From an uncultured Rhodobacterales bacterium (GTDB lineage: Bacteria > Pseudomonadota > Alphaproteobacteria > Rhodobacterales > Rhodobacteraceae), in assembly GCA_903873585.1 (NCBI GenBank), contig CAIQOV010000007.1, positions 1,779 through 65,778 on the forward strand: 64,000 nucleotides of DNA, written 5' to 3'. Both the position numbers and the translations under genes were made by a program. Numbering within the stretch: the stretch's first letter is position 1; every line of letters starts with the position of its first letter. Of this stretch, positions 1-64,000 are shown piece after piece. Under the pieces are notes generated by a model, which ran no database searches, was not told where the DNA came from, and worked only from the letters and a program-made list of their open reading frames with translations.

Positions 1-1340
1 GTGGCCATGTCGCCGTTTAGGGTAAAGCCCAAATCTTCCAAGGTCTTGCGCTGTACGGCTTCGGGAATATCCATTCCCACCAGCGAAATCAGGCGCGCTG
101 GATCAAGCTTGTAGGCGCGGCTGACATCCAAAGCTGCACCGTCTTGCACCACATCTGATGCTTGCCCACCGCACAGGTCCAAGATCATCTGTGTCGCAAG
201 GTCTAGTCCCGTTAGCGTGAAGGCCGGATCAACGCCACGCTCAAAGCGGTAGCGCGCGTCAGAGTTGATCTTCAGCGCACGGCCGGTGGCTGCGATGGTG
301 ATCGGGTCCCAAAAGGCGCTTTCTAGGAAGACATCTGTCGTGGCGTCACTACAGCCCGACACTTCGCCGCCCATAATGCCAGCCAGCGATTCCACGCCTG
401 CGTCATCGGAAATCGCCATCATGCCGGGGCGCAGGGTATAGGTTTTGCCGTCCAGCGCCAAAAACTCTTCCCCGCCTGCCGCCGCATGAATGCGCAGCGT
501 GCCTTTGACCTTGCCTGCATCAAAGACGTGCAGAGGGCGGTTCAGGCCGAAGGTGAAGTAGTTCGTCACATCGACCAGCGCCGAAATCGGGCGCAGGCCG
601 ATGGCCTTCAACCGCTGTTGCAGCCAATCGGGCGAGGGGCTGTTTTTCACGCCCGTGATCGTGCGGCCTGCAAAATGCGGGCAGCCTTTGGCCTTAAGGT
701 CAGCGTCAATCGCAACCGCGATGGGCGAGGGGAAGCCGCCTTTGATCACAGCCGCCGCCAGTGGTTTCAACACGCCCAAACCCCGCGCGGCTAGGTCGCG
801 CGCGACACCGCGCACGGCCAAGGCATCGGGGCGGTTGGGGGTGATTTTGATATGGATCATCGGGTCAACCGTGGCGGGGCGGTTCACGGCCAGCCAGTCG
901 ACAAAGCGATCCCCAACCTCGCCCGAGGGCAGTTCGATGATGCCGTTATGCTCGTCAGACAGTTCCAACTCGCGCTCGGATGCCATCATCCCGTGGCTTT
1001 CCACGCCGCGAATTTTGCCCACGCCCAAGGTCACGTCGATGCCCGGCACATAATCGCCCGGTTTGCACAGCACGACCGTGATGCCTTCGCGTGCGTTCGG
1101 CGCGCCGCAGACGATTTGCTTTTCGCCCTCATCCGTCAGCACACGGCAAACCCGCAGCTTGTCGGCGTCAGGGTGCTTTTCGGCGTGCACGATCTTGGCC
1201 AAGGTAAAGGTCGCCAGCTTGGCTGCGGGGTTCACCACCTCTTCCACCTCTAGCCCAAGGTCGGTCAGCGCCTCGGTCAAGACATCCAGCGGGGCGGATG
1301 TGTCAAGGTGATCCTTTAGCCAAGACAGGGTGAATTTCAT
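1..1340 (-). CDS. pheT: Phenylalanine--tRNA ligase beta subunit (3' part runs off the window start)
   Basis: ATG at 1340 reads MKFTLSWLKDHLDT, then HPDADKLRVC and IVCGAPNAR (tRNA-binding OB domain) and ITPNRPDALGVRG; directly downstream of pheS. Absent from the ORF track because it is truncated. Confidence 0.97.
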   Translation of the reverse strand, partial: MKFTLSWLKDHLDTSAPLDVLTEALTDLGLEVEEVVNPAAKLATFTLAKIVHAEKHPDADKLRVCRVLTDEGEKQIVCGAPNAREGITVVLCKPGDYVPGIDVTLGVGKIRGVESHGMMASERELELSDEHNGIIELPSGEVGDRFVDWLAVNRPATVDPMIHIKITPNRPDALAVRGVARDLAARGLGVLKPLAAAVIKGGFPSPIAVAIDADLKAKGCPHFAGRTITGVKNSPSPDWLQQRLKAIGLRPISALVDVTNYFTFGLNRPLHVFDAGKVKGTLRIHAAAGGEEFLALDGKTYTLRPGMMAISDDAGVESLAGIMGGEVSGCSDATTDVFLESAFWDPITIAATGRALKINSDARYRFERGVDPAFTLTGLDLATQMILDLCGGQASDVVQDGAALDVSRAYKLDPARLISLVGMDIPEAVQRKTLEDLGFTLNGDMA

Positions 1341-1434
1341 AACAGCCTCCGGGGCATGGAACCCTGTGCGCGGGTGCGCGGTGCAGGGCTAGGGATAAGC
1401 GGTGTGCAGGGGCCGCAAGCGGCCAAGCCTGCCG

Positions 1435-2517
1435 TTACGACGACAGGCCGCCGGGCAAATCGGGCATGTCTAGGGCGGCAAAGCCGTAGTGGCGCAGCCA
1501 GCGCAGATCGGATTCGAAAAAGGCGCGCAGGTCGGGGATGCCATATTTCAGCATGGCGATGCGGTCGATGCCCATGCCAAAGGCAAAGCCTTGCCATTGG
1601 GTGGGGTCAACGCCAGCGGCGGCCAGAACCTTGGGGTGCACCATGCCCGACCCCAGAATTTCCAGCCATGAATCGCCTTGCCCGATTTTCAACTGGCCAC
1701 CTTCCCATGAACAGCGAATGTCCACCTCGGCCGAGGGTTCGGTGAATGGGAAATGGCTGGCGCGAAAGCGCAGTTCAACCGAGGGCACTTCAAAGAAAGC
1801 GCGGCAGAATTCTTCCAGCGTCCATTTCAGGTTCGCCATCGAAATGTTGCGGTCAATCGCCAGACCTTCAACTTGGTGGAACATGGGGGCGTGGGTTTGG
1901 TCCATATCCATGCGGTACACACGGCCTGGTGCGATCACGCGGATCGGCGCGCCTTGGGCGGTCATCGCGCGAATTTGCACGGGCGAGGTGTGGGTGCGCA
2001 GCACATGGGGCGGGCGGGCATCATCGGCGGCGCGGGCCATGAAGAACGTGTCATGCTCTTGGCGGGCGGGGTGTTCGGGCGGGATGTTCAGCGCGTCGAA
2101 ATTATACCAGTCGCTTTCGATCTGCGGGCCTTCGGCGACGGCAAAGCCCATGTCGCCAAAAATCGCCGTCAACTCTTCCATCACTTGGCTGACCGGATGG
2201 ATAGAGCCGTGCGGGCGCGGGCGACCGGGCAGGGTGACATCCAGCCATTCGCTGCGCAGACGCTCGTCCAGCGCAGCATCGGCCAGCCCCGCCTTTTTGG
2301 CGCGCAGGGCGGCGTCAATTTCATCTTTCAGCAGGTTCAGGTTGGCCCCCGCGGCCTTGCGCGCATCAGGGTCCATCTTGCCCAAAGACGCCATCAGGGC
2401 CGAGATTTCGCCCTTTTTCCCCAAGGCTTGCAGGCGCACGTCTTCCAACGCAGATTCGTCAGAGGCACCCGCCACAGCGGTCAGATATTTGGCTTTCAGC
2501 GTGTCGAGCCCGTCCAT
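1435..2517 (-). CDS. pheS: Phenylalanine--tRNA ligase alpha subunit
   Basis: [55 protein letters not shown] motifs. Confidence 0.98.
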
Positions 2518-2707
2518 GGCAGTCTCCTTCAGGTCGGGTTGGTGCTAACGGGAAGGGGCGTGGGATTCAAGTGGGCAGGCTGGATGTGGTTTGGATTTGG
2601 CCCAAATTGCGGCGCTGCGCCTTGTTCCAAGCGGCTGTGTCGGCTTAAATGGGCGCGTAAGCCGTTGTTTGGCCGTGCTGCGTGTTTGACCAAAGGAATT
2701 GTGCCTT

Positions 2708-3322
2708 TTGCTGATTTTCTTCAAACCCAAACTGGTGCTGTTCGCCATCCCCAAAACGGCCACCTCGGCCCTGCATCTGGCCTTGCGCAACGAGGCTGAT
2801 GTAAAAGCCCTGCGCGTGGGGGAAAAGCCGGGCAAGCACATAGGCTTCGCCGACTTTCGCAACCGGTATGAGCAGGCTTTGCTGGGCGATCAGGCTGGGT
2901 CGTTTGACTATGTGGGCGTGATGCGCGAACCGGTCAGTTGGCTGTCAAGCTGGCACAGGTTTCGCCAAGCGGATCGGTTGGATGGCTTGCCCAAGTCGAC
3001 CAAGGGCGTTGGCTTTGACCAGTTCGTGCAAGATTTTTGCAGCCCCCATCCCCCCGCCCACGCCAAGATTCCCGCGCAATCCCAGCTTGTATGCGATGCG
3101 CAGGGCAAGGTGGGCATCAACCGGCTGTTTCGCTATGATGACATCGCCAGCCTGATTGGCTTTATGCAAGACCGCTTGGGCCATTCTATTGCTGTCGGGC
3201 AGGTGAACGTGTCGACCAACGTGGCGCGGGCGGATTTGTCGCCCAAGACCTTGGCCCTGTATCAATCCCGCTTTGCGCGCGACTTTGAAATCTATCACGG
3301 CCTGCCGCAACGCGCCTTGTGA
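2708..3322 (+). CDS. Sulfotransferase-fold hypothetical protein (probable TTG start at 2708)
   Basis: AIPKTATSA resembles the 5'-PSB loop and MREPVSWLSSW resembles the 3'-PB motif of PAPS-dependent sulfotransferases; AAAGGA upstream. Confidence 0.55.
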   Translation: MLIFFKPKLVLFAIPKTATSALHLALRNEADVKALRVGEKPGKHIGFADFRNRYEQALLGDQAGSFDYVGVMREPVSWLSSWHRFRQADRLDGLPKSTKGVGFDQFVQDFCSPHPPAHAKIPAQSQLVCDAQGKVGINRLFRYDDIASLIGFMQDRLGHSIAVGQVNVSTNVARADLSPKTLALYQSRFARDFEIYHGLPQRAL

Positions 3323-3328
3323 CAAACG

Positions 3329-3358
3329 AAAAGGCCCCGCCAAATGGCAGGGCCTTTT
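3329..3358. terminator. Bidirectional intrinsic terminator between the convergent sulfotransferase-like gene and rplT
   Basis: AAAAGGCCC-cgcc-aaat-ggca-GGGCCTTTT, with A/T tracts on both sides. Confidence 0.85.
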
Positions 3359-3380
3359 ACGAAATCTGACGCTTCCGATG

Positions 3381-3752
3381 TTAGGCGGATGCGGGCAAAG
3401 CGGCTTTGGCTTGGGCTGCGATGGCGTTGAACGCCTCGGGCTCATGCACGGCCAGATCGGCCAGAACTTTGCGGTCAACCATGATGCCAGCCTTGTTCAG
3501 GCCATCAATCAGGCGCGAATAGGTGAAGGCCGGGTCGAACAGGCGAACGGCAGCGTTGATACGCGCAATCCACAAGACGCGGAACTGACGCTTGCGGGCC
3601 TTACGGTCACGCGTTGCGTATTGTTGGGCCTTGTCGACGGCCTGTGTGGCTGTCTTGAAGTTGGTCGAGCGGGCGGCATAATAGCCAGCCGCTTTGGCGA
3701 TCACCTTACGGTGGCGGGCGTGGGTGACAACGCCGGATTTGACGCGGGACAT
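3381..3752 (-). CDS. rplT: 50S ribosomal protein L20
   Basis: [17 protein letters not shown]...[25 protein letters not shown]...[10 protein letters not shown]. Confidence 0.99.
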
Positions 3753-3764
3753 ATCTGGCTCTCC

Positions 3765-3965
3765 TTAGCGGTTGTACGGCATGTATTTTTTGACGATCTT
3801 TTCGTCCGACGCGTTGAGGATCATGGTCCCCGCCGAGTTGCGGACGAATTTCGCCGTGCGCTTGATCATGCCGTGACGCTTGCCTGCGGGGCCTGCGATC
3901 ACGTGGCCGTTGGCGGTAAAGCGGAAGCGCTTTTTGGCCGCCGATTTGGTCTTCATCTTGGGCAT
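3765..3965 (-). CDS. rpmI: 50S ribosomal protein L35
   Basis: [14 protein letters not shown]...GKRHGMIKR, 66 aa from ATG 3965, upstream of rplT. Confidence 0.98.
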
Positions 3966-4150
3966 TTCGATCTCCGTCGTTGCAGGCACGACTCGGCATG
4001 CCACGTGGGCCGGCCGTGCGGGGTATTCAGAGGCTGCCGTATAAGGGCAGGTAGGGGCGGGCGCAAGGACCTATGCGCAGGTTTGTCATCGGTCCGTCAC
4101 ATAGGGTGGGGCAGGCCAGCACTGGCCAGCTTGCCCCAGAATTTAAGCCA

Positions 4151-5596
4151 TCAGTCCGGATCAACGGCGGAAATCAACCGCTCGTCACACGGGGCCACGC
4201 GCAGCACGTTGGTGGTGCCTTTGACGTTAAAGGGCACGCCAGCGGTCAGCACGATCATGTCTTCGATACCGGCAAACCCATCATCGCGCGCGGCTTTGAC
4301 AGCGGCCAGAACGGCGCCTTTCAAACGCTCTTGCGGTTCAGAGATCACGCAATGCGTGCCCCATGTCAGCGCAAGGCGCCGCGCAGTCGACATCAAGGGC
4401 GTCAGCGCGATGATCGGAACCCGTGGCCGTTCACGCGATACCAAGGCCGCCGTTGTGCCAGATTGGCTGAACGAACAGATGGCTTTGATATTGGTCGCCT
4501 CGGCAATTTCGCGCGCGGCGGCCACGATGCCATCGGCAATCGATTCGCGGCGAATTTGGCGGCTGGCCTCGATCACTTGGCGATAGGTCGGGTCTTTTTC
4601 GACCGAGATGGCGACGTTGTTCATCGTCGTCACGGCTTCGATCGGGTATTTTCCAGCGGCAGATTCGGCCGACAGCATGATGGCGTCTGCGCCTTCATAA
4701 ATCGCGGTCGCCACGTCAGACACTTCGGCACGGGTGGGCACGGGCGCTTCGATCATCGATTCCAGCATCTGTGTCGCGACGATCACCGGCTTTGCCGCTG
4801 CGCGTGCGCCGCGGATCAGGCGTTTTTGAATCGGCGGCACGGTGTACACCGGCAGTTCGACCCCCAAATCGCCCCGCGCCACCATGATCCCGTCCGAGAC
4901 TTGCAAGATGGCGTCATAGGCTTTGACAGCGGCAGGCTTTTCAATCTTGGCCATCAGCGCGGCACGGCCACGCGCCAAAGTGCGCGCTTCGATCACGTCT
5001 TCGGGGCGCTGCACGAACGACAGCGCCAGCCAATCGACGCCCAATTCGCAAGCAAATTCCAGATCGACGCGGTCTTTGTCTGACAAAGCGGCCACGGGCA
5101 ACAGCACGTCTGGCACGTTCACGCCCTTGCGGTTGGAAATCGTGCCCCCCACGGTGACGGTGCAATTGGCATAATCCTTGCCGCAGTCATCCACCACAAC
5201 GCGGATTTTGCCATCGTTGACCAGCAAGGATGCGCCCGGTTCAAGGGCGGCAAAAATCTCGGGGTGGGGCAGTTGCACGCGGGTCACATCGCCCGGCGCT
5301 GCGGCCAGATCCATGCGGAACTTTGCTCCTTCAACCAGCTCTTCGCTGCCATTGGCAAAGGTGCCGACGCGCAGTTTGGGGCCCTGAAGGTCGGCCAAGA
5401 TGCCAATCGGGCGGCCTAGATCAGCCTCAACCTTGCGGATGATGGTGTGGCGGGCGCGAATGTCATCATGGGTGCCATGGCTCATGTTCAAGCGGAACAC
5501 ATCGGCCCCGGCTTCGAACAAAGCGCGGATGGTGGCGTAGTCGCTTGAGGCTGGGCCCAAAGTGGCCACGATCTTGACGTTCCGAAGGCGTCTCAT
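4151..5596 (-). CDS. pyk: Pyruvate kinase
   Basis: KIVATLGPAS, RLNMSHG, DLQGPKLR, MVARGDLGVE, ATQMLESM, DAIMLSAES. Confidence 0.98.
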   Translation of the reverse strand: MRRLRNVKIVATLGPASSDYATIRALFEAGADVFRLNMSHGTHDDIRARHTIIRKVEADLGRPIGILADLQGPKLRVGTFANGSEELVEGAKFRMDLAAAPGDVTRVQLPHPEIFAALEPGASLLVNDGKIRVVVDDCGKDYANCTVTVGGTISNRKGVNVPDVLLPVAALSDKDRVDLEFACELGVDWLALSFVQRPEDVIEARTLARGRAALMAKIEKPAAVKAYDAILQVSDGIMVARGDLGVELPVYTVPPIQKRLIRGARAAAKPVIVATQMLESMIEAPVPTRAEVSDVATAIYEGADAIMLSAESAAGKYPIEAVTTMNNVAISVEKDPTYRQVIEASRQIRRESIADGIVAAAREIAEATNIKAICSFSQSGTTAALVSRERPRVPIIALTPLMSTARRLALTWGTHCVISEPQERLKGAVLAAVKAARDDGFAGIEDMIVLTAGVPFNVKGTTNVLRVAPCDERLISAVDPD

Positions 5597-5835
5597 GCCT
5601 TGATCCTTTATGTCGCGTTCACAGGTTACGGTGGGCCGATGGCCTTATGGCCCAATTGCCCGAAAGGAGCAACTGGCCGCGGCAGGGATAAGTCACGCCG
5701 CGTGACGATTAAGCAAAGGTCCGGTGAAGCTTTGGGCGCGATGCAGGTTTTTTGGCCCCTTGGGGCGGTTTTTTGGCGGGCGGTGATTCCCTTTCGGGTG
5801 GGTGTTGGTTAGGATTGACGACCAAAGGAGACGCC

Positions 5836-6579
5836 ATGCCGCCGTTTCACATCCTTGGCGCTGACCGCCCCGGCCGCTGGCTGGTGACGTGCGACCACGC
5901 CACGAACCGTGTGCCGGACGATGTGTGTGGCGGTGATCTTGGAGTGTCCGCGCAAGACATGGCGCGGCACATCGCGTGGGATGTGGGTGCGCGCGGGCTG
6001 GCCGAGGCTTTGGGTGCGGCGCTGAACAGCCCCGTGATTTGCAGCGATTTCAGCCGTCTGGTGATTGATGCCAACAGGGGCGAAGAAGACCCCACGCTGG
6101 TGATGCAGCTTTATGACGGCACGATCATTCGCGGAAACGCGGGCATTGGTGAGGCCGAGGTGGCGCGCCGTCTGCAAACCCTGCACCGCCCCTATCACGC
6201 AGCGCTGGCCCAACTGGCGGCACGGCGGGCGGATACGGTGATTGTGGCGATCCATTCTTTCACCCCCTGCCTGCGCGGTCGCGCCCCGCGGCCTTGGGCG
6301 GTGGGGGTGCTGTATTCGCACCTTGACCCGCGCTTGTCGCAGGCGTTGATTGCGGGTCTGCGCGCTGACGGCGATCTGTGCGTGGGCGATAACGAACCCT
6401 ATGACGGCCATCTACCCGGCGATTCGATTGATATGCACGCGCTGCAAATGGGGCGGCACAACACGCTGATCGAACTGCGCTCTGATCTGATTGCTGATCG
6501 TGCTGCACAACACCACTGGGCCAAGCGACTGGCGCCCGCCCTGATACAAGCCTTGGAGGCTGTCGATGCACCTAGATGA
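5836..6579 (+). CDS. N-formylglutamate amidohydrolase family protein
   Basis: TCDHATN, HIAWDVGA, FSRLVIDANR, HSFTP, GDNEPY, IELRSDL; RBS AAGGAG before ATG 5836. Confidence 0.88.
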   Translation: MPPFHILGADRPGRWLVTCDHATNRVPDDVCGGDLGVSAQDMARHIAWDVGARGLAEALGAALNSPVICSDFSRLVIDANRGEEDPTLVMQLYDGTIIRGNAGIGEAEVARRLQTLHRPYHAALAQLAARRADTVIVAIHSFTPCLRGRAPRPWAVGVLYSHLDPRLSQALIAGLRADGDLCVGDNEPYDGHLPGDSIDMHALQMGRHNTLIELRSDLIADRAAQHHWAKRLAPALIQALEAVDAPR

Positions 6580-6898
6580 TGCGACCCGTGAAAAGCTGGA
6601 AGCCGCCGCCTTTCGCGCGCTGATGCACCACCTGCTCGAAAAGCGCCCCGATGTGCAAAACATCGACCTGATGAACCTTGCAGGCTTTTGCCGCAACTGC
6701 CTAAGCCGCTGGTATAATGAAGCCGCCACCGCCGAAGGCATCGCGATGACGAAAGACGAGGCCCGCGAAATCGTTTATGGTATGCCCTATGCCGATTGGG
6801 TGGCGCAAAACCAAACCCCCGCTGATGCTGGTAAGACAGCGGCGTTTGAAACGGCTTTCCGCACCAATGTTGGCGGCGAACCGCCCAAACACGGCTAA
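6566..6898 (+). CDS. DUF1244 family protein
   Basis: EAAAFRALMHHL...DVQNIDLMNLAGFCRNCLSRWY...REIVYGMPY. Confidence 0.9.
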   Translation: MHLDDATREKLEAAAFRALMHHLLEKRPDVQNIDLMNLAGFCRNCLSRWYNEAATAEGIAMTKDEAREIVYGMPYADWVAQNQTPADAGKTAAFETAFRTNVGGEPPKHG

Positions 6899-6922
6899 GG
6901 TTGCTGGCTGCCGCCGGCGTAG

Positions 6923-7143
6923 GCGGGGGGGGCAGCCCCCCCGATCGCCCCCGCCGAAGGGGCCTTTTGCCCCTCCGGACCTCCCCGAGGGTATGTTCGC
7001 CCAAGATGAAGCTGAAACAGGTTTGGGGGCCGAGGGCTGTAGCCTGCCCTTTGGCTATTTCATCTTGGCAAAACTACTCTACTGGGGGTGACGGGGGGGC
7101 GTAAGCCGCCCCCGTCGCGGGGGGTGCGGGAGGCAGCCCCCCG
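6923..7143. repeat. Inverted pair of REP-like GC-rich double-hairpin elements (6923-7011 reverse, 7058-7143 forward)
   Basis: Both begin (C/T)TTCATCTTGG..AA..TAC and continue with two GGGG-loop-CCCC hairpins; a related shorter copy lies at 56270-56314. Confidence 0.7.
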
Positions 7144-7160
7144 TGTGTGGGCCAGCGCTG

Positions 7161-7694
7161 CTAGCGCATCGCGTCTAGAACCGCCAAAGTCTCAGGCGCG
7201 CTCCAATCCGCGCCGCCGATTAAGCGCGCCACTTCCATCCCCTGAGGGTTCACGATCACCGTCACCGGCAACCCCATAATCCCCATCTGATGCGCCAAGT
7301 CTTGTGTCGGGTCGCGCAACACGGTCAGGGTATGAACCCCCGCCTGATCCAAAAAGCGCTGAATAGCGGGCAAGGGGTTTGGGCCTGTGGCCACTGCCAC
7401 CACGGCAATATCTGGCCGCAGGGTGGCCAAGCGGTCCAGCGCGGGCATCTCTTCGCGGCAGGGCACGCACCATGTGGCCCATAGGTTCAACACCAGCCAT
7501 TTGCCCTTGGCCGCTTCCAAACCCGCAGCTTCGTCTGCCAGCCCCACCAACGCCACCTGCGGCAGAGGCTTTGGCTCTTCCAGCGTCAGCTTGGCCATCG
7601 CCCCTGTCAGCAAGCTTGGGTCCACCCCCCCCGCCACCGCCATATTTGCGCAAGCCAGAAAGGCCGTATAAAGGAAAGCCCGAATGATCCGCAT
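7161..7694 (-). CDS. tlpA: TlpA-family thioredoxin-like disulfide reductase with N-terminal signal/anchor
   Basis: [16 protein letters not shown] (CXXC) and [24 protein letters not shown]; divergent from argH. Confidence 0.85.
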
Positions 7695-7717
7695 CACACC
7701 TCGCAAAGGGGGCCGCC

Positions 7718-9118
7718 ATGACCCAATCCGAAAAACCTGCCGCCAATACCATGTGGGGCGGGCGCTTTGCCAGCGGGCCGGATGCGATCATGACGGCGAT
7801 CAACGCCTCGATCGGCTTTGACCAGCGCCTTTACGCCCAAGACATCGCGGGCTCTCGTGCCCATGCCGCCATGCTGGCCGCCACGGGTATCATCACCGAT
7901 AGCGATGCGCAGGCCATTCGGGAAGGCCTGCTCACGGTCTTGTCAGAGATTGAGAGCGGCAATTTCACCTTTCGCACCGATTTGGAAGACATCCACCTCA
8001 ACATCGAATCCCGCCTGACCGAGATTGTGGGCGATGCGGGCAAGCGGGTGCACACGGGTCGTTCGCGCAACGATCAGGTCGCCGTCGACTTTCGCCTGTG
8101 GGTGCGCGACCAGTGCGATGCGGCGGTTGCGGGCCTAACCGCGCTGATGCACGCCTTTTTGGCGCAGGCAGAGGCTGGGGCCGATTGGGTCATGCCGGGT
8201 TTTACGCATCTGCAAGTGGCCCAACCCGTCACTTGGGGCCATCATATGCTGGCCTATGTCGAAATGCTGGGCCGTGATCGGTCGCGCTTTGCCGATGCGC
8301 GCCGTCGGATGAACGAATGCCCCTTGGGTGCTGCGGCCTTGGCGGGCACGGGCTTTCCAATCGACCGGCACATGACCGCCGCCGCCTTGGGGTTTGATCG
8401 GCCCACCGCCAACAGCCTTGATTCCGTATCAGACCGCGATTTCGCGCTGGAATTCCTGTCAGCCTCTGCCATCTGTGCCACTCACCTGTCGCGCTTTGCT
8501 GAAGAGCTGGTGATCTGGTCCACCGCGCAATTTCGCTTTGTCAAACTGTCTGACAAGTGGACAACCGGCTCATCCATCATGCCGCAGAAAAAGAACCCCG
8601 ATGCGGCCGAACTGCTGCGGGCCAAGATCGGGCGGATTTTGGGGGCTACCGTGGCGCTGTTCACCGTGATGAAGGGTCTGCCCCTGACCTATTCCAAGGA
8701 TATGCAGGAAGACAAAGAACAGGTCTTTGATGCCGCCGACACGCTGATGCTGTCGCTTGCCGCCATGACAGGCATGGTCAGCGATATGACGGCGCAAAAA
8801 GACACGCTCAAAACCGCCGCCGCATCGGGCTTTTCCACCGCCACCGATCTGGCCGATTGGCTGGTGCGCGCCCTTGGCCTGCCCTTTCGCGAAGCGCACC
8901 ACATCACTGGCCGCCTTGTCGCCTTGGCCGAAAGCAAGGGCTGTGATCTGCCCGATCTGACCTTGGCCGAGATGCAATCCGCCCATCCCAATATCAACCA
9001 AGAGGTTTATTCCGTGCTTGGCGTCGAAAACTCGGTCCGTTCGCGGCAATCTTACGGCGGAACCGCGCCCGATCAGGTGCGCGCCCAAATTGCCCGCTGG
9101 AAAGCCGCGCTGGCGTAA
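7718..9118 (+). CDS. argH: Argininosuccinate lyase
   Basis: [45 protein letters not shown]. Confidence 0.98.
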
Positions 9119-9153
9119 CCTACGCTTGCCGTGACCCGTTGAAAGGTGCCCCT

Positions 9154-9294
9154 ATGCCTCGCCTTGCCCTTCTTGCGCTTATAGCCCTAACAGCCTGCGG
9201 GGCGGAAGGTGCGCCACAGGCCCCGAAAGACCAGCCCGCCAACGGGATTTCCATCACAGGCACAGCGTCGATGGGCGTTGTGGTCAAGAGCTAG
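9154..9294 (+). CDS. Small lipoprotein (46 aa), LptM/YifL-like lipoprotein-attachment family; not in the ORF track
   Basis: MPRLALLALIALTAC-GAEGAPQAPKDQPANGISITGTASMGVVVKS*, lipobox LTAC, RBS GAAAGG, argH-lysA position. Confidence 0.75.
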   Translation: MPRLALLALIALTACGAEGAPQAPKDQPANGISITGTASMGVVVKS

Positions 9295-9383
9295 GCCCCT
9301 TGCCTAGAACCGATCCACAGCAATTGCACCCTTTCGCCCTTCTGCTATAGCTGCGGCCATCACTTCTTTGGGGTTTGCGGCGC

Positions 9384-10649
9384 ATGGACCATTTCCTTTA
9401 CAAAAACGGGCAGCTTATGGCCGAAGATGTCGCCCTAGCCGACATCGCTGCCGCCGTGGGCACGCCGTTTTACGCCTATTCTGCCGCCACGCTGACCCGC
9501 CATTACCAGTTGTTCACGCAAGCCCTTTCCCCCTTGCCGCATAACGTGTGCTTTGCGATCAAGTCGCTGTCCAATCTGGCGGTGCTCAAACTGCTGGGCG
9601 ATCTGGGCGCTGGCATGGATGTCGTGTCAGGCGGGGAATATATGCGCGCCAAGGCGGCAGGTGTTCCGGGCGAGCGGATCGTATTCTCTGGCGTGGGCAA
9701 AACGCGCGACGAGATGCGCTTGGCGCTGACAGGCGGTGTGCGGCAATTCAACGTGGAATCTGAACCAGAATTGCTGGTTCTGTCGGCGGTGGCGACCGAA
9801 TTGGGCCTAACCGCCCCCATCACCTTGCGCATCAACCCCGATGTCGATGCCAAAACCCATGAGAAAATCGCCACGGGCAAGAAAGAAAACAAGTTCGGCA
9901 TTCCAATCTCAAAGGCCCGCGAAGTCTATGCCCAAGCGGCCAGCCTGCCCGGCCTGCAAGTGGTGGGCATTGATGTGCATATCGGCAGCCAGTTGACAGA
10001 GCTTGCCCCGTTTGAAGCCGCCTTCCAGAAGGTGGCCGAACTGACCGAACAGTTGCGCGCCGATGGGCACACCATCACACGGCTTGATCTGGGCGGCGGG
10101 CTTGGCATTCCTTACACCCGTTCCAACGAAGCGCCCCCATTGCCCTTAGACTACGGCGCGCTGATCAAGCGCACCTTGGGGCATTTGGGGTGTGAGATTG
10201 AAATTGAACCGGGCCGCCTGATTTCGGGCAATTCCGGCGTGCTGGTGTCGGAAGTCATCTACGTCAAACAGGGCGAGGATCGCACCTTTTTGATCGTCGA
10301 TGCCGCGATGAACGACCTTGTGCGCCCGTCGATGTACGGCGCACATCATGACATTGTGCCGGTGATCGAGGCAGAGGCTGGCGCCGAGATGCAAGATTAT
10401 GACGTTGTCGGCCCCGTGTGCGAAACCGGCGATACCTTTGCCAAGGCCCGCGCTTTGCCTGCAATGGTGGCGGGGGATTTGCTGGCGTTTCGCTCGGCAG
10501 GGGCTTACGGCGCGGTTATGGCGTCAGAATACAACACCCGCCCCTTGGTGCCCGAGGTTCTGGTGCAAGGCGATCACTTCGCCGTCATCCGCGCCCGCCC
10601 GACCTTTGACGAAATCTTGAAGCGCGATAGCATTCCCGAATGGCTCTGA
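9384..10649 (+). CDS. lysA: Diaminopimelate decarboxylase
   Basis: FAIKSLSN (PLP Lys), DVVSGGE, HIGSQ, LDLGGG, EPGR, GPVCETGD, GAYG. Confidence 0.97.
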   Translation: MDHFLYKNGQLMAEDVALADIAAAVGTPFYAYSAATLTRHYQLFTQALSPLPHNVCFAIKSLSNLAVLKLLGDLGAGMDVVSGGEYMRAKAAGVPGERIVFSGVGKTRDEMRLALTGGVRQFNVESEPELLVLSAVATELGLTAPITLRINPDVDAKTHEKIATGKKENKFGIPISKAREVYAQAASLPGLQVVGIDVHIGSQLTELAPFEAAFQKVAELTEQLRADGHTITRLDLGGGLGIPYTRSNEAPPLPLDYGALIKRTLGHLGCEIEIEPGRLISGNSGVLVSEVIYVKQGEDRTFLIVDAAMNDLVRPSMYGAHHDIVPVIEAEAGAEMQDYDVVGPVCETGDTFAKARALPAMVAGDLLAFRSAGAYGAVMASEYNTRPLVPEVLVQGDHFAVIRARPTFDEILKRDSIPEWL

Positions 10650-10662
10650 CCGGGCGGGGGAT

Positions 10663-13089
10663 ATGACGCAAACCACGCCCGAAGGGGCCCTAAAGCGGAT
10701 CACTGTGCCGCTGCGCCTGACCCTGCTGGGGCTGTGGGCCGAGGCCGTGACGCGCGCTTTGTGGCCTTTGTGGAGCGTGCTTATCCTTGGGCTGGGGCTG
10801 GCAGCACTTGGCGTGCAAGACCACCTGCCGCTAGAGGCGGATTGGGCCGGCCTTGTTTTAGGCTGTGTGGGGCTGATCTGGGGCGCTGTTCACGCCCTGC
10901 GGACCTTTGCCAAACCCACGCGCGATCAAGCCCTTGCACGCCTTGACAGCCGCCTGCCCGGCCAACCCATCGCAGCCCTGCGCGATTCTCTGGCGATGGG
11001 CGCGCAAGACCCTGCCACCCAAGCCCTATGGGCGGTTCACCGCAGCCGCATGGCCCAACGCGCAAGTTCCGCCCAAGCAGTACAGCCCGACCTGCGCCTT
11101 GCCAGCCGCGACCCCTACGCGCTGCGCTATATGGCGCTGACGGTGCTGGTGCTGGCGCTGATCTTCGGCTCGGTCTGGCGCATCACCTCGGTTGCCAGCC
11201 TGCCCGGGCCGGCGGGGGCGGGCCAAGTGGCCGCTGGCCCTGCTTGGGAGGGATGGGCGCAGCCGCCCGCCTATACGGGCAAGCCCGCGCTGTATTTGAA
11301 CGATCAAACCGGCCCCACGCTGACCCTGCCCGCAGGCACGCGCATTCAACTGCGCTTTTACGGCGCACCGGGCGCGCTGATCTTGGCCGAAACCGTATCA
11401 GGGCGCACCGATGTGGCCGCAGCCTCTGACCCTGCGCAGGATTTCACGCTCACCCGCTCTGGCCGGTTGACGATTGACGGCGCAGGGGGGCGGTCTTGGG
11501 CTGTCACGGTGCAACCCGATGCACCGCCCAGCATTGCGCCTGCGGGTAAGATCGACCGCGACGCCGAGGGGCGCTTTAAACAGCCGTTTGAAGCGCGCGA
11601 TGATTACGGCGTGACCAAAGGGTGGGTGTCCATCGCGCTTGATCTGCCCGCCGTCGACCGCCGCTATGGCCTGAGTGCCGACCCAGAACCCCGCGCCCCC
11701 GTGGTGCTGGACCTACCCCTGCCCATGACGCGCGACCGCACCAAGGTCGCACAGGTGCTGGTTGATGACCTGTCTAAAGACGTCATGGCCAACCTGCCCG
11801 TCACGCTGACATTCACCGCCACCGATGGTGCAGGCCAAACCGCCAGCGCCGCACCTTTGCACGTCGTTCTGCCCGCACGGCGCTTTTTTGACCCGCTTGC
11901 CGCTGCTGTGGCGGAACTGCGCCGCGACCTGCTGTGGAACCGCAGCAATGCCCCCACGATTGTCGAGGTGCTAAAGGCGCTGACCTATAGGCCCGAAGGC
12001 CTGTTGCCCGACCAAAAGGCCTATCTGCGCCTGCGTGTGCTGATCACCGATTTGGACAAGACCGCAGCCGAACTAGACACGCCCAAGCGCGACGCGCTGG
12101 CCGAAGAGATGTGGTCCATCGCCCTTCTGATCGAGGATGGCGAGCTGTCCTCAGCCCTTGCGGCGATGAAGCGCGCGCAAGACCGACTGTCGCAAGCCAT
12201 TCGCAACGGCGCAAGCCCCGCCGAAATTGACCGCCTGATGCAAGAAATGCGGCAGGCTTTGGATGCCTATATGGCGCAAGAGGCGCAAAAGAACGCGCAA
12301 GGGCTAGATGAACCGAACCAGCCCGACCCCAACTCTCCCAAGATCACCCAAGACCAGTTGCAAGCCATGCTCGACCAGTTGCAATCGCTGATGCGACAAG
12401 GCCGCACGGCCGAAGCACAAGCGCTTATGCAGCAATTGCGCGATCTGATGAACACCATGAAAGTCACCAAAGGGGACGGGTCCGGCCAAGGTGGCGCGGG
12501 TCAAGGGGCGATGAAAGACCTTGGCCAAACCCTGCGCGACCAACAAAAACTGTCGGACGACAGTTTTCGTGATCTGCAAGATGGCGGGCCTGACGGCGAA
12601 AGCTTGGCTGACAGGCAAAAGCGCCTGAAAGACCACATCGACCAGTTGCGCCGCAGCGGCACCTTGCCCGGCGCGGGCGACCCGAAGGGAACCGAAGGCC
12701 GCAAATCCCTAGACGATGCGGGCCGCGCGATGGAGGATGCCGAAAAGGCCCTGCGCGATGGCAACCTGCCGCAAGCCTTGGACAAACAGGCCGAAGCGCT
12801 GGATGATTTGCGCCAAGGTATCAAGCACTTGGGCGATGCTATGGCGCAAAATCAGGCCGACACGTCTGATCCAAACGCAAAGCAGGCAGGCCCGCAAGGC
12901 CAACGCGATCCCTTGGGGCGCGATGGGGCAACGGGCACCGAAATGGCGCCTGATCACGGCTTGCTTCAGGGCCAAGATGTCTATCGCCGCGCGCAAGAAT
13001 TGCTGGACGAAATCCGCAAACGCGCAGGCCAGCAAGGGCGGCCGGATCAGGAACGCAGCTATCTCAAACGGCTGTTAGACCTGTTTTGA
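10663..13089 (+). CDS. TIGR02302/DUF4175 family membrane and coiled-coil protein
   Basis: N-terminal TM helices, WAQPPAYTGKP, DDYGV, C-terminal DPLGR...RRAQELLDEIRKR...ERSYLKRLL; downstream of lysA. Confidence 0.85.
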   Translation: MTQTTPEGALKRITVPLRLTLLGLWAEAVTRALWPLWSVLILGLGLAALGVQDHLPLEADWAGLVLGCVGLIWGAVHALRTFAKPTRDQALARLDSRLPGQPIAALRDSLAMGAQDPATQALWAVHRSRMAQRASSAQAVQPDLRLASRDPYALRYMALTVLVLALIFGSVWRITSVASLPGPAGAGQVAAGPAWEGWAQPPAYTGKPALYLNDQTGPTLTLPAGTRIQLRFYGAPGALILAETVSGRTDVAAASDPAQDFTLTRSGRLTIDGAGGRSWAVTVQPDAPPSIAPAGKIDRDAEGRFKQPFEARDDYGVTKGWVSIALDLPAVDRRYGLSADPEPRAPVVLDLPLPMTRDRTKVAQVLVDDLSKDVMANLPVTLTFTATDGAGQTASAAPLHVVLPARRFFDPLAAAVAELRRDLLWNRSNAPTIVEVLKALTYRPEGLLPDQKAYLRLRVLITDLDKTAAELDTPKRDALAEEMWSIALLIEDGELSSALAAMKRAQDRLSQAIRNGASPAEIDRLMQEMRQALDAYMAQEAQKNAQGLDEPNQPDPNSPKITQDQLQAMLDQLQSLMRQGRTAEAQALMQQLRDLMNTMKVTKGDGSGQGGAGQGAMKDLGQTLRDQQKLSDDSFRDLQDGGPDGESLADRQKRLKDHIDQLRRSGTLPGAGDPKGTEGRKSLDDAGRAMEDAEKALRDGNLPQALDKQAEALDDLRQGIKHLGDAMAQNQADTSDPNAKQAGPQGQRDPLGRDGATGTEMAPDHGLLQGQDVYRRAQELLDEIRKRAGQQGRPDQERSYLKRLLDLF

Positions 13090-13111
13090 TCCGCAACGAG
13101 TGCGGCAGCGC

Positions 13112-13825
13112 TTAGCCTGTCACGCGCAGCCAGACCGATTGCGCCCACTCCAAAGCCTGTCGCATATGAACCTGCGCCCAAAGCAAGGCGCGGTCCACCG
13201 CCGCGACATAGTCAGCACTGGTTTGGGCAAGGGCGGGGGCTTTTTCGGCAATAAGCGGCGCAAAGACATATAAGGCCAGCAAGATCACGGCTGCCAAGAT
13301 CAGCAAAAGAAACACGCGCATCGCGGCACTGGGGCGGGACTTGGGCGGAAACTGCCCGTCTAACTGTGGCGCGTCAGGGATCGGGCCGTCTTGCAGGGCG
13401 GCTGTTACCTCGTCAATCGCGGGCAGCAGATCACGGCGCGGGCGCGTCGGTTGCAGGTCGGGCGGCGCGTCATTTGACGCGCGCAAGGCGTATAACGGCT
13501 CAGCATCATCGCCGACAGGGGCCAAAGGCATCTGGCCTTCGGTTCCAAAGCGTTCCGTCTCGGCCTGCCGGGCTTGTGCTTCGCGGTCAGCCTCTTGGCG
13601 CAGCACGTCTAAAACAGCGCTATCGACGGGGCGGTGAAGATCGGGGCTGGTGGCATCTGGCGCGGCGTCGCCATCATCGGGCAGGGCTTCGTCAAGCGTC
13701 AGGTCGGCAAACGCCTGAAACCAGCCATGACCGCAGTTGGAACATTCCACCTCGCGGCCCGACCGCGGAATGGCCGTGCGCGCGATTTCATATTCAGCAT
13801 CGCAGGTGGGGCACACTAAGCGCAT
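13112..13825 (-). CDS. MJ0042-type zinc-ribbon domain protein with C-terminal TM helix
   Basis: MRLVCPTCDAEYEI...GREVECSNCGHGWFQ; LDVLRQEADRE. Confidence 0.85.
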   Translation of the reverse strand: MRLVCPTCDAEYEIARTAIPRSGREVECSNCGHGWFQAFADLTLDEALPDDGDAAPDATSPDLHRPVDSAVLDVLRQEADREAQARQAETERFGTEGQMPLAPVGDDAEPLYALRASNDAPPDLQPTRPRRDLLPAIDEVTAALQDGPIPDAPQLDGQFPPKSRPSAAMRVFLLLILAAVILLALYVFAPLIAEKAPALAQTSADYVAAVDRALLWAQVHMRQALEWAQSVWLRVTG

Positions 13826-14025
13826 GGCATTTTGTCCCGTTTGGGTTAAAGCGGCTCACTTAAGGTTTACCAACGAAACCTGCGGCGTCCAACACTTTGT
13901 CACCGTTTGGGGAAGACTTCTTCGGGCAAAGCCACTCTGCCCGTTGAAACCCGCCCCGCCTTGGGCAATGTTGGGGCAAAGTCGGGGCAGCAAAGCCCCC
14001 GCAAGCCCCTGCAAGGAATGACCCG

Positions 14026-14751
14026 ATGCCGCTGCGCTGGATTTTATCGCTGATCTTTTTGGTGCAGATGTATCTGATGATGGCCGTGGTGGCTGTGGTT
14101 TTTGCCATTCCCGCCCTGATCAGCCGCAAAGGCGCCTTTGCGGCGGTGCATTTTTACTGCGCTTGGGTGCGGGTAACGGCACGGCTGCTGGTCGGCCTGC
14201 GGTCAGAAGTGCGCGGAGAGGTGCCGCAGGGCGCTGTGCTGATTGCGTCGAAGCACCAAAGCTTTTTTGACATCATTATGCTGTGTTCGGCCCTGCCTGC
14301 GCCGAAGTTTATCATGAAGAAAGAACTGATCTGGGCACCGTTCTTGGGCCAATATGCCCTGCGGATCGGCTGCATTCCGGTGGATCGCGGCAAGCGGGGG
14401 GCGGCGATTGCCGCGATGAAGACCGCAGCGTCGCGCGGTGCGGCCCATCCGGGCCAGTTGGTGATTTACCCGCAAGGCACGCGCGTGGCACCGGGGGTCA
14501 GCCTGCCCTACAAGATCGGGGCGGGGCTGCTGTATCAGCACTTGGGGCAAACCTGCGTGCCCGTGGCCACCAATGTCGGTGTTTTTTGGCCCAAAGGCGG
14601 CATCTTGCGCAAACCAGGACTGGCAGTGATCGAGTTTTTACCGCCGATAGAACCTGGTCAACCCATGGCGGCGTTTATGACTTCGGTTGAAGCGCAGGTG
14701 GAAACGGCGTCAAACGCGCTGATGCGCGAGGCGGGATTTGCCGTTCACTAA
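14026..14751 (+). CDS. plsC: 1-acyl-sn-glycerol-3-phosphate acyltransferase family
   Basis: SKHQSFFD (HX4D), IPVDRG, IYPQGTR. Confidence 0.88.
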   Translation: MPLRWILSLIFLVQMYLMMAVVAVVFAIPALISRKGAFAAVHFYCAWVRVTARLLVGLRSEVRGEVPQGAVLIASKHQSFFDIIMLCSALPAPKFIMKKELIWAPFLGQYALRIGCIPVDRGKRGAAIAAMKTAASRGAAHPGQLVIYPQGTRVAPGVSLPYKIGAGLLYQHLGQTCVPVATNVGVFWPKGGILRKPGLAVIEFLPPIEPGQPMAAFMTSVEAQVETASNALMREAGFAVH

Positions 14752-14802
14752 CAAATGGTTCTGCGCAACCAAAAGCGAAATGTAAGAAAGCAAAGGTCTA
14801 AG

Positions 14803-15408
14803 ATGAACTGGATCACCACGCTTGACGACCTGCACAGCCATTACGGCACACCCGCCAAGCCTGCGGTGGCCAAAGTGACCCCCTACCTGACGCCCAGTTA
14901 CCGCACCTTCCTGACCCGCAGCCGTTTTTGCGTGCTGACCACTGTTGGGCCGGAAGGCACCGATGGTAGCCCGCGCGGTGATGCGGGGCCGGTGGTGGCT
15001 GTGCTAGATGACCGCACGTTGGCTCTGCCAGATTGGAATGGCAACGAACGCATCGATTCGCTGCGCAACATTGTGCGCGATGAACGGGTGAGCTTGATGT
15101 TTTTGATCGCGGGATCAACCAATGCGCTGCGGGTGAACGGGCGTGCACGGCTAACCGCCGACGCCGCGCTGCGTGAAACCTTTGCACGGGAAGGGGTTTC
15201 GCCCCGCACCGTCATCGTCATTGCGGTGGATGAGGCCTATCCCCAATGCGCCAAGGCGCTGCAAAGGTCGGCGCTGTGGACGGCGGGAGATCAAAGCGCG
15301 GGTCTGCCCTCGGTCGGGCAAATGCTGCAAGAGGCGACACAGGGCGGCATTAACGGCGCAGATTATGACAGCGAACGCGCCACGCGCGCGCATTTGGGCT
15401 GGTGGTAG
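14803..15408 (+). CDS. Pyridoxamine 5'-phosphate oxidase-like FMN-binding protein (MSMEG_1061 family)
   Basis: DGSPRGDAG, LPDWNGNERIDSLRNI, LRVNGRA, YPQCAKALQRS. Confidence 0.85.
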   Translation: MNWITTLDDLHSHYGTPAKPAVAKVTPYLTPSYRTFLTRSRFCVLTTVGPEGTDGSPRGDAGPVVAVLDDRTLALPDWNGNERIDSLRNIVRDERVSLMFLIAGSTNALRVNGRARLTADAALRETFAREGVSPRTVIVIAVDEAYPQCAKALQRSALWTAGDQSAGLPSVGQMLQEATQGGINGADYDSERATRAHLGWW

Positions 15409-15413
15409 GGCAC

Positions 15414-15500
15414 GATTTTTCTGCGAAAAATCACGTCTGCGCCAGATGACAGGTGCAAGGTTTAAGTGGCCCGCAGGGCTTGATTTTTCGCAGAAAAATC
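15414..15500. repeat. Inverted doublet of a 20-bp palindromic hairpin (REP-like) between convergent genes
   Basis: GATTTTTCTGCGAAAAATCA (15414-15433) and its exact reverse complement (15481-15500). Confidence 0.8.
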
Positions 15501-15514
15501 GGCGGTGCACCCGC

Positions 15515-16474
15515 TTAGGCGGCCAAGCCCTTCGTTCCCATCGTCAAGAACTTCTCACGCCGATCCTTGATCAACGCATCGGGTTTCTTGCCCGAAAGCT
15601 CTTTCAACATAGCCTCAATCGCCTTGCCCACTGCGGCGATGGTTTCCTTGCGCCCACGCTGAGCACCGCCCATCGGTTCTGTCACAATGCGGTCAATCAC
15701 GGCGAGTTTTTGCAAATCTTGTGCCGTCAGGCGCAAAGCCTCCGCCGCTTCGCGCATCTTTTCGGCGTCTTTCCACAGGATCGACGCACACCCTTCAGGG
15801 CTGATCACCGAATAGATCGAATGTTCCAGCATGGCGATGCGGTTGGCGGTGGCCAGCGCCACAGCGCCGCCTGATCCGCCTTCGCCCACGATCACCGCAA
15901 TCAGCGGCACGCCGATTTGCAGGCTTTTTTCCGTGGCCCGTGCAATAGCTTCCGCCTGCCCGCGCTCTTCTGCCCCTTTGCCCGGATAAGCGCCGGGGGT
16001 GTCAACCAAGGTGATCACCGGCAGGCGAAAGCGGTCAGCCAGATCCATCAGTCGGATGGCTTTGCGGTAGCCTTCGGGCCGCGCCATGCCAAAGTTGCGC
16101 TCGATACGGGTCTTGGTGTCATGGCCCTTTTCTTGGCCCATCACAAGCACGGGTTGATCGTTGAACCGCGCAAGGCCGCCCATGATGGCATGGTCGTCGG
16201 CAAAGTTGCGGTCGCCAGCGAGGGGGGTGAATTCGGTGAACAACGTCTCGATGTAATCGCGGCAATGGGGCCTGTCAGGGTGACGCGCCACTTGGCATTT
16301 CTGCCAAGGGTTCAAGCCCTTATACAGGTCTTTGAGCATCTGGTCGGCCTTGCGGTCCAGCGCCTCGGCCTCTTTCGATACATCCATCGCAGGGTTCGAC
16401 CGACCCATGGCGCGCAGCTCTTCGGCTTTGCCTTCAATCTCTGCGAGAGGTTTTTCGAATTCCAGATAGTTCAT
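15515..16474 (-). CDS. accA: Acetyl-CoA carboxylase carboxyltransferase alpha subunit
   Basis: [61 protein letters not shown]. Confidence 0.98.
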
Positions 16475-16566
16475 CGCGCGCTCCAAGAAGGTCGCTAAGG
16501 GGGCTGGCCCCTATATGGCGGCATGGGGGGCAAGATGCAACCAAGGCGCGTTGCATCGCCCTCGCC

Positions 16567-16609
16567 AAAAATGCACGCGCCCCGCACCGACGTGGGCGCA
16601 GGGCGCGTG
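16567..16609 (-). terminator. Probable intrinsic terminator of mcl
   Basis: Minus strand CACGCGCCC...GGGCGCGTG followed by CATTTTT. Confidence 0.6.
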
Positions 16610-16669
16610 TCCTCCCCTATGTGCTGCTTTGGGCCTCCCCTCCCTTAGCAGCAGGGTAACTTTTTGGCC

Positions 16670-17629
16670 TTAGGCCGTACCCACAAGATCAGATTGCGAC
16701 ACGATCACTTCGGCTTGCCGGATCGAGGCTATATCCACCAAGCGCCCCTTGTAAACAGCCGCCCCTTCCCCGCGCTCTTTGGCGGCTTGCATCGCGGCCA
16801 AGATTTCGCGCGCTTCGGCCACGGCTTCGGCAGAGGGGGTGAAAACCTCGTTCGCAAGCGCCACTTGCTTGGGGTGGATCGCCCATTTCCCCACCATGCC
16901 CAAAGTGGCCGACCGGCGGGCTTGGGCGCGAAAGCCTTCGTCGTCGGAAAAGTCGCCAAACGGGCCATCGACCGGCAGAATGCCGTGGGTGCGGCAGGCG
17001 GCGACGATGGCGGTTTGCGCCCAATGCCACGGGTCAGACCAGTGGCGCGCGCCGCCTTGCAGCATATAGTAATTCTCCTGCGTGCCACCGATGCCGGTGG
17101 TCTGCATGCCCATGCTGGCGGCGAAATCGGCAGCGCCCAAGCTCATCGCCGTCAGGCGCGGTGTAGCGGCGGCAATCGCTTCGACATGGCTGATCCCTGC
17201 GGCTGATTCGATAATCACCTCGAAGCCCAAAGGTTTCGTGCGGCCCATGGCGCGTTCTACCGCTGTCACAAGCGCATCGACGGCGTAAAGATCCTCGGCA
17301 CAGCCGACTTTGGGGATCATGATCATGTCCAAGCGCGGGCCTGCCTGTTCCAGCAAGTCAACGACATCGCGGTACCAATAGGGCGTGTCCAGCGCGTTGA
17401 TGCGCACGGACAGGGTCTTTTTGCCCCAATCGATCTCAGAAATCGCCTGAATCACATTGGCCCGCGCCTGCGGCTTGTCGGCGGGGGATACGGAATCCTC
17501 TAGATCAATATTGACCACATCCGCCGCCGAAGTCGCCATTTTGGCAAACAAAGCGGGGCGAGAGCCGGGGCCGAACAATTGGCAGCGGTTGGGGCGGGCG
17601 GGGGGGGCAGGTTGCAGGCGAAAGGACAA
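16670..17629 (-). CDS. mcl: L-malyl-CoA/beta-methylmalyl-CoA lyase (TTG start, 319 aa)
   Basis: (M)SFRLQPAPPARPNRCQLFGPGS, DLEDSV, IIESAAG, LGAADFAASMG, GKWAIHPKQ, GAAVYKGRLVDIASI. Confidence 0.93.
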   Translation of the reverse strand: MSFRLQPAPPARPNRCQLFGPGSRPALFAKMATSAADVVNIDLEDSVSPADKPQARANVIQAISEIDWGKKTLSVRINALDTPYWYRDVVDLLEQAGPRLDMIMIPKVGCAEDLYAVDALVTAVERAMGRTKPLGFEVIIESAAGISHVEAIAAATPRLTAMSLGAADFAASMGMQTTGIGGTQENYYMLQGGARHWSDPWHWAQTAIVAACRTHGILPVDGPFGDFSDDEGFRAQARRSATLGMVGKWAIHPKQVALANEVFTPSAEAVAEAREILAAMQAAKERGEGAAVYKGRLVDIASIRQAEVIVSQSDLVGTA

Positions 17630-17783
17630 GGGGGCCTCGCAAGGATGTTTCAAACTTTTGTGGGCTGGTGATATATAATTGCGCAAATAGCCGCAAGCAC
17701 TCTTCGCGGGCGCAGCATGATAAAAGGCTGGCGCAGGGCGCGCGAAGAAGGGCAAAATGGGCCAACCGTCGAAAGGCCGCTTT

Positions 17784-18746
17784 ATGATCACTGTCACCCC
17801 CGACACCTTTGCCCTCACGCGCACCTTCACCATCTCGCGCGGCAGCAAGACCCAAGCGCAGGTGCTGACCGTGCGGGTGACGCGCGGCGGGGTGACGGGC
17901 TGGGGCGAATGCGTGCCCTATGCGCGCTACGGCGAAAGCCTTGCGTCGGTGACACGGGCCATCTTGGCCCTGCCGCCCGACATCACCCGACACGCGCTGC
18001 AAACCGCGCTTCCCGCAGGGGCGGCGCGCAACGCATTGGACTGCGCGCTGTGGGATTATGAGGCGAAAGCGTCAGGCCAGCGCGCTTGGGCCTTGGCGGG
18101 CTTGGCCGAACCCCGCGCCGTGCAAATCGCCTACACCCTGTCGCTGGATACACCCGATGCGATGCGCGCCCATGCCGCCCAAAACGCGCATCGCCCGTTG
18201 CTAAAGCTGAAACTCGGCACGCCGGATGACATGCCAAGGCTAGAGGCCGTGCGCCAAGGGGCCCCGAAGGCACGGTTGATCGTGGATGCCAACGAAGGCT
18301 GGACACCCGAGGTTTACACCCACCTTGCCCCCCATCTGATCCGCCTTGGCGTGGCGATGGTGGAACAACCCTTGCCCGCTGGCGCGGATGATATGCTGGC
18401 CGAAATCGCAAGGCCCCTGCCGGTGGCGGCGGATGAATCCTGCCATGGTGCGGCCAGTTTAGCGGCGCTGAAGGGCAAATATGATCTGGTGAACCTCAAG
18501 CTTGATAAGACCGGCGGGTTGACCGAGGCGCTTGCCGCAAAGGCTGAAGCGCAGCGTTTGGGCTTTGGGCTGATGGTGGGGTGCATGGTTGGCTCGTCAC
18601 TGGCCATGGCCCCCGCCGTTTTGCTGGCGCAGGGTGCGCAATATTGCGATCTTGACGGGCCGTTGCTTCTGTCACAAGACCGCGAAAACCCGTTGGACTA
18701 TGACGCCCAAGGGGTCCACCCGCCCGTAAGGGCCCTTTGGGGATAG
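17784..18746 (+). CDS. dgcA: Enolase-superfamily dipeptide epimerase / N-acetyl-D-Glu racemase (DgcA-like)
   Basis: FTISRGSK, GECVPYARYGES, KLKLG, DANEG, EQP, ADES, KLDKTGG, GCMV, DLDGP. Confidence 0.8.
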   Translation: MITVTPDTFALTRTFTISRGSKTQAQVLTVRVTRGGVTGWGECVPYARYGESLASVTRAILALPPDITRHALQTALPAGAARNALDCALWDYEAKASGQRAWALAGLAEPRAVQIAYTLSLDTPDAMRAHAAQNAHRPLLKLKLGTPDDMPRLEAVRQGAPKARLIVDANEGWTPEVYTHLAPHLIRLGVAMVEQPLPAGADDMLAEIARPLPVAADESCHGAASLAALKGKYDLVNLKLDKTGGLTEALAAKAEAQRLGFGLMVGCMVGSSLAMAPAVLLAQGAQYCDLDGPLLLSQDRENPLDYDAQGVHPPVRALWG

Positions 18747-18749
18747 ATC

Positions 18750-19610
18750 ATGACACGGCAAGTTTATGTGAATGGTGCGTTTGTTGGGGAAGCCGAAGCC
18801 AAGGTGTCGGTGTTTGACCGGGGCTTTTTGATGGCGGATGGGGTCTATGAAGTAACCTCGGTTCTGGGCGGGAAGCTGTTGGATTTCCAAGGCCATTGTG
18901 TGCGCCTGTCGCGCAGCTTGGCCGAGCTGGACATCACCAACCCGCACAGCGATGCCGAATGGCTGGCGCTGTTTCGCCAAGCGGTCGCGTTGAATGCGGT
19001 GGTCGACGGGATGGTCTATTTGCAAGTGACACGTGGCAATCCGGGCGACCGTGATTTTGCCTATCCCAACCCGCCCGTACCGCCGACCGTGGTGATCTTT
19101 ACCCAATCCAAACTTGGTCTGGCCGAAAACCCCGCCGCCCTTGCCGGATGGAAGGTGATCTCGGTTCCAGACATCCGCTGGGGTCGGCGCGATATCAAAA
19201 CGGTGCAACTGCTCTACCCGTCGATGGCCAAGATGGCGGCCAAGGCGGCGCATGTTGATGACGCTTGGCTGGTCGAGGATGGGATGGTGACAGAAGGCAC
19301 CTCGAACAACGCTTATATCGTCAAGGGCAACCGCATCATCACGCGCCAGTTGTCGCATGACATTTTGCACGGCATCACCCGCGCCGCCGTGCTGCGCTTT
19401 GCCCGCGAAGCACAAATGGAGATCGAAGAACGCCCTTTCACCATCGCCGAAGCCCAAAGCGCGGATGAGGCGTTCATCACCTCGGCCAGCGCTTTTGTCA
19501 CGCCCGTGATCGAGGTTGACGGTGCCCCCGTGGGCCACGGCAAAGCCGGTCCCTTGGCGCTGCGCTTGCGCGAAATCTATCTGGAAGAGATGCGCAAAAG
19601 TGCCATCTGA
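18750..19610 (+). CDS. dat: D-amino-acid transaminase (class IV PLP enzyme)
   Basis: FDRGFLMADGVYEV, YLQVTRG, RWGRRDIKTVQLL, EGTSNN, ILHGITR, FITSA. Confidence 0.88.
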   Translation: MTRQVYVNGAFVGEAEAKVSVFDRGFLMADGVYEVTSVLGGKLLDFQGHCVRLSRSLAELDITNPHSDAEWLALFRQAVALNAVVDGMVYLQVTRGNPGDRDFAYPNPPVPPTVVIFTQSKLGLAENPAALAGWKVISVPDIRWGRRDIKTVQLLYPSMAKMAAKAAHVDDAWLVEDGMVTEGTSNNAYIVKGNRIITRQLSHDILHGITRAAVLRFAREAQMEIEERPFTIAEAQSADEAFITSASAFVTPVIEVDGAPVGHGKAGPLALRLREIYLEEMRKSAI

Positions 19611-19728
19611 CTCCTCTTAGCCATTGGGGGCAGCAAGGTGGGGTCGCCAAAGTGCTGGTGATTGGTCAGGGTTCCTTTCGGCAGGCGCGCCCAAAGGCAC
19701 AAGTGCTGTGATCGTGCCATCTAGGGCG

Positions 19729-20316
19729 TTAGGTTTTAGGGTGCCTTGTGGCTAGGGCTGCAACACTTGCATGGGCGGGGCAGGTGATCAGGTGGTCGTT
19801 GACCAAGCCGCAGGCCTGCATGAAGGCGTAGACGATGGTGGGGCCGACAAAACTAAAGCCTGCGGCTTTCAGCATCTTTGACATGGCCAAAGATTCGCGG
19901 CTTTGGGTCGGGATGTCTGCGGGGGTTAGGGGGCGGTTTTGCTTTGGCGCACCATCAACAAAATCCCACAGCATTGCGGCGAAATCGCCTTTTTCTTGCA
20001 GGGCTAGATAGGCGCGGGCGTTCTTGACTGTGGCTTCGATTTTGCCCCTGTGGCGGATGATGGCGGGGTTGGCAAGTGCGGCTGTTACCTGCGCCTCTTC
20101 CCAATTTGCCACAAAAGCCGGATCAAACCCGTCAAACGCCGCGCGAAAAGCGTCACGCTTTTTCAAGATGGTGATCCACGACAGCCCAGCCTGAAACCCG
20201 TCAAGCACCAGCTTTTCCCACAAAGCGCGGCTGTCCCATTCGGGTACGCCCCACTCGTGGTCGTGATAGGCCACATACAGCGGGTCTTGGCCACACCAAG
20301 GGCAGCGGTCGGTCAT
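19729..20316 (-). CDS. tag: DNA-3-methyladenine glycosylase I
   Basis: RCPWC, YHDHEWG, FQAGLSWITIL, IIRHRGKIEA, FVGPTIVYAFMQACGLVNDH. Confidence 0.95.
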   Translation of the reverse strand: MTDRCPWCGQDPLYVAYHDHEWGVPEWDSRALWEKLVLDGFQAGLSWITILKKRDAFRAAFDGFDPAFVANWEEAQVTAALANPAIIRHRGKIEATVKNARAYLALQEKGDFAAMLWDFVDGAPKQNRPLTPADIPTQSRESLAMSKMLKAAGFSFVGPTIVYAFMQACGLVNDHLITCPAHASVAALATRHPKT

Positions 20317-20472
20317 GGGCGCTCCTGTCGCGATGCGCGCCAAGTTAGCTTGTCGCCTACGAATTGTCATCGGGCAGGGCGTTGATTTTGGCGTGAATTT
20401 GCCGCTGATGGGTGCCAAAGGGTCGCCCTTCTGCTTGGCAAGTTGCAAAAGCCGCGATTAGCGGCTAGGGAA

Positions 20473-20487
20473 TGCTGCAAAGCAGCA
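20473..20487. promoter_or_regulatory. Candidate PhaR operator upstream of phaA
   Basis: TGCTGC-AAA-GCAGCA fits the CTGC-N3/4-GCAG type of PhaR site. Confidence 0.45.
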
Positions 20488-20530
20488 AGGTGGACTTGGC
20501 TGCAATATTTTTCTGAAAGGGCAGGGCACT

Positions 20531-21706
20531 ATGACCAATGTCGTGATCGTTTCAGCGGCGCGGACCGCTGTGGGCAGCTTTAACGGGGCTTTTGCTGCGA
20601 CCCCTGCGCACGAACTGGGCGCTGCGGTGATTGAGGCGGTCGTGGCGCGCGCCGGTATTGATAAGGCAGAAGTCAGCGAAACGATCTTGGGCCAAGTTCT
20701 GACCGCAGGGCAGGGCCAAAACCCCGCCCGCCAAGCTGCGATCCGCGCGGGTCTGGCCAAGGAAGCCAGCGCTTGGGGGCTGAACCAAGTGTGCGGGTCG
20801 GGTCTGCGCGCTGTCGCTTTGGGCGCTATGCACGTGCAGCTTGGCGATGCGTCGATTGTCATCGCCGGTGGCCAAGAAAGCATGAGCCTGTCGCCCCATG
20901 TCGCGCACATGCGCGCAGGCACGAAAATGGGCGATGTGGCTTTCATCGATTCGATGATCCGCGACGGTCTTTGGGATGCGTTCAACGGCTATCACATGGG
21001 CCAGACGGCAGAGAACGTCGCCAACCAATGGCAGATCAGCCGCGAGATGCAGGATGCTTTCGCCGTAGGCAGCCAGAACAAGGCCGAAGCCGCGCAAAAG
21101 GCTGGCAAGTTCAAGGATGAGATTGTTCCCTTTATTGTCAAAAGTCGTAAGGGCGACATCGTGGTAGATGCCGACGAATACATTCGCCACGGCGCAACAC
21201 TGGAATCGATGCAAAAGCTGCGCGCCGCCTTTGCCAAGGATGGGTCGGTGACGGCGGGCAATGCCTCGGGCCTGAATGATGGCGCTGCGGCTGTGTTGCT
21301 GATGACCGAGGCTGATGCCGCCAAGCGCGGCCTGAAGGTTTTGGCGCGGATTGCCAGCTATGCCACGGCTGGCTTGGACCCGTCGATCATGGGCGTGGGG
21401 CCGATCTATGCCAGCCGCAAGGCGCTGGAAAAGGCGGGCTGGAAGGTGGCCGATCTGGACTTGGTCGAAGCGAACGAGGCCTTTGCCGCCCAAGCCTGTG
21501 CGGTCAACAAAGACATGGGCTGGGATCCGGCGATTGTGAACGTAAACGGCGGGGCGATTGCGATTGGCCACCCGATCGGTGCTTCGGGCGCGCGCATCTT
21601 GAACACGTTGATCCACGAAATGGGCCGCAGCGGTGCCAAAAAGGGTCTGGCGACCCTGTGCATCGGCGGGGGCATGGGTGTGGCCATGTGTCTGGAACGC
21701 GCCTAA
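20531..21706 (+). CDS. phaA: Acetyl-CoA acetyltransferase (beta-ketothiolase)
   Basis: NQVCGSGL, GDGLWDAFNGYHMG, EANEAFAAQ, NGGAIAIGHPIGASG, LCIGGGMG. Confidence 0.95.
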   Translation: MTNVVIVSAARTAVGSFNGAFAATPAHELGAAVIEAVVARAGIDKAEVSETILGQVLTAGQGQNPARQAAIRAGLAKEASAWGLNQVCGSGLRAVALGAMHVQLGDASIVIAGGQESMSLSPHVAHMRAGTKMGDVAFIDSMIRDGLWDAFNGYHMGQTAENVANQWQISREMQDAFAVGSQNKAEAAQKAGKFKDEIVPFIVKSRKGDIVVDADEYIRHGATLESMQKLRAAFAKDGSVTAGNASGLNDGAAAVLLMTEADAAKRGLKVLARIASYATAGLDPSIMGVGPIYASRKALEKAGWKVADLDLVEANEAFAAQACAVNKDMGWDPAIVNVNGGAIAIGHPIGASGARILNTLIHEMGRSGAKKGLATLCIGGGMGVAMCLERA

Positions 21707-21740
21707 GTGGTCTTGCGGCTCTGCTCACGTTTAAGAAATT

Positions 21741-21765
21741 TGCCGCGCAATAATGTTGCGCGGCA
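21741..21765. promoter_or_regulatory. Perfect 10-bp inverted repeat upstream of phaB (candidate PhaR site or RNA hairpin)
   Basis: TGCCGCGCAA-TAATG-TTGCGCGGCA. Confidence 0.45.
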
Positions 21766-21812
21766 CTTCTATTTTGGGTAACAGAATTCCAACGAAGTTG
21801 GAGGAGGACAGA

Positions 21813-22538
21813 ATGTCGAAAGTGGCTTTGGTGACCGGCGGGTCGCGTGGAATTGGGGCGGCGATTTCGGTCGCGCTGAAAGCGGCGGGCTATACGGTGG
21901 CGGCGAACTATGCTGGCAACGATGCGGCGGCGGCGGCGTTTACCGCTGAGACGGGGATCAAGACCTATAAATGGTCGGTCGCCGATTATGACGCCTGCAA
22001 AGCAGGCATAGCACAGGTCGAGGCTGACTTGGGGCCGGTGGCCGTGCTGGTCAACAACGCAGGCATCACCCGCGATTCGATGTTTCACAAGATGACACCC
22101 GAATCGTGGAAAGAGGTGATCGACACCAACCTGTCGGGCCTGTTCAACATGACCCATCCGTTGTGGAACGGCATGCGCGACCGCAAGTTTGGCCGTGTCA
22201 TCAACATCTCGTCGATCAACGGGCAAAAGGGGCAGGCGGGGCAGGTGAACTATTCTGCCGCGAAGTCGGGCGATCTGGGCTTTACCAAGGCGCTGGCCGC
22301 TGAAGGCGCGCGCGCTGGCATCACGGTGAACGCGGTTTGCCCCGGCTATATCGCCACCGACATGGTCAAGGCGATTGACGAAAAAGTGCTGAACGAGCGG
22401 ATCATCCCCCTGATCCCCGTGGGCCGCTTGGGCGAGCCGGAAGAGATTGCGCGGGTTGTGGTGTTCTTGGCGTCGGATGATGCGGGCTTTATCACGGGGT
22501 CAACCATCTCGGCCAACGGTGGGCAGTTCGTCGTTTAA
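21813..22538 (+). CDS. phaB: Acetoacetyl-CoA reductase
   Basis: VTGGSRGIG, NNAGITRD, SSINGQKGQAGQVNYSAAK; RBS GGAGGAGG; follows phaA. Confidence 0.95.
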   Translation: MSKVALVTGGSRGIGAAISVALKAAGYTVAANYAGNDAAAAAFTAETGIKTYKWSVADYDACKAGIAQVEADLGPVAVLVNNAGITRDSMFHKMTPESWKEVIDTNLSGLFNMTHPLWNGMRDRKFGRVINISSINGQKGQAGQVNYSAAKSGDLGFTKALAAEGARAGITVNAVCPGYIATDMVKAIDEKVLNERIIPLIPVGRLGEPEEIARVVVFLASDDAGFITGSTISANGGQFVV

Positions 22539-22564
22539 GCCGCGGCGACAGGTTTAGACTTAGG

Positions 22565-22590
22565 GGCCTGCCGGATGCGGCGGGCCTTTT
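22565..22590 (+). terminator. Intrinsic terminator after phaB
   Basis: GGCCTGCCG-GATG-CGGCGGGCC-TTTT. Confidence 0.75.
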
Positions 22591-22634
22591 CCTTTTGGGG
22601 CGGCGCTGCTAGGCCAAGCCAAAAGGGGGGCCAT

Positions 22635-23516
22635 ATGACACGCAACCGCGCCACGATCATCGGAGCTTCGGCCATCTTGATGTGGTCGCTGCTGGCCGCC
22701 TTGACGATCGGTACAGCCCCCGTGCCGCCCTTGCTGCTGAACGCGCTGTGCTTTGCCATGGGCGGGGTGCTGGGCCTGATCTGGACAGGCTTTGGGCGTG
22801 GCTTTGGCGTGCTGCGCGGCATTCGCTGGCAGGTCTATGCCTTTGGCACCTTGGGGCTGTTTGGCTACCATCTGTTGTATTTCACGGCATTCCGTCTGGC
22901 ACCCTATGCCCAAACCGGCCTGATCGCCTATCTGTGGCCCTTGTTCATTGTGCTGTTGTCGGGCCTGCTTCCGGGGGAACGCTTGCGCCCGCTGCACCTG
23001 ATTGGGGCTGCGCTGGCCTTTGGTGGGGCGGCGGTGATTGTGCTGGGCGGTGGTTTGGGCGGCGGGCCGGGGGCAGGTGCGGGGCTGGGGCTGGCCTTTG
23101 CCTGTGCGCTGACTTGGTCGGTTTATTCCGTGCTGTCGCGCTGGATGGGCGATGTGCCAACCGAGGCTGTGACGGTCTTTTGCCTTGCCACCGCAGCCCT
23201 TTCAGCCCTGACCCATCTGGGGTTTGAGACGACCCTTTGGCCCACAGGGCTGATCGGGTGGGCGAGTGTGGCGGCTTTGGGGCTGGGGCCGGTGGGCTTG
23301 GCGTTTTTCACTTGGGATGTCGGCATGAAGCGCGGCGATATTCAGATGTTGGGCACGCTGTCTTATGCGGCCCCCTTGCTGTCAACGCTGGTGCTGATTG
23401 CCACCGGTCAGGCCAAAGCCAGCCCGATGCTGGGCGTTGCGGCCCTTGCGATCACTGGCGGGGCGGCCCTAGCCGCCCGCGCCAGCCGCAAAGAACCTAT
23501 TGCGTCAGGCGGGTGA
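22635..23516 (+). CDS. yddG: EamA/DMT transporter, YddG-like
   Basis: About 10 hydrophobic helices; GLFGYHLLYF, LIAYLWP, WDVGMKRGDI, SYAAPLLS. Confidence 0.75.
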   Translation: MTRNRATIIGASAILMWSLLAALTIGTAPVPPLLLNALCFAMGGVLGLIWTGFGRGFGVLRGIRWQVYAFGTLGLFGYHLLYFTAFRLAPYAQTGLIAYLWPLFIVLLSGLLPGERLRPLHLIGAALAFGGAAVIVLGGGLGGGPGAGAGLGLAFACALTWSVYSVLSRWMGDVPTEAVTVFCLATAALSALTHLGFETTLWPTGLIGWASVAALGLGPVGLAFFTWDVGMKRGDIQMLGTLSYAAPLLSTLVLIATGQAKASPMLGVAALAITGGAALAARASRKEPIASGG

Positions 23517-23661
23517 TTTCTTCCTTGAGCCGCAGCTTTTGCTTTTTAAGCGCTGCAATTTCCAGATCGTCGGCGGCAGGTTGGCGCTGGGCCAATTCTA
23601 CCACGGTAGAGAGGTGTTCGTGCTTCCGCTGCAAAGCGGAGACGTGCGAAGAGATGCTCAT
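23497..23661 (-). CDS. YdcH/DUF465 family small coiled-coil protein (54 aa); not in the ORF track
   Basis: MSISSHVSALQRKHEHLSTVVELAQRQPAADDLEIAALKKQKLRLKEEITRLTQ*. Confidence 0.85.
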   Translation of the reverse strand: MSISSHVSALQRKHEHLSTVVELAQRQPAADDLEIAALKKQKLRLKEEITRLTQ

Positions 23662-23761
23662 CTTAACCCTCATATGACAGTTTCTAGGATCTTCAGTGGA
23701 GCATGAATTTGCGAGTCTGTCACGAAATCTTCACAGTTTAATGCGCGGCATTTTAAGCTAA

Positions 23762-24514
23762 TCAGCCAAACTCAGCCGACAGATCGGCGCCTTCTCGCAA
23801 CACCGCATTGGCCCGGGCGGTATAGCTTTCGCGGTCGCCGTCATGCGCTGCACCTTGATGCGTGACCAAGGGCGCAAGCAGCCGAAACGCCGCCCTCCCG
23901 CCCTTGCGCGCGCGCAAGATCACCCGCAGCGCAGGCCGCCCTTCGCGCGCGGCGAGGGGCAGCACCACGGCGGAGCCAAGGCGGGGGGCAAGGGCTGACA
24001 GCACCTCTGGCAGGCCATCGGTGCCAAAGATCATGGTCAGCCACCCACCCGGTTCCAACCGCTTTGACGCCGCCGCCACCCAGTCAGCCAAGGGCAATTC
24101 CGCCCGCAAAGCCATGTCGCGCCCTAAGATGGGCGAGGGCGAGCCTGCGCGCGGGTACCACGGCGGGTTGGCGATCACATGGTCAAACCCGACGCGCAGG
24201 GCGGCGGGCATGGCCGTCAGGTCGCCCACAACCACGTTCAGCGCCACACCGTTTTCCGTCGCATTTTGCCGCGCCAAAGCGGCGTAATCTTCTTGCAGCT
24301 CTAACCCCGTTTGCGCCAAACCCGCCACGCGCGATGCCAAACACAGGCTGGCCGCCCCCACACCGCAGCCCAGATCCAGCACGCTTTGCCCCGCTTTGGC
24401 TGGACAAGCCGCCGCCAGCAACACGGCATCGGTCGCGGCGCGGTAGCCGTGTTTGGGTTGCCACAGGTGCAGCTTGCCGCACAAAAAGGCATCGTGGGTC
24501 AATTCAGCGGTCAT
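23762..24514 (-). CDS. tRNA1(Val) A37 N6-methyltransferase-like SAM methyltransferase
   Basis: GYRAATDAVLLAA, VLDLGCGVG, VIANPPWY; ATGA overlap with the DUF2007 gene. Confidence 0.82.
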   Translation of the reverse strand: MTAELTHDAFLCGKLHLWQPKHGYRAATDAVLLAAACPAKAGQSVLDLGCGVGAASLCLASRVAGLAQTGLELQEDYAALARQNATENGVALNVVVGDLTAMPAALRVGFDHVIANPPWYPRAGSPSPILGRDMALRAELPLADWVAAASKRLEPGGWLTMIFGTDGLPEVLSALAPRLGSAVVLPLAAREGRPALRVILRARKGGRAAFRLLAPLVTHQGAAHDGDRESYTARANAVLREGADLSAEFG

Positions 24515-24735
24515 TGTGGCAAGCAATCGGGCGGGAAATCGTTGTCGACCAACACCGCCCGCGCCAGAAAATGATCGCGCTCTGCCACCATAAGGCGGCG
24601 GGGTAGGAGAAAGCTTGATCCGCCTAGGATGCTCATGTGGACGTCCATTTCAAAGGCCGCTATACCCTCGCCCGAAAGCAAGGCTTGGGCGAAAGCAATC
24701 AGGGTCGGGTCGGTGGTGCGTAACAACAAGCGCAT
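24511..24735 (-). CDS. DUF2007 family protein
   Basis: MRLLLRTTDPTLIAFAQALL...DVHMSILGGS...LPRRLMV. Confidence 0.85.
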   Translation of the reverse strand: MRLLLRTTDPTLIAFAQALLSGEGIAAFEMDVHMSILGGSSFLLPRRLMVAERDHFLARAVLVDNDFPPDCLPQ

Positions 24736-24785
24736 CGGTCAGATTTACGGCGCTATAGACCCCATGTCGAGACGCAGGAATTGCA

Positions 24786-25793
24786 ATGCAAGTAACGACC
24801 CCTTTCCCCGATCCAAAACCGCAAGACACGCTGGCAGCGGCTTTGGCCGGTGATATGACGGCGGTGAATGCGCTGATCCGTGACCGCATGGCATCACGCT
24901 ACGCGCCGCGCATTCCCGAAGTGACAGCGCATTTGGTGGAAGCGGGGGGCAAACGCCTGCGCCCGATGCTGACCTTGGCCGCAGCCACGATTTGCGGGTA
25001 TCAGGGCGACAACCACATCAAACTCGCCGCCACGGTAGAGTTTATTCACACCGCCACCTTGCTGCATGACGATGTGGTCGATGAAAGCAGCCAGCGGCGG
25101 GGGCGGCCGACGGCGAACCTGTTGTGGGATAACAAATCTTCGGTTCTGGTCGGCGACTATCTGTTTTCGCGCAGCTTTCAGTTGATGGTGGAAACCGGAT
25201 CGCTGCGCGTGATGGATATTCTGGCCAACGCCAGCGCCACGATTGCCGAAGGCGAGGTGCTGCAACTGACCGCAGCACAGGATCTGAAAACCGACGAGGC
25301 GATTTATCTGCAAGTGGTGCGCGGCAAAACTGCCGCCCTGTTTTCTGCCGCAACCGAAGTGGGCGGCGTGATCGCGGGTGTTGGCGAAGATCAGGTGCGC
25401 GCCTTGTTTGATTACGGCGATGCCTTGGGGATTGCGTTCCAGATCGCCGATGATCTTTTGGATTACGGCGGATCCTCGGCCCAGATTGGCAAGAACACCG
25501 GCGATGATTTCCGCGAACGCAAGGTCACGCTGCCCGTGATCCGCGCCTATGCGGCGGCAGATGCCGAGGGCCGTGCGTTTTGGCAGCGGGTCATCGAAAA
25601 GGGCCAGCAGCAAGACGGCGATTTGGATCACGCCATGGCGCTGCTAACCCAAGCCGGCGCGCTGACTGCGGCGCGGGACGAGGCGTTTTCTTGGGCTGCA
25701 AAGGCGCGTGCGGCGCTCAGCGTGTTGCCCGACCATCCGCTGCGCCAAACCTTGTCAGACCTGACCCATTACGTTGTCAGTCGCGTCAGCTAG
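24786..25793 (+). CDS. ispB: Long-chain polyprenyl diphosphate synthase (IspB/DdsA)
   Basis: GGKRLRP, LLHDDVVD (FARM), RRGRPTA, GKTAALF, FQIADD (SARM). Confidence 0.93.
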   Translation: MQVTTPFPDPKPQDTLAAALAGDMTAVNALIRDRMASRYAPRIPEVTAHLVEAGGKRLRPMLTLAAATICGYQGDNHIKLAATVEFIHTATLLHDDVVDESSQRRGRPTANLLWDNKSSVLVGDYLFSRSFQLMVETGSLRVMDILANASATIAEGEVLQLTAAQDLKTDEAIYLQVVRGKTAALFSAATEVGGVIAGVGEDQVRALFDYGDALGIAFQIADDLLDYGGSSAQIGKNTGDDFRERKVTLPVIRAYAAADAEGRAFWQRVIEKGQQQDGDLDHAMALLTQAGALTAARDEAFSWAAKARAALSVLPDHPLRQTLSDLTHYVVSRVS

Positions 25794-25801
25794 GAAAACC
25801 C

Positions 25802-26692
25802 CTAATCAAAGGTGCCCGTCACCCGCCCCAGCAGCATAAAGGCGCGGGCGGTACGGGTATCTGATAGGGCGGTCAGGTCGCTGTCACTGGTGCCAGGCAC
25901 CATCGAATCGACCAGTTTGTCGAAACTGCGCAGAAAATGATGGGCTGCATCGCGAAACACGATGTCGTTTCGCATGCGGTTGGCTGTTAGGGCAAGGCAA
26001 GACTGATCTCGAACCCCGCCCAAGTCGGCAATCCCCTCGCCCCGCTCACCGGTCGCAAATTTGCGCCACAGCCTTGGCCTTGGGCGCTCATACTCTAGCG
26101 CGTCCATGAAAATGCCGTCTTGGGCCATAAGGGTCAGCACATCTTGCGCCGAACGGATCAGTTTGGCGGTGGTGTGGTCTGCCAAAGCCAAGCGCAGGGC
26201 GCGAAAGCCTTCTTTATCTTCGGGGCCATCGGGGAAATGCAACGCGCGCAGCAGGTCGGCCATTGCAAGAGGGGCGCTTGGCGCAAGCGTTGCTGGGTCA
26301 AGCGCCAACCCCGGCTGACCCTCAGCGCCCGCCGCGGGGGGCGGTAAAAGAGCGAGGGCAGGTGCATTTTTCCGCAAAACCGTCTGACGCGATTGGGCCG
26401 CGCGCAGGCCGTCAATGGTTTTTTGCAAGGCTGCGGTTTGCGCGCGCAAGCGGCGGATCGACACAATCGTGCCCACCAAGACCCAAGCCAATAGCACGGG
26501 TAAACCCGCCGCCAGCCCAGATAGAGCTAACCGCAACGACCCCTCGGCCTGCCAGCCCTCAACGGTATAAAGACCCGCAGCCCCAAGCCACACGGCGCTG
26601 AAAGCCAAGGCTGACAGGCGCAGCAAAAGATCTGGCGCGCCGCTTTGTTCAGCGGGGAAGACGCCTGTGATCTTGGAGGAGCTTTTTGGCAT
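25802..26692 (-). CDS. Hypothetical membrane-anchored protein
   Basis: Two N-terminal TM helices, a coiled segment and a helical C-terminal domain ending RTARAFMLLGRVTGTFD. Confidence 0.7.
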   Translation of the reverse strand: MPKSSSKITGVFPAEQSGAPDLLLRLSALAFSAVWLGAAGLYTVEGWQAEGSLRLALSGLAAGLPVLLAWVLVGTIVSIRRLRAQTAALQKTIDGLRAAQSRQTVLRKNAPALALLPPPAAGAEGQPGLALDPATLAPSAPLAMADLLRALHFPDGPEDKEGFRALRLALADHTTAKLIRSAQDVLTLMAQDGIFMDALEYERPRPRLWRKFATGERGEGIADLGGVRDQSCLALTANRMRNDIVFRDAAHHFLRSFDKLVDSMVPGTSDSDLTALSDTRTARAFMLLGRVTGTFD

Positions 26693-26730
26693 TGTATCCC
26701 CGCCTTGCGCGTTCGGCGCGAAACGTCCGG

Positions 26731-27201
26731 TCAGATGAACCGAACGCTGATGATTTCATAGCTTTTCTGCCCGCCGGGGGTGCGCACCTCGACCGTGTCG
26801 CCTTCATCCTTGCCGATCATGGCGCGCGCAAGGGGCGAGCGGATGTTCAAAAGCCCGCGTTCCAGATCGGCCTCGACCTCGCCCACGATCTGATAGGTTT
26901 TTTCTTCGCCGCTGTCGTCGTCGGCCACCACCACATGCGCGCCGAACTTGACCGAGCCTGTGAATTTCGACGGATCAATCACCTCGGCCCGCGACAGGAT
27001 GGCTTCCAGTTCTTTCACGCGGCCTTCGATGAAGCTCTGCTTTTCGCGGGCGGCGTGGTATTCGGCGTTTTCCGACAGGTCGCCATGTTCGCGTGCCTCC
27101 GCAATAGCGCGGATCACGGCGGGGCGTTCCACCGATTTTAGCTGCTTTAGCTCTTCATCCAGCAAGGTGAACCCTGCCCGCGTCAACGGAATCTTTTCCA
27201 T
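26731..27201 (-). CDS. greA: Transcription elongation factor GreA
   Basis: AREHGDLSENAEYHAA, YQIVG, SPLARAMIGK. Confidence 0.98.
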   Translation of the reverse strand: MEKIPLTRAGFTLLDEELKQLKSVERPAVIRAIAEAREHGDLSENAEYHAAREKQSFIEGRVKELEAILSRAEVIDPSKFTGSVKFGAHVVVADDDSGEEKTYQIVGEVEADLERGLLNIRSPLARAMIGKDEGDTVEVRTPGGQKSYEIISVRFI

Positions 27202-27215
27202 AGCCTCACTCTGTC

Positions 27216-27254
27216 AAACAACAAGGTCATGGCCCTTGGCGGACCATGACCTTG
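27216..27254 (-). terminator. Leader hairpin plus U-tract upstream of greA (attenuator candidate)
   Basis: Minus strand CAAGGTCATGG-tccgccaaggg-CCATGACCTTG-TTGTTT, ending 14 nt before the ATG. Confidence 0.6.
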
Positions 27255-27466
27255 CTTCCGCCTTAGACAAAGCGCGGCAGGGGCTAAAATGCAAGGGGGC
27301 GGGCGTGAATTAGGCTGCGAATAATCACGCAATAGGGTCGCTTGCGTTAGAATCTTGCCGCCAAGGGGCCAGAATACGGCCTTTCGTTGCGCCATGCCCT
27401 TTGCGCGGCGTTGACGCTTGGCCGCAGTTCGGGCAAGGACGGGCAAAGGGTTTTGAGGGGATTAGC

Positions 27467-29119
27467 ATGGCACAAGACATCGCGCGCGAAGAGATGGAGT
27501 ATGACGTGGTCATCGTGGGGGCCGGTCCCTCTGGCCTGTCGGCGGCGATCCGGTTGAAGCAACTGGATGCCAACCTGTCGGTTGTGGTGCTTGAAAAAGG
27601 GTCCGAAGTGGGGGCACATATCCTGTCGGGCGCAGTGCTGGACCCGTCGGGCCTTGATGCTTTGCTGCCCGATTGGCGCACCATGGGCGCGCCGATCAAG
27701 ACCGAAGTGACAGAGGATAACTTCTACATCCTTGGGCCAGCCGGTCAAATGCGCATCCCGAACTGGCCCATGCCGCCCTTGATGAACAACCACGGCAATT
27801 ACATCGTCTCGATGGCCAATGTCTGCCGCTGGCTGGCGCAACAGGCCGAAGCCTTGGGGGTCGAGATTTTCCCCGGCATGTCGTGTTCTGAACTGGTGTA
27901 CGGTGCAAGCGGCGAAGTGCGCGGCGTGGTGGCGGGCGAGTTTGGCAAGAACGCCGATGGCACCCCGGGATCGTCCTATGAACCGGGAATGGTGCTGGCG
28001 GGCAAGTATGTCTTCCTGTCAGAAGGCGTGCGCGGCAGCTTGGCCAAGGAAGTTATCGCCAAATACGATCTTTCCGCTGGCAAATCGCCGCAGAAGTTTG
28101 GCCTTGGCATGAAAGAGATCTGGCAGATTGACCCCGCCAAGCACCACGAAGGCCGTGTGACCCACACGATGGGTTGGCCCTTGGGGTCGAATGCGGGCGG
28201 TGGGTCGTTTATCTACCACCTTGAAAACAATCAGGTCTATGTGGGCTTCGTGGTGCACCTGAACTACGAAAACCCGCATCTTTATCCGTACATGGAATTC
28301 CAGCGCTTCAAGCATCACCCGATGGTGGCTGACTTGCTAAAGGGCGGCAAACGGGTGGCTTACGGCGCGCGCGCGATTTCCGAAGGCGGTTGGCAGTCGA
28401 TCCCCAAGATGGTTGCCCCCGGTGTCGCGCTATTGGGTTGCACCGCAGGCTTGGTCAACGTGCCGCGCATCAAGGGCAACCACAACGCCATGCTGTCGGG
28501 CAAAGCGGCGGCAGAGGCGGCCTTTGCCGCGATCAGCGCGGGTCGCAGGGGCGATGAGCTTTCCGCCTACGAGGCCGATGTGCGCGGTGGGGCCATTGGG
28601 CGCGATCTGAAAAAGGTGCGCAATGTCAAACCCTTGTGGTCGAACTATGGGCTTGTTGCCTCACTTATGGGGGGCGGTTTGGATATGTGGCTGAACACCT
28701 TTGGCCTGACCGCCTTTGGCACGCTAAAGCACCGCAAGACCGATGCTGCCGCCACGGGCCTTGCGACCAAGTTCAAGCCGATCGACTACCCCAAGCCTGA
28801 CGGCGTGCTGTCATTCGACCGGCTGACCAACATTTCCTTTTCCGCCACCAACCACGATCCTGACCAACCCGCCCACCTAAAGCTGCGCGATGCGTCGGTG
28901 CCGATTGCGGTGAACCTGCGCGATTATGACGAACCCGCGCAGCGCTATTGTCCGGCAGGGGTGTACGAGGTGGTCAGGGAAGACGGCAAAGACCCGCGCT
29001 TTCAGATCAACTTCCAAAACTGCGTGCATTGCAAAACCTGCGATATCAAAGACCCCAGCCAGAACATCACATGGACCACGCCGCAGGGCGGGGGCGGGCC
29101 GAACTATCCCAACATGTAA
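27467..29119 (+). CDS. Electron transfer flavoprotein-ubiquinone oxidoreductase
   Basis: VGAGPSGLSAA, EKGSEVGAHILSGA, RYCPAGVYE, NCVHCKTCDIKDP, GGGPNYPNM. Confidence 0.96.
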   Translation: MAQDIAREEMEYDVVIVGAGPSGLSAAIRLKQLDANLSVVVLEKGSEVGAHILSGAVLDPSGLDALLPDWRTMGAPIKTEVTEDNFYILGPAGQMRIPNWPMPPLMNNHGNYIVSMANVCRWLAQQAEALGVEIFPGMSCSELVYGASGEVRGVVAGEFGKNADGTPGSSYEPGMVLAGKYVFLSEGVRGSLAKEVIAKYDLSAGKSPQKFGLGMKEIWQIDPAKHHEGRVTHTMGWPLGSNAGGGSFIYHLENNQVYVGFVVHLNYENPHLYPYMEFQRFKHHPMVADLLKGGKRVAYGARAISEGGWQSIPKMVAPGVALLGCTAGLVNVPRIKGNHNAMLSGKAAAEAAFAAISAGRRGDELSAYEADVRGGAIGRDLKKVRNVKPLWSNYGLVASLMGGGLDMWLNTFGLTAFGTLKHRKTDAAATGLATKFKPIDYPKPDGVLSFDRLTNISFSATNHDPDQPAHLKLRDASVPIAVNLRDYDEPAQRYCPAGVYEVVREDGKDPRFQINFQNCVHCKTCDIKDPSQNITWTTPQGGGGPNYPNM

Positions 29120-29230
29120 GGGCGGGTGGCTCACTCAAACGTCATAAAAATGCGGAGCTGTTTCTAACGGCCCCGCATTGCGCATCATGGCGCGGCACCT
29201 TAGCGTGGTTTCATGCCAAAGGAGCCTTGA

Positions 29231-30955
29231 ATGCCGCGTTTGACCCCAAGCTTTGCGCTGATCTGTGTTCTGGCAGCCCTCGCCAGCCCCGCTTTGGCTG
29301 GCACCACCGCCAAAAGCACCAGCGCGGATGCCGTGGGCCTGCCTGATAGCGCGGGGGCGTACCTTGCGGCGCGCGCTGCCGCCGCGCAGAACGACTTTGC
29401 CTTGGCGGCGCAGTGGTACGGCGTGGCCTTGCAAGCCGATCCGACCAACCCCGATCTGTTGCAGGGCGCCTTGGTGGCGGATGTGGCGCTCGGCGATATG
29501 CCGTCTGCGGCCAAGCGGGCCCGCGCGTTGAAAAAGACCGGCGCGGTCAGCCAAGTCGGGCAGATGGTGATCGTCGCTGACGACGTGATCAAGGGCGACT
29601 TCGGCGCGATTTTGCAAGATCAGGCGGGCGGGGCGTCGATTGGCAAGCTGATGGATGCTTTGGTGACAGCTTGGGCGCAAGTGGGCAGCGGCAAGATGTC
29701 ACAGGCTGAAAGCACGTTTGACACCATGATCACCTCGTCAGGGATGGAGCCGTTCGGGGTTTACCACAAGGCGCTGGCGCTGGCGCAGACCGGCGATTTT
29801 GATGGGGCCGAAACGCTGTTCGAGCGGCCAGAATCTGCCGCGATCCACGGGCTGCGGCGCGGCGTTTTGGCGCAGGTGCAGGTTCTGTCGCAGCTTGACC
29901 GGAACGCTGATGCGATCACCCTGATCGACCATGTCTATCGCAGCGCGCCTGATGCGGGCATGGTCGCGATCAAGCACAGGCTGGCGCAGGGCGAAAAGAT
30001 TGCCTTTGACGTTGCGCGCACCCCGCAAGATGGCATGGCCGAGGCGTATTTCACCCTTGCCACCCTGCTGGTGGGCCAAACGAACGACACCTTCACCCTG
30101 CTCAACGCCCGCCTTGCCACAACGCTGCGCCCTGACCATGTCGAGGCACTGCTGATGTCGGCGCGGGTGTTGGACAAGTTGGGCCAATACGATCTGGCGA
30201 GCAGCACCTTTGCGCAGGTGCCCAAAAGCGATCCTGCCTATGTCTCGGCCATCATCGGGCAAGCGGGGTCAGCGCAATCGGCGGGCAAGCTTGACGAGGC
30301 GGTGGCCTTGCTAAAGGTCTTGGCCGCTGAAAACCCCGACAATGCCGGCGTGTTAAGCGCCTACGGCGACAGCCTGCGCCGCCAAGATCACTGCGATGCG
30401 GCGATTGGCGTTTACGCGCAAGCCATCGCCCTGATCCAAACCCCCGTGCCCGCCGACTGGGCGCTGTTTTACCGGCGCGGCGGGTGCTATCTGAACCAAA
30501 GCAATTGGCCCAAGGCCGAGGCGGATTACACCCAAGCCCTGTCTCTTGCCCCCAATGAACCGCGCATTTTGAACGAGCTGGGCTACAGCTATGTTGATCG
30601 CGGCGAGAATTTGCCCCAAGCCCTTGCCATGATCCAGAAAGCCGTCAGCGCAGCACCGGACGAGGGCTATATCATCGACAGTCTGGCATGGGCCTATTTC
30701 CGCCTTGGCCGCTATGACGAAGCGGTCGCCCCGATGGAGAAAGCCTCGCTTTTGATGCCGGTCGATGCTGTGGTGACAGATCACCTTGGCGATGTGTATT
30801 GGATGGTCGGCCGCAAGCGCGAGGCGCAGTTTCAATGGCACCGCGCCTTGACGTTTCACCCCGAAGCCAAGGATGCCGCCCGTATCCAGTTGAAGCTGGA
30901 CAAGGGCTTGGATCAGGTGCTGCAAGACGAAAAGACGCAAGGCAATGGCGGGTAA
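29231..30955 (+). CDS. Exported tetratricopeptide-repeat protein
   Basis: Signal peptide, repeated TPR helices, [30 protein letters not shown]; upstream of ispE. Confidence 0.88.
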
Positions 30956-31799
30956 GGGGCAGATGCCAAGGGCGGTGCAGCGTGTGGCGCGGGCCAAGGT
31001 GAACCTTGCCCTGCACGTGACAGGCCGGCGCGGCGATGGGTATCACCTGCTGGACAGTCTGGTGGCCTTTACCGATTTTGGCGATGTTATCGGTGTTGAA
31101 CCTGCCCCTTCGCTCAGCTTGGCGATCACTGGGCCTATGGCGGCGGGCCTGTCCGCGGGGCCGGACAACCTTGTTGTAAAGGCCGCACAGGCGCTTGTCA
31201 GCCCGCTTGGGGCGGCGATTACGCTGGATAAGCGGTTGCCGGTCGCGTCGGGCATCGGCGGCGGGTCGGCAGATGCGGCGGCGACTTTGCAAGCGCTGTG
31301 CGCCTTGTGGGGCTGTGATTTGCCAGATGCGGGCAAGGTGCTGGCCTTGGGCGCTGATGTGCCTGTGTGTTTGGCGGGGCAATCGTGCCGAATGGCTGGC
31401 ATTGGCGACGAGATTTCACCCGTTGCCCTGCCTGCGGCCCATCTTGTGCTGGTCAATCTTGGTGTCGGCCTAAGCACCGCTGCGGTTTTTGGTGCTTTAA
31501 CGCGCCGCGACAATCCACCGCTGCCCCCGCCCGAACCCATGCCCGATGCAGCAGCCTTGGCTGAGTATCTGCACCGCTGCCGCAATGACTTGGAAGCGCC
31601 CGCAATGGCACTTGTGCCGCTGATTGCAGAGGTTATCGCCGCTTTGAGCGCACAGGACGGTTGCTTGGTGGCGCGGATGTCAGGGTCGGGGGCGACCTGC
31701 TTTGGCCTTTTTGCCACCGCGACCAAGGCGGAACGCGCCGTAACAGTCCTGCAAGGGCGTTCCCCAGCGTGGTGGATACAAGCGGCGGCGATGGCATAG
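30945..31799 (+). CDS. ispE: 4-(cytidine 5'-diphospho)-2-C-methyl-D-erythritol kinase
   Basis: [48 protein letters not shown]. Confidence 0.96.
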
Positions 31800-31804
31800 G
31801 CTCG

Positions 31805-32395
31805 CTAAAGTCGGCGCAGCATGGTGATCGAGCGGGTGAAGCCGAAGATATAGCGCAGCAACCCGATGTCGTGATGGCCAGTTTGAACAAAGCCCTCGCG
31901 GCGGTAAAGCCGTTGCGCGCGGGTGTTGGTGGCGACCACATCCAGCCGCACGGCGGGGTAGCCGCGCGCTTGGCCTTGGTCGTACAGGCCGCTCAACAGC
32001 GCCGTGCCAATGCCTTGGCCGCGCGCTTGGGGTGCGACACAGATGCCGTCGATCAGGAAGTTGTCGTTGTCGACCTCGCTCGACAGCAGGCCCGGCAGGT
32101 GCTTGCGCCAAAACCCGCCCCAAGGCCCGTAAAACTGGCGCAGGGCTGCGGGGTTGCCCATGGCAAAGCTGCCCTTGGGCGTTTTGAAGCCAGCTAGGCC
32201 CAGCAACTGGCCGTCTTTGCTGGTGACGATCAGCACATGATCGGCGCGAATGACACTTTCCAGAAAGGCCAAGGCACGGCGTTCGGGGCCCAGCACCATG
32301 CCCAGTTTTGGGCCAAAGGCCTGCCAGTAAAGCCGCGCTGCATCATGACGCAGGGTCTTTGGCAGGCCAAGCGACAGCGACCAATCGCCCGTCAT
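31805..32395 (-). CDS. GNAT-family N-acetyltransferase
   Basis: IDGICVAPQARGQGIGTALL, NTRAQRLYRREGF; ATGA overlap with the upstream gene. Confidence 0.85.
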   Translation of the reverse strand: MTGDWSLSLGLPKTLRHDAARLYWQAFGPKLGMVLGPERRALAFLESVIRADHVLIVTSKDGQLLGLAGFKTPKGSFAMGNPAALRQFYGPWGGFWRKHLPGLLSSEVDNDNFLIDGICVAPQARGQGIGTALLSGLYDQGQARGYPAVRLDVVATNTRAQRLYRREGFVQTGHHDIGLLRYIFGFTRSITMLRRL

Positions 32396-33252
32396 AGCGC
32401 TGCCAGCAGGGCGGCGGCGGCGGTGGCGCCCAGTATCCAACCCTCTTCATCGCGCACCGCAGCGGGGGCTTCGGCCAACAGCCCCGCCAGATCGCCGCTT
32501 TGCCCCAACCTGTGCAGCGCTTGCGCCAGAAGGCGCACTTGCACCTCATCCTTGATGCTTGCAGGCCCTAGGGCGGCGGTAACGGCAGGGGCTAAGAGCG
32601 AGGGGTAAACTTCCGCCACCGTCACAGCCGAGGGCGCATCAAACGGCCACACGCTGGCCCCGTGCTGCGTGGCCAAGCGGTGGATCATCGGCAGGCCCAT
32701 CAGGCTTTGCCCACCAACCGACCCTGTGGTGAACAGCTTCCACACCGGTTGCGCGCGGGGAACCACCTGTTCCACCTGTCGGCGTTCTGAAAGCCCTAGG
32801 GCGGGGTAATCAACCGTTTTGCGCGGTGACAGATGGGCAAAGCTTTGGCTCTGCGGGTGGCCCCAAAACGGGCCTTGCCCACCGAACTGGCGGTTGATCG
32901 CATCGGCCACGGCGAAGCGGTTGTTGAGATTGGCGGGGCTGTCGGTGATCTGCCCCGCCAGCCAGCGCCACACGGCAAAGGCGCGGGCTTGGCCTGTCAG
33001 GCGGGGGGCAAAGCCTGCGGGGTAGCCTAGGGCAAAGTCGACGCCGATCAGCAGGCTTTCGCCCGCTTGGCGGGTTTGGGCAATCAACGCGACGATGGCC
33101 TGTTCGGCCAGATGGCGGCTGGGGTGGTAGGTTGTGGTCACGCCCGTGCAATCCGCCAGCCCGATCCAGATGGCATCGGCCTTGGGCGTGCGGCGTGGTG
33201 GTGCGCTGGCGGCTGACCAATCAACCACGGCGATGCGGTCAAAGCGGGTCAT
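32392..33252 (-). CDS. DUF429-like (RNase H-like fold) protein in the mobA operon
   Basis: AVVDWSAA, IGVDFALGYP, WKLFTTGSVGGQSLMG, VWPF, AEVYPS, EEGWILG. Confidence 0.55.
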   Translation of the reverse strand: MTRFDRIAVVDWSAASAPPRRTPKADAIWIGLADCTGVTTTYHPSRHLAEQAIVALIAQTRQAGESLLIGVDFALGYPAGFAPRLTGQARAFAVWRWLAGQITDSPANLNNRFAVADAINRQFGGQGPFWGHPQSQSFAHLSPRKTVDYPALGLSERRQVEQVVPRAQPVWKLFTTGSVGGQSLMGLPMIHRLATQHGASVWPFDAPSAVTVAEVYPSLLAPAVTAALGPASIKDEVQVRLLAQALHRLGQSGDLAGLLAEAPAAVRDEEGWILGATAAAALLAAL

Positions 33253-33830
33253 GTGCCTTGGGCCAAGCGCGCGGCCAAGGCCGCAAGGTCTTGCGGGGTG
33301 TTGGCATTGGCAAAGCTGCCTGCGGGAAAGCTGGCCCAAGTGCCGCCCTGCAGTCGGGCAAAGTCGCGCAAGCGCGCCGCCACGCCAGAGGTGAGGAAGC
33401 CTTCCAGCGCAGGCAGGCTAGCGATGGGCCAAAGGCCATAGGTCGGCAGCAGATCGTCACCACTTTGCGCTAGGGCGGGGTGCCCACCTTCGGCGGCAAG
33501 GCACAAGCGCGGCACAAGGTCGGGGGGCACAAACGGGCCATCGCAGGGCACGGTGGCAAGGGCCGTTGCCCCCCGCGCCGCAGCCCAGTGCAAGCCAGCC
33601 AGCACGCCCGACAGGGGGCCTTGCACTTGGCTGTCGGGCAAGACGGGCAGGCCCATAAACGCAAACCGCTGCGGATCGCCGTTGGCCGACAGTGCCAAGT
33701 CTTCCACCTGCGGGCCAAAGCTGTCGGCCACCCACTGCACCAAGGGCCGCCCGCCCAAGGGCATCAGCGCCTTATCTGCGCCCATGCGCCGCCCCGCGCC
33801 GCCTGCCAGTATAATGCCGAAAATGCGCAA
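33249..33830 (-). CDS. mobA: Molybdenum cofactor guanylyltransferase (TTG start)
   Basis: ILAGGAGRRMGADK, QGPLSGVLAGL, VPCDGPF, NANTPQDL. Confidence 0.92.
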   Translation of the reverse strand: MRIFGIILAGGAGRRMGADKALMPLGGRPLVQWVADSFGPQVEDLALSANGDPQRFAFMGLPVLPDSQVQGPLSGVLAGLHWAAARGATALATVPCDGPFVPPDLVPRLCLAAEGGHPALAQSGDDLLPTYGLWPIASLPALEGFLTSGVAARLRDFARLQGGTWASFPAGSFANANTPQDLAALAARLAQGT

Positions 33831-33866
33831 GGCTTGGCCTTTGCTGTTAGCGAAAGAAGCGCCCGA

Positions 33867-34436
33867 TTACTCGGCCGTTGTCCCCTCGATCCGGGTTTCG
33901 ACGACGCCGGGAAGCTTGGCAAACTCGCGCGCGATGGCTTTGGGGAAATAGGCCACGTTCAGGCTTTCAAACCCCGGCAGTTTGGCCAGAACGGTCGACA
34001 CCGAATGGCCACACAAAGCCTTGGGGGTTGCGCCTTGGGCCTTTGCTTCGGCAATGGCTTGGTCGGCTACAGCCAAAGGCACGACGATGGTCTGCTCGGT
34101 CGCATAAAAGACGCCGTTGCTTTGGAAGGCGATGTAATTGTCCAAGGCGGCGGGGAACATGCCGTAGTGCATATCATCCCGCTCGGGGGCAACACCGTCT
34201 TGCAACTCCCACGATCCGGCGGGGTCGTAGAGCACGCGCTCTGATCCGTTGATGACCAAGGCACTATGCGCCCCCGCATCGCTGCGCCCGTTGATCGACG
34301 TGATCAGCGTGATCGTCGCAGGCCCTTGGGCCACATAGGGTGTATAGGCCAAGGGCGATTGGCTGGCCGCTTGGTGTTCGCCAGCACAACCGGCCAGAAC
34401 GACCAATGAGACACAGACACAAAAACGGGTCAGCAT
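33867..34436 (-). CDS. Hypothetical lipoprotein
   Basis: Lipobox LAGC at residues 14-17; AHSAL, YDPAGS, ALCGHSVS. Confidence 0.7.
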   Translation of the reverse strand: MLTRFCVCVSLVVLAGCAGEHQAASQSPLAYTPYVAQGPATITLITSINGRSDAGAHSALVINGSERVLYDPAGSWELQDGVAPERDDMHYGMFPAALDNYIAFQSNGVFYATEQTIVVPLAVADQAIAEAKAQGATPKALCGHSVSTVLAKLPGFESLNVAYFPKAIAREFAKLPGVVETRIEGTTAE

Positions 34437-34491
34437 TGCGACACCTGTGGGCCAAGGAGGATGCCGCGCCGGTCTGGCGCGGCCTTTGGAG

Positions 34492-34626
34492 TCAGGCGTT
34501 TGACAGCGCCATAATGATCAGCACAAGAATGCTGATCACAGCGCCCCAAGTTGCAAACTTGATAAAGGCGGCAAAGGTTTTTTCCTGTGCGCGGATGTCC
34601 ATGCTGCCTTGTTTGTGATCGCTCAT
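34492..34626 (-). CDS. aa3-type cytochrome c oxidase subunit IV (44 aa); not in the ORF track
   Basis: MSDHKQGSMDIRAQEKTFAAFIKFATWGAVISILVLIIMALSNA*. Confidence 0.9.
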   Translation of the reverse strand: MSDHKQGSMDIRAQEKTFAAFIKFATWGAVISILVLIIMALSNA

Positions 34627-34738
34627 CGTGCCCGTCTCCTGAGTGCAAAGTCATCTGATCCGCAGACCTTTGGTTGGCATTACCCGATAAGTGCCGCCCT
34701 GTCACGGGTGCTTGTGGGGTGTGATTGGGTAATCCGCG

Positions 34739-35767
34739 TTAGGCGCGCTGCCATGCCCAAGCGCCGTCAGGTGACAGGTGGCGGGTGATTTTGCCCTGTC
34801 GGTGCAAGCAGTTCAGGTGGGCCAAGGTTTCGGCCAAGGCCAGCCCAAAGTCATCCGGCCCAAGGCTGCGTCGGTATAGGGCGGAAAAGCAATCCACCGC
34901 GCGGGTGGGGGCAGACAGGTGATCTAACAGCCGCGCCAAAGCAGCGTCATGCGAGGCGATCTTTTGCATAAGGCGCAGGGGCAGGCCGGTGAAGGGCAGT
35001 TTATGGCCGGGTAAGATCAGCTGGTCGGGCTGCGCTATCGTTTGAAAGCTGCGGCAACTTGTCAGCCAATCGGTCAAAGGGTCAGCATCGGGTTCGGTGG
35101 CATAGACGCCGATGTTGGGGGTGATGGTGGCCAAGAACTGGTCGCCGCCCAGAACGAGAGCGTCATCAAGGCTCCACAATGTCGCATGGTCAGGCGCGTG
35201 GCCTTGGCCTAGGCGCACCTGCCAGCGGCGGCCAGCAGCTTGCAAAACTGTGCCCTCTTCAAGGCGAGAGAAGCCCAAGGGCAGGGGGTCGACGACATCA
35301 CAAAAGTTGAATGGCCGCTCGGCTGCCTTTTGTGCCAGCGCCTCGCCGCTTAACCCCGCGCGGGTTAGGAACAGGGTTGATTCGGGCGATCTGGTGGCTT
35401 GTTCATCCAGCGTTAACATGCGCGCGTACAGCCACGCCGTGCGGGTCATCAGCAACTCGGCCCCTTGGTCTTGGAACCAACCGGCAAGGCCCACATGGTC
35501 GGGGTGATGGTGGGTGACGATCACGCGCGAGACGGGTTTGCCGCGCAAAGGCCCCGCCAGCGCCGCCTGCCAGATGGCCTTGGTGCGCTTTGACGACAGG
35601 CCCGTATCGACCAGCGTCCAGCTTTGCCCATCGTCCAGCAAATAGGCGTTGACATGGTCAAGCGCACCTGGAAGCGGCAGGCGCAGCCATAAGACGCCTT
35701 GGGCGACTTCGACCGCTTGCCCCTCGGCCGGAGGATCGGGGAAAGGGTAGCGCAAGGCTTGGGTCAC
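34739..35767 (-). CDS. MBL-fold metallo-hydrolase
   Basis: LVDTG, THHHPDHVG (HxHxDH), GHAPDH, LPGH. Confidence 0.9.
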   Translation of the reverse strand: MTQALRYPFPDPPAEGQAVEVAQGVLWLRLPLPGALDHVNAYLLDDGQSWTLVDTGLSSKRTKAIWQAALAGPLRGKPVSRVIVTHHHPDHVGLAGWFQDQGAELLMTRTAWLYARMLTLDEQATRSPESTLFLTRAGLSGEALAQKAAERPFNFCDVVDPLPLGFSRLEEGTVLQAAGRRWQVRLGQGHAPDHATLWSLDDALVLGGDQFLATITPNIGVYATEPDADPLTDWLTSCRSFQTIAQPDQLILPGHKLPFTGLPLRLMQKIASHDAALARLLDHLSAPTRAVDCFSALYRRSLGPDDFGLALAETLAHLNCLHRQGKITRHLSPDGAWAWQRA

Positions 35768-37452
35768 GCGCGCAACATTTCCGCTGACAGGTCAGAAAGC
35801 CCCTGCGCGCCGTGCTGTGCTTCGGCGATCCATGCCGCATGGCGGGGCAGAAGGCGGGTGATGGCAAAGCGCGCAAGGGGCAGGCGTGTGGCATCAGCCT
35901 GTGCCGCTTTCAGGTGAAAACCCGCGCCCAGAACCTGCGCAAAGGCGCGTTGATAGGCCACGGCGGCCCCCGCGCGATCTATCGCGTCTTGCGCCAAAAG
36001 CGTGGCGGTCGCATCGCGCAGGGCCTGCACGGCAGCCAACACGGGCTGGCCAAGGTCGGGCGGTGACAGGGCGGCGGTCTGTGCGACCTCGTCCAGCAGG
36101 GCGAAGGCTGTAGCGCCGTTGTCCACCATCTTGCGGCCGACCAGATCCAGCGCCTGAATGCCGTTGGTGCCTTCGTAAATCTGCGTCACCCGCACATCGC
36201 GGGCGAACTGCGCCGCCCCGCTGTCTTCGATGAACCCCAACCCGCCATGCACCTGAATGCCCAACTGCGCCACATGGTGGCCGGTATCGGTGCCGTAAGC
36301 CTTGGCGATGGGGGTTAGAAAGGCCGCGCGGGCCTGCCATGCGCCGTCATCTGTGGCGCGGGCCATGTCGATGGCCACGGCACAAGCCAGCCCAATCGCG
36401 CGGGCGGCAAAGGTTTCAGCGCGCATCTCGGCCAGCATCCGGCGCACATCGGGGTGGCCGATCACGCCCGGCCCATCCAGCGCCGTGCGGCCCTGCACGC
36501 GTGCTTCGCCGTAGGTCAGGGCTTGTTGCAGGGCCGCTTCTGCCACGCAAACGCCCTGCATCCCCACGCCCAGCCTTGCGTTGTTCATCATGGTGAACAT
36601 CGCGGCCATGCCCTTGTGCGGTTCGCCCACAAGCCAGCCTGTAGCCCCTTCATAGGCCATCACGGCGGTGGGGGAGCCGTGCAGGCCCAGCTTATGTTCT
36701 AACCTGACCACCCGCAGCGCATTCCTCGCGCCAAGGTTGCCCGCCGCATCGGGCAGGAATTTGGGCACCATGAACAGGCTGATCCCCTTGGTGCCAGCCC
36801 CGCCATCAGGCAGGCGGGCCAGCACAAGGTGGCAGGTGTTTTGCGTGAAATCATTATCGGCCCACGAGATGTAAATCTTCTCGCCCGTGATGGCAAAGGT
36901 GTCGTCGCCCAAGGGTTCGGCCTTGGTGCGCAGCGCGCCCACATCCGATCCGGCCTGTGGTTCGGTCAGGTTCATCGTGCCGTTCCACTGGCCCGAGATC
37001 AGCTTGGGAATATACAGGGCCTGCATTTGGGGGCTGGCGTGATGCTCTAGCGCGTCAATTTGGCCTTGGGTCATCAGGGGGCACAGTTGCAGCGACAGAC
37101 AGGCCGATCCCATCATCTCGCCCACGCAGGTCGCCAAGGCCAAGGGCAAGCCCATGCCGCCGTGGTCGGGCGATGCACTGATGCCGATCCACCCGCCGTC
37201 GGCCACCGCGCGAAAGGCTGCGGCAAAGCCCGGAGAGGTGCGCACAACCCCGTCGACCAAGACCGCCGGATGCAAGTCGCCTGCGCGGTTGAGCGGCGCG
37301 AGGGTGGTTTGCGACAACCGCGCGGCTTCGGTCAGGATGGCGTCAACCGTGTCAGGCGTGGCGTGGCCAAAGCGGTCGGTGGCGGCGACTTGGTCAAAGC
37401 CAAGGGTCGCAAGCAACAGGCGGTAGTCTGACAGGGGGGCGGTGTAGGGCAT
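35764..37452 (-). CDS. Acyl-CoA dehydrogenase
   Basis: MPYTAP, MNLTEPQAGSDVG, GEKIYIS, EHKLGLHGSPT, QVHGGLGF, QIYEGTNGIQALDL. Confidence 0.93.
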   Translation of the reverse strand: MPYTAPLSDYRLLLATLGFDQVAATDRFGHATPDTVDAILTEAARLSQTTLAPLNRAGDLHPAVLVDGVVRTSPGFAAAFRAVADGGWIGISASPDHGGMGLPLALATCVGEMMGSACLSLQLCPLMTQGQIDALEHHASPQMQALYIPKLISGQWNGTMNLTEPQAGSDVGALRTKAEPLGDDTFAITGEKIYISWADNDFTQNTCHLVLARLPDGGAGTKGISLFMVPKFLPDAAGNLGARNALRVVRLEHKLGLHGSPTAVMAYEGATGWLVGEPHKGMAAMFTMMNNARLGVGMQGVCVAEAALQQALTYGEARVQGRTALDGPGVIGHPDVRRMLAEMRAETFAARAIGLACAVAIDMARATDDGAWQARAAFLTPIAKAYGTDTGHHVAQLGIQVHGGLGFIEDSGAAQFARDVRVTQIYEGTNGIQALDLVGRKMVDNGATAFALLDEVAQTAALSPPDLGQPVLAAVQALRDATATLLAQDAIDRAGAAVAYQRAFAQVLGAGFHLKAAQADATRLPLARFAITRLLPRHAAWIAEAQHGAQGLSDLSAEMLRA

Positions 37453-38186
37453 GGGCGCTCCTTCACAAGGGCGATGGCGCGGGATTGGACAGGGCAAGGA
37501 TACCGCGACCCAAGGCCGATGATCCAGCCCGAAAGACGAACAGCCCCAAATGGAGCCTGTGCAATCCTCGCCCCGATGCCGATGGCATCCAGCGCGCCGG
37601 AGAGCTTGTCACATTCCTGACCGAACCGCGCTATGGCCGTGGCGGCGCTCTGGACAAAGCCAAGGGCCACCATCAGCGCACGTTCGTCTGACAAGCGGGC
37701 GGCCTAGGGCTTGTGCGCTGCCTCGCAAGGCGATGGCGCGGGATAGAACAGGGCAAGGGCATTCCGACCCAAGCTCGATGACCCCGCCCGAAAGACGAAC
37801 GGCCCCAAATGGAACCCATGCAAATCTTCACCCCCATTGCTCATGGCGCGCTGCGCGCCGGAGAACTTGTCACATTCCGGACCGAACCGCGCTATGGCCG
37901 TGGCGGCGCTCTGGGCAAAGCCAAGGGCCACCATCAGCGCACGTTCGTCTGACAAGCGGGCGGCCTAGGGTTTGTGCGCTGCTTCACAAGGACGATGGCG
38001 CGCGATAGGACAGGGCAGGTGCATTCCGACCCAAGCCCGATGATCCAGCCCGAAAGGCGAACAGCCCCAAATGGAACCCATGCAAATCCTAGCCCCCGAT
38101 GCCGATGGCATCCAGCGCGCCGTGGCTTTGCTGCGCGGTGGCCTGCTTGTCGCCTTCCCGACCGAAACGGTTTACGGGCTTGGCGG
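37379..38186. repeat. Threefold tandem repeat (260, 261 and 280 bp units) of the divergent acd/sua5 junction; the inner gene halves are degenerate
   Basis: TGGCGG at 37380/37640/37901/38181, GTCTGACA at 37426/37686/37947, CCCCAAATGGA with ATG at 37550/37809/38071. Confidence 0.92.
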
Positions 38187-39012
38187 TGATGCCATGTCTG
38201 ATCTGGCGGTGGCGCGGATTTATGCGGCCAAGGGGCGGCCACGGTTCAACCCGCTGATCGCCCATGTGTCAGACATGGCGATGGCGCGGCGATTGGCCGT
38301 GTTTGACGACAAGGCCGAGGCGCTTGCGGCGCGGTTCTGGCCCGGCCCGCTGACCTTGGTGTTGCCGCTGCGTATGGATGCGGGCCTGTCGCCCTATGTC
38401 ACCGCAGAACTGCCCACTGTCGCAATCCGCCTGCCCGCCCATCCCGTAGCGCGTGCCCTGATTGCGGCGTTCGGCGGGCCATTGGCTGCCCCTTCGGCCA
38501 ACCCTTCGGGGCGGGTGTCACCGACAAGGGCGGATCATGTGGTGGACGGATTGCAGGGCCGCATTGCCGCGGTGATTGACGGGGGGGCCTGTGAAGTGGG
38601 GGTTGAATCGACCATCCTTGGGCTGTTTGCGCGCACCGAATTGCTGCGCCCCGGTGGTGTAACGGTGGAAGCGATCGAGGCTCTGACGGGGCCTTTGGCA
38701 ATCGGCGGCGATACAGCGCGCCCCAATGCGCCGGGCCAGTTGGCCAGCCACTACGCCCCGAATGCTCCGGTGCGGTTGAAGGCGGTGGACACGCGCGCAG
38801 GCGAAGTGCGCATCGGCTTTGGAGATGGGCCTTGTGATCTGAACCTGTCGCCCAAAGCCGACCTGATCGAAGCCGCCGCCAACCTGTTTCACCTGTTGCG
38901 CGCCGCCGATGCCTTGTCCCAAGGCCGCCCCATCGCCATCGCCCCCATCCCCGACACGGGCCTTGGCCGTGCCATCAACGACCGCTTGCGCCGCGCCGCC
39001 GCCCCTCGTTAA
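38071..39012 (+). CDS. sua5: L-threonylcarbamoyladenylate synthase, Sua5 type
   Basis: VAFPTETVYGLG, KGRPRFNPLIAH, FWPGPLT, AAPSANPSG, GVESTI, APGQLASHYAP. Confidence 0.96.
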   Translation: MEPMQILAPDADGIQRAVALLRGGLLVAFPTETVYGLGGDAMSDLAVARIYAAKGRPRFNPLIAHVSDMAMARRLAVFDDKAEALAARFWPGPLTLVLPLRMDAGLSPYVTAELPTVAIRLPAHPVARALIAAFGGPLAAPSANPSGRVSPTRADHVVDGLQGRIAAVIDGGACEVGVESTILGLFARTELLRPGGVTVEAIEALTGPLAIGGDTARPNAPGQLASHYAPNAPVRLKAVDTRAGEVRIGFGDGPCDLNLSPKADLIEAAANLFHLLRAADALSQGRPIAIAPIPDTGLGRAINDRLRRAAAPR

Positions 39013-39103
39013 TGCCGCTGGGCGACCTGTTGCGTCGCGGGCAGACCTGTGCGCGGTGTGACTTGGCCCTATCTACTCCCAGAACTGATACAGGAATGCG
39101 CGA

Positions 39104-41134
39104 ATGGCCTATCTTTTGGGTGTGGATACCGGCGGCACCTACACCGATGCCGTGATCTTGGATGAAGCGGCCGATGCCGTGATCGGCAAGGCCAAATCGC
39201 TGACCACCCGCGCCGATCTGGCCTTGGGCATTGGCCGCGCTGTCGATGCGGCTTTGGCGGGGGCGGGGGTGCAGCCTGCGCAAATCGCCATGGTGTCGCT
39301 TTCGACCACCTTGGCCACCAATGCGCTGGTCGAAGGGCAGGGGGGCCGTGTGGCGCTGATTTTCATCGGCTTTGACGCCGATGATCTGGAACGCGGCGGC
39401 TTGGTTGAGGCGCTTAAGGGCGACCCTGTTGTGCGGCTGGCGGGGGGGCATAACCACGCGGGCGGTCAGGCGCAGGCGTTGGATATGGCGGCTTTGGAAC
39501 AGGCCGTGCGCGAACTGTCAGGCGATGTGATGGGCTTTGCCGTGGCTTCGCGCTTTGCCACCCGCAACCCTGCGCATGAAGTGGCTGCACGCGATTTGAT
39601 CCGGCGGGTGTCGGGGCGGCCTGTGACCTGTTCGCACGAGTTATCCGCCAAGCTGAACGGGCCAAAGCGCGCCTTGACGGCGGTGTTGAATGCACGGCTG
39701 ATCGGGATGATCGACCGGCTGGTTGCGGCCTGCGAGCGGCATTTGGAAGCTGTGGGTATCACCGCGCCCTTGATGGTGGTGCGCGGCGATGGGGCGCTGA
39801 TCTCGGCCGCGATGGTGCGCGAACGGCCGATTGAAACGATCCTGTCCGGCCCTGCCGCCAGCATCGTGGGGGCACGTTGGCTGACGGGGGCAAGCGATGC
39901 CTTGGTCAGCGATATTGGCGGCACGACCACCGATGTCGCCCTGCTGCGCAATGGCTTGCCCGAGATTGACCCCGAAGGGGCCCGCGTTGGCGGTTTGCGC
40001 ACGATGGTCGAGGCGGTCGCGATGCGCACATCGGGCCTTGGTGGCGACAGTGAAGTGCATGTGCTGGCCACGGGGCTAACGGGCGGGCTGCGCCTTGGCC
40101 CGCGCCGGTTGATACCGGTGTCGTTGCTGGCGGTGGACCATGGGCCAATGGTGCATGCAGCCCTTGATCGGTGGCTGTCATCAGATACGGCGGGCGAGTT
40201 TGACGGGCGCTTTGTGATCCCGATGCAGGGCCAAACTGGCGGGTTGACAGCGCGTGAGGCGACGGTGCTGGAACGTGTGACCAAGCCGATGCCGCTGTCA
40301 CTGGCGCTGACATCGCGCCTTGAAGTGGCGGCGATGGAGCGCTTGGTGGCGCGCGGCTTGGTGATGATTTCGGGCGTCACCCCATCGGATGCCAGCCATG
40401 TTCTGGGGCGGTTGGAGGCTTGGGATGGCACAGCCTCGGTCAAGGCGCTGAAGCTGCTGGCCAAGCGGCGCAACGGGTCGGGCGACCGGATTGCCCTTGA
40501 CGGTGCGGTGCTGGCACAGGCGGTGATTGACCAGTTGACGGCACAGACGGTGGAATGCCTGCTGGAAGCGGCCTTTGATGAAGACGGCGGCTTTGACGAA
40601 CAGGCCGAGACGCTGGCCCGCCACCCGCTGACCACGGCAGGGCTAAACCGCCACCGCGGTGTGGTGGAAGTGACCCTGCGCCTTGGCGTGCCGGTGATCG
40701 GCCTTGGCGCATCCGCCCCCAGCTACTACGGCGCGGTGGGCGAGCGGTTGGGGTGCAAGATGATCTTGCCCGAACACGCCGGTGTCGCCAACGCCATCGG
40801 CGCAGTCGTGGGCCAAGTCAGCCAACGCGCCCAAGGCTTGGTCAGCAGCCCCGGAGAGGGGCGCTTTACGGCCCACCTGCCCGAGGGGTTGCAAACCTTC
40901 AACACCCGCGATCTGGCACTTGATACGCTGCAAGCAGCCCTTGTCGCCGAAGCCACCGCACGCGCCCAAGCCGCAGGTGCCGCCGACCTGCGCGTGACAA
41001 CCACCCGCGACATCCGCGAAGCGCAGGTAGAGGGCAACCCGATGTTCATCGAAGCCACAGTGACAGTAACGGCATCTGGCAGGCCAAGGGTGGCGCACGA
41101 AACCCGCGCCGAGGATACTACGATTTCGCCTTGA
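39104..41134 (+). CDS. Hydantoinase A/oxoprolinase family protein
   Basis: GVDTGGTYTD, STTLATNAL, ETILSGPAAS, DIGGTTTD, GLGGDS, ANAIGA. Confidence 0.88.
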   Translation: MAYLLGVDTGGTYTDAVILDEAADAVIGKAKSLTTRADLALGIGRAVDAALAGAGVQPAQIAMVSLSTTLATNALVEGQGGRVALIFIGFDADDLERGGLVEALKGDPVVRLAGGHNHAGGQAQALDMAALEQAVRELSGDVMGFAVASRFATRNPAHEVAARDLIRRVSGRPVTCSHELSAKLNGPKRALTAVLNARLIGMIDRLVAACERHLEAVGITAPLMVVRGDGALISAAMVRERPIETILSGPAASIVGARWLTGASDALVSDIGGTTTDVALLRNGLPEIDPEGARVGGLRTMVEAVAMRTSGLGGDSEVHVLATGLTGGLRLGPRRLIPVSLLAVDHGPMVHAALDRWLSSDTAGEFDGRFVIPMQGQTGGLTAREATVLERVTKPMPLSLALTSRLEVAAMERLVARGLVMISGVTPSDASHVLGRLEAWDGTASVKALKLLAKRRNGSGDRIALDGAVLAQAVIDQLTAQTVECLLEAAFDEDGGFDEQAETLARHPLTTAGLNRHRGVVEVTLRLGVPVIGLGASAPSYYGAVGERLGCKMILPEHAGVANAIGAVVGQVSQRAQGLVSSPGEGRFTAHLPEGLQTFNTRDLALDTLQAALVAEATARAQAAGAADLRVTTTRDIREAQVEGNPMFIEATVTVTASGRPRVAHETRAEDTTISP

Positions 41135-41159
41135 CGCCTAAGGCGCGGTCCAGTACCTC
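41131..41159 (+). promoter_or_regulatory. Probable sigma70 promoter of the tRNA
   Basis: TTGACG-17 nt-TACCTC ending 10 nt upstream of tRNA G1; the -35 overlaps the stop codon of the upstream gene. Confidence 0.45.
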
Positions 41160-41169
41160 GACGCGCAGT

Positions 41170-41246
41170 GGCTAGGTAGCTCAGTTGGTTAGAGCATGCG
41201 ACTCATAATCGCAGGGTCGGGGGTTCGAGTCCCCCCCTCGCCACCA
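41170..41246 (+). tRNA. tRNA-Met (CAT), elongator type, encoded CCA; U4-C69 acceptor-stem mismatch
   Basis: GGCTAGG TA GCTC AGTTGGTTA GAGC A TGCGA CTCATAA TCGCA GGGTC GGGGG TTCGAGT CCCCC CCTCGCC A CCA; G1-C72 is paired, so it is not the initiator. Confidence 0.93.
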
Positions 41247-41391
41247 ATTTCACATCCGAAATGGTCTGGTCACAATAACCCTGTGATGGATCGGAGTGTT
41301 CGCGGCTGATTTGCGCGACACACTTCTGCCCAATATCGTGTGATGCCCCACTTTTGGGGAGCCGTTGGGGGCAACAGCCATACTCCAAAAA

Positions 41392-41610
41392 GTGGCACCC
41401 CAGAAGCCTTTGACCGATGCTGGGATTCGAGGTTTGAAGCCAAGAGCGAAGCCCTACGAGGTTTTCGACTTTGTCGCCTTGTTCCTGACGGTCAAGCCGA
41501 CCGGCTTAAAACGATGGCATTTAACGGGCCGGAAGAACGGGAGCGATAAGCTTTTTTCGATCAGCGTTTGTCTAAAAACCTCCTCGTCCTTTGCCCCCAA
41601 TCAAGAATGA
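41392..41610 (+). pseudogene. Remnant of a P4-type tyrosine integrase (arm-DNA-binding N-terminal domain only)
   Basis: PLTDAGIRGLKPRAKPYEVFD...LFLTVKPTGLKRWHL matches the pattern PLTD.AIR..KP..KPY...D..GL.L.V.P.G.K.W; no catalytic domain follows; 145 nt after the tRNA. Confidence 0.75.
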
Positions 41611-41856
41611 CAAACGCAGCGCCTTGCTGGGGCGCTGGCGCGGGGCATGGGTTACACCTTTTTGCGCCCCCTATGTCCTTCAAGACCTGCCCCCCGCCGG
41701 ATGGGCGTCTTACAGACTGTCAGCCGGTGCGCGGGGCGAAGGGGGCTTTGGGCGCTGAACTATCAAGGGCCAAGGGTGAAGTCATGGCTGCAAATCGGCG
41801 TCGTTTGTGCTTTATGGGGGGCAGGGCCAGCATTTGCAGCGGCCGAGGGGGTGGGA

Positions 41857-42888
41857 ATGGACGAACTTGAAAAGGCGCTGGTCCTGAGCGTGCCAGAGCC
41901 TCGCACGTTAGAGCTGATTTTCTCGGCGGCGAACCTTGCCAAACTGCGTGCCACATATGATGTGGTTGAAACGACTTCCGATCATTTGGCCTCTTTGGGC
42001 GACGATCTGCTGGGGCGGGTGCGCTACATCATCGGCCAACCGCCGCTTTCGGCCGAAACTTTGGGCCGTTTGCGCAATTTGAAAGCCGTGCTGAATGTTG
42101 AAAGCAACCTGCTCAATAACATGCCTTATGATCAGGTGTTTGCGCGCGGCATTTATGTGCTGACAACGGGCCAAGTTTTCGCGGAACCTGTGGCCGAAAT
42201 GGGGCTGGCGATGGCGCTGAACCTTGCGCGGGGGATCGTTGACGCCGATCTGGCCTTTCGCAACGGGGCAGAACTGTGGGGCGGTGATGGCAATGGCAGT
42301 GCCCGTTTGCTGACCGGATCAGACATCGGGATCGTTGGCTTTGGCGATCTGGGCAAAGCGCTGCACCGCGTGCTGTCGGGGTTTCGCGCGAAGATCAAGG
42401 TTTATGATCCGTGGTTGCCCGAAAGCATTTTGAAAGACGCGGGCGTGCAACCGGCCAGTCTTGAAAGCGTCATGGCGCAAAGTGATTTCGTTTTTGTGGT
42501 GGCGGCTGTTACCAGTGAAAACAAGGGGTTTCTTGGCGCGCAAGGGTTCGCGGCGATGCGCAAAGGGGCGGCTTTTATCTTGTTAAGCCGTGCGGATGTG
42601 GTGGATTTTGATGCGCTGATGGCGGCGGTGAAAAGCGGCCATATCGTGGCGGCCTCTGATGTTTTCCCGCAAGAACCTTTGGCCGCTGACCATCCGATCC
42701 GCACGCTGTCCGGCTTCTTACGCTCGGCCCACCGTGCCGGAGCCTTGGATGTGGCGTTCAAGAAGATGGGCGAGATGGTGCTGGACGATATGGCGTTTAT
42801 GGAACGCGGCCTGCCCCCGATGCGCCTAAAACGGGCAGAGCGTGAGACGGTCAGCCGGATGCGGTCTAAGCCGGTCGACAAGAATTAA
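41857..42888 (+). CDS. D-isomer-specific 2-hydroxyacid dehydrogenase family
   Basis: VGFGDLG (GxGxxG), SRADVVD, DVFPQEP, SAHRAG. Confidence 0.85.
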   Translation: MDELEKALVLSVPEPRTLELIFSAANLAKLRATYDVVETTSDHLASLGDDLLGRVRYIIGQPPLSAETLGRLRNLKAVLNVESNLLNNMPYDQVFARGIYVLTTGQVFAEPVAEMGLAMALNLARGIVDADLAFRNGAELWGGDGNGSARLLTGSDIGIVGFGDLGKALHRVLSGFRAKIKVYDPWLPESILKDAGVQPASLESVMAQSDFVFVVAAVTSENKGFLGAQGFAAMRKGAAFILLSRADVVDFDALMAAVKSGHIVAASDVFPQEPLAADHPIRTLSGFLRSAHRAGALDVAFKKMGEMVLDDMAFMERGLPPMRLKRAERETVSRMRSKPVDKN

Positions 42889-42909
42889 GCGCACCGCTGT
42901 CGGGGTGCC

Positions 42910-43767
42910 TTAGTGCCCCGACACATGGCGTGCTGCGGCGGCAGAGGCGGCGCGGCAGGCTTGTTCAAGGGGCGCTGTGTTGGCAATTTGTGCTGCCAGC
43001 GCCCCGATGAACGCATCGCCCGCGCCGTGGCTGCTGACGACCTGCACCTTTTGGGCAGGAATTTGCAGGCCTTCGTCATGGGCACCCCATGCGGCTAAGC
43101 CTATGCTGCCAGCCGTCACGATCACGGTTTCGAACTGGTCCGCCAGACGTTTGGCAGCCTCGGCGGCGCTGGGCAGGCTACAGACGGGTTGGGTGCCCAT
43201 CATCTCGGCCTCGACCGCGTTCACGACCAGAATATCAACAAGGCGGCAAAACTCGGCCCCCAAGGGCCGCCACGGGGCGGCGTTGAGCACGGTTTTCACA
43301 CCGCGCTTGCGCGCTTCGCGCGCTGCGGCAAGGTTTGTCGCCTCGGTCACTTCGTTTTGCAAGATCAGCACGCTGACACCGGCCCAGACGGCATCGTGGG
43401 CCAAAGCCGTGGCGGCAATGTGCAGGTTTGCGCCCGAAACTATGGTCGCGGCATAATCGCCCGCGGCATCTTGGATTGCCACGCTCATCCCTGACCCAAC
43501 ATCTGGCACGGTGGCGATGAAGCGATCATCAACGCCGCCCTTTAGCAGGTTTGCCCGCAGGAAACTGCCAAAGTCGTCGTTGCCCACGGCCCCGACCATC
43601 CGGCTTTCGATGCCTGCTTTGGCGGCTGAAACGGCCTGATTGCCCCCCTTGCCACCGAATTTTGGAAACCAGCGGCTGCCAATCGCCGTTTCATCTTTGC
43701 GGGGCAAATGGTCGGCGTCGACCATGATGTCATAATGCAGGCTTCCGACGGTGAGAACGATGGGCAT
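42910..43767 (-). CDS. PfkB/ribokinase-family carbohydrate kinase
   Basis: FGGKGGNQA, GAVGNDDFG, LQNE, LNAAP, GAGDAFIG. Confidence 0.9.
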   Translation of the reverse strand: MPIVLTVGSLHYDIMVDADHLPRKDETAIGSRWFPKFGGKGGNQAVSAAKAGIESRMVGAVGNDDFGSFLRANLLKGGVDDRFIATVPDVGSGMSVAIQDAAGDYAATIVSGANLHIAATALAHDAVWAGVSVLILQNEVTEATNLAAAREARKRGVKTVLNAAPWRPLGAEFCRLVDILVVNAVEAEMMGTQPVCSLPSAAEAAKRLADQFETVIVTAGSIGLAAWGAHDEGLQIPAQKVQVVSSHGAGDAFIGALAAQIANTAPLEQACRAASAAAARHVSGH

Positions 43768-43774
43768 GGTGAAT

Positions 43775-44629
43775 TTACAATCTGCGTTTGGATTGAACCG
43801 CGCGCATGGTGCGGTTCAGGTTGGCATCTGCGGCTTTGCGGTCACGCTGGGCGACGGCGACGAACAGGGCATCGAGCAGGTTCAGTTGGGCGATGCGGGC
43901 GGTCGCGTTCTCTCCAAGCAGGGGTGAGTTTTGGGCGGTGGAACACAGCACCACATCCACCAGTTTGGCCAAGGGGCTTTGCGGATAGTTGGTCACAGCA
44001 ATTGTGCGCGCGCCGTTGCGGCGGGCCATCTCTGCCGCTTCCAGCACGGCTGCGGTAGAGCCAGAGTGCGAAAAGGCAATCGCCACATCGTCGGGGCCAA
44101 GCAGGGCCGCCGACATCATCATCATATGCGCATCATCAAAGACTGACGTGCGAATGCCGATGCGCAGGAACTTGTGGCTGACATCGCGCGCAATCTGGGC
44201 AGAGCCGCCAAAGCCATAAAAGTCGCGCTGTTTGGCGCGGGCAAGGTAGTCTGCGGCGCGGTCGAAGGCTTCCAGATCCAGAATGGCAAAGGTTTCTTCC
44301 AGCGCCTGCATGGCGGTGCGAAACACTTTCTGCACGATTTCGCCCGCCGTATCATCCTCGCCGATCTCGGCGTGCAGGCCTGCGGTGTCTGAGCGGTAAT
44401 AGTCGACCAGCCCTTGGCGGAAATCGCGAAAGCCTTCAAAGCCCAGTTTTTTGGCAACTTTCACGACCATTGCTTCGGACACCGCCGATTTCAGGGCGAT
44501 TTCGCGCAGGGGCGTTGCCTCGTCTATGTCTTTGCGGGCAAGAATTTCGGCGGCCACCTTGCCCTCTAGCGGGGTGAGGCTTGGCAACCTCATGCGTATT
44601 TGCGCGCCAACAGCCCTTGGATCACCCAT
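43775..44629 (-). CDS. RpiR/MurR-family regulator, AlsR-like
   Basis: HTH VSEAMVVKVAKKLGFEGF and SIS domain HKFLRIG, DAHMMMMSA, FSHSG, PLLGENATARIAQL. Confidence 0.9.
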   Translation of the reverse strand: MGDPRAVGAQIRMRLPSLTPLEGKVAAEILARKDIDEATPLREIALKSAVSEAMVVKVAKKLGFEGFRDFRQGLVDYYRSDTAGLHAEIGEDDTAGEIVQKVFRTAMQALEETFAILDLEAFDRAADYLARAKQRDFYGFGGSAQIARDVSHKFLRIGIRTSVFDDAHMMMMSAALLGPDDVAIAFSHSGSTAAVLEAAEMARRNGARTIAVTNYPQSPLAKLVDVVLCSTAQNSPLLGENATARIAQLNLLDALFVAVAQRDRKAADANLNRTMRAVQSKRRL

Positions 44630-44631
44630 GC

Positions 44632-45588
44632 TTACCCCTGCTTTCCACCACCCACGCCCGATGCGAACTTGTCGATCAGCATCGCAACAATGATGATGAT
44701 ACCCGTGGCAAGCAGTTGATAGAAGGCCTGTACGTTAAGAAGTGTTAATCCGTTGCGCAATGTGCCCAGAATGATGCACCCGATCAGCGTGCCGGGAATT
44801 GACCCGCGCCCCCCCATCAGCGATGCCCCCCCGATGGCCGAGGCGGCGATGGCGTCAAGTTCCCACAGGGTGCCCATGGTGGGTTCGGCAGCACCTAAGC
44901 GACCAATCAGGATCATCGCGGCGACGGCGGCCATGAAGCCTGAAATCATATAGGCGGCCAGTTTGGTCAGCACCACCGGCACACCCGCAATGCGCGCGGC
45001 TTCAGGGTTGCCGCCGATGGCCATGAAATACTCGCCCAAGGGGGTTTTGTTCAGGATCACCCAAGCCACCACCGCTAGGGATGCGACGATAATGACGGGG
45101 GTGGGCACATCAAGGAAGGTGCCGTTGGTCAGGGCGCGAAACCCATCGGGCAAGCCAAAGATCGGTTGGCCGCCGGTGTAAATCAGCGCCAAAGCCCGAT
45201 AAAGCGACAAGCCGCCGAGTGTCACGATAAAAGGCTGCAACCCGCCCCAAGCGATCAGCGCGCCATTCACAAAGCCGCAAACCACCCCCGCGGCCAGCGC
45301 GCCAAAGATGGCCAGCGGTATCGGCACGCCTGCCACCAGCATGGCCGCGCCCAAAATTGCGGTCAATGCGGCTACCGGCCCCACCGACAGGTCAATCCCG
45401 CCCGAGATGATCACCAAAGTCATCCCAAGGGCGATGCAGGCGTTGATCGAGGATTGCTGCAAAATGTTCAGCAGGTTCGGCGCGGTCAGGAACACCGGCG
45501 ACATTAAGGCGAAGACGATCGAGATCAAGATCAGCCCGATCAAGGTTCCCGCATCGCGGAATTTGATGCTTTTGAAATAGGTGCGCAT
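44632..45588 (-). CDS. Monosaccharide ABC transporter permease (RbsC/AlsC type)
   Basis: GMTLVIISGGIDLSVG, QPFIVTLG, GGNPEAARIAG, ELDAIAASAIGGASLMGGRG. Confidence 0.93.
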   Translation of the reverse strand: MRTYFKSIKFRDAGTLIGLILISIVFALMSPVFLTAPNLLNILQQSSINACIALGMTLVIISGGIDLSVGPVAALTAILGAAMLVAGVPIPLAIFGALAAGVVCGFVNGALIAWGGLQPFIVTLGGLSLYRALALIYTGGQPIFGLPDGFRALTNGTFLDVPTPVIIVASLAVVAWVILNKTPLGEYFMAIGGNPEAARIAGVPVVLTKLAAYMISGFMAAVAAMILIGRLGAAEPTMGTLWELDAIAASAIGGASLMGGRGSIPGTLIGCIILGTLRNGLTLLNVQAFYQLLATGIIIIVAMLIDKFASGVGGGKQG

Positions 45589-45595
45589 GGGATCC

Positions 45596-47074
45596 TCAGG
45601 TAGACGGAATGGCGTGGCGGGCGATATGCGCCTCGGTGATCTGGTCGGGGCCTAGGGTGGCGCTGATCTTGCCCTCACGCATGACCAAGACGCGGTCGGC
45701 AAGGCGGATCACCTCGGGCAGTTCGGAAGATACGAACAAAACGGCCTTGCCCTCTGCAGCCAGCCGTTCGATCAGGTCGTAAATCTCAGCCTTAGCGCCC
45801 ACGTCGATGCCGCGTGTGGGTTCGTCAAACAGGAAAATCTGGGTGCCCGCGGCCAGCCAACGCCCGATGATGGCCTTTTGCTGGTTGCCGCCTGAAAAGC
45901 TGCCGATCGGGCGCGCCACATCCAAGGGGCGCAGGTTGACTTGGCGCATCAGATCTTCGGTTTTCGCACGCAGCATCGCCCTGCGGATCACCCCAAGGCG
46001 CGAAAAGCGGCGCATCGCGGGCAGGCCGGTGTTCGAGGTGACGGGGCGGTGGCGGATGATGCCGTCGCGCTTGCGTTCTTCGGGCACAAGGCCCAAGCCG
46101 GCCGTGATGCGCGCACGCGGGCCAGCGGGAATAACTGCGCCCGCAACCTCGATGTGACCTGTGTCAGCCCGGTCAACCCCGGCAATCAGGCGCATCAGTT
46201 CGGTGCGGCCAGAGCCTACAAGCCCCGCGATGCCAAGCACCTCTCCGGCGCGCAGGTCAAAGGTTGCGTCTTGCACAGCGCGGCCACGGCTTAGGCCGAT
46301 AACTTTAAGAAGTGTGCGGTTGGTGGCATGGGACTGGTGGGTGGATTTGGCAAGTTCACGCCCCACCATCAGTTCGATCACATCGGAAACTGGCGTGGCG
46401 GGGATAGGCACCTGCGCAATCAAACGACCATCGCGCAGGATGGTGGCGGTCTGGCAAACGCGAAACACCTCATCCATCTTGTGGCTGACGTAGATCACGC
46501 TGACCCCTTGTGCCGACAGCTTGGCAATCACCGCCACCAGCTTTTCAAACTCGGCAGGTGTCAGCGACGAGGTCGGCTCATCCATGGCGATAATCTTGGC
46601 ATTGCCGCGCAAGGCCTTGGCGATTTCCACGATCTGGCGCTGCGCCACGCGCAGGCTGCGGATCGGGGCCGTCACGTCAATCGCGGGATCAAGGGCCGAT
46701 AGCAGGCGTTTGGCTTCAGCCTCTTGTCGGGCGCGGTCGACGAAGATGCCGCGCCGCAGGGCGTGGCCCAGAAAGATGTTCTGCGTAACCGTCAATTCAG
46801 GCACTTGTTGCAGTTCCTGATGGATCATCGCAATGCCCGCCGTCGTTGCATCGCGCGGCGAGGCGATGTGCACCGCGGCCCCGTCAATCGCGATCTGACC
46901 GCTGTCACAGGTAAGAACACCGCACAGGATGTTTAAAAGCGTCGATTTGCCTGCGCCATTCTCGCCCAACAGCCCATGCACTTCGCCGGGTTGCACGGTT
47001 AACGCCACGCCGTGCAAGACTTTGGTTAGCCCGAAGGTTTTTTGCACGTCAGTCAGGGAAAGGCGGGGGGGCAT
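45596..47074 (-). CDS. Monosaccharide ABC transporter ATPase (tandem ABC domains)
   Basis: GENGAGKST, MDEPTSSL, GLVGSGRTE, FSGGNQQK, FDEPTRGIDVGAK. Confidence 0.95.
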   Translation of the reverse strand: MPPRLSLTDVQKTFGLTKVLHGVALTVQPGEVHGLLGENGAGKSTLLNILCGVLTCDSGQIAIDGAAVHIASPRDATTAGIAMIHQELQQVPELTVTQNIFLGHALRRGIFVDRARQEAEAKRLLSALDPAIDVTAPIRSLRVAQRQIVEIAKALRGNAKIIAMDEPTSSLTPAEFEKLVAVIAKLSAQGVSVIYVSHKMDEVFRVCQTATILRDGRLIAQVPIPATPVSDVIELMVGRELAKSTHQSHATNRTLLKVIGLSRGRAVQDATFDLRAGEVLGIAGLVGSGRTELMRLIAGVDRADTGHIEVAGAVIPAGPRARITAGLGLVPEERKRDGIIRHRPVTSNTGLPAMRRFSRLGVIRRAMLRAKTEDLMRQVNLRPLDVARPIGSFSGGNQQKAIIGRWLAAGTQIFLFDEPTRGIDVGAKAEIYDLIERLAAEGKAVLFVSSELPEVIRLADRVLVMREGKISATLGPDQITEAHIARHAIPST

Positions 47075-47131
47075 GGGATAATCCGCAAGGAAAGGGTCTG
47101 CCCGAAACGGTGTTCGGGCAGACCGGTTGGC

Positions 47132-48175
47132 TTACTTCAGCAAAGCGGCGCGCAGGGCGGCCATGTCGCTGGTGGCATAGGTGTCGATATTGTCTTTGGT
47201 GATCAGGGCTTGCGGCGTTGCCACAACGCGGGGCAGCTTTTGCCCCGCCAGCAGGCGCAAGCTTACTTCCAGCGCGATTTCACCGGTCAGAACCGGGAAG
47301 GAGTCAACGGTGCCAGTCAGATCACCCGCTTTGATCGCGGCATAGGCATCTGAAATCCCGTCCGTGCCGAAAACCGCGACTTGGTCTTGCTTGCCAGCGG
47401 CTTTGACAGCTTCAACCACACCCAAAGCCATGCCGTCGTTGTTGGCATAAAAGCCAATCATGTCGGGGTATTGTTGCAAAATGGTGGTGGCGGCGTTGAA
47501 CGCCTCTTCGCGCGACCAGTTGGCAGGCACGGAAGCGACGACTTCAAACTTGCCGTTGGCGTTGATCGTCTCGGTGAAACCGGCGGTGCGCTGGCCTGCG
47601 GCGTAAACGCCCGGCTGCCCTTCGATCACGGCGACTTTGCCGCCTTCGGGGCGGTTGGCGATGAACCAATTGGCCACGTTCACGCCGTTGCCCTTTTGCA
47701 CGTTGCCAACATAATGCTCGGCCGAGGGGATCACGGCGTCATTGACGTTCAGAACCGGAATGCCAGCCGCCTTGGCCTTTTCAACCGCCGGAATCAGGTT
47801 GGCGTCGGTCTGCGGCGACAAAAGCAGGGTCGCAAAGCCTTGGTTGATCAGGTCTTCGGCGATCGAAAGCTGGCCCAGTTGGTCGCCTTCGTTCGCGGCG
47901 GCTTGGTAGACCAGCGTGATGCCCAGCTTGTCAGCGACGTTCTGGTAGCCTTGGCCCAGCGAGCGCCAGTATTCGTTGGTCAGCGTCTTGGACACGCCAC
48001 CGATCTTGGTGCCAGCGGGCGGGGCTGCCAGCGGGCCGAACTTGGCGTCAAGTTCCGACCAATCCATCCGATCCGGCTCAGAGTCGGAATTCAGCGCGGC
48101 AAGGTCAGCATGGGCTGCGCCCATCGACAAAGCCAAGACACCAGCAGCGAGTGCGCCTTTTAGAAAGTGTTGCAT
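47132..48175 (-). CDS. Sugar ABC substrate-binding protein, AlsB/RbsB-like
   Basis: Signal peptide, KTLTNEYW, EGDQLGQL, IEGQPG, ANWSRE, NNDGMALG, GTDG; RBS GGGAGG. Confidence 0.92.
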   Translation of the reverse strand: MQHFLKGALAAGVLALSMGAAHADLAALNSDSEPDRMDWSELDAKFGPLAAPPAGTKIGGVSKTLTNEYWRSLGQGYQNVADKLGITLVYQAAANEGDQLGQLSIAEDLINQGFATLLLSPQTDANLIPAVEKAKAAGIPVLNVNDAVIPSAEHYVGNVQKGNGVNVANWFIANRPEGGKVAVIEGQPGVYAAGQRTAGFTETINANGKFEVVASVPANWSREEAFNAATTILQQYPDMIGFYANNDGMALGVVEAVKAAGKQDQVAVFGTDGISDAYAAIKAGDLTGTVDSFPVLTGEIALEVSLRLLAGQKLPRVVATPQALITKDNIDTYATSDMAALRAALLK

Positions 48176-48220
48176 TTGGATCCTCCCGTTTTCAACACAA
48201 ATTAACAAGATATGGTAAAG

Positions 48221-49216
48221 TTAAGCCGCCAGCGCCCCCTTTGCGACGGCAAGCCGCGCAATATCCAAGGCGATGACGGGGTCTTGGGCAGATTGCGCAT
48301 GGGTCAGGCGGTTGTCGCCCGCCATGGCATGAACGCCCGCCATCAGGCGGCGGACGGTGCGGATATTGGCGGCGCATTCGGCCACCGGATCTAGGCCCGA
48401 CGCATCGGGGAAGGTGTCAAAATAGATCGCCCCGTCAAAGCCCGCGCGGTGCACTTCGCGCAGCAACTCCAGCGTTGCAACTTCGTGAACCGAGGCGACC
48501 ATCAAGCCGTCATCGCGCTTGGCGTAGCCATCGTTCAGGTGCAAACCCAGCAGCTTGCTTTTGCGTGCAATCAAGGCGGCGGCAAAGGCGGGTTGTTCGT
48601 CAGCATACAGCGAATGGGCAAAGTCGATTGTAACGCCCAGGTTGGCAGCCCCCACTTCGCCAATCGCCAAAAGCGTGGTCGATGCATCGTTCAGCAGGCT
48701 GTACGACCGTGGTTCGTTGGGCTTGTATTCTATGGAAATCATGCAGTTGGGATCATGCGCGCACACTTCTGCGATGCCTGAAATCTCGGCCTCCCATAAG
48801 GATGTGTAATCGCATTGAAAAGCGTAGTCGTAGCCATCTTGGCCCAACCACAGCGTCATCATCGGTGCGCCCATCTCGCGTGCGGCATCAATGCCGCGCT
48901 TGGTCAGATCAATCGCCTCGCGTCGCACCGCAGGGTCGGCGTTGGTAAAAGCGCCGCGCATAAATGCGGGGTTGGTGTAAAAGCGCATGGCAAGGCCCGA
49001 AACACCAAGGCCGTGATCCCGCACCATTTGCGCAACCGCTTTTGGATCTGCGCTCACGTGATCGGGATAGTTTAGGTCAAGTTCTGACAACCCATCCACC
49101 GTTGCCGCGCGTGCGACCATTTGCGCAAGCGAGGGCTTGCCCGTCAGCTCTGGCCAATAGGCCAAGGCATTGGAGGCAAACGAATTGATCCGCGTGGCAA
49201 AGCGCTGTCCCAGCAT
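48221..49216 (-). CDS. Xylose-isomerase-family TIM-barrel sugar isomerase
   Basis: GAFTNADPAVRREAI, WLGQDG, IEYKPNEPR, DFAH, HLNDGYAKRDD, YFDTFP metal-ligand motifs. Confidence 0.85.
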   Translation of the reverse strand: MLGQRFATRINSFASNALAYWPELTGKPSLAQMVARAATVDGLSELDLNYPDHVSADPKAVAQMVRDHGLGVSGLAMRFYTNPAFMRGAFTNADPAVRREAIDLTKRGIDAAREMGAPMMTLWLGQDGYDYAFQCDYTSLWEAEISGIAEVCAHDPNCMISIEYKPNEPRSYSLLNDASTTLLAIGEVGAANLGVTIDFAHSLYADEQPAFAAALIARKSKLLGLHLNDGYAKRDDGLMVASVHEVATLELLREVHRAGFDGAIYFDTFPDASGLDPVAECAANIRTVRRLMAGVHAMAGDNRLTHAQSAQDPVIALDIARLAVAKGALAA

Positions 49217-49232
49217 ATGATTCTCCCCTAAA

Positions 49233-49260
49233 CTTCACAAATAAATCAAATTTTGTGAAG
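49233..49260. promoter_or_regulatory. AT-rich palindrome upstream of the sugar operon (candidate RpiR/AlsR operator)
   Basis: CTTCACAAA-N10-TTTGTGAAG, 17-44 nt upstream of the isomerase ATG. Confidence 0.55.
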
Positions 49261-49436
49261 AGGCAAAGAAATTCTGATGCGGCTGTGGCGTAAAAAGACA
49301 GCGCGCACCGCGCCAAGGCGGGGTGGATTGGGCCACGACCCGCCACCTTCGGGGCTAAACCCGTGGCCGCTTGCCCCGTGATCAGGGGCGGTTGGATGTC
49401 ACACGTCTGTTACATCTCTTCGATATTTCCCGAATT

Positions 49437-49769
49437 ATGGATATGCCAAACGCCCTTGCCGCCTTTGATGCGCTGGGTCAGCCCAGTCGGCTGACGGTGT
49501 TTCGTTTGCTGGTGCAAACGGGCGGTGCGGGGCTGGCTGCGGGCGACATTGCCACGCGGCTGGATATGAAACCCAACACCCTATCGACCCATCTGGGCAT
49601 CTTGGAAAGCGCAGGGCTGATTGCGGCGCAACGGCAGGGCCGCTCGATCCGCTATTTCGCCCAGATGGAGGGTCTGCGCGGCCTGATGGCGTGGATGTTG
49701 CAAGATTGTTGCGGCGGCAACCCCGACGCCTGCGCCCCCTTGTTAGATATGATCACTCAAAAAGGCTGA
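49437..49769 (+). CDS. arsR: ArsR-family repressor with C-terminal CC-X6-C arsenite site
   Basis: ALGQPSRLTVFRLL, NTLSTHLGILESAGL, QDCCGGNPDAC. Confidence 0.88.
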   Translation: MDMPNALAAFDALGQPSRLTVFRLLVQTGGAGLAAGDIATRLDMKPNTLSTHLGILESAGLIAAQRQGRSIRYFAQMEGLRGLMAWMLQDCCGGNPDACAPLLDMITQKG

Positions 49770-49773
49770 AAAA

Positions 49774-50274
49774 ATGCAAACCAAACCTTACAACGTGCTG
49801 TTCTTGTGCACCGGCAACTCTGCCCGCTCGATTTTGGCCGAAGCGGTCTTGAACCGCGAGGGCAAGGGTCGCTTTGCCGCCTATTCGGCAGGCTCGCTCC
49901 CCGCAGGTGTGCCCCATCCGCTGGCCATCAGCCTGTTGGAACGCGAAGGCATCGACACGGCCTTTGCCCGTTCCAAAAGCTGGGATGAGTTTGCCACCCC
50001 CGATGCGCCGAAAATGGATTTTGTCTTTACCGTCTGCGACAATGCCGCCGCAGAAGAATGCCCCTACTGGCCCGGTCAGCCGATGACCGCGCATTGGGGC
50101 TTGCCTGATCCGGCGGCAGCCACCGGAACCGATGCTGAAAAGTCATTGGCTTTCGCGGCAACCTACGCCTCGCTGTTGCGCCGCATCCAAGCCTTTTGCG
50201 CCTTGCCCTTGGCCACGATTGACGCGCTTAGCCTGAAATCGCACTTGAAAGACATCGGGGAGAACATCCAGTGA
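49774..50274 (+). CDS. arsC: Arsenate reductase, LMW-PTP (thioredoxin-coupled) type
   Basis: LFLCTGNSARS (CX5R), TVCDNAAAEECPYWPG, HWGLPDP. Confidence 0.9.
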   Translation: MQTKPYNVLFLCTGNSARSILAEAVLNREGKGRFAAYSAGSLPAGVPHPLAISLLEREGIDTAFARSKSWDEFATPDAPKMDFVFTVCDNAAAEECPYWPGQPMTAHWGLPDPAAATGTDAEKSLAFAATYASLLRRIQAFCALPLATIDALSLKSHLKDIGENIQ

Positions 50275-50921
50275 CCCCCCGCGCCATAGTATCCGAGGCG
50301 CTGGGCACGGCCCTGCTGGTGGCCACTGTGATCGGCTCTGCGATCATGGCGCAGGCCCTGACGCAGGATGTGGGCGTGCTTTTGCTGGCCAATGCGCTGG
50401 TAACGGGCGCGATGCTGTTTGTGCTGATCACCGTCTTGGGGCCTTTATCGGGTGCGCATTTCAACCCGCTGGTGACGCTGATCATGGCCGCGCGCCGCGA
50501 TCTGGCTTGGGGCGCGGTGCTGCCCTATATCGGCGCACAGGTCGCGGGGGCCTTGGCGGGGTTGGTTTTGACCCATGCGATGTTTGACCTGTCGCTGGTG
50601 CAAATTTCAACCCATGTGCGCGGCGGGCAGGGGCAGGTCTTGGCCGAAGCTGTGGCGACCTTTGGCCTGATCTTCACGATCTTCGGCGGCATCCATGCCC
50701 GCGCCAATGTGCCTGCCTTGGTGGGCGGCTATATTACGGCGGCTTACTGGTTCACCTCTTCCACCAGTTTTGCCAACCCGATCATGTTGCTGGCGCGGTC
50801 GATGACCAACACACCGTCGGGCATCATCCCCACCGCCACCCCGTCGTTCTTGCTGGCCGAGGTGGTGGGCGGTGCTTTGGCGGCGGTTCTGGCGGGCTGG
50901 CTGTTTGCCAAAGACGCCTAA
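50271..50921 (+). CDS. MIP-family aquaglyceroporin, AqpS-like arsenite channel, with altered NPA motifs
   Basis: SEALGTALL, SGAHFNPLVT, YWFTSSTSFANPIMLLAR; GTGA overlap with arsC. Confidence 0.82.
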   Translation: MTPRAIVSEALGTALLVATVIGSAIMAQALTQDVGVLLLANALVTGAMLFVLITVLGPLSGAHFNPLVTLIMAARRDLAWGAVLPYIGAQVAGALAGLVLTHAMFDLSLVQISTHVRGGQGQVLAEAVATFGLIFTIFGGIHARANVPALVGGYITAAYWFTSSTSFANPIMLLARSMTNTPSGIIPTATPSFLLAEVVGGALAAVLAGWLFAKDA

Positions 50922-50930
50922 GGTCAAAAG

Positions 50931-50958
50931 AAAAACCCCCGGCCTTGCGGACGGGGGT
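50931..50958 (-). terminator. Intrinsic terminator for rpsU
   Basis: Plus strand AAAAACCCCCG-gccttgcgga-CGGGGGT; U-tract on the minus strand. Confidence 0.7.
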
Positions 50959-51046
50959 CAATCGGGTGGGGCCTTGTTTCACAACAAATCCCCCAGTGTT
51001 CGCTGCGTCGGCCTTTGCTCAAGACCGGCGATGTTCAAGCAAAAGC

Positions 51047-51253
51047 TTAAACGCCGCCTTCACGCTGAAGCTTCTTACGCGCAAGTTTCCTTGCACGGCG
51101 GACGGCTTCGGCTTGCTCGCGCGCTTTTTTGACGGAGGGCTTCTCGAAATGTTGCTTAAGCTTCATTTCGCGGAACACGCCTTCGCGCTGCAGCTTTTTC
51201 TTGAGAGCCCGAAGGGCTTGCTCGACGTTGTTGTCACGGACGCTGACCTGCAT
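51047..51253 (-). CDS. rpsU: 30S ribosomal protein S21
   Basis: [25 protein letters not shown]...FEKPS. Confidence 0.98.
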
Positions 51254-51349
51254 GTGGTTGTCACCACCTTCCTAAGTTAGAGTTGCACTAGATGTGCAGG
51301 CTGGACGCGCTTAGCAAAGCCTGCGCAGTTTGTCCACAAGTTCTGGGCG

Positions 51350-52051
51350 GTGGGGGTGATGATGACAGGCGTGGATATGGGTAAAGCGTTGGAAAATCTG
51401 GTGGAATGCGCCCTGCCACATGTGGCGTTTGATGGGTGGTCGCAGGCAGCACTGACGGCGGCTGCGGCTGATTCGGGGCTGTCATTGGCCGATGTGCAAG
51501 CCTTGGTGCCGCGCGGCGGGGTTGATCTGGCGCTGGCCTATCACCGCTTGGGCGATGCGCGCATGGTGGCGGCCCTTGCCTCGCATGATTTACAAGCGCT
51601 GCGCTTTCGCGACCGTGTGACCTTGGCCATCCACCTGCGCTTGGAAGGTGCCGATGCCGAGGCGGTGCGCCGTGGCACTGCCCTGTTCGCTTTGCCGCTA
51701 TATGCCGCCGACGGCGCGCGCGCTTTGTGGGGCACGGCGGATGCGATCTGGGTGGCTTTGGGTGATACATCGACGGATGTGAACTGGTATTCCAAACGCG
51801 CCACCTTGTCAGCGGTCTATGCCGCGACAGTGCTGTATTGGCTGGGCGATGACAGTGCCGATCACGAAGCAACTTGGGCGTTTCTCGACCGCCGGATTGC
51901 CAATGTCATGGCCTTTGAAAAGGCCAAGGCGGGCTTCACCGCCACCCCCTTGGGCAAGGCTTTGATGGCAGGGCCATTGGCCTTGTTTGACCGCATCCGC
52001 GCGCCAAGTGCTGCGCAAGATTTGCCCGGCTATCACTCAAAGGGCCTATAA
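51350..52051 (+). CDS. COQ9 family protein (start uncertain; ATGs at 51359 and 51377)
   Basis: HVAFDGWS, RFRDRV, ADAIWVALGDTSTDVNWYSKRATLSAVY, FLDRRIANVMAFEK. Confidence 0.9.
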   Translation: MGVMMTGVDMGKALENLVECALPHVAFDGWSQAALTAAAADSGLSLADVQALVPRGGVDLALAYHRLGDARMVAALASHDLQALRFRDRVTLAIHLRLEGADAEAVRRGTALFALPLYAADGARALWGTADAIWVALGDTSTDVNWYSKRATLSAVYAATVLYWLGDDSADHEATWAFLDRRIANVMAFEKAKAGFTATPLGKALMAGPLALFDRIRAPSAAQDLPGYHSKGL

Positions 52052-53044
52052 ATGACGATGTCTCATGAAATGCGCGCAATTGCGATCACCGAATCCGGCG
52101 GGCCAGAGGTGTTGCAGCCCTGCCTTGTGCCCGTTCCCGTGCCTAGCCATGGGCAAATCATCATCCGTTTGGCCTATGCCGGTGTGAACCGCCCCGATGC
52201 ACTGCAACGCGCGGGGTCTTATGCGCCCCCCGTTGGGGCATCGCCGTTGCCGGGGTTGGAATGTTCGGGCACGGTGGTGGCTGTGGGGCCGGGTTGCACG
52301 CGCTATACAGAGGGCGATCAGGTTTGCGCCCTGCTGCCCGGTGGCGGTTACGCCGAATACGCCGCCTGTGCCGAGGCGCACGCCCTACCCATCCCGCAGG
52401 GCCTGTCGCTGCGCGATGCGGCCTGTTTGCCGGAAACCTGCTTTACCGTCTGGTCGAATGTGGTGATGCGCGGCGGGCTAAAGGCGGGTGAGCGGTTCTT
52501 GGTGCATGGCGGCACTTCTGGCATTGGGGTTACGGCCATTCAGATTGCCAAAGCCCTAGGCGCGCGGGTGTTTGCCACGGCGGGCAGTGATGACAAAGTG
52601 CGCATCTGCGAAGAGCTGGGCGCGGAATCTGCCCTGAACTACCGCACGCAAGACTGGGCGCAAATTCTGCGCAAGGCGGGCGGGATGAACCTGATCCTCG
52701 ATATGGTGGGCGGCACCTACCTGCCGCAAAACCTGCGCAGCTTGGCCGATGACGGGCGGCTGGTGCAAATCGCCTTCCTGCAAGGGGCCAAGGTCGAGGT
52801 GAACTTTGCCGAACTGATGATGCGCCGCCTGACGCTGACGGGATCAACCCTGCGCCCGCAATCCGACCTTGCCAAAGCCCGCATCGCCGCCGAAGTCGAG
52901 GCGCATGTCTGGCCCTTGGTTGCCGCTGGCAAGGTCAAAGTCGTGCTGGATAGCGAATTCCCCCTGACCGAAGCCGCCGCCGCCCATGCCCGTATCGAAG
53001 CCCCGGGGCATATCGGCAAGATCGTGCTAAAGGTGCAGGGCTAG
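52052..53044 (+). CDS. NAD(P)H-quinone oxidoreductase, PIG3 family (zinc-independent MDR)
   Basis: GVNRPDALQRAG, PGLECSG, GGGYAEY, HGGTSGIG, GSTLRP, GKIVL. Confidence 0.9.
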   Translation: MTMSHEMRAIAITESGGPEVLQPCLVPVPVPSHGQIIIRLAYAGVNRPDALQRAGSYAPPVGASPLPGLECSGTVVAVGPGCTRYTEGDQVCALLPGGGYAEYAACAEAHALPIPQGLSLRDAACLPETCFTVWSNVVMRGGLKAGERFLVHGGTSGIGVTAIQIAKALGARVFATAGSDDKVRICEELGAESALNYRTQDWAQILRKAGGMNLILDMVGGTYLPQNLRSLADDGRLVQIAFLQGAKVEVNFAELMMRRLTLTGSTLRPQSDLAKARIAAEVEAHVWPLVAAGKVKVVLDSEFPLTEAAAAHARIEAPGHIGKIVLKVQG

Positions 53045-53182
53045 CCCGCAGGCCCTACCACCAAAGCGGACACGCTTTCGCCAAAACGGGTCCGCTTGAT
53101 TGGTGTCGGATTGTTAACAAAAGTGCTATTGAAAGGTATTTCAATTCGGTGAAAGATACCAAAAACCCTGCTACCAGATAGA

Positions 53183-53210
53183 TTGACCTGTTACATTTAA
53201 AGGCTAAAAG
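53183..53210 (+). promoter_or_regulatory. Candidate sigma70 promoter of the secreted-protein gene
   Basis: TTGACC-16 nt-TAAAAG within an AT-rich block (53101-53210) that also carries palindromes TTGTTAACAA and ATTGAAA-N4-TTTCAAT. Confidence 0.4.
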
Positions 53211-53257
53211 CGGCGCGCGTTCCATCTTGGATGCTCTGAACACACGGAAATGATATC

Positions 53258-53656
53258 ATGAAAAAATTCCTCTTGGTTGCTGGCGTTGCCGCTGTCGCAA
53301 CAATCGGCGCTTCGGCTGCTATGGCTGGCGAATGCTCGGTCGCGTCGCTGAAAGGCCACTACACCTATTGGCTGCAAGGCTATGACGCCGAAGGCAAGCC
53401 CTACGCTGAAGTCGGTCAAGAACACTTCGACGGCGCTGGCGCTGTTGCGACCATCACCGGCGTTGCTGGCGCTGCCGAGCCGACCGCTGACAAAGGCACT
53501 TACACCGTTGCTGACGATTGCACCGGCACCGTGACCTACGAGTCGGGCGCTATCGACAAGATCTTCATCGCACCGTCGGGCGACAGCTTCGTGTTCTCCA
53601 GCGCTGTTGCAGGCGTGATCCAGTCGGGTGAAGACACCCGCGTGGACATGGACTGA
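53258..53656 (+). CDS. Small secreted beta-rich hypothetical protein with a Cys pair
   Basis: Signal peptide ending AMA/GE, ECSVASLKGHY...FDGAG...GTYTVADDCTGT, strong codon bias, own terminator. Confidence 0.85.
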   Translation: MKKFLLVAGVAAVATIGASAAMAGECSVASLKGHYTYWLQGYDAEGKPYAEVGQEHFDGAGAVATITGVAGAAEPTADKGTYTVADDCTGTVTYESGAIDKIFIAPSGDSFVFSSAVAGVIQSGEDTRVDMD

Positions 53657-53667
53657 TCTAAGACTTG

Positions 53668-53704
53668 CCCTGCCGCGCCCGTGAAGGGGGCGGCAGGGAG
53701 TTTT
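53668..53704 (+). terminator. Intrinsic terminator after the secreted-protein gene
   Basis: CCCTGCCG...CGGCAGGG-AG-TTTT. Confidence 0.75.
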
Positions 53705-53834
53705 GCGTCATCCGACCTATTCCCGACCGATTTGTCCATTCAAGTCTGCTGGCGCGCGTCAAGCGCATGATCCTTTCCCCGCGCCGTTGCATCGCCCTTT
53801 GGCCCGTGCAACGATGGCTTGTTAAGGGGGGGCT

Positions 53835-54761
53835 ATGTCGAAAATCATCATCTCTTGCGCTATCACAGGCTCTATCCATGTGCCCAGCCAATCGCCCTAT
53901 CTGCCGGTAACGGCGGCGCAGATTGCGGCATCTGCCATAGGTGCGGCGCAAGCGGGGGCCGCGATCTTGCACCTGCACGCACGCCACCCCGACACGGGCC
54001 GCCCCTCGGCTGACCCTGAACATTGGGCGGGGTTTTTGCCCGCGATCAAGGCGGGCACCGATGCCGTGGTGAACATGACCACCGGCGGATCGGCTGTGAT
54101 GACGCTGGACCAGCGCCTAGCCGCCCCCAAGGCCAACGCGCCCGAGATGTGCAGCCTGAACATGGGGTCGATGAACTTTGCCCTTTACCCGATGATTGAC
54201 CGGATTGCCCAGTTCAAGCACGACTGGGAAAAGCCCTTCTTAGAAAACTCTGACGATCTGGTGTTCAAAAACACACCCCGCGACATTGCCCATGTCTTGG
54301 CCGAAATGGGCCAAGCGCGCGGCGCAAGGTTCGAGTTTGAGTGTTATGACATCAGCCATCTGACGATGCTAAAGCATTTCGTCGATCGTGGCCTGATCCA
54401 ATGCCCGCTGTTCTTGCAGTTCGTCTTTGGTGTGTTGGGCGGAATGCCAGCGGAACCTGAGATTCTGACCCTGCTCAAACGCACCGCCGACCGGATGTTT
54501 GGCGACGGCTACCAGTTTTCCGTCCTCGCCGCAGGTCGTGCGCAGATGCCCATGGCGACGATGGCTGCGGCGATGGGCGGCCATGTTCGGGTTGGGCTAG
54601 AGGATAACTTGTACATCTCAAAGGGTGTGCTGGCCGAGTCGAACGCGCAACAGGTGGAATTGATCACCCAAATTGTCACCCGCCTAGGGCGCACCATCGC
54701 CACCCCCGATGAGGCGCGCGCGATGCTGGGCCTGAAAGGCCGCGACAAGGTGGCCTTTTGA
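53835..54761 (+). CDS. Beta-keto acid cleavage enzyme (BKACE/DUF849, Kce family)
   Basis: IISCAITGSIH, AGAAILHLHAR, CSLNMGSMNF, FEFECYD, GHVRVGLED. Confidence 0.92.
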   Translation: MSKIIISCAITGSIHVPSQSPYLPVTAAQIAASAIGAAQAGAAILHLHARHPDTGRPSADPEHWAGFLPAIKAGTDAVVNMTTGGSAVMTLDQRLAAPKANAPEMCSLNMGSMNFALYPMIDRIAQFKHDWEKPFLENSDDLVFKNTPRDIAHVLAEMGQARGARFEFECYDISHLTMLKHFVDRGLIQCPLFLQFVFGVLGGMPAEPEILTLLKRTADRMFGDGYQFSVLAAGRAQMPMATMAAAMGGHVRVGLEDNLYISKGVLAESNAQQVELITQIVTRLGRTIATPDEARAMLGLKGRDKVAF

Positions 54762-55252
54762 GCGACGCAATCTGCCCCAACGCAATCCGCACCGTCACCC
54801 CCGCCGATGTGCCCCGCCTGCGCGCACTGTTGCAGGCCCTATCAGACGAAGACGGCGGCACCTACCAAGTGGGGTCTCAAGCCGCCCTATCCCGCGCGCT
54901 TTTCGCCCCCGCCCCCCTGATCTTCGCCCTAATCGCCGACCAAGGCATGGCCTTTTACTACCCCGATTTCTCAACCCATCGAGGAGAGGCGGGGGTTTAC
55001 ATCCAAGACCTCTACGTCACCCCCCAAGCGCGCGGCACGGGCCTCGCCCGCGCTTTGCTGGCCGCTGTGATGCACCACCAAGCCTGGGGCGCGCGGTTCA
55101 TGACGCTGGGTGTCAGCCCCGAAAACATCGCCGCCACAAGGTTTTACGCCAAAACAGGCTTTACCCCGCGCGGCTACGCTATGATGATCCTTGACGGCTT
55201 ATCCCTGAAAGAACTGGCCCCGAAAGACTTGGCCCCGAAAGACTTGGCATGA
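54758..55252 (+). CDS. GNAT acetyltransferase, spermidine/spermine N1-acetyltransferase-like (TTG start)
   Basis: FYYPDFSTHRGEAGVYIQDLYVTPQARGTGLARALL, NIAATRFY. Confidence 0.82.
   Translation: MSDAICPNAIRTVTPADVPRLRALLQALSDEDGGTYQVGSQAALSRALFAPAPLIFALIADQGMAFYYPDFSTHRGEAGVYIQDLYVTPQARGTGLARALLAAVMHHQAWGARFMTLGVSPENIAATRFYAKTGFTPRGYAMMILDGLSLKELAPKDLAPKDLA
55215..55248 (+). repeat. In-frame 15-bp tandem repeat at the 3' end of the GNAT gene
   Basis: TGGCCCCGAAAGACT x2 plus TGGC, encoding ...ELAPKDLAPKDLA. Confidence 0.9.
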
Positions 55253-56265
55253 TCACCTTCTATAACCCCGACCAACGTGCGCATGACCCCAAGTTCTTCC
55301 TGTCGTCGGGCGCGCCTATGGCGTGCCCCGAACAGCCCACCCGCATCGACGCCCTGTTGGCAGGTGTGGCCACCCTTGGGCTGCAAGTGCAAACCCCCGC
55401 CGACCAAGGCATAGGCCCGATCGCCGCCATCCACCCGCAGCGCTATCTGACGTTTTTGCAAACGATCCACGCCCGCTGGCAACATATTCCGGGCGCAAGT
55501 TCCGAGGTGATCCCCAACATCCACCCCGCCAACCGCACCGATGGCTACCCGCTGTCCGCCGTAGGACAGGCGGGCTTTCATATGACTGACACCTCCTGCC
55601 CGATCAGCGAGCAAACGTGGGGGGCGGCCTATGCCTCGGCCCAAACCGCCATCGCGGGCAGCGAGGCTGTCTTGCAAGGCGCGCGCTCTGCCTATGCGCT
55701 TTGCCGCCCGCCGGGCCATCATGCCTTTGGCGAACTGGCCGGCGGGTTTTGCTATCTGAACAACACCGCGATTGCCGCACAGCAACTGGTCCTGTCGGGT
55801 CGCAAAGTGGCGATCTTGGATGTCGACCTGCACCATGGCAACGGCACCCAAGGCATCTTTTACGACCGCCCCGATGTGCTGACGGTATCAATTCACGCCC
55901 ACCCCGAACGCTACTATCCCTTCTTCTGGGGCTATCCGGATGAGCGCGGCAGCGGCGCGGGCGAAGGTGCCAACCTCAACCTCTGCCTACCCCGTGGCAG
56001 CGCTGATGCCGCCTTCTTGGCCGAACTTGACCGCGCCTTGCACGCCATCACCCTGTGGGGCGCGGATACGCTGGTTCTGGCCCTTGGCCTTGATGCGTTT
56101 GAAGGCGATCCCTTCGCGGGCCTTGCCGTCACCACCCAAGGCTTTGCCCAAATAGGCCAACAAATCGCGGCCCTCAACCTGCCCACCCTGATCGTGCAAG
56201 AAGGCGGCTATCTGTGCCCAGAATTGGGCCAAAACCTGTCAGCCGTCCTAAATGCCTTCCTCTAA
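55249..56265 (+). CDS. Histone deacetylase-family protein, acetylpolyamine amidohydrolase-like
   Basis: PEQPTR, PNIHP, DTSCPI, CRPPGHHA, DVDLHHGNGTQ, GLDAFEGDP, QEGGY. Confidence 0.9.
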   Translation: MITFYNPDQRAHDPKFFLSSGAPMACPEQPTRIDALLAGVATLGLQVQTPADQGIGPIAAIHPQRYLTFLQTIHARWQHIPGASSEVIPNIHPANRTDGYPLSAVGQAGFHMTDTSCPISEQTWGAAYASAQTAIAGSEAVLQGARSAYALCRPPGHHAFGELAGGFCYLNNTAIAAQQLVLSGRKVAILDVDLHHGNGTQGIFYDRPDVLTVSIHAHPERYYPFFWGYPDERGSGAGEGANLNLCLPRGSADAAFLAELDRALHAITLWGADTLVLALGLDAFEGDPFAGLAVTTQGFAQIGQQIAALNLPTLIVQEGGYLCPELGQNLSAVLNAFL

Positions 56266-56269
56266 TCCC

Positions 56270-56314
56270 TTTCATACGTGCCCAAATATCCCGGGGTCCG
56301 GGGCAGCGCCCCGG
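56270..56314 (+). repeat. Short copy of the REP-like family seen at 6923-7143
   Basis: TTTCATACGTGCCCAAATATCCCGGGGT-CCGGGGC-AGC-GCCCCGG. Confidence 0.6.
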
Positions 56315-56362
56315 CTTTGCCAACTCTGCCTTTTCCAGCCCCAAACCCCAGAAAGATAACAC

Positions 56363-57229
56363 TTGCGCACCTCAACCCCCTTAAAGGGCATCGCCCTGAT
56401 GCTGGCCGCCATGGCGATTTTGCCCGGCATTGATGTCTTGGCCAAGTTCTTGGGCCAAGAGGGTGTGCCCGTGATGCAAATCGTCTGGGCGCGGTTGACC
56501 TTTGGGGCGCTGCTGACCTTGCCCTTCGCCGCCCGCCACACCGGTGTGCGCGGCCTGATGCCAGATCAACCCGGCATTCACACCTTGCGCGCCAGCCTGT
56601 TGATGGCCGCCACTTTCTTTTTCTTCTGTGCGCTCAAATACCTGCCCATTGCCGATGCGCTGGCGATTTTCTTTGTTCAGCCGCTCGTGGTAACAGCCCT
56701 TTCGCCGCTGATCTTGAAAGAAACCGTAGGCCCCCGCCGCTGGGCCGCCGTTTGCGTGGGCTTTATCGGCACGCTGATCATCATCCGCCCCGGCATCACC
56801 GCGATCAATCCCGGCAGCCTGTTTGCCTTGGCCGCAGGCACCAGCCTTGCGCTGTATTTCCTGCTGACACGGCGCATATCGGGCCGCGCCAAGGCCATTG
56901 TCACCACGTTTCACACCAACGCCTTGGGCTGCTTGCTTGCCTCGGTTCTCGTCACCTTTGTCTGGCAAACCCCCACGCTGTCGCAATGGGGCCAGTTCCT
57001 AGCGCTCGCCGCCATCGCCAACGTCGGCCATTATTGCATCGTGCGCGCCTATGACCATGCCGAGGCATCGCTCCTCGCCCCGCTGGCCTATACCGAGATG
57101 GTCACCTCAACCCTCATGGGCCTGATCTTCTTTGGCGATTTTCCCGACCGCTGGACATTCCTAGGCGTGGCCATCTTGATCGCCTGCGCCATCTACATCT
57201 CAACCCGCAGCCACAAGACCCAAACCTAA
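56363..57229 (+). CDS. DMT/EamA-family transporter
   Basis: About 10 TM helices; LKYLPIADA, ETVGPRRWAAV, AYDHAEASLLAPLAY, FGDFPD. Confidence 0.87.
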   Translation: MRTSTPLKGIALMLAAMAILPGIDVLAKFLGQEGVPVMQIVWARLTFGALLTLPFAARHTGVRGLMPDQPGIHTLRASLLMAATFFFFCALKYLPIADALAIFFVQPLVVTALSPLILKETVGPRRWAAVCVGFIGTLIIIRPGITAINPGSLFALAAGTSLALYFLLTRRISGRAKAIVTTFHTNALGCLLASVLVTFVWQTPTLSQWGQFLALAAIANVGHYCIVRAYDHAEASLLAPLAYTEMVTSTLMGLIFFGDFPDRWTFLGVAILIACAIYISTRSHKTQT

Positions 57230-57242
57230 CGCCCCCCGTGTC

Positions 57243-59459
57243 TCACGGGCGGCTTGGGCTGTCCGATAAGCGGATCTCAACAGGCCCCGCCGTCACCCGC
57301 CCAATCAGGGCCGCGCTGACATCTCCCGCTGCGTGCAATTGCGCGGTCAAACCTTCCGCCTGATCCCACGGCACCGACGCCAGCAAACCGCCACAAGTTT
57401 GCGGATCAAACAACAAAGCCCCCCGCGCGCTGGCCAACCCTGCGCCACGTATCCGCCCCAAAAGGGCGGCGCGGTTGGCGGGGGCGAGGTAAGAGTGTTC
57501 GCCCAAATCCGCCAAAGCCTCTGCCCCCATCATCAGCGGCACAGCGTCCAACCAAAGCTGCGCCCCCGTGGCCGAGGCGTCCATCATCTCCATCACATGC
57601 CCCGCCAAGCCAAAGCCTGTCACGTCCGTCATCGCATGGGCGGGGGGGGCGAGAATGGCAGAGGCTGGCCCCAAAGGACGGCGCATTTGGGCAAAACACG
57701 CGGCCACCACCTCGCCCAGCATCAGGGGGGGCACCTGCGCCATGGCCATCTCTGCCGCAAGGATCGTTCCTGATCCCAGCGCTTTGGTCAGAATAAGCGC
57801 ATCGCCCACCTGCGCCCCCGCTTTCGTTAGCGCGCGGCTTGCAAGCCCTGTTACGGTGAACCCCAGCGTCAGTTCCGCCCCTTGGCTGGTATGCCCGCCC
57901 ACCACATCGGCCCCGGCCTTGGCAAAGACGGCAGAGGCTGCGCCCATCACCTCGGCCAAGGTGCGGGCCTGTAAGGTGGGCGACAGGCGCGGCAGGATCA
58001 CTTGGGCCAAAGCCACTTGCGGCTGTGCCCCCATCGCCCAGATGTCACCCAAGGCATGAACCGCTGTCAGTTCAGCCATCAGGCGCGGGTCGCAGGTGAA
58101 GCTGCGCAGATGGTCGGTGGTCAGCACCTGCACACCGTGATCGGTGCGCAAAATCGCGGCATCATCGCCCGCACCCGCCACCACCTCGGCCCGTTGCGGC
58201 GGGGGCAGGGCCTGCATCATGGCCGCAAGCCCCGCCGACCCCACCTTGGCTCCGCAGCCACCGCACAGCGGCTTGTCGCCCAAAGCGTCAGCCAGCCCCA
58301 CAACGGCGGGTAAGGGCAGCGCGGGCGCGGGCATCGCGGGATAATCAGCGAACTTCGCCATAAAACGGCGGTCGATGCGGTCTTTCATCCGCCACAGCCA
58401 AGCCCCCCCGCTGCGCAGGCCCCATTTGTCGGCCAAGGCCGAGCGGTCACCTAGCGAGATCAGCTTGAGATAATCGCGCTGCGGTTGGAAGCTTTGCAAC
58501 GCATCGCCTGTCAGCGCGGCGCGCAGGTTGGCCAAAAGCACAGGGGCTGCGCGCACGGCATAGACACCGGCCTTAGGGCGCGGCGCGTGGGTTAGGTGGG
58601 CGCAATCGCCTGCGGCAAAGATCATTGGGTCAGACGAGCGCAGATGCGCGTCGACTGCCACAAAACCGTCGGTTAGCGTCAGCCCCGTGCTTTGCACCCA
58701 AGCCTGCGGGCGTGCGCCTGCGACTGTCAGCGTGAAATCCGATGCAATCCTTCGCCCGTCAGACAAAACCACCGCCCCCGCCTCGGCCCGCATCGGGCTT
58801 AGGTTGGACAACACCTCGACCTGATAGGCCTTTAGCGCCGCCATCAGCCCCGCACGGCTGGCGGGGGCCATCTGTGCCAAAAGCTGCGCGCCACGGTCAA
58901 CCAGCGTGACATGCGGCGCGGCCCCCATCGACCGCAACCGATGGGCTGATGCCAGTGCCAGTTCCACCCCGCCAATGCCGCCGCCAATCACCACCACCCG
59001 CGGTGCAGGCAAAGCGCGGGCCACAAACGCCTCCCATGCGCGGGCGTAATCGCCCAAGGGCTTGGCCGAGCGGGTAAAGTCGCCAAACCCCGCAAGGTCG
59101 GGCAAGTCAGAGGTGATGCCGATGTCAATACTTGCCAGATCATAGGGCAGGGGGGGGCGGCTTTGCAGGATCACGGTTTGGGCATCGCGGTCGATGCCAA
59201 TGGCGCGGTCTAATATCAACCGCGCACCGGCAAAGCGGGCCAGTCGCACAAGGTCGATCATTATGTCAGCGCGCTGGTAATGCCCCGCGATCAGGCCGGG
59301 TAACATGCCGGTATAGGGGGCCACCGGATCGGGGTTGATCAGTGTCAGCCGCACGCCGGCCAAGGGCTTCATTGCCCACATCCGCGCCACCAACGCATGG
59401 GTGTGCCCGCCGCCAATTAGCACAAGGTCGCGTATCTGGGGCAGGTTTGGGTCTTGCAT
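57243..59459 (-). CDS. selD: Selenide, water dikinase with an N-terminal FAD/NAD(P)-dependent oxidoreductase domain
   Basis: N-terminal GGGHTH, YTGMLPG, GGGIGGVE, FAAGDC, KAGVYAVR; C-terminal LCGGCGAKV, GDDAA, TTDHL, GGHT, TDVTGFGLAGH, FDPQTCGGLL. Confidence 0.9.
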   Translation of the reverse strand: MQDPNLPQIRDLVLIGGGHTHALVARMWAMKPLAGVRLTLINPDPVAPYTGMLPGLIAGHYQRADIMIDLVRLARFAGARLILDRAIGIDRDAQTVILQSRPPLPYDLASIDIGITSDLPDLAGFGDFTRSAKPLGDYARAWEAFVARALPAPRVVVIGGGIGGVELALASAHRLRSMGAAPHVTLVDRGAQLLAQMAPASRAGLMAALKAYQVEVLSNLSPMRAEAGAVVLSDGRRIASDFTLTVAGARPQAWVQSTGLTLTDGFVAVDAHLRSSDPMIFAAGDCAHLTHAPRPKAGVYAVRAAPVLLANLRAALTGDALQSFQPQRDYLKLISLGDRSALADKWGLRSGGAWLWRMKDRIDRRFMAKFADYPAMPAPALPLPAVVGLADALGDKPLCGGCGAKVGSAGLAAMMQALPPPQRAEVVAGAGDDAAILRTDHGVQVLTTDHLRSFTCDPRLMAELTAVHALGDIWAMGAQPQVALAQVILPRLSPTLQARTLAEVMGAASAVFAKAGADVVGGHTSQGAELTLGFTVTGLASRALTKAGAQVGDALILTKALGSGTILAAEMAMAQVPPLMLGEVVAACFAQMRRPLGPASAILAPPAHAMTDVTGFGLAGHVMEMMDASATGAQLWLDAVPLMMGAEALADLGEHSYLAPANRAALLGRIRGAGLASARGALLFDPQTCGGLLASVPWDQAEGLTAQLHAAGDVSAALIGRVTAGPVEIRLSDSPSRP

Positions 59460-59603
59460 CGGGGTTTGATCCTTGGGCTGGGCCACCCTACCGCGCGGCG
59501 CTGCCACATGAAAGCGGGCGATGGCGGCGCGGGCTTGCTTGACAGACCTGCGCTTTTGCTGAACATTTGTATAGCAGGCACATGGCCCGCGACAGGAGAC
59601 CCG

Positions 59604-61625
59604 ATGGATCCCGCCCACGCCATTTTGTTAGAGCCGGTCAAGATCGGCCCCGTCACGGCCCCGAACCGCTTTTACCAAACCCCGCACGCCACCGGCTTTG
59701 GTTGGCAAAGGCCGCAAGCCTCTGCCGCGTTGCGCGGGGTGAAGGCGGAAGGTGGCTGGGGGGTGGTGTGTACCGAGTACTGCTCGATCCATCCCACGTC
59801 GGATGATAGCCCTTCGGCCTATCTGACGCTGTGGGGCGAAGAAGATGTTGCCCCCTTGGCGGCCACGGCGGATGCCATCCATGCCCACGGCGCGCTGGCG
59901 GGGGTGGAACTGTGGCACGGCGGGGCCCATGCGTCTAACCGCATGACTCGACTGCCCACGATTGCCCCGCAAAGCCAACCGGCGCTGTATCACCTGCCCA
60001 CGGCAGCGTGCGCGATGGATCTGTCTGACATTCGCGAATTTCGCCAATGGCAGCGCGCGGCCGCCCTGCGGGCTAAGCGGGCGGGGTTTGACATTGTCTA
60101 TGTCTACGCCGGCCACGATTACCTGCCCTTCCAATTCCTATCCCGCCGCACCAACCAGCGCAGCGATGCTTACGGCGGATCGTTGGAAAACCGTGTGCGC
60201 TTGCTGCGCGAGATGATCGAGGAAACCAAAGAGGCCGTGGGCGACACCTGTGCTGTCGCCCTGCGCATGGCGGTGGATGAATTGCACGGCCCCCTTGGCA
60301 TCACCGCCGAAGGCGAGGGCCGCGACATCGTCGCCATGCTGGCCGACCTGCCCGACCTGTGGGATGTGAACTTGGCGGGCGCTTTGGGCAATGACAGCAA
60401 ATCGGCGCGCTTCTCGCCTGAAGGGTATCAGGAAGACTATATCCGCTTTGTCAAAGGGCTGACGGGCAAGCCTGTGGTGTCGGTGGGGCGGTTCACCTCT
60501 CCGGACAGGATGGTCGCGCAGATCAAGCGCGGGGTGCAAGATTTCATCGGCGCGGCGCGCCCCTCGATTGCCGACCCCTTCCTGCCAGCCAAGATCCGCG
60601 AAGGGCGGGCGGATGAAATCCGTGAATGCATCGGCTGCAACATTTGCCGCGCGGCCAATAACGAAGGCGTCAGCCTGCGCTGCACCCAGAACCCGACGAT
60701 GGGGGAAGAATGGCGCAAGGGCTGGCATCCTGAACGCATAGCGCCCCATGCGCCCGATAAGGTGCTGGTGGTGGGCGCCGGCCCTGCGGGGCTTGAAGCG
60801 GCGCTGAGTTTGGGGCGGCGCGGGCTGAACGTGTCGGTGGCCTTTGCCGAACGCCAAGCGGGGGGCCGGATCAACCGCGAAAGCACCTTGCCGGGGCTGG
60901 CCACATGGGGCCGTGTGCGCGATTGGCGGCTGACGATGCTGGCCAAGCTGCCCAACGTGACGCTGTATCCTGAAAGCGCCATGACGGCTGACGATGTGGC
61001 GGGCTTTGGCGCGGATCATGTCGTGCTGGCCACGGGGTCGGTCTGGCGGCGTGACGGGGTGGGCGTGCTGGGCATGACGCCGCGCGCCTTTGCGGGGGCT
61101 TTGACGCCGGATGATATCTTTGCAGGGGCCAAGGTAAGCGGCCCCGTGGTGATCTATGATGACGAGCATTATTTCATGGCAGGGGCCTTGGCCGAACGGC
61201 TGGCGGGGCAGGGCCATGACGTCACCTATGTGACGCCGCAAAACATGGCCTCGGCTTGGACGGTGTATACTGACGAACAGGGCTTTGTGCAGGCACGGTT
61301 GATCGAAGCGGGGGTGAAGCTGCAAGTGGCGCGCTATGTCACGGGCTGGGCCGATGGCGCGGTGGTGGCAGAATGTGCTTACACAGGTCGCGCCTTGCCC
61401 GCCGTGCCCTGCGGCACGCTTATCTTGGCGACAGGCCGTGTGCCGGTGGATGGGCTGTATCAAACGCTTGTCGGGCGCGTGGCGTCGTTGGCGCGGGTGG
61501 GCGATTGTTTGATGCCCTCGTCAATGGCCGATGCGATCTATTCCGCCCATGCCTATGCCCGCGAGCTTGGCGCGGCCCCCCAGCCCCTGCGCCGCGAACT
61601 GCCGCCCCACCGTGCTGCGCTATGA
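59604..61625 (+). CDS. Trimethylamine/histamine dehydrogenase-family Fe-S flavoenzyme
   Basis: NRFYQTPH, KAEGGW, TEYCSI, GFDIVYVY, YGGSLENR, ARPSIADPFLP, CIGCNIC-X11-C [4Fe-4S], GEEWRKGWHPE; RBS AGGAGA. Confidence 0.9.
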   Translation: MDPAHAILLEPVKIGPVTAPNRFYQTPHATGFGWQRPQASAALRGVKAEGGWGVVCTEYCSIHPTSDDSPSAYLTLWGEEDVAPLAATADAIHAHGALAGVELWHGGAHASNRMTRLPTIAPQSQPALYHLPTAACAMDLSDIREFRQWQRAAALRAKRAGFDIVYVYAGHDYLPFQFLSRRTNQRSDAYGGSLENRVRLLREMIEETKEAVGDTCAVALRMAVDELHGPLGITAEGEGRDIVAMLADLPDLWDVNLAGALGNDSKSARFSPEGYQEDYIRFVKGLTGKPVVSVGRFTSPDRMVAQIKRGVQDFIGAARPSIADPFLPAKIREGRADEIRECIGCNICRAANNEGVSLRCTQNPTMGEEWRKGWHPERIAPHAPDKVLVVGAGPAGLEAALSLGRRGLNVSVAFAERQAGGRINRESTLPGLATWGRVRDWRLTMLAKLPNVTLYPESAMTADDVAGFGADHVVLATGSVWRRDGVGVLGMTPRAFAGALTPDDIFAGAKVSGPVVIYDDEHYFMAGALAERLAGQGHDVTYVTPQNMASAWTVYTDEQGFVQARLIEAGVKLQVARYVTGWADGAVVAECAYTGRALPAVPCGTLILATGRVPVDGLYQTLVGRVASLARVGDCLMPSSMADAIYSAHAYARELGAAPQPLRRELPPHRAAL

Positions 61626-63112
61626 GACGACCACGCTCTACCGCCACACCCCAGCGCCCCTTTGGCCAGGTGCCGCTGGGAATTGCGCCGGTTGAGGTGA
61701 TCTCGACCGATCAGGTCGAAGCCATTCACGGGGCTGCGTTAAAACTGCTGGCGGGCACGGGGATCAAGGTTCTGCACCCCCCCGCCCGCGCGCTGTTTCA
61801 GGCGGCGGGGGCGGTGGTGGCGGATGAGATGGTTCGCCTTGACCCCGATCTGGTGATGGACCTGATGTCTAGCGTTCCGCCAACCTTCACCCTCGCCGCC
61901 CGCAACCCCGCTAAATCCTTGCGCTTCGGCGGGAGGGATATGGTCTTCACCTCGGTCGGCGGGCCTGCCTATGTGATGGATATCGACGGCGGGCGGCGCG
62001 ATGGTACCTTTGCCGAACTGTGCGAGTTTCTAAAGCTGATCCAAGGCATCAACGTGATCCACCAAGAAGGTGGTGGCCCGTTTGAACCGATGGACCTGCC
62101 CGCCGCCACGCGACATCTGGATATGTATCTGGCGCAGATCACCTATCTGGACAAAAGCTGGCAAACCCAAACCCTTGGCCATGCCCGCACGATGGATGGG
62201 ATCGAGATGGCCGCGATCATGTTCGGCTGTGCGCCTGAAGCTTTGCCGCTTAGCTTGCTTGGCATCATCAACACCAACTCACCCCTGCAACTCGATGTGC
62301 CCATGGCCGAAGGGCTGATTGCCATGGCCACCCACGGGCAGGTCAACGTCATCACGCCCTTCACGCTGGCAGGGGCCATGGCGCCTGTGTCCATCGCCGG
62401 TGCGCTGGTGCTCCAACACGCCGAGGCGATGGCGGGCATTTGCCTGACCCAGATCGTGAAAAAGGGTGTGCCGGTGATGTATGGCGGCTTCACCTCAAAC
62501 GTAGATATGCGCTCGGGCGCGCCGGCGTTTGGCACGCCGGAATATGCCAAGGCGGCGCAAGCCTCGGGCCAATTGGCGCGGCGGATCGGGGTGCCGTTTC
62601 GATCTAGCAATGTCACATCGGCCAATGCGGTCGATGCGCAGGCGGCTTATGAAAGCCAGATGGCGCTGTGGGGGGCGATCACCGGCGGTGCACACCTGAT
62701 CGAACACGCCGCAGGCTGGATGCACGGCGGGCTGACGGCCAGCTATGAAAAGCTGATATTGGATGCCGAGATGCTGCAAATGATGCAGGCTTGGATGGAA
62801 CCCATGGCCACCGATGACGCCGCCTTGGGGCTAGACGCGATTGCCGAGGCTGGCCCCGGTGGCCATTTTTTCGGTACGGCGCAAACCATGGGCAGTTATC
62901 AGACGGCCTTTCACCAACCCATGCTGTCAAACTGGGACAATTACCCCAACTGGCTGGAAAAAGGGTCCGAAGAAGCGCCGCGCCGCGCCAACCGGATCTG
63001 GAAAGAGGTGATCGCCGCCTATGATGAACCCAAGCTGGACGCAGGCACAGCCGAAGCATTGGCCGATTATGTTGCGCAGCGCAAAGCCGAGGGTGGGGCA
63101 CCGATGAACTAA
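61622..63112 (+). CDS. Trimethylamine methyltransferase (MttB) superfamily protein, non-pyrrolysine
   Basis: IINTNSPLQLD, TPFTLAGAMAPV, YGGFTSNVDMRSGAPAFGTPE, HAAGWMHGGL, GPGGHFFG; ATGA overlap with the upstream gene. Confidence 0.92.
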   Translation: MRRPRSTATPQRPFGQVPLGIAPVEVISTDQVEAIHGAALKLLAGTGIKVLHPPARALFQAAGAVVADEMVRLDPDLVMDLMSSVPPTFTLAARNPAKSLRFGGRDMVFTSVGGPAYVMDIDGGRRDGTFAELCEFLKLIQGINVIHQEGGGPFEPMDLPAATRHLDMYLAQITYLDKSWQTQTLGHARTMDGIEMAAIMFGCAPEALPLSLLGIINTNSPLQLDVPMAEGLIAMATHGQVNVITPFTLAGAMAPVSIAGALVLQHAEAMAGICLTQIVKKGVPVMYGGFTSNVDMRSGAPAFGTPEYAKAAQASGQLARRIGVPFRSSNVTSANAVDAQAAYESQMALWGAITGGAHLIEHAAGWMHGGLTASYEKLILDAEMLQMMQAWMEPMATDDAALGLDAIAEAGPGGHFFGTAQTMGSYQTAFHQPMLSNWDNYPNWLEKGSEEAPRRANRIWKEVIAAYDEPKLDAGTAEALADYVAQRKAEGGAPMN

Positions 63113-63125
63113 GGCGATGACGCGC

Positions 63126-64000
63126 TTATCCGCCCCAAGTGCGGCCCAAAAGCGCCAACCAGTTGTCGCAGCACAGTTTCTTCACCAGAGCCTCGCCATA
63201 TTGATGGTCCAGCATGGCTTGCTGCAAGGCGGGCAGGCCGGCCACATCGCCGATGCCTTGGGGGATGGTTGCGCCGTCAAAGTCAGACCCAAGGCCGACA
63301 TTGTCTTCGCCCAAGTGGGTGATCAGGTGGTCAAGGTGCGACAGCACATCCTCCCACCCCATATCCGCCGATTGCTTGCCATCGCGGCGCAGGAAAGAGG
63401 TGGCGAAGTTTAGGCCCACCATGCCGTTGGATGCCTTGACCACCGCCAGTTGCCGGTCGGTCAGGTTGCGGCTGGATTGGGTGATGGCATGGGCGTTGGA
63501 ATGCGTGGCGACCAAGGGCGCGGTCGAAAGGGCCGCGACATCGTCAAAGCCCTTTTCGGTCATGTGGCTTAGATCGAGCATGATTTTTAGCTCGTTACAG
63601 GCCACCACCAAGCGCTTGCCCGCATCGGTCAACCCGCCGCCGGTGTCGGGCGACGAGGGGTAGGCAAAGGGCACGCCGTGGCCAAAGATCGTGGGGCGCG
63701 ACCAGACGGGGCCAAGCGAGCGCAGGCCCATCGCGTGAAAGCCGTAGAGCGCATCCAGATCGGGGCCAATCGCCTCGGCCCCTTCCATATGCAGGATGCC
63801 CGAAATCACGCCTGCCGCCATATTGGCGCGAATCTCGGCCACGGAACGCACGATTTTGAACTTGCCCTGCGAGGCGCGCTCCATCCACAGCATATGGTTC
63901 GCCATGGCCCAAGCCGTGGGCAAAGCGCCTTCGGCAGAAATCAGCGCGGGCAGGGGCAGGCGGTAGGGCGGGTTTTCCATCAACTGGTGATAGTCGATGC
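63126..64000 (-). CDS. Membrane dipeptidase (peptidase M19) family; 5' end lies beyond the window
   Basis: HMEGAE, GPVWSR, DLSHM, ATHSNA, SRNLTD, GLGSDFDG; frame open to the window edge. Confidence 0.9.
   Translation of the reverse strand, partial: IDYHQLMENPPYRLPLPALISAEGALPTAWAMANHMLWMERASQGKFKIVRSVAEIRANMAAGVISGILHMEGAEAIGPDLDALYGFHAMGLRSLGPVWSRPTIFGHGVPFAYPSSPDTGGGLTDAGKRLVVACNELKIMLDLSHMTEKGFDDVAALSTAPLVATHSNAHAITQSSRNLTDRQLAVVKASNGMVGLNFATSFLRRDGKQSADMGWEDVLSHLDHLITHLGEDNVGLGSDFDGATIPQGIGDVAGLPALQQAMLDHQYGEALVKKLCCDNWLALLGRTWGG

Follow-up and report, generated by a model that had tools for sequence, protein, structure and literature searches.

We found that a TMADH-family flavoenzyme gene and a non-pyrrolysine MttB gene overlap in a pair that is maintained far beyond chance, and we consider it fairly probable that this pair forms an operon whose products act one after the other in degrading an imported, carboxylate-bearing quaternary amine (a betaine). 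In the window, by which we mean the whole stretch of 64,000 nucleotides that was analysed and that comes from a freshwater Rhodobacterales bacterium, the flavoenzyme gene (P0001, 673 amino acids) lies at 59604..61625 on the plus strand and is followed by the MttB gene (P0002, 496 amino acids) at 61622..63112 on the same strand. The two-gene unit with an ATGA overlap, as given in a preliminary description of this DNA, was borne out: the stop/start overlap occupies 61622..61625 of the plus strand, where the ATG of the MttB gene (61622-61624) and the TGA of the flavoenzyme gene (61623-61625) share two letters, indicating probable translational coupling of the two genes. A longer in-frame MttB reading frame could open at 61373; this start is disfavoured because orthologs begin at the overlapping ATG or GTG and the Pfam match opens at residue 10 of the short form. 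The flavoenzyme gene has a Shine-Dalgarno AGGAG at 59594..59598 (plus strand), 5-6 nt 5' of its ATG at 59604. Further 5', at 59539..59577 of the plus strand, lies a putative promoter/operator region read from the letters only, which combines TTGACA at 59539-59544 with an imperfect palindrome, TTGCTGAACATTTGTATAGCAG, at 59556-59577 that has BetI-like TTGAAC-type half-sites and two mismatches in nine per arm; at the equivalent position, orthologous loci carry TTGTTGAACA-NN-TGTCCAACA or TATAC-N5-TTCAACAA. The putative promoter region contained no match to the strict sigma-70 consensus, and a palindrome search allowing at most one mismatch found nothing 5' of the flavoenzyme gene.

Neighbourhood co-conservation, one of the checks that the preliminary description had proposed, revealed that the pairing is kept in both directions. 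Among 80 loci with an ortholog of the MttB gene, the flavoenzyme gene stood upstream in 76, within 200 nt in 74 of them and separated by a 1.55-kb insert in two, and the four unpaired loci comprised two without enough flank and two (L074 and L075) that truly lacked the flavoenzyme. In the other direction, MttB followed class-1 flavoenzymes, the subfamily to which P0001 belongs, in 12/12 cases, these being the ones on metagenome contigs with at least 1 kb of downstream DNA, and it was found downstream of none of about 60 flavoenzyme relatives with histamine-dehydrogenase-like or other pocket signatures. A 4-bp overlap, either ATGA or GTGA, was kept in 37/45 scored ortholog pairs, and the pairing persists amid changing flanks in Paracoccaceae, Roseobacteraceae, Aestuariivirgaceae and Parvibaculaceae. 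The proposal that both proteins serve one N-methylated substrate as one functional unit is thus supported by the two-way conserved pairing together with the translational coupling.

P0002 matched the MTTB family profile PF06253 with 610.6 bits, the match covering positions 17-500 of the 500 in the profile, and its PDB matches were 4yyc (E 1.9e-100) and the DhMtgB structures 2qne/9yce (E 1e-89). Since its reading frame runs from 61622 to 63112 without an internal stop, and hence without an in-frame amber (pyrrolysine) codon, it is a non-pyrrolysine member of the superfamily; against the Pyl-type equivalog TIGR02369 it scored 264 bits, the cut-off being 525. The genome encodes five MttB paralogs including P0002, whose orthogroup was distinct from the other four in our tree (clade support 98/99), and its identity was 36-43% to the paralogs on contigs C36 and C46, the most MtgB-like ones here, and 37% to D. 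hafniense MtgB. In MtgB, Arg312 and His348 bind the betaine carboxylate, and Arg312 is conserved across all characterised quaternary-amine members of the superfamily (PMC13080624). Alignment showed that both residues are kept in P0002, in the contexts VPF[R]SSN and LIE[H]AAG, and that the aromatic cation-pi pair of MtgB, Tyr97/Phe356, is absent, both positions being Gly; Tyr97 is retained in the C36 and C46 paralogs and in 4yyc. Because Tyr97 is missing, glycine betaine is probably not the substrate of P0002.

The preliminary description had assigned the first protein to the TMADH-type FMN/[4Fe-4S] amine dehydrogenases, and both its domains and its PDB matches agree with this. P0001 carries Oxidored_FMN (E 5.5e-67), Pyr_redox_2 and OYE-like_second_a-b domains (Pfam) and matches the histamine dehydrogenase 3k30 (E 1e-194), 6l6j (E 2.7e-187) and TMADH (E 1.5e-158); among proteins of solved structure, histamine dehydrogenases come closest, at about 50% identity, and together with a residue map these matches define it as a class-1 TMADH/histamine-dehydrogenase-family amine dehydrogenase with FMN, [4Fe-4S] and ADP domains. 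The map covers Ala29, Tyr59, Tyr73, Tyr168, His171, Tyr173, Arg221, Leu261, Asp264, Asn352 and Cys342/345/348/360. These cysteines align with the [4Fe-4S] ligands Cys345/348/351/364 of TMADH and are invariant in 60 MttB-paired flavoenzymes, and TMADH Arg222 and the Tyr169-His172-Asp267 triad are kept as Arg221 and Tyr168-His171-Asp264. Cys30, which forms the 6-S-cysteinyl FMN link, is replaced by Ala29, and the substrate-binding residues have changed as well: the TMADH aromatic bowl Tyr60/Trp264/Trp355 reads Tyr59/Leu261/Asn352, with one of three kept, and none is kept of Gln65, Glu79, Trp267 and Asp358, which we take to be the substrate pocket of histamine dehydrogenase (3k30) and which read Tyr59, Tyr73, Leu261 and Asn352 here. 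A true histamine-dehydrogenase-like gene with the Cys/Gln/Glu/Asp signature lies elsewhere in the genome, on contig C49. Pocket-residue comparison with TMADH, histamine dehydrogenase and MtgB thus matched neither P0001 nor P0002 to a characterised specificity. As for possible electron acceptors, a genome search located ETF alpha/beta on contig C54 and ETF-QO within the window, at ~28.8-29.1 kb.

What is new here is that the flavoenzymes paired with a single MttB orthogroup fall into two distinct subfamilies, class 1 and class 2, which have been swapped repeatedly. The two classes are as distant from each other as from histamine dehydrogenase, they form clades apart from histamine dehydrogenases, 6l6j and TMADH, and the tree implies at least seven exchanges of one for the other beside MttB, a tidy case of non-orthologous replacement inside an operon. 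The best PDB match of the class-2 partners is 6l6j (3.8e-178), and their pocket differs, with Ala59, Met171 and Trp352. At the Cys30 position, all class-1 and nearly all class-2 partners have Ala (one has Ser), and family members without an MttB partner mostly retain the flavin-linking Cys.

No corrinoid protein, activator or methyl-THF transferase gene had been noticed beside the pair, and this was confirmed: profiles PF02310, PF02607, PF00809 and PF14574 detected no corrinoid protein, RamA or pterin-binding methyltransferase on the pair's contig, all matches in the genome being on other contigs, and the neighbouring genes between 53.8 kb and contig position 78.6 kb belong to unrelated families and include no corrinoid partner. 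In none of 160 loci did a corrinoid, RamA or pterin-binding gene adjoin the pair. Elsewhere in the genome, contig C14 encodes a 232-aa B12-binding_2 + B12-binding protein (MtgC-like) with DUF1638 adjoining and a homocysteine S-methyltransferase (MtgE-like) nearby, C2 encodes a Pterin_bind protein (MtgD-like) beside an ORF without a Pfam match that we take, by position alone, to be MetF-like, and C28 encodes a RACo-domain/RamA-like protein; a classical MetH-sized B12 protein was not found in the genome. A cap-domain corrinoid protein was present in 21/22 other pair-bearing genomes, the one without it being a MAG, and where both were on one chromosome the corrinoid-cap gene lay hundreds of kb from the pair. 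In the aerobic R. pomeroyi, knockouts revealed that glycine betaine demethylation, which was assigned to pfam06253 MtgB proteins, depends on unlinked MtgC and MtgD, and up to seven MttB paralogs per genome presumably share MtgC/MtgD (PMC12478193). Because this unlinked layout has been genetically shown to drive an MttB-family enzyme (PMC12478193), the earlier remark that little is known of what MttB proteins do in aerobic Rhodobacterales is outdated. The idea that MttB acts as a binding or corrinoid-independent partner is likewise not supported, given the unlinked MtgC/DUF1638/MtgE/MtgD/RamA-like set and the unlinked cap protein in 21/22 genomes; a corrinoid partner elsewhere, which the preliminary description had named as evidence against its own reading, is present at the genomic level as the MtgC-like gene on C14. 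Corrinoid independence therefore appears unlikely for this protein. Because corrinoid genes never adjoin the pair in the 160 loci, the presumed use of MtgC by P0002 rests on co-occurrence, a test of low power in Rhodobacterales because their MtgC has a second role in methionine synthesis.

Convergent to the pair, at 63126..64000 on the minus strand and running past the window end, is an M19 membrane-dipeptidase gene (Peptidase_M19, E 8e-88), which on the contig heads an operon for a Dpp-type ABC importer and a proline iminopeptidase (Pfam SBP_bac_5, Abhydrolase_1). An M19 gene accompanies the pair in 19/80 loci and in one of them, L012, lies downstream of MttB in the same orientation; we regard M19 as a candidate partner in the pathway, its membership being uncertain. 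In relatives, genes for a peptide-type ABC importer (family 5), for a hydrolase of the CocE/NonD or M19 type and for a BetI-type repressor (TetR_C_6) usually belong to the cluster as well. Rieske oxygenase, GS-like and aminotransferase genes also occur near the pair.

Gene structure, family membership, the conservation of residues and of pairing and the unlinked corrinoid set were computed, and from them we infer the following pathway, including its order of steps, its reliance on MtgC, its electron route and its class of substrate. In most relatives, the substrate would apparently be taken up by the peptide-type (family-5) ABC importer and freed by the CocE/NonD hydrolase, or by the M19 dipeptidase in this clade, under control of the BetI-type repressor. 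MttB would then bind the betaine, with the conserved Arg and His holding the carboxylate, and transfer a single N-methyl group to the Co(I) of MtgC, a shared protein encoded on another contig, from which the MtgD-like pterin-binding methyltransferase would pass it to tetrahydrofolate; oxidised cobalamin would be re-reduced by the RamA and DUF1638 proteins. The remaining tertiary amine has a lone pair, which is absent in the quaternary substrate, and could be oxidised by the TMADH-family flavoenzyme, with electrons predicted to flow from FMN through [4Fe-4S] and ETF to ETF-QO. Hydrolysis of the iminium would yield either formaldehyde and a secondary amine or an aldehyde and a methylamine, and the ATGA overlap may keep both enzymes in step. 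The same logic is seen where the MttB paralog on contig C41 lies directly downstream of two DAO+GcvT oxidative demethylases, an arrangement that we count in favour of two-step demethylation. The BetI type of the cluster's regulator also speaks for this reading. Peptide-type importers are unusual for betaines, which counts against a betaine.

Several other explanations were weighed against this pathway. That two functionally unrelated genes of amine metabolism adjoin by accident could be argued from surrounding genes that vary among clades and from the mixture of amine and peptide catabolic genes that makes up the region; however, pairing in 76/80 and 12/12 loci across four families despite changing flanks, with a conserved 4-bp overlap, makes this extremely improbable. 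Tight coupling and exclusive pairing would also fit a physical complex. In its strong form, MttB would work without a corrinoid as a substrate-binding or methyl-handling subunit in a stoichiometric complex with the flavoenzyme, giving an aerobic, B12-independent demethylase. Consistent with this are the 160 loci without an adjoining corrinoid, RamA or pterin-binding gene, the conserved ATGA/GTGA overlap of a kind often seen with equimolar complex subunits, an MttB pairing confined to flavoenzymes that carry a particular pocket signature, and a flavin site that, lacking the covalent FMN Cys in both classes, differs from that of stand-alone relatives. Against these stand the unlinked MtgC/DUF1638/MtgD/RamA set here and the cap-domain corrinoid protein in 21/22 other carriers, a layout shown to be the rule among aerobic Rhodobacterales (PMC12478193); moreover, at least seven exchanges of two remote flavoenzyme subfamilies are hard to square with a co-evolved interface, and orthologs L074 and L075 have no flavoenzyme at all. 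Because a quaternary nitrogen offers no lone pair for TMADH-type oxidation, a methyl acceptor would still be needed, and we regard such a complex as improbable. Its boldest version, in which the MttB and Cys-less flavoenzyme complex would demethylate a quaternary amine without corrinoid, MttB positioning the substrate or using a non-cobalamin acceptor and the coupling and lost flavin link being adaptations to this, is slightly more improbable still. A milder proposal, that the substrate class is new to the MttB superfamily, namely a betaine in a peptide- or ester-linked conjugate brought in by the family-5 importer and released by CocE/NonD or M19, is more likely than this and may be held tentatively.

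Closer to the two-step pathway is the alternative that the flavoenzyme cuts another bond. Histamine dehydrogenase relatives deaminate a primary amine, and P0001 may likewise attack another nitrogen or a non-methyl C-N bond. The substrate would then carry a quaternary ammonium plus a second amine or a longer N-alkyl arm, for example a trimethylated amino acid from a peptide, of which MttB would take a methyl group and the flavoenzyme would cut another C-N bond, leading to deamination or to di- or monomethylamine release and not to formaldehyde from the next methyl. The closest solved relatives being histamine dehydrogenases (about 50% identity, E 1e-194), a TMA bowl reduced to one of three residues (Tyr59 kept, Trp264 to Leu, Trp355 to Asn), conserved neighbours that are peptide-type importers and peptidase-family hydrolases, and the nearby Rieske oxygenase, GS-like and aminotransferase genes all fit this alternative, but the histamine-binding Gln65, Glu79 and Asp358 are lost (Tyr59, Tyr73, Asn352), nothing points to a second amine in the substrate, and the class-2 pocket is different again (Ala59, Met171, Trp352), so that the sites point to no single chemistry. 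We judge it a minority possibility, well below successive demethylation.

The nearest parallel to the proposed two-step pathway is the cobalamin-dependent MtgB/MtgC/MtgD(E) demethylase for glycine betaine, at the same time a split methionine synthase, in Ruegeria pomeroyi DSS-3 and Phaeobacter inhibens (Mausz et al. 2025, PMC12478193), likewise built on a pfam06253 methyltransferase in aerobic Rhodobacterales. There, too, the MttB gene is unlinked to the genes for the corrinoid protein, DUF1638, the pterin-binding methyltransferase, RamA and the homocysteine methyltransferase, genomes hold several MttB paralogs (five here), and oxidative demethylases for later steps are often adjacent. In contrast, P0002 falls into a separate orthogroup without Tyr97, the oxidase of the pair is of the TMADH family and not a DAO+GcvT dimethylglycine dehydrogenase, and a peptide-type importer and a hydrolase accompany it. 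With MtgB (D. hafniense) and MtpB, MtcB, MtyB and MthB (Eubacterium limosum), P0002 shares a non-Pyl TIM-barrel and the Arg312 equivalent, P0002 keeping His348 as well, and the MtgB aromatic pair is absent from the four Eubacterium enzymes as it is from P0002 (PMC13080624); unlike in these anaerobes, its host is aerobic, no corrinoid protein or activase is adjacent, and the gene is coupled to a flavoprotein dehydrogenase. P0001 has the three-domain FMN/[4Fe-4S]/ADP-type architecture of TMADH (Methylophilus W3A1; 2tmd, 1djn) and histamine dehydrogenase (Nocardioides simplex 3k30; Rhizobium 6de6), but it lacks the flavin-linking Cys, the TMA bowl and the histamine pocket and forms a separate clade. 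PDB 6l6j ('Oxidored_FMN domain-containing protein', 672 aa), possibly a nicotine-pathway N-methylamine dehydrogenase, which we offer as a lead, also has Ala at the Cys30 position; in the tree, however, it groups with histamine dehydrogenases, apart from both MttB-paired classes.

MttB paralogs are numerous in aerobic bacteria, and of their substrates the 2025 Ruegeria work assigned glycine betaine only. For the substrate of this orthogroup, the dedicated oxidase, the family-5 binding protein, the hydrolase and the BetI-type repressor with its recognisable, putative operator all provide handles, and the pair is present in cultivable freshwater Paracoccaceae, among them Cypionkella, Rhodobacter, Tabrizicola and Frigidibacter. 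Identifying this substrate would bring a further methylated-nitrogen compound into the B12-dependent turnover of carbon and nitrogen in lakes and would show what a TMADH-family enzyme without a covalent flavin link does. In pathway logic, though not in its first enzyme, the pair resembles the routes of DgcA (dimethylglycine demethylase, Pseudomonas) and StcD (N-methylproline demethylase, Sinorhizobium), TMADH-like enzymes that act after the first betaine demethylation: a first enzyme takes one betaine methyl, and an Oxidored_FMN/Fe-S flavoenzyme then oxidises the tertiary or secondary N-methyl amine. The comparison is one of pathway logic alone, the first step there being catalysed by a Rieske oxygenase and not by MttB. 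More distant flavoenzyme-family members, ~28% identical, are encoded on contigs C23, C39 and C3 of this genome and could be its DgcA/StcD-like ones.

Gene 1, encoding the flavoenzyme P0001 (673 aa), occupies 59604–61625 of the forward strand and is preceded by AGGAG, and gene 2, encoding the MttB-family methyltransferase P0002 (496 aa), follows on the same strand at 61622–63112, the TGA stop of the former overlapping the ATG of the latter in an ATGA at 61622–61625. On paper a longer in-frame start of gene 2, at 61373, is possible; we preferred the short form because it is the overlapping ATG or GTG that serves as start codon in the orthologs, and because the short protein enters the Pfam match at its residue 10. 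In gene 1, Pfam recognised an Oxidored_FMN barrel and, after it, Pyr_redox_2 and OYE-like second domains; gene 2 matched PF06253 (MTTB) with 610 bits in a reading frame without internal stop. Neither gene scored above a curated cut-off in NCBIfam, and the source records of 120 close homologs bear generic names only ("FAD-dependent oxidoreductase", "dimethylamine/trimethylamine dehydrogenase"). A domain search of the genome found no corrinoid, RamA-type or pterin-binding gene on the 78.6-kb contig. Reading frames, domains and contig search thus bore out every detail of the preliminary description of a two-gene unit with an ATGA overlap and no adjacent corrinoid, activator or methyl-THF transferase gene.

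Scanning one genome per species yielded 80 loci with an MttB ortholog (66–97% identity to P0002), mostly from Paracoccaceae of freshwater or soil and in small number from Roseobacteraceae, Aestuariivirgaceae and Parvibaculaceae. A gene 1 homolog lies upstream on the same strand in 76 of them, at a distance of at most 200 nt in 74 and behind a 1.55-kb insert with a truncated LysR-type regulator fragment in two (L006 and L007); two further loci have no upstream DNA, and genuine absence of the flavoenzyme is confined to L074 and L075. The 4-bp overlap, ATGA or GTGA, is retained in 37 of the 45 pairs with scorable ends. For the converse test we scanned metagenomes with gene 1 as query, requiring 1 kb or more of DNA downstream, and found MttB to be the next gene on all 12 contigs carrying the pocket signature of the window's flavoenzyme type (class 1), and within 0.2–1.1 kb of three more distant, Cys-containing variants of similar signature. 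In the same scan, none of about 60 family members with 53–57% identity and histamine-dehydrogenase-like or other signatures had an adjoining MttB. The association is specific both ways, and the pairing singled out in the preliminary description is indeed conserved. The variant loci contain no corrinoid gene, the insert of L006 and L007 being the LysR-like fragment and the intervening gene of L095 an alpha/beta hydrolase. L095 (4992–9563) holds a distant version of the unit in which the flavin-linking Cys is kept, the hydrolase (270 aa) stands between flavoenzyme and MttB, and a divergent TetR gene lies upstream. Our literature searches found no paper on this orthogroup, its TMADH-family pairing or partner exchange, and nothing relevant on 6L6J, 4YYC or the pairing of MttB with TMADH, histamine dehydrogenase, StcD or DgcA.

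P0001 matched the histamine dehydrogenases 3k30 (1e-194) and 6de6 (8e-189), the unnamed 6l6j (2.7e-187) and TMADH (1.5e-158). By alignment it retains the four [4Fe-4S] cysteines (342, 345, 348 and 360), Arg221 and the TMADH triad Tyr168-His171-Asp264, whereas the flavin-linking Cys30 has become Ala29. Where TMADH forms its bowl from Tyr60, Trp264 and Trp355, P0001 has Tyr59, Leu261 and Asn352, and where the histamine-dehydrogenase pocket has Gln65, Glu79 and Asp358, P0001 has Tyr59, Tyr73 and Asn352. Given the residues kept and those not kept, P0001 is predicted to have the family's catalytic equipment and a distinct pocket. We rejected its assignment as a histamine dehydrogenase, which both the pocket residues and the tree contradict; the true ortholog of that enzyme in this genome lies on another contig (C49:120448–122514), where a gene with the Cys, Gln, Glu, Asp signature adjoins an amidohydrolase-like gene. 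In two relatives (L071, 10551–12650, and L072, 8562–10661, both on the minus strand) an ortholog of this C49 gene lies directly downstream of the pair. An ETF-ubiquinone oxidoreductase (ETF-QO) gene is found in the window at about 28802–29107 (C7:30580–30885) and the ETF alpha and beta genes on contig C54, and ETF with ETF-QO is the likely electron sink of the flavoenzyme.

The nearest solved structures to P0002 are PDB 4yyc (E 1.9e-100) and the glycine betaine methyltransferase MtgB of D. hafniense (E 1e-89). In MtgB, glycine betaine is bound through cation-pi contacts by Tyr97 and Phe356 while its carboxylate is held by Arg312 and His348, and Arg312 is common to all characterised quaternary-amine members, whereas the aromatic pair is not conserved (PMC13080624). 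P0002 retains the Arg and the His and has Gly at both aromatic positions. From these four residues, its substrate is probably a quaternary amine that bears an acidic group, and probably not glycine betaine, which we consider unlikely because Tyr97, absent from P0002, is kept in the paralogs on C36 and C46. Trimethylamine was rejected as substrate, the MttB lacking pyrrolysine and the flavoenzyme two of the three aromatic-bowl residues. In the tree, 64 orthologs form a clade (98/99 support) separate from the genome's other four paralogs, the most divergent of which, on C41, lacks even the Arg312 and His348 equivalents.

Besides five MttB paralogs, the genome (95% complete, in 55 contigs) encodes just one small corrinoid protein that combines cap and Rossmann domains (232 aa, C14:50189–50887); its gene adjoins a DUF1638 gene, with a homocysteine S-methyltransferase 1.4 kb off. 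Contig C2 carries a Pterin_bind methyltransferase, next to an ORF without Pfam match that we took as MetF-like from position alone, and C28 a RACo/RamA protein of 726 aa; the remaining B12-binding matches, in open frames 734, 770 and 279 aa long, all differ in size from classical MetH. This is the same gene set as that characterised in Ruegeria pomeroyi, where the unlinked corrinoid protein MtgC and pterin-binding methyltransferase MtgD are indispensable to methionine synthesis as well as to aerobic glycine betaine demethylation, RamA and DUF1638 are co-induced, and a single corrinoid protein is proposed to serve in common as many as seven pfam06253 paralogs in a genome (Mausz et al., PMC12478193). 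Among other pair-bearing genomes, 21 of 22 have a cap-domain corrinoid protein, mostly in open frames of 233–283 aa and distant from the pair. Hence the suggestion that MttB works independently of corrinoid met, at the genomic level, the very result named as refuting it, a dedicated corrinoid partner elsewhere. Within Rhodobacterales this co-occurrence is a weak test, because in that order MtgC is at the same time a methionine synthase subunit; the result speaks against having to postulate a corrinoid-free mechanism and is not proof that P0002 uses MtgC. A role of the flavoenzyme as reductive activase for cobalamin was set aside, since a RamA homolog is present and TMADH-type centres are not known to be low-potential.

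The flavoenzymes upstream of MttB fall into two subfamilies, class 1 with 31 loci (73–97% identity to P0001; signature Ala-Tyr-...-His171-Leu261-Asn352) and class 2 with 45 (47–51%; Ala-Ala-...-Met171-Trp352). Each is a clade with 100% support, they are as distant from one another as either is from the histamine dehydrogenases and 6l6j, and both lack the covalent-flavin Cys. In the MttB tree the two classes interleave, and well-supported branches force at least seven partner changes. At L074 there is no flavoenzyme, and DAO+GcvT and sarcosine-oxidase-like genes surround the MttB gene, while L075 has lost the flavoenzyme from between a hydrolase and MttB. Partner exchange and these two loci thus indicate that MttB is the constant member and the oxidase replaceable. 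Elsewhere in this genome (C41:16113–25132, L164), an MttB paralog directly follows two DAO+GcvT genes of the dimethylglycine-dehydrogenase type and precedes an aldehyde dehydrogenase gene; this is a second MttB-plus-oxidative-demethylase unit, parallel to the window's pair.

On balance we favour, as fairly probable, a reading in which a betaine-type compound is demethylated by P0002 via MtgC and P0001 then oxidises the resulting tertiary amine. The compound, which may enter the cell as a peptide- or ester-like conjugate from which a hydrolase frees it, would give its first methyl group through P0002 to MtgC-bound cob(I)alamin, MtgD would pass this group to tetrahydrofolate, and P0001 would oxidise the remaining tertiary amine with transfer of electrons to ETF. 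That the flavoenzyme instead attacks another C–N bond or another nitrogen seems rather unlikely to us. A corrinoid-independent complex of MttB and flavoenzyme, for which the tight gene coupling might speak, we regard as improbable: a constant MttB with a replaceable oxidase is easier to reconcile with two enzymes linked by a common metabolite than with a protein interface shaped by co-evolution. Chance adjacency of two genes is hardly credible beside an association specific in both directions.

Clustering of all predicted proteins in the 80 loci revealed recurrent neighbours of the pair, namely permeases and ATPases of family-5 (Dpp/Opp-type) ABC importers (42–50 loci), a 680-aa CocE/NonD (S15) hydrolase (41 loci) and a TetR protein with BetI-type C-terminal domain (20 loci); the S15 hydrolase gives way to an M19 dipeptidase in the window's clade (16–19 loci), and in this genome the CocE/NonD-ABC cluster is unlinked to the pair, at C53:31819–39171. 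Comparison with orthologous upstream regions pointed to a candidate BetI-like operator upstream of gene 1, the imperfect palindrome TTGCTGAACATTTGTATAGCAG at 59556–59577, at whose position orthologs have TTGTTGAACA-NN-TGTCCAACA or TATAC-N5-TTCAACAA. A loose genome scan found a similar site, TTGTTGAACCATCATGCAATAA, over the start of the CocE/NonD hydrolase gene (C53:39157–39178). These loose matches suggest that one BetI-like repressor may serve both unlinked units, a proposal based solely on that comparison and that scan; upstream of gene 1, neither a strict sigma-70 scan nor one for near-perfect inverted repeats gave a match. Before the flavoenzyme gene and at the hydrolase gene start alike, the palindromes of orthologous loci are clearer.

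Upstream of the pair, a BKACE-GNAT-deacetylase operon with an EamA transporter (53835–57229) accompanies it in 10–16 of the 80 loci (those of the window's clade plus a small number of others), which may reflect a functional link or mere synteny. Between them and divergent from the pair, a 738-aa pyridine-nucleotide-disulfide oxidoreductase fused to AIR-synthase-type (SelD-like) domains (57243–59459, minus strand) is a neighbour in the closest relatives only. Downstream and convergent lie an M19 dipeptidase gene heading a Dpp-type ABC operon and a proline iminopeptidase gene, and beyond these a Rieske oxygenase, a GS-like enzyme and an aminotransferase. This stretch resembles an amine-catabolic island in the course of rearrangement. 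In one relative (L012, 596–7069) the genes after MttB, on the same strand, are those for the M19 dipeptidase, the Rieske oxygenase, a small protein and the GS-like enzyme, and in this genome (C7:74162–78626) the Dpp ABC operon and proline iminopeptidase intervene between genes contiguous there.

Follow-up and report, generated by a model that had tools for sequence, protein, structure and literature searches.

We found that a flavoenzyme encoded in the window (the whole 64,000-nucleotide stretch of DNA analyzed here) belongs to a clade in which alanine is fixed at the position of the flavin-linking cysteine of TMADH. The enzyme is probably a working amine dehydrogenase that secondarily lost this cysteine, holds FMN noncovalently, and is paired with an MttB-superfamily methyltransferase on a methylated amine. 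Underlying this explanation are direct observations of sequence, conservation, phylogenetic position, synteny, and fold.

Family assignment and cofactor sites

The flavoenzyme gene, a member of the Ala-type clade of the TMADH/histamine dehydrogenase family of Fe-S flavoproteins, lies at 59604..61625 on the plus strand. Its 673-amino-acid translation begins with MDPAHAILLEPVKIGPVTAPNRFYQTPHATGFG and was assigned through Pfam and PDB matches. Pfam detected Oxidored_FMN (PF00724; 5.5e-67), Pyr_redox_2 (PF07992), and OYE-like_second_a-b (PF22620); PDB sequence matches included 3k30 (1e-194), 6l6j (2.7e-187), and TMADH (1.5e-158). An AF2 model (pLDDT 93.7) matched 3k30, 6de6, 6l6j, and 2tmd with TM scores of 0.95 to 0.97. 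Both Pfam and the model gave the architecture of TMADH, DMADH, and histamine dehydrogenase (HADH): an N-terminal OYE-like TIM barrel for FMN and, after it, two Rossmann-like domains. Judged by sequence, the flavoenzyme is a member of the TMADH/DMADH/HADH group of Fe-S flavoprotein amine dehydrogenases (EC 1.5.8.x type), an uncharacterized member of an already known enzyme kind. The family cysteine corresponding to TMADH Cys30 is missing (Ala29), as it is in the accepted member HisD (6L6J, identified from the title of its PDB entry via fold search).

The alignment with TMADH (1djq/1djn) was gap-free across residues 2 to 105 of the query, so that Ala29 corresponds to Cys30, the site of the 6-S-cysteinyl-FMN bond; alignment with HADH was likewise gap-free. 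The FMN-site motif NRFYQTPHATGF lies at 59664..59699 (plus strand, residues 21 to 32), with the Ala29 codon, GCC, at 59688..59690. The sequence-only reading had claimed alanine at this position together with retention of the TEY, VYVY..H.Y, and Fe-S motifs, and it was accurate on each. On the plus strand, TEY at 59772..59780 includes Tyr59, the equivalent by alignment of the substrate-bowl residue Tyr60 of TMADH, and VYVYAGHDY at 60096..60122 includes Tyr168, His171, and Tyr173 (TMADH Tyr169, His172, and Tyr174). The [4Fe-4S] motif CIGCNIC...C aligned at 60627..60683 (plus strand; C342-x2-C345-x2-C348...C360), and its four cysteines were invariant in 121 of 121 clade members. Within the same stretch, the MttB-linked sequences of the module clade have Arg349 in common, and Asn352 occupies the position of TMADH Trp355 and HADH Asp358.

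Further plus-strand features located by alignment include Arg221 (60264..60266), equivalent to TMADH Arg222, which contacts the flavin N1/C2=O, and GAGPAG (60774..60791, residues 391 to 396), a predicted dinucleotide (ADP)-binding loop in the middle domain. The pocket loop GAL259-261...Asp264 (60378..60395, plus strand; alignment and pocket table) has Leu261 in place of TMADH Trp264 and a one-residue insertion in the clade, with Asp264 (TMADH Asp267) retained. The Tyr169-His172-Asp267 triad and Arg222 of TMADH are thus present as Y168, H171, D264, and R221; the full set of retained catalytic or cofactor residues also includes Y59, Y173, the four Fe-S cysteines, and GAGPAG.

Among characterized enzymes, HADH (Nocardioides simplex, 3K30; Rhizobium sp. 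4-9, 6DE6) was the best match (E = 1e-194; TM score, 0.97; 48% identity). HADH shares E341 and R437 with the flavoenzyme, where TMADH has V344 and Y442. However, HADH has the flavin-binding cysteine (PHCNG), and it has Gln, Trp, and Asp at the positions of Tyr59, Leu261, and Asn352. A Cys-type HADH-like paralogue is encoded elsewhere in the same genome (G000:C49). HisD/Pno, the 6-hydroxypseudooxynicotine amine oxidase/dehydrogenase of Pseudomonas geniculata N1 (6L6J) and Agrobacterium tumefaciens S33, has the same three-domain fold (TM score, 0.95; 48% identity) and shares the Fe-S motif; its alanine is likewise natural (NRFYVVPHATAMG), reading PHATAMG where the query reads PHATGFG. It probably belongs to another branch of the family, with a separate loss of the cysteine, and it differs in its pocket residues and in its setting: HisD/Pno is found in a nicotine degradation cluster, whereas the gene described here is MttB coupled and has no nicotine genes nearby. 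TMADH (Methylophilus methylotrophus W3A1; 2TMD) is 40% identical, with Tyr60, Tyr169, His172, Tyr174, Arg222, Asp267, and the four cluster cysteines conserved, but two of its three aromatic-bowl residues and its ETF-docking residues V344 and Y442 are replaced here. The TMADH C30A mutant (1DJQ) is the engineered counterpart of the natural Ala29 sequence.

Fixation and ancestry of the alanine

The existence of a natural subfamily with alanine, as the sequence-only reading had proposed, was confirmed by comparison with close homologues. NRFYQTPHATG was identical in 121 of 121 sequences, comprising the query and its 120 closest database homologues. Clade members were 73 to 97% identical and belonged to the Paracoccaceae; the Ala-fixed group consists of freshwater bacteria, with clade sequences also coming from many metagenomes. 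Across the family, Ala or Gly occupied the Cys30 position in at least five lineages. The family numbers roughly 10,000 members at E<=1e-10. Since such forms recur and one has been crystallized (6L6J), natural alanine is not unprecedented in the family and is less novel than that reading had implied. Six residues (A29, D172 within VYVYAGHDY, M204, L261, L401, and M445) were invariant in the clade but did not occur in the 12 Cys-type sequences compared. A search for residues covarying with cysteine loss across independent Ala lineages yielded none that was consistent.

Alignment and phylogeny of Cys-type and Ala-type members placed the Ala clade (support, 100) inside a 24-row clade (support, 95) that was otherwise Cys-type save for one other Ala lineage. 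Given this placement among Cys-type enzymes, alanine in this clade most likely reflects secondary loss of the cysteine. The Ala clade grouped with five Cys-type genes whose MttB is 52 to 56% identical to the MttB of the window, in a 13-row module clade with moderate support (SH-aLRT, 81; FastTree, 91). Because these closest relatives encode the cysteine and have a partner from the same MttB subfamily, the flavoenzyme-MttB pair is, on the evidence of the trees, older than the cysteine loss. The trees were built without HisD itself, PDB sequences not being among the rows; P0128 (NRFYAVPHATG), an Ala-type representative whose identity with HisD/Pno is unconfirmed, branched apart from the target clade. 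The Ala clade and its Cys/MttB sisters have in common Y59, C60, H63, W104, H105, N263, D264, R349, N352, and N353. Relative to these sisters, the Ala clade has changed in the pocket at T26, W34, D172, the GAL259-261 insertion, and K266, so the substrate may have shifted along with the loss of the cysteine.

The MttB partner and gene neighborhood

The flavoenzyme gene is followed by a gene for a non-pyrrolysine MttB-superfamily methyltransferase (61622..63112, plus strand; Pfam MTTB, 2.2e-183), whose ATG overlaps the flavoenzyme TGA in the sequence ATGA at 61622..61625. An MttB 66 to 70% identical follows the flavoenzyme in all five orthologous loci compared, and adjacency was kept in six of six; the other four MttB paralogues of the genome are only 24 to 43% identical to the MttB of the window. 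A BKACE-GNAT-deacetylase operon (53835..56265, plus strand; Pfam), whose synteny with the pair extends to other genera, adjoins it here and at loci L011, L056, and L057. Downstream, the window includes the 3' part of a gene for peptidase M19 (63126..64000, minus strand), which comes last in a convergent SBP5/Dpp-type ABC transporter operon extending past the window; a Dpp-type ABC/M19 set and an alpha/beta hydrolase also lie close to the pair in L056 and L057. With the exception of one Rieske gene, the Ala-clade neighbors were not found by tblastn at Cys-type modules. At L082, a dCache_1 chemoreceptor was the sole informative neighbor, and most other picked open reading frames there lacked a Pfam match and are probably wrong-strand frames.

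Two apparent gene fusions were rejected. The 1,172-amino-acid frame in L015 is a read-through of a real TAA between two in-frame genes, and P0129, a long representative, has no MttB match in its additional portion. A scan of 59300 to 63400 detected no sigma-70-like promoter, and terminator-like sites occurred at chance level.

Elsewhere, the genome encodes EtfAB and ETF-QO as well as two stand-alone proteins, one B12 binding and one pterin binding. In the aerobic MtgB/MtgC/MtgD system for glycine betaine demethylation in Ruegeria pomeroyi, MtgC and MtgD act in trans (PMC12478193). The likeness to this system is that an MttB-family gene can work without an adjoining corrinoid gene, with the stand-alone B12- and pterin-binding proteins encoded in the genome; the difference is that a TMADH-like partner is not described for Mtg.

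Flavin linkage, substrate, and alternative explanations

From these observations we infer the noncovalent flavin, the electron acceptor, the substrate class, and the order of steps in the following scheme. The enzyme would combine an FMN-binding TIM barrel with a [4Fe-4S] cluster and a vestigial domain for ADP binding. FMN would take two electrons from the C-N bond of the amine; these would pass singly via the Fe-S cluster to an acceptor outside the enzyme, probably EtfAB and then ETF-QO, and the imine product would then hydrolyze. With the flavoenzyme gene translationally coupled to the non-Pyl mttB, the pair would most likely strip or oxidize successive N-alkyl groups of one methylated amine, perhaps a carboxylate-bearing one: MttB, with the help of a corrinoid protein encoded elsewhere, would demethylate the quaternary amine, leaving a tertiary or secondary amine for the flavoenzyme to oxidize. 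Counting against this scheme, the ETF-docking residues of TMADH are changed here (V344 to E341 and Y442 to R437), as they are in HADH, for which we know of no established physiological acceptor.

Of the strict TMADH aromatic bowl (Tyr60/Trp264/Trp355), only the tyrosine is kept, as Y59, and both tryptophans are replaced, by L261 and N352. TMA is an unlikely substrate for this reason and not because of Ala29. The proposal in the sequence-only reading that the alanine itself signals a different substrate is not supported: the nearest relatives are Cys-type with the same MttB subfamily, so this functional setting predates the cysteine loss. Carnitine or glycine betaine, proline betaine or N-methylproline, and acetylated polyamines were each considered as substrates from the neighboring genes, and in each case the support was too weak to assert.

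FMN is likely held noncovalently, as suggested by the missing cysteine, which forms the only known covalent link, by the lack of a replacement residue, and by the precedent of HisD. It is highly improbable that FMN is still attached covalently through another residue or linkage. To our knowledge, 6-S-cysteinyl is the sole covalent flavin link described in this fold. Comparison of the 121 clade members with Cys-type relatives revealed no Cys, His, or Tyr that was invariant in the clade yet missing from the relatives, and the conserved C56 and C60 are present in Cys-type enzymes too. In HisD (6L6J), which also has a natural alanine, FMN is reported to be noncovalent and planar, and Pno reduces EtfAB (PMC7688666). 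The alanine would also be expected if the enzyme were a reductase like the 2,4-dienoyl-CoA or enoate reductases, in which noncovalent FMN is normal. These enzymes share a superfamily with the flavoenzyme, NCR and FadH match it structurally (TM scores, 0.84 to 0.87), and distant family members at about 30% identity never have the cysteine. However, identity is 48% to HADH and HisD versus 22 to 24% to NCR and FadH, the FadH sequence match ends at residue 484, and NCBIfam scores for the NAD(P)H-dependent Fe-S reductases (FadH, enoate reductases, NCR, and BaiCD) fall far below cutoffs. The later Rossmann-like stretch at 61140..61238 (residues 513 to 545, VVIYDDEHYFMAGALAERLA) lacks GxGxxG, just as TMADH and HADH do, the Tyr-His-Asp triad is retained, and the clade is nested within Cys-type amine dehydrogenases. 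We consider such a reductase very unlikely. The reductase direction that the sequence-only reading had suggested is unlikely as well, given no second GxGxxG for NAD(P)H and closest characterized relatives that oxidize amines.

Strain-specific mutation, sequencing error, or gene decay has a negligible chance of explaining the alanine. The strain does have a single private substitution at a conserved position (R136C, a cysteine at a near-invariant arginine), but the alanine is present throughout the clade, in many metagenomes, and at five orthologous loci outside this genome, where its codon is GCC or GCG. The GCC codon is two positions away from TGC or TGT, which rules out a single-base error; dN/dS against orthologues is 0.16 to 0.18 at a dS of about 1.0 to 1.2, and all cofactor motifs are intact. 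A more serious alternative, though still a doubtful one, is that the alanine marks a functionally new subfamily, in which loss of the covalent link and a change in flavin potential were selected together with a pocket for a different substrate from that of the Cys-type MttB-linked sisters; this amounts to a moderate version of the sequence-only reading. The six clade-fixed residues, the differences from the Cys/MttB sisters at T26, W34, the one-residue insertion at 259 to 261, and K266, and the clade's own neighbors (BKACE-GNAT-deacetylase; Dpp-type ABC, M19, and hydrolase), missing from Cys-type modules, are consistent with this idea. Against it, the Ala clade has the same MttB subfamily partner as its Cys sisters and shares many pocket residues with them, no residue covaries with cysteine loss across independent Ala lineages, and HisD is an Ala-type enzyme that carries out ordinary amine oxidation. 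Cysteine-to-alanine replacement is most likely tolerated or adaptive variation within an older module, with no mark of a new reaction type.

To a specialist, the alanine by itself is unsurprising because HisD/Pno is already a noncovalent member of the family. So far, arguments about the role of the 6-S-cysteinyl link have come chiefly from engineered mutants, C30A among them; natural lineages without the cysteine but with the rest of the catalytic machinery intact provide a comparative test, and Cys-bearing sisters in the same MttB-coupled module put matched enzyme pairs at hand. Tentatively, the Ala clade may be a natural test case for the reason behind 6-S-cysteinyl-FMN: a single conserved flavoenzyme-MttB module would have sister lineages with and without the covalent link, its loss accompanied by a remodeled pocket (D172, the GAL259-261 insertion, and K266). 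Should the pair, with the syntenic BKACE-GNAT-deacetylase operon and the Dpp/M19 set, degrade a methylated amine lacking an assigned pathway, it would represent a new aerobic route joining corrinoid-dependent and flavin-dependent N-demethylation. The flavoenzyme-MttB pair is also a conserved, uncharacterized unit with a predicted role in methylated-amine breakdown in freshwater Paracoccaceae.

Alanine at the flavin-linking position

The flavoenzyme gene runs on the forward strand from an ATG at 59604 to a TGA at 61625 of the window and translates to 673 amino acids. Its FMN-site motif (residues 21 to 32; 59664-59699, +) reads NRFYQTPHATGF, with Ala29 encoded by GCC at 59688-59690 (+). Because residues 3 to 106 of trimethylamine dehydrogenase (TMADH) align to query residues 2 to 105 with no gap (HMMER), Ala29 is the counterpart of TMADH Cys30, which forms 6-S-cysteinyl-FMN; the histamine dehydrogenases (HADH) 3K30 and 6DE6 align with PHCNG at this site. 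Translation and alignment thus confirm the Cys-to-Ala replacement claimed in the sequence-only reading, and the motifs it described as retained were all located on the forward strand: TEY (59772-59780), VYVY..H.Y as VYVYAGHDY (60096-60122), and the Fe-S motif CIGCNICRAANNEGVSLRC (60627-60683).

GCC lies two substitutions from TGC or TGT, which rules out a single-base error as the origin of Ala29. A strain-specific mutation, which the earlier reading had considered, was also rejected: NRFYQTPHATG is present in all 120 best database homologues (73 to 97% identity; named sources Cypionkella, Tabrizicola, Stagnihabitans, Rhodobacter, and other Paracoccaceae), and comparison of the window gene with four orthologues gave a dN/dS of 0.16 to 0.18 at a dS of 1.0 to 1.2. 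These values show that purifying selection acts on the gene and that Ala has been retained through long divergence; the Ala codon is GCC or GCG across five orthologous loci. At residue 136, the window enzyme has Cys (TGC, 60009-60011), a private one-base change of this strain at a near-invariant Arg site. Arg occupies this position in 119 of the 121 Ala clade members (the window enzyme and its 120 closest homologues), among them the 97% identical P0005, in 128 of 139 alignment rows covering the clade and its relatives, and in most of the wider family.

Family assignment and descent of the Ala clade

The flavoenzyme contains the Pfam domains Oxidored_FMN, Pyr_redox_2, and the OYE-like second alpha/beta domain; no NCBIfam equivalog attained its cut-off against it. 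The closest solved structures by sequence were HADH 3K30 (E 1e-194) and 6DE6, then 6L6J, then TMADH. An AlphaFold model (pLDDT 93.7, built from 40 sequences) superposed on these four with TM scores of 0.95 to 0.97, and on naphthoyl-CoA reductase and FadH with scores of 0.84 to 0.87 (22 to 24% identity). By alignment, TMADH Tyr60, Tyr169, His172, Tyr174, Arg222, and Asp267 are conserved, as are the four cluster cysteines and the GAGPAG loop. In contrast, two of the three residues of the TMA bowl differ (Trp264 to Leu261 and Trp355 to Asn352), which led us to reject a TMA dehydrogenase; the ETF-docking residues are also changed (Val344 to Glu341 and Tyr442 to Arg437). Like TMADH and HADH, the enzyme lacks GxGxxG in its last domain, which speaks against an NAD(P)H-linked reductase and against the reductase direction proposed earlier. 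Together, these data point to a predicted amine dehydrogenase of the TMADH/HADH family, neither a TMA dehydrogenase nor an NAD(P)H-linked reductase.

We sampled 301 Paracoccaceae and 401 alphaproteobacterial genomes. Only 4 of the 301 Paracoccaceae carried an orthologue (at least 73% identity), and none was detected among the genomes searched outside this family. Where the other best TMADH-like genes were readable, Cys was present in 29 within Paracoccaceae and in 23 of 24 elsewhere. Phylogenies of Cys and Ala members recovered a distinct Ala clade with support of 100 in both FastTree (72 rows) and IQ-TREE (40 rows), inside a mostly Cys clade of 24 rows in IQ-TREE (support, 95) and 34 rows in FastTree (support, 100). 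Cys is present throughout this enclosing clade except in the target clade and a single further Ala lineage; by parsimony, nesting among Cys-type genes suggests that Ala in the target clade represents secondary loss of Cys. Five Cys-type genes belong to the closest group (13 to 14 rows), as does another Ala lineage that lacks MttB (L076 and L012; L012 and P0125 are identical). With an SH-like value of 91 (FastTree) and an SH-aLRT of 81 (IQ-TREE), this innermost grouping of the Ala clade with its Cys-type sisters is moderately supported.

The same genome encodes a Cys-type paralogue (G000:C49:120499-122508; L002/L009) with the motif NRFYQVPHCNGGG; in the part of the N-terminus that was compared, it is almost the same as Rhizobium histamine dehydrogenase. 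An Amidohydro_3 gene and a LysR regulator gene lie on either side of it. Head-to-tail tandems of two or three TMADH-like paralogues occur in other Paracoccaceae (G165:C252:2141-8278, G046:C4:73428-79540, and G072:C4:29499-33588), and all copies with the N-terminus read are Cys-type.

The flavoenzyme-MttB module and its neighborhood

The flavoenzyme stop codon and the start codon of a non-Pyl MttB-superfamily gene overlap within ATGA (61622-61625), and an MttB gene (66 to 70% identical) directly follows the flavoenzyme in all five other orthologous loci. The five Cys-type sisters adjoin MttB genes 52 to 56% identical to that of the window. The window MttB shares only 24 to 43% identity with its four paralogues in the same genome. 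A small number of Cys-type paralogues farther removed from the target are paired with other MttB subfamilies (24 to 43% identity). Since the Cys-type sisters adjoin MttB of the same subfamily, the pairing is older than the Cys loss, with Ala arising within an existing module. This order of events is the main argument against the earlier proposal that Ala signals a different substrate or a reversed reaction. The Cys/MttB sisters and the target share pocket positions Y59, C60, H63, W104, H105, R349, N352, N353, N263, and D264. The Ala clade differs from these sisters at T26, W34, D172, a one-residue insertion (GAL259-261), and K266, and some shift in specificity may have occurred. MttB-linked members of the module clade have Arg349 in common and Lys266 occurs in the Ala clade alone, from which we infer only that the two would suit a carboxylate-bearing substrate.

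In the proposed pathway, MttB would demethylate a quaternary amine, passing the methyl first to a corrinoid and from there to tetrahydrofolate. The remaining tertiary or secondary amine would be oxidized by the flavoenzyme, whose Fe-S cluster would relay the electrons to ETF and the quinone pool. The pair has no adjacent corrinoid gene; stand-alone proteins encoded by the genome include one that binds B12 (241-aa frame) and one that binds pterin. Ruegeria pomeroyi MtgB uses trans-encoded MtgC and MtgD, which also serve methionine synthesis (PMC12478193). The genome has one etfAB pair (contig C54) and one ETF-ubiquinone oxidoreductase gene, at about 28802-29107 of the window (G000:C7:30580-30885), ∼30 kb upstream of the pair.

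A BKACE-GNAT-deacetylase operon adjoins the pair in four of six genomes (window 53835-56265, L011, L056, and L057), and an SBP5/Dpp-type ABC transporter, M19 dipeptidase, and alpha/beta hydrolase lie nearby in the window (63126 onward), L056, and L057. In Cypionkella, the pair is bordered by another kind of Dpp-type transporter together with a peptidase S15, an arrangement that also borders the second Ala lineage. BKACE and Dpp-type neighbors were absent beside the Cys-type modules compared. The clustering points to one route of breakdown for an amine that is imported and possibly conjugated, and the three gene sets, found together in several genera, look like one uncharacterized catabolic island. 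The divergent upstream gene (57243-59459, −) encodes a pyridine nucleotide-disulfide oxidoreductase-SelD fusion (TIGR03169, 495 bits; TIGR00476, 269 bits; both above cut-off). In L082, a dCache_1 methyl-accepting chemotaxis protein gene (12545-14635, −) lies directly downstream of, and convergent to, a Cys-type module and could encode a sensor for its amine. A Rieske/ring-hydroxylating-type oxygenase gene is found ∼10 kb beyond the window end (L008, 9363-10535, G000:C7); a Rieske gene 33% identical to it adjoins the MttB gene of a Cys-type module in L083.

Natural precedent and flavin status

HisD (6L6J), titled in the PDB as 6-hydroxypseudooxynicotine amine oxidase of Pseudomonas geniculata N1, reads NRFYVVPHATAMG, aligning a natural Ala with that of the window enzyme; 1DJQ is an engineered C30A TMADH. 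According to a review, FMN in the HisD structure is non-covalent and the isoalloxazine planar, unlike in TMADH and HADH, and Pno, 82% identical to HisD, donates electrons to EtfAB (PMC7688666). Of the 50%-identity cluster representatives of the family with a readable N-terminus, 40 have Cys at the Cys30 position, 9 have Ala, 7 have Gly, and 8 have some other residue. A 44-row tree resolved at least five separate non-Cys lineages within the TMADH/HADH core clade (support, 100); Cys was never present at this position in the distant outgroup (∼30% identity). The HisD precedent and these recurrent lineages make a non-covalent subfamily plausible.

Alternatively, the flavin could be linked through another residue. 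C56 and C60 are conserved in the Ala clade, but both are also present in Cys-type enzymes, and no Cys, His, or Tyr was fixed in the Ala clade yet missing from Cys-type relatives, which argues against a substitute linker. Non-covalent FMN is thus the most likely consequence of Ala29 in this conserved clade. The subfamily proposed by the sequence-only reading holds in this respect, though not as a new concept: a natural non-covalent member is already known, and the variant recurs in the family and has been crystallized. Matched Cys and Ala sister enzymes could test the purpose of the covalent flavin link.
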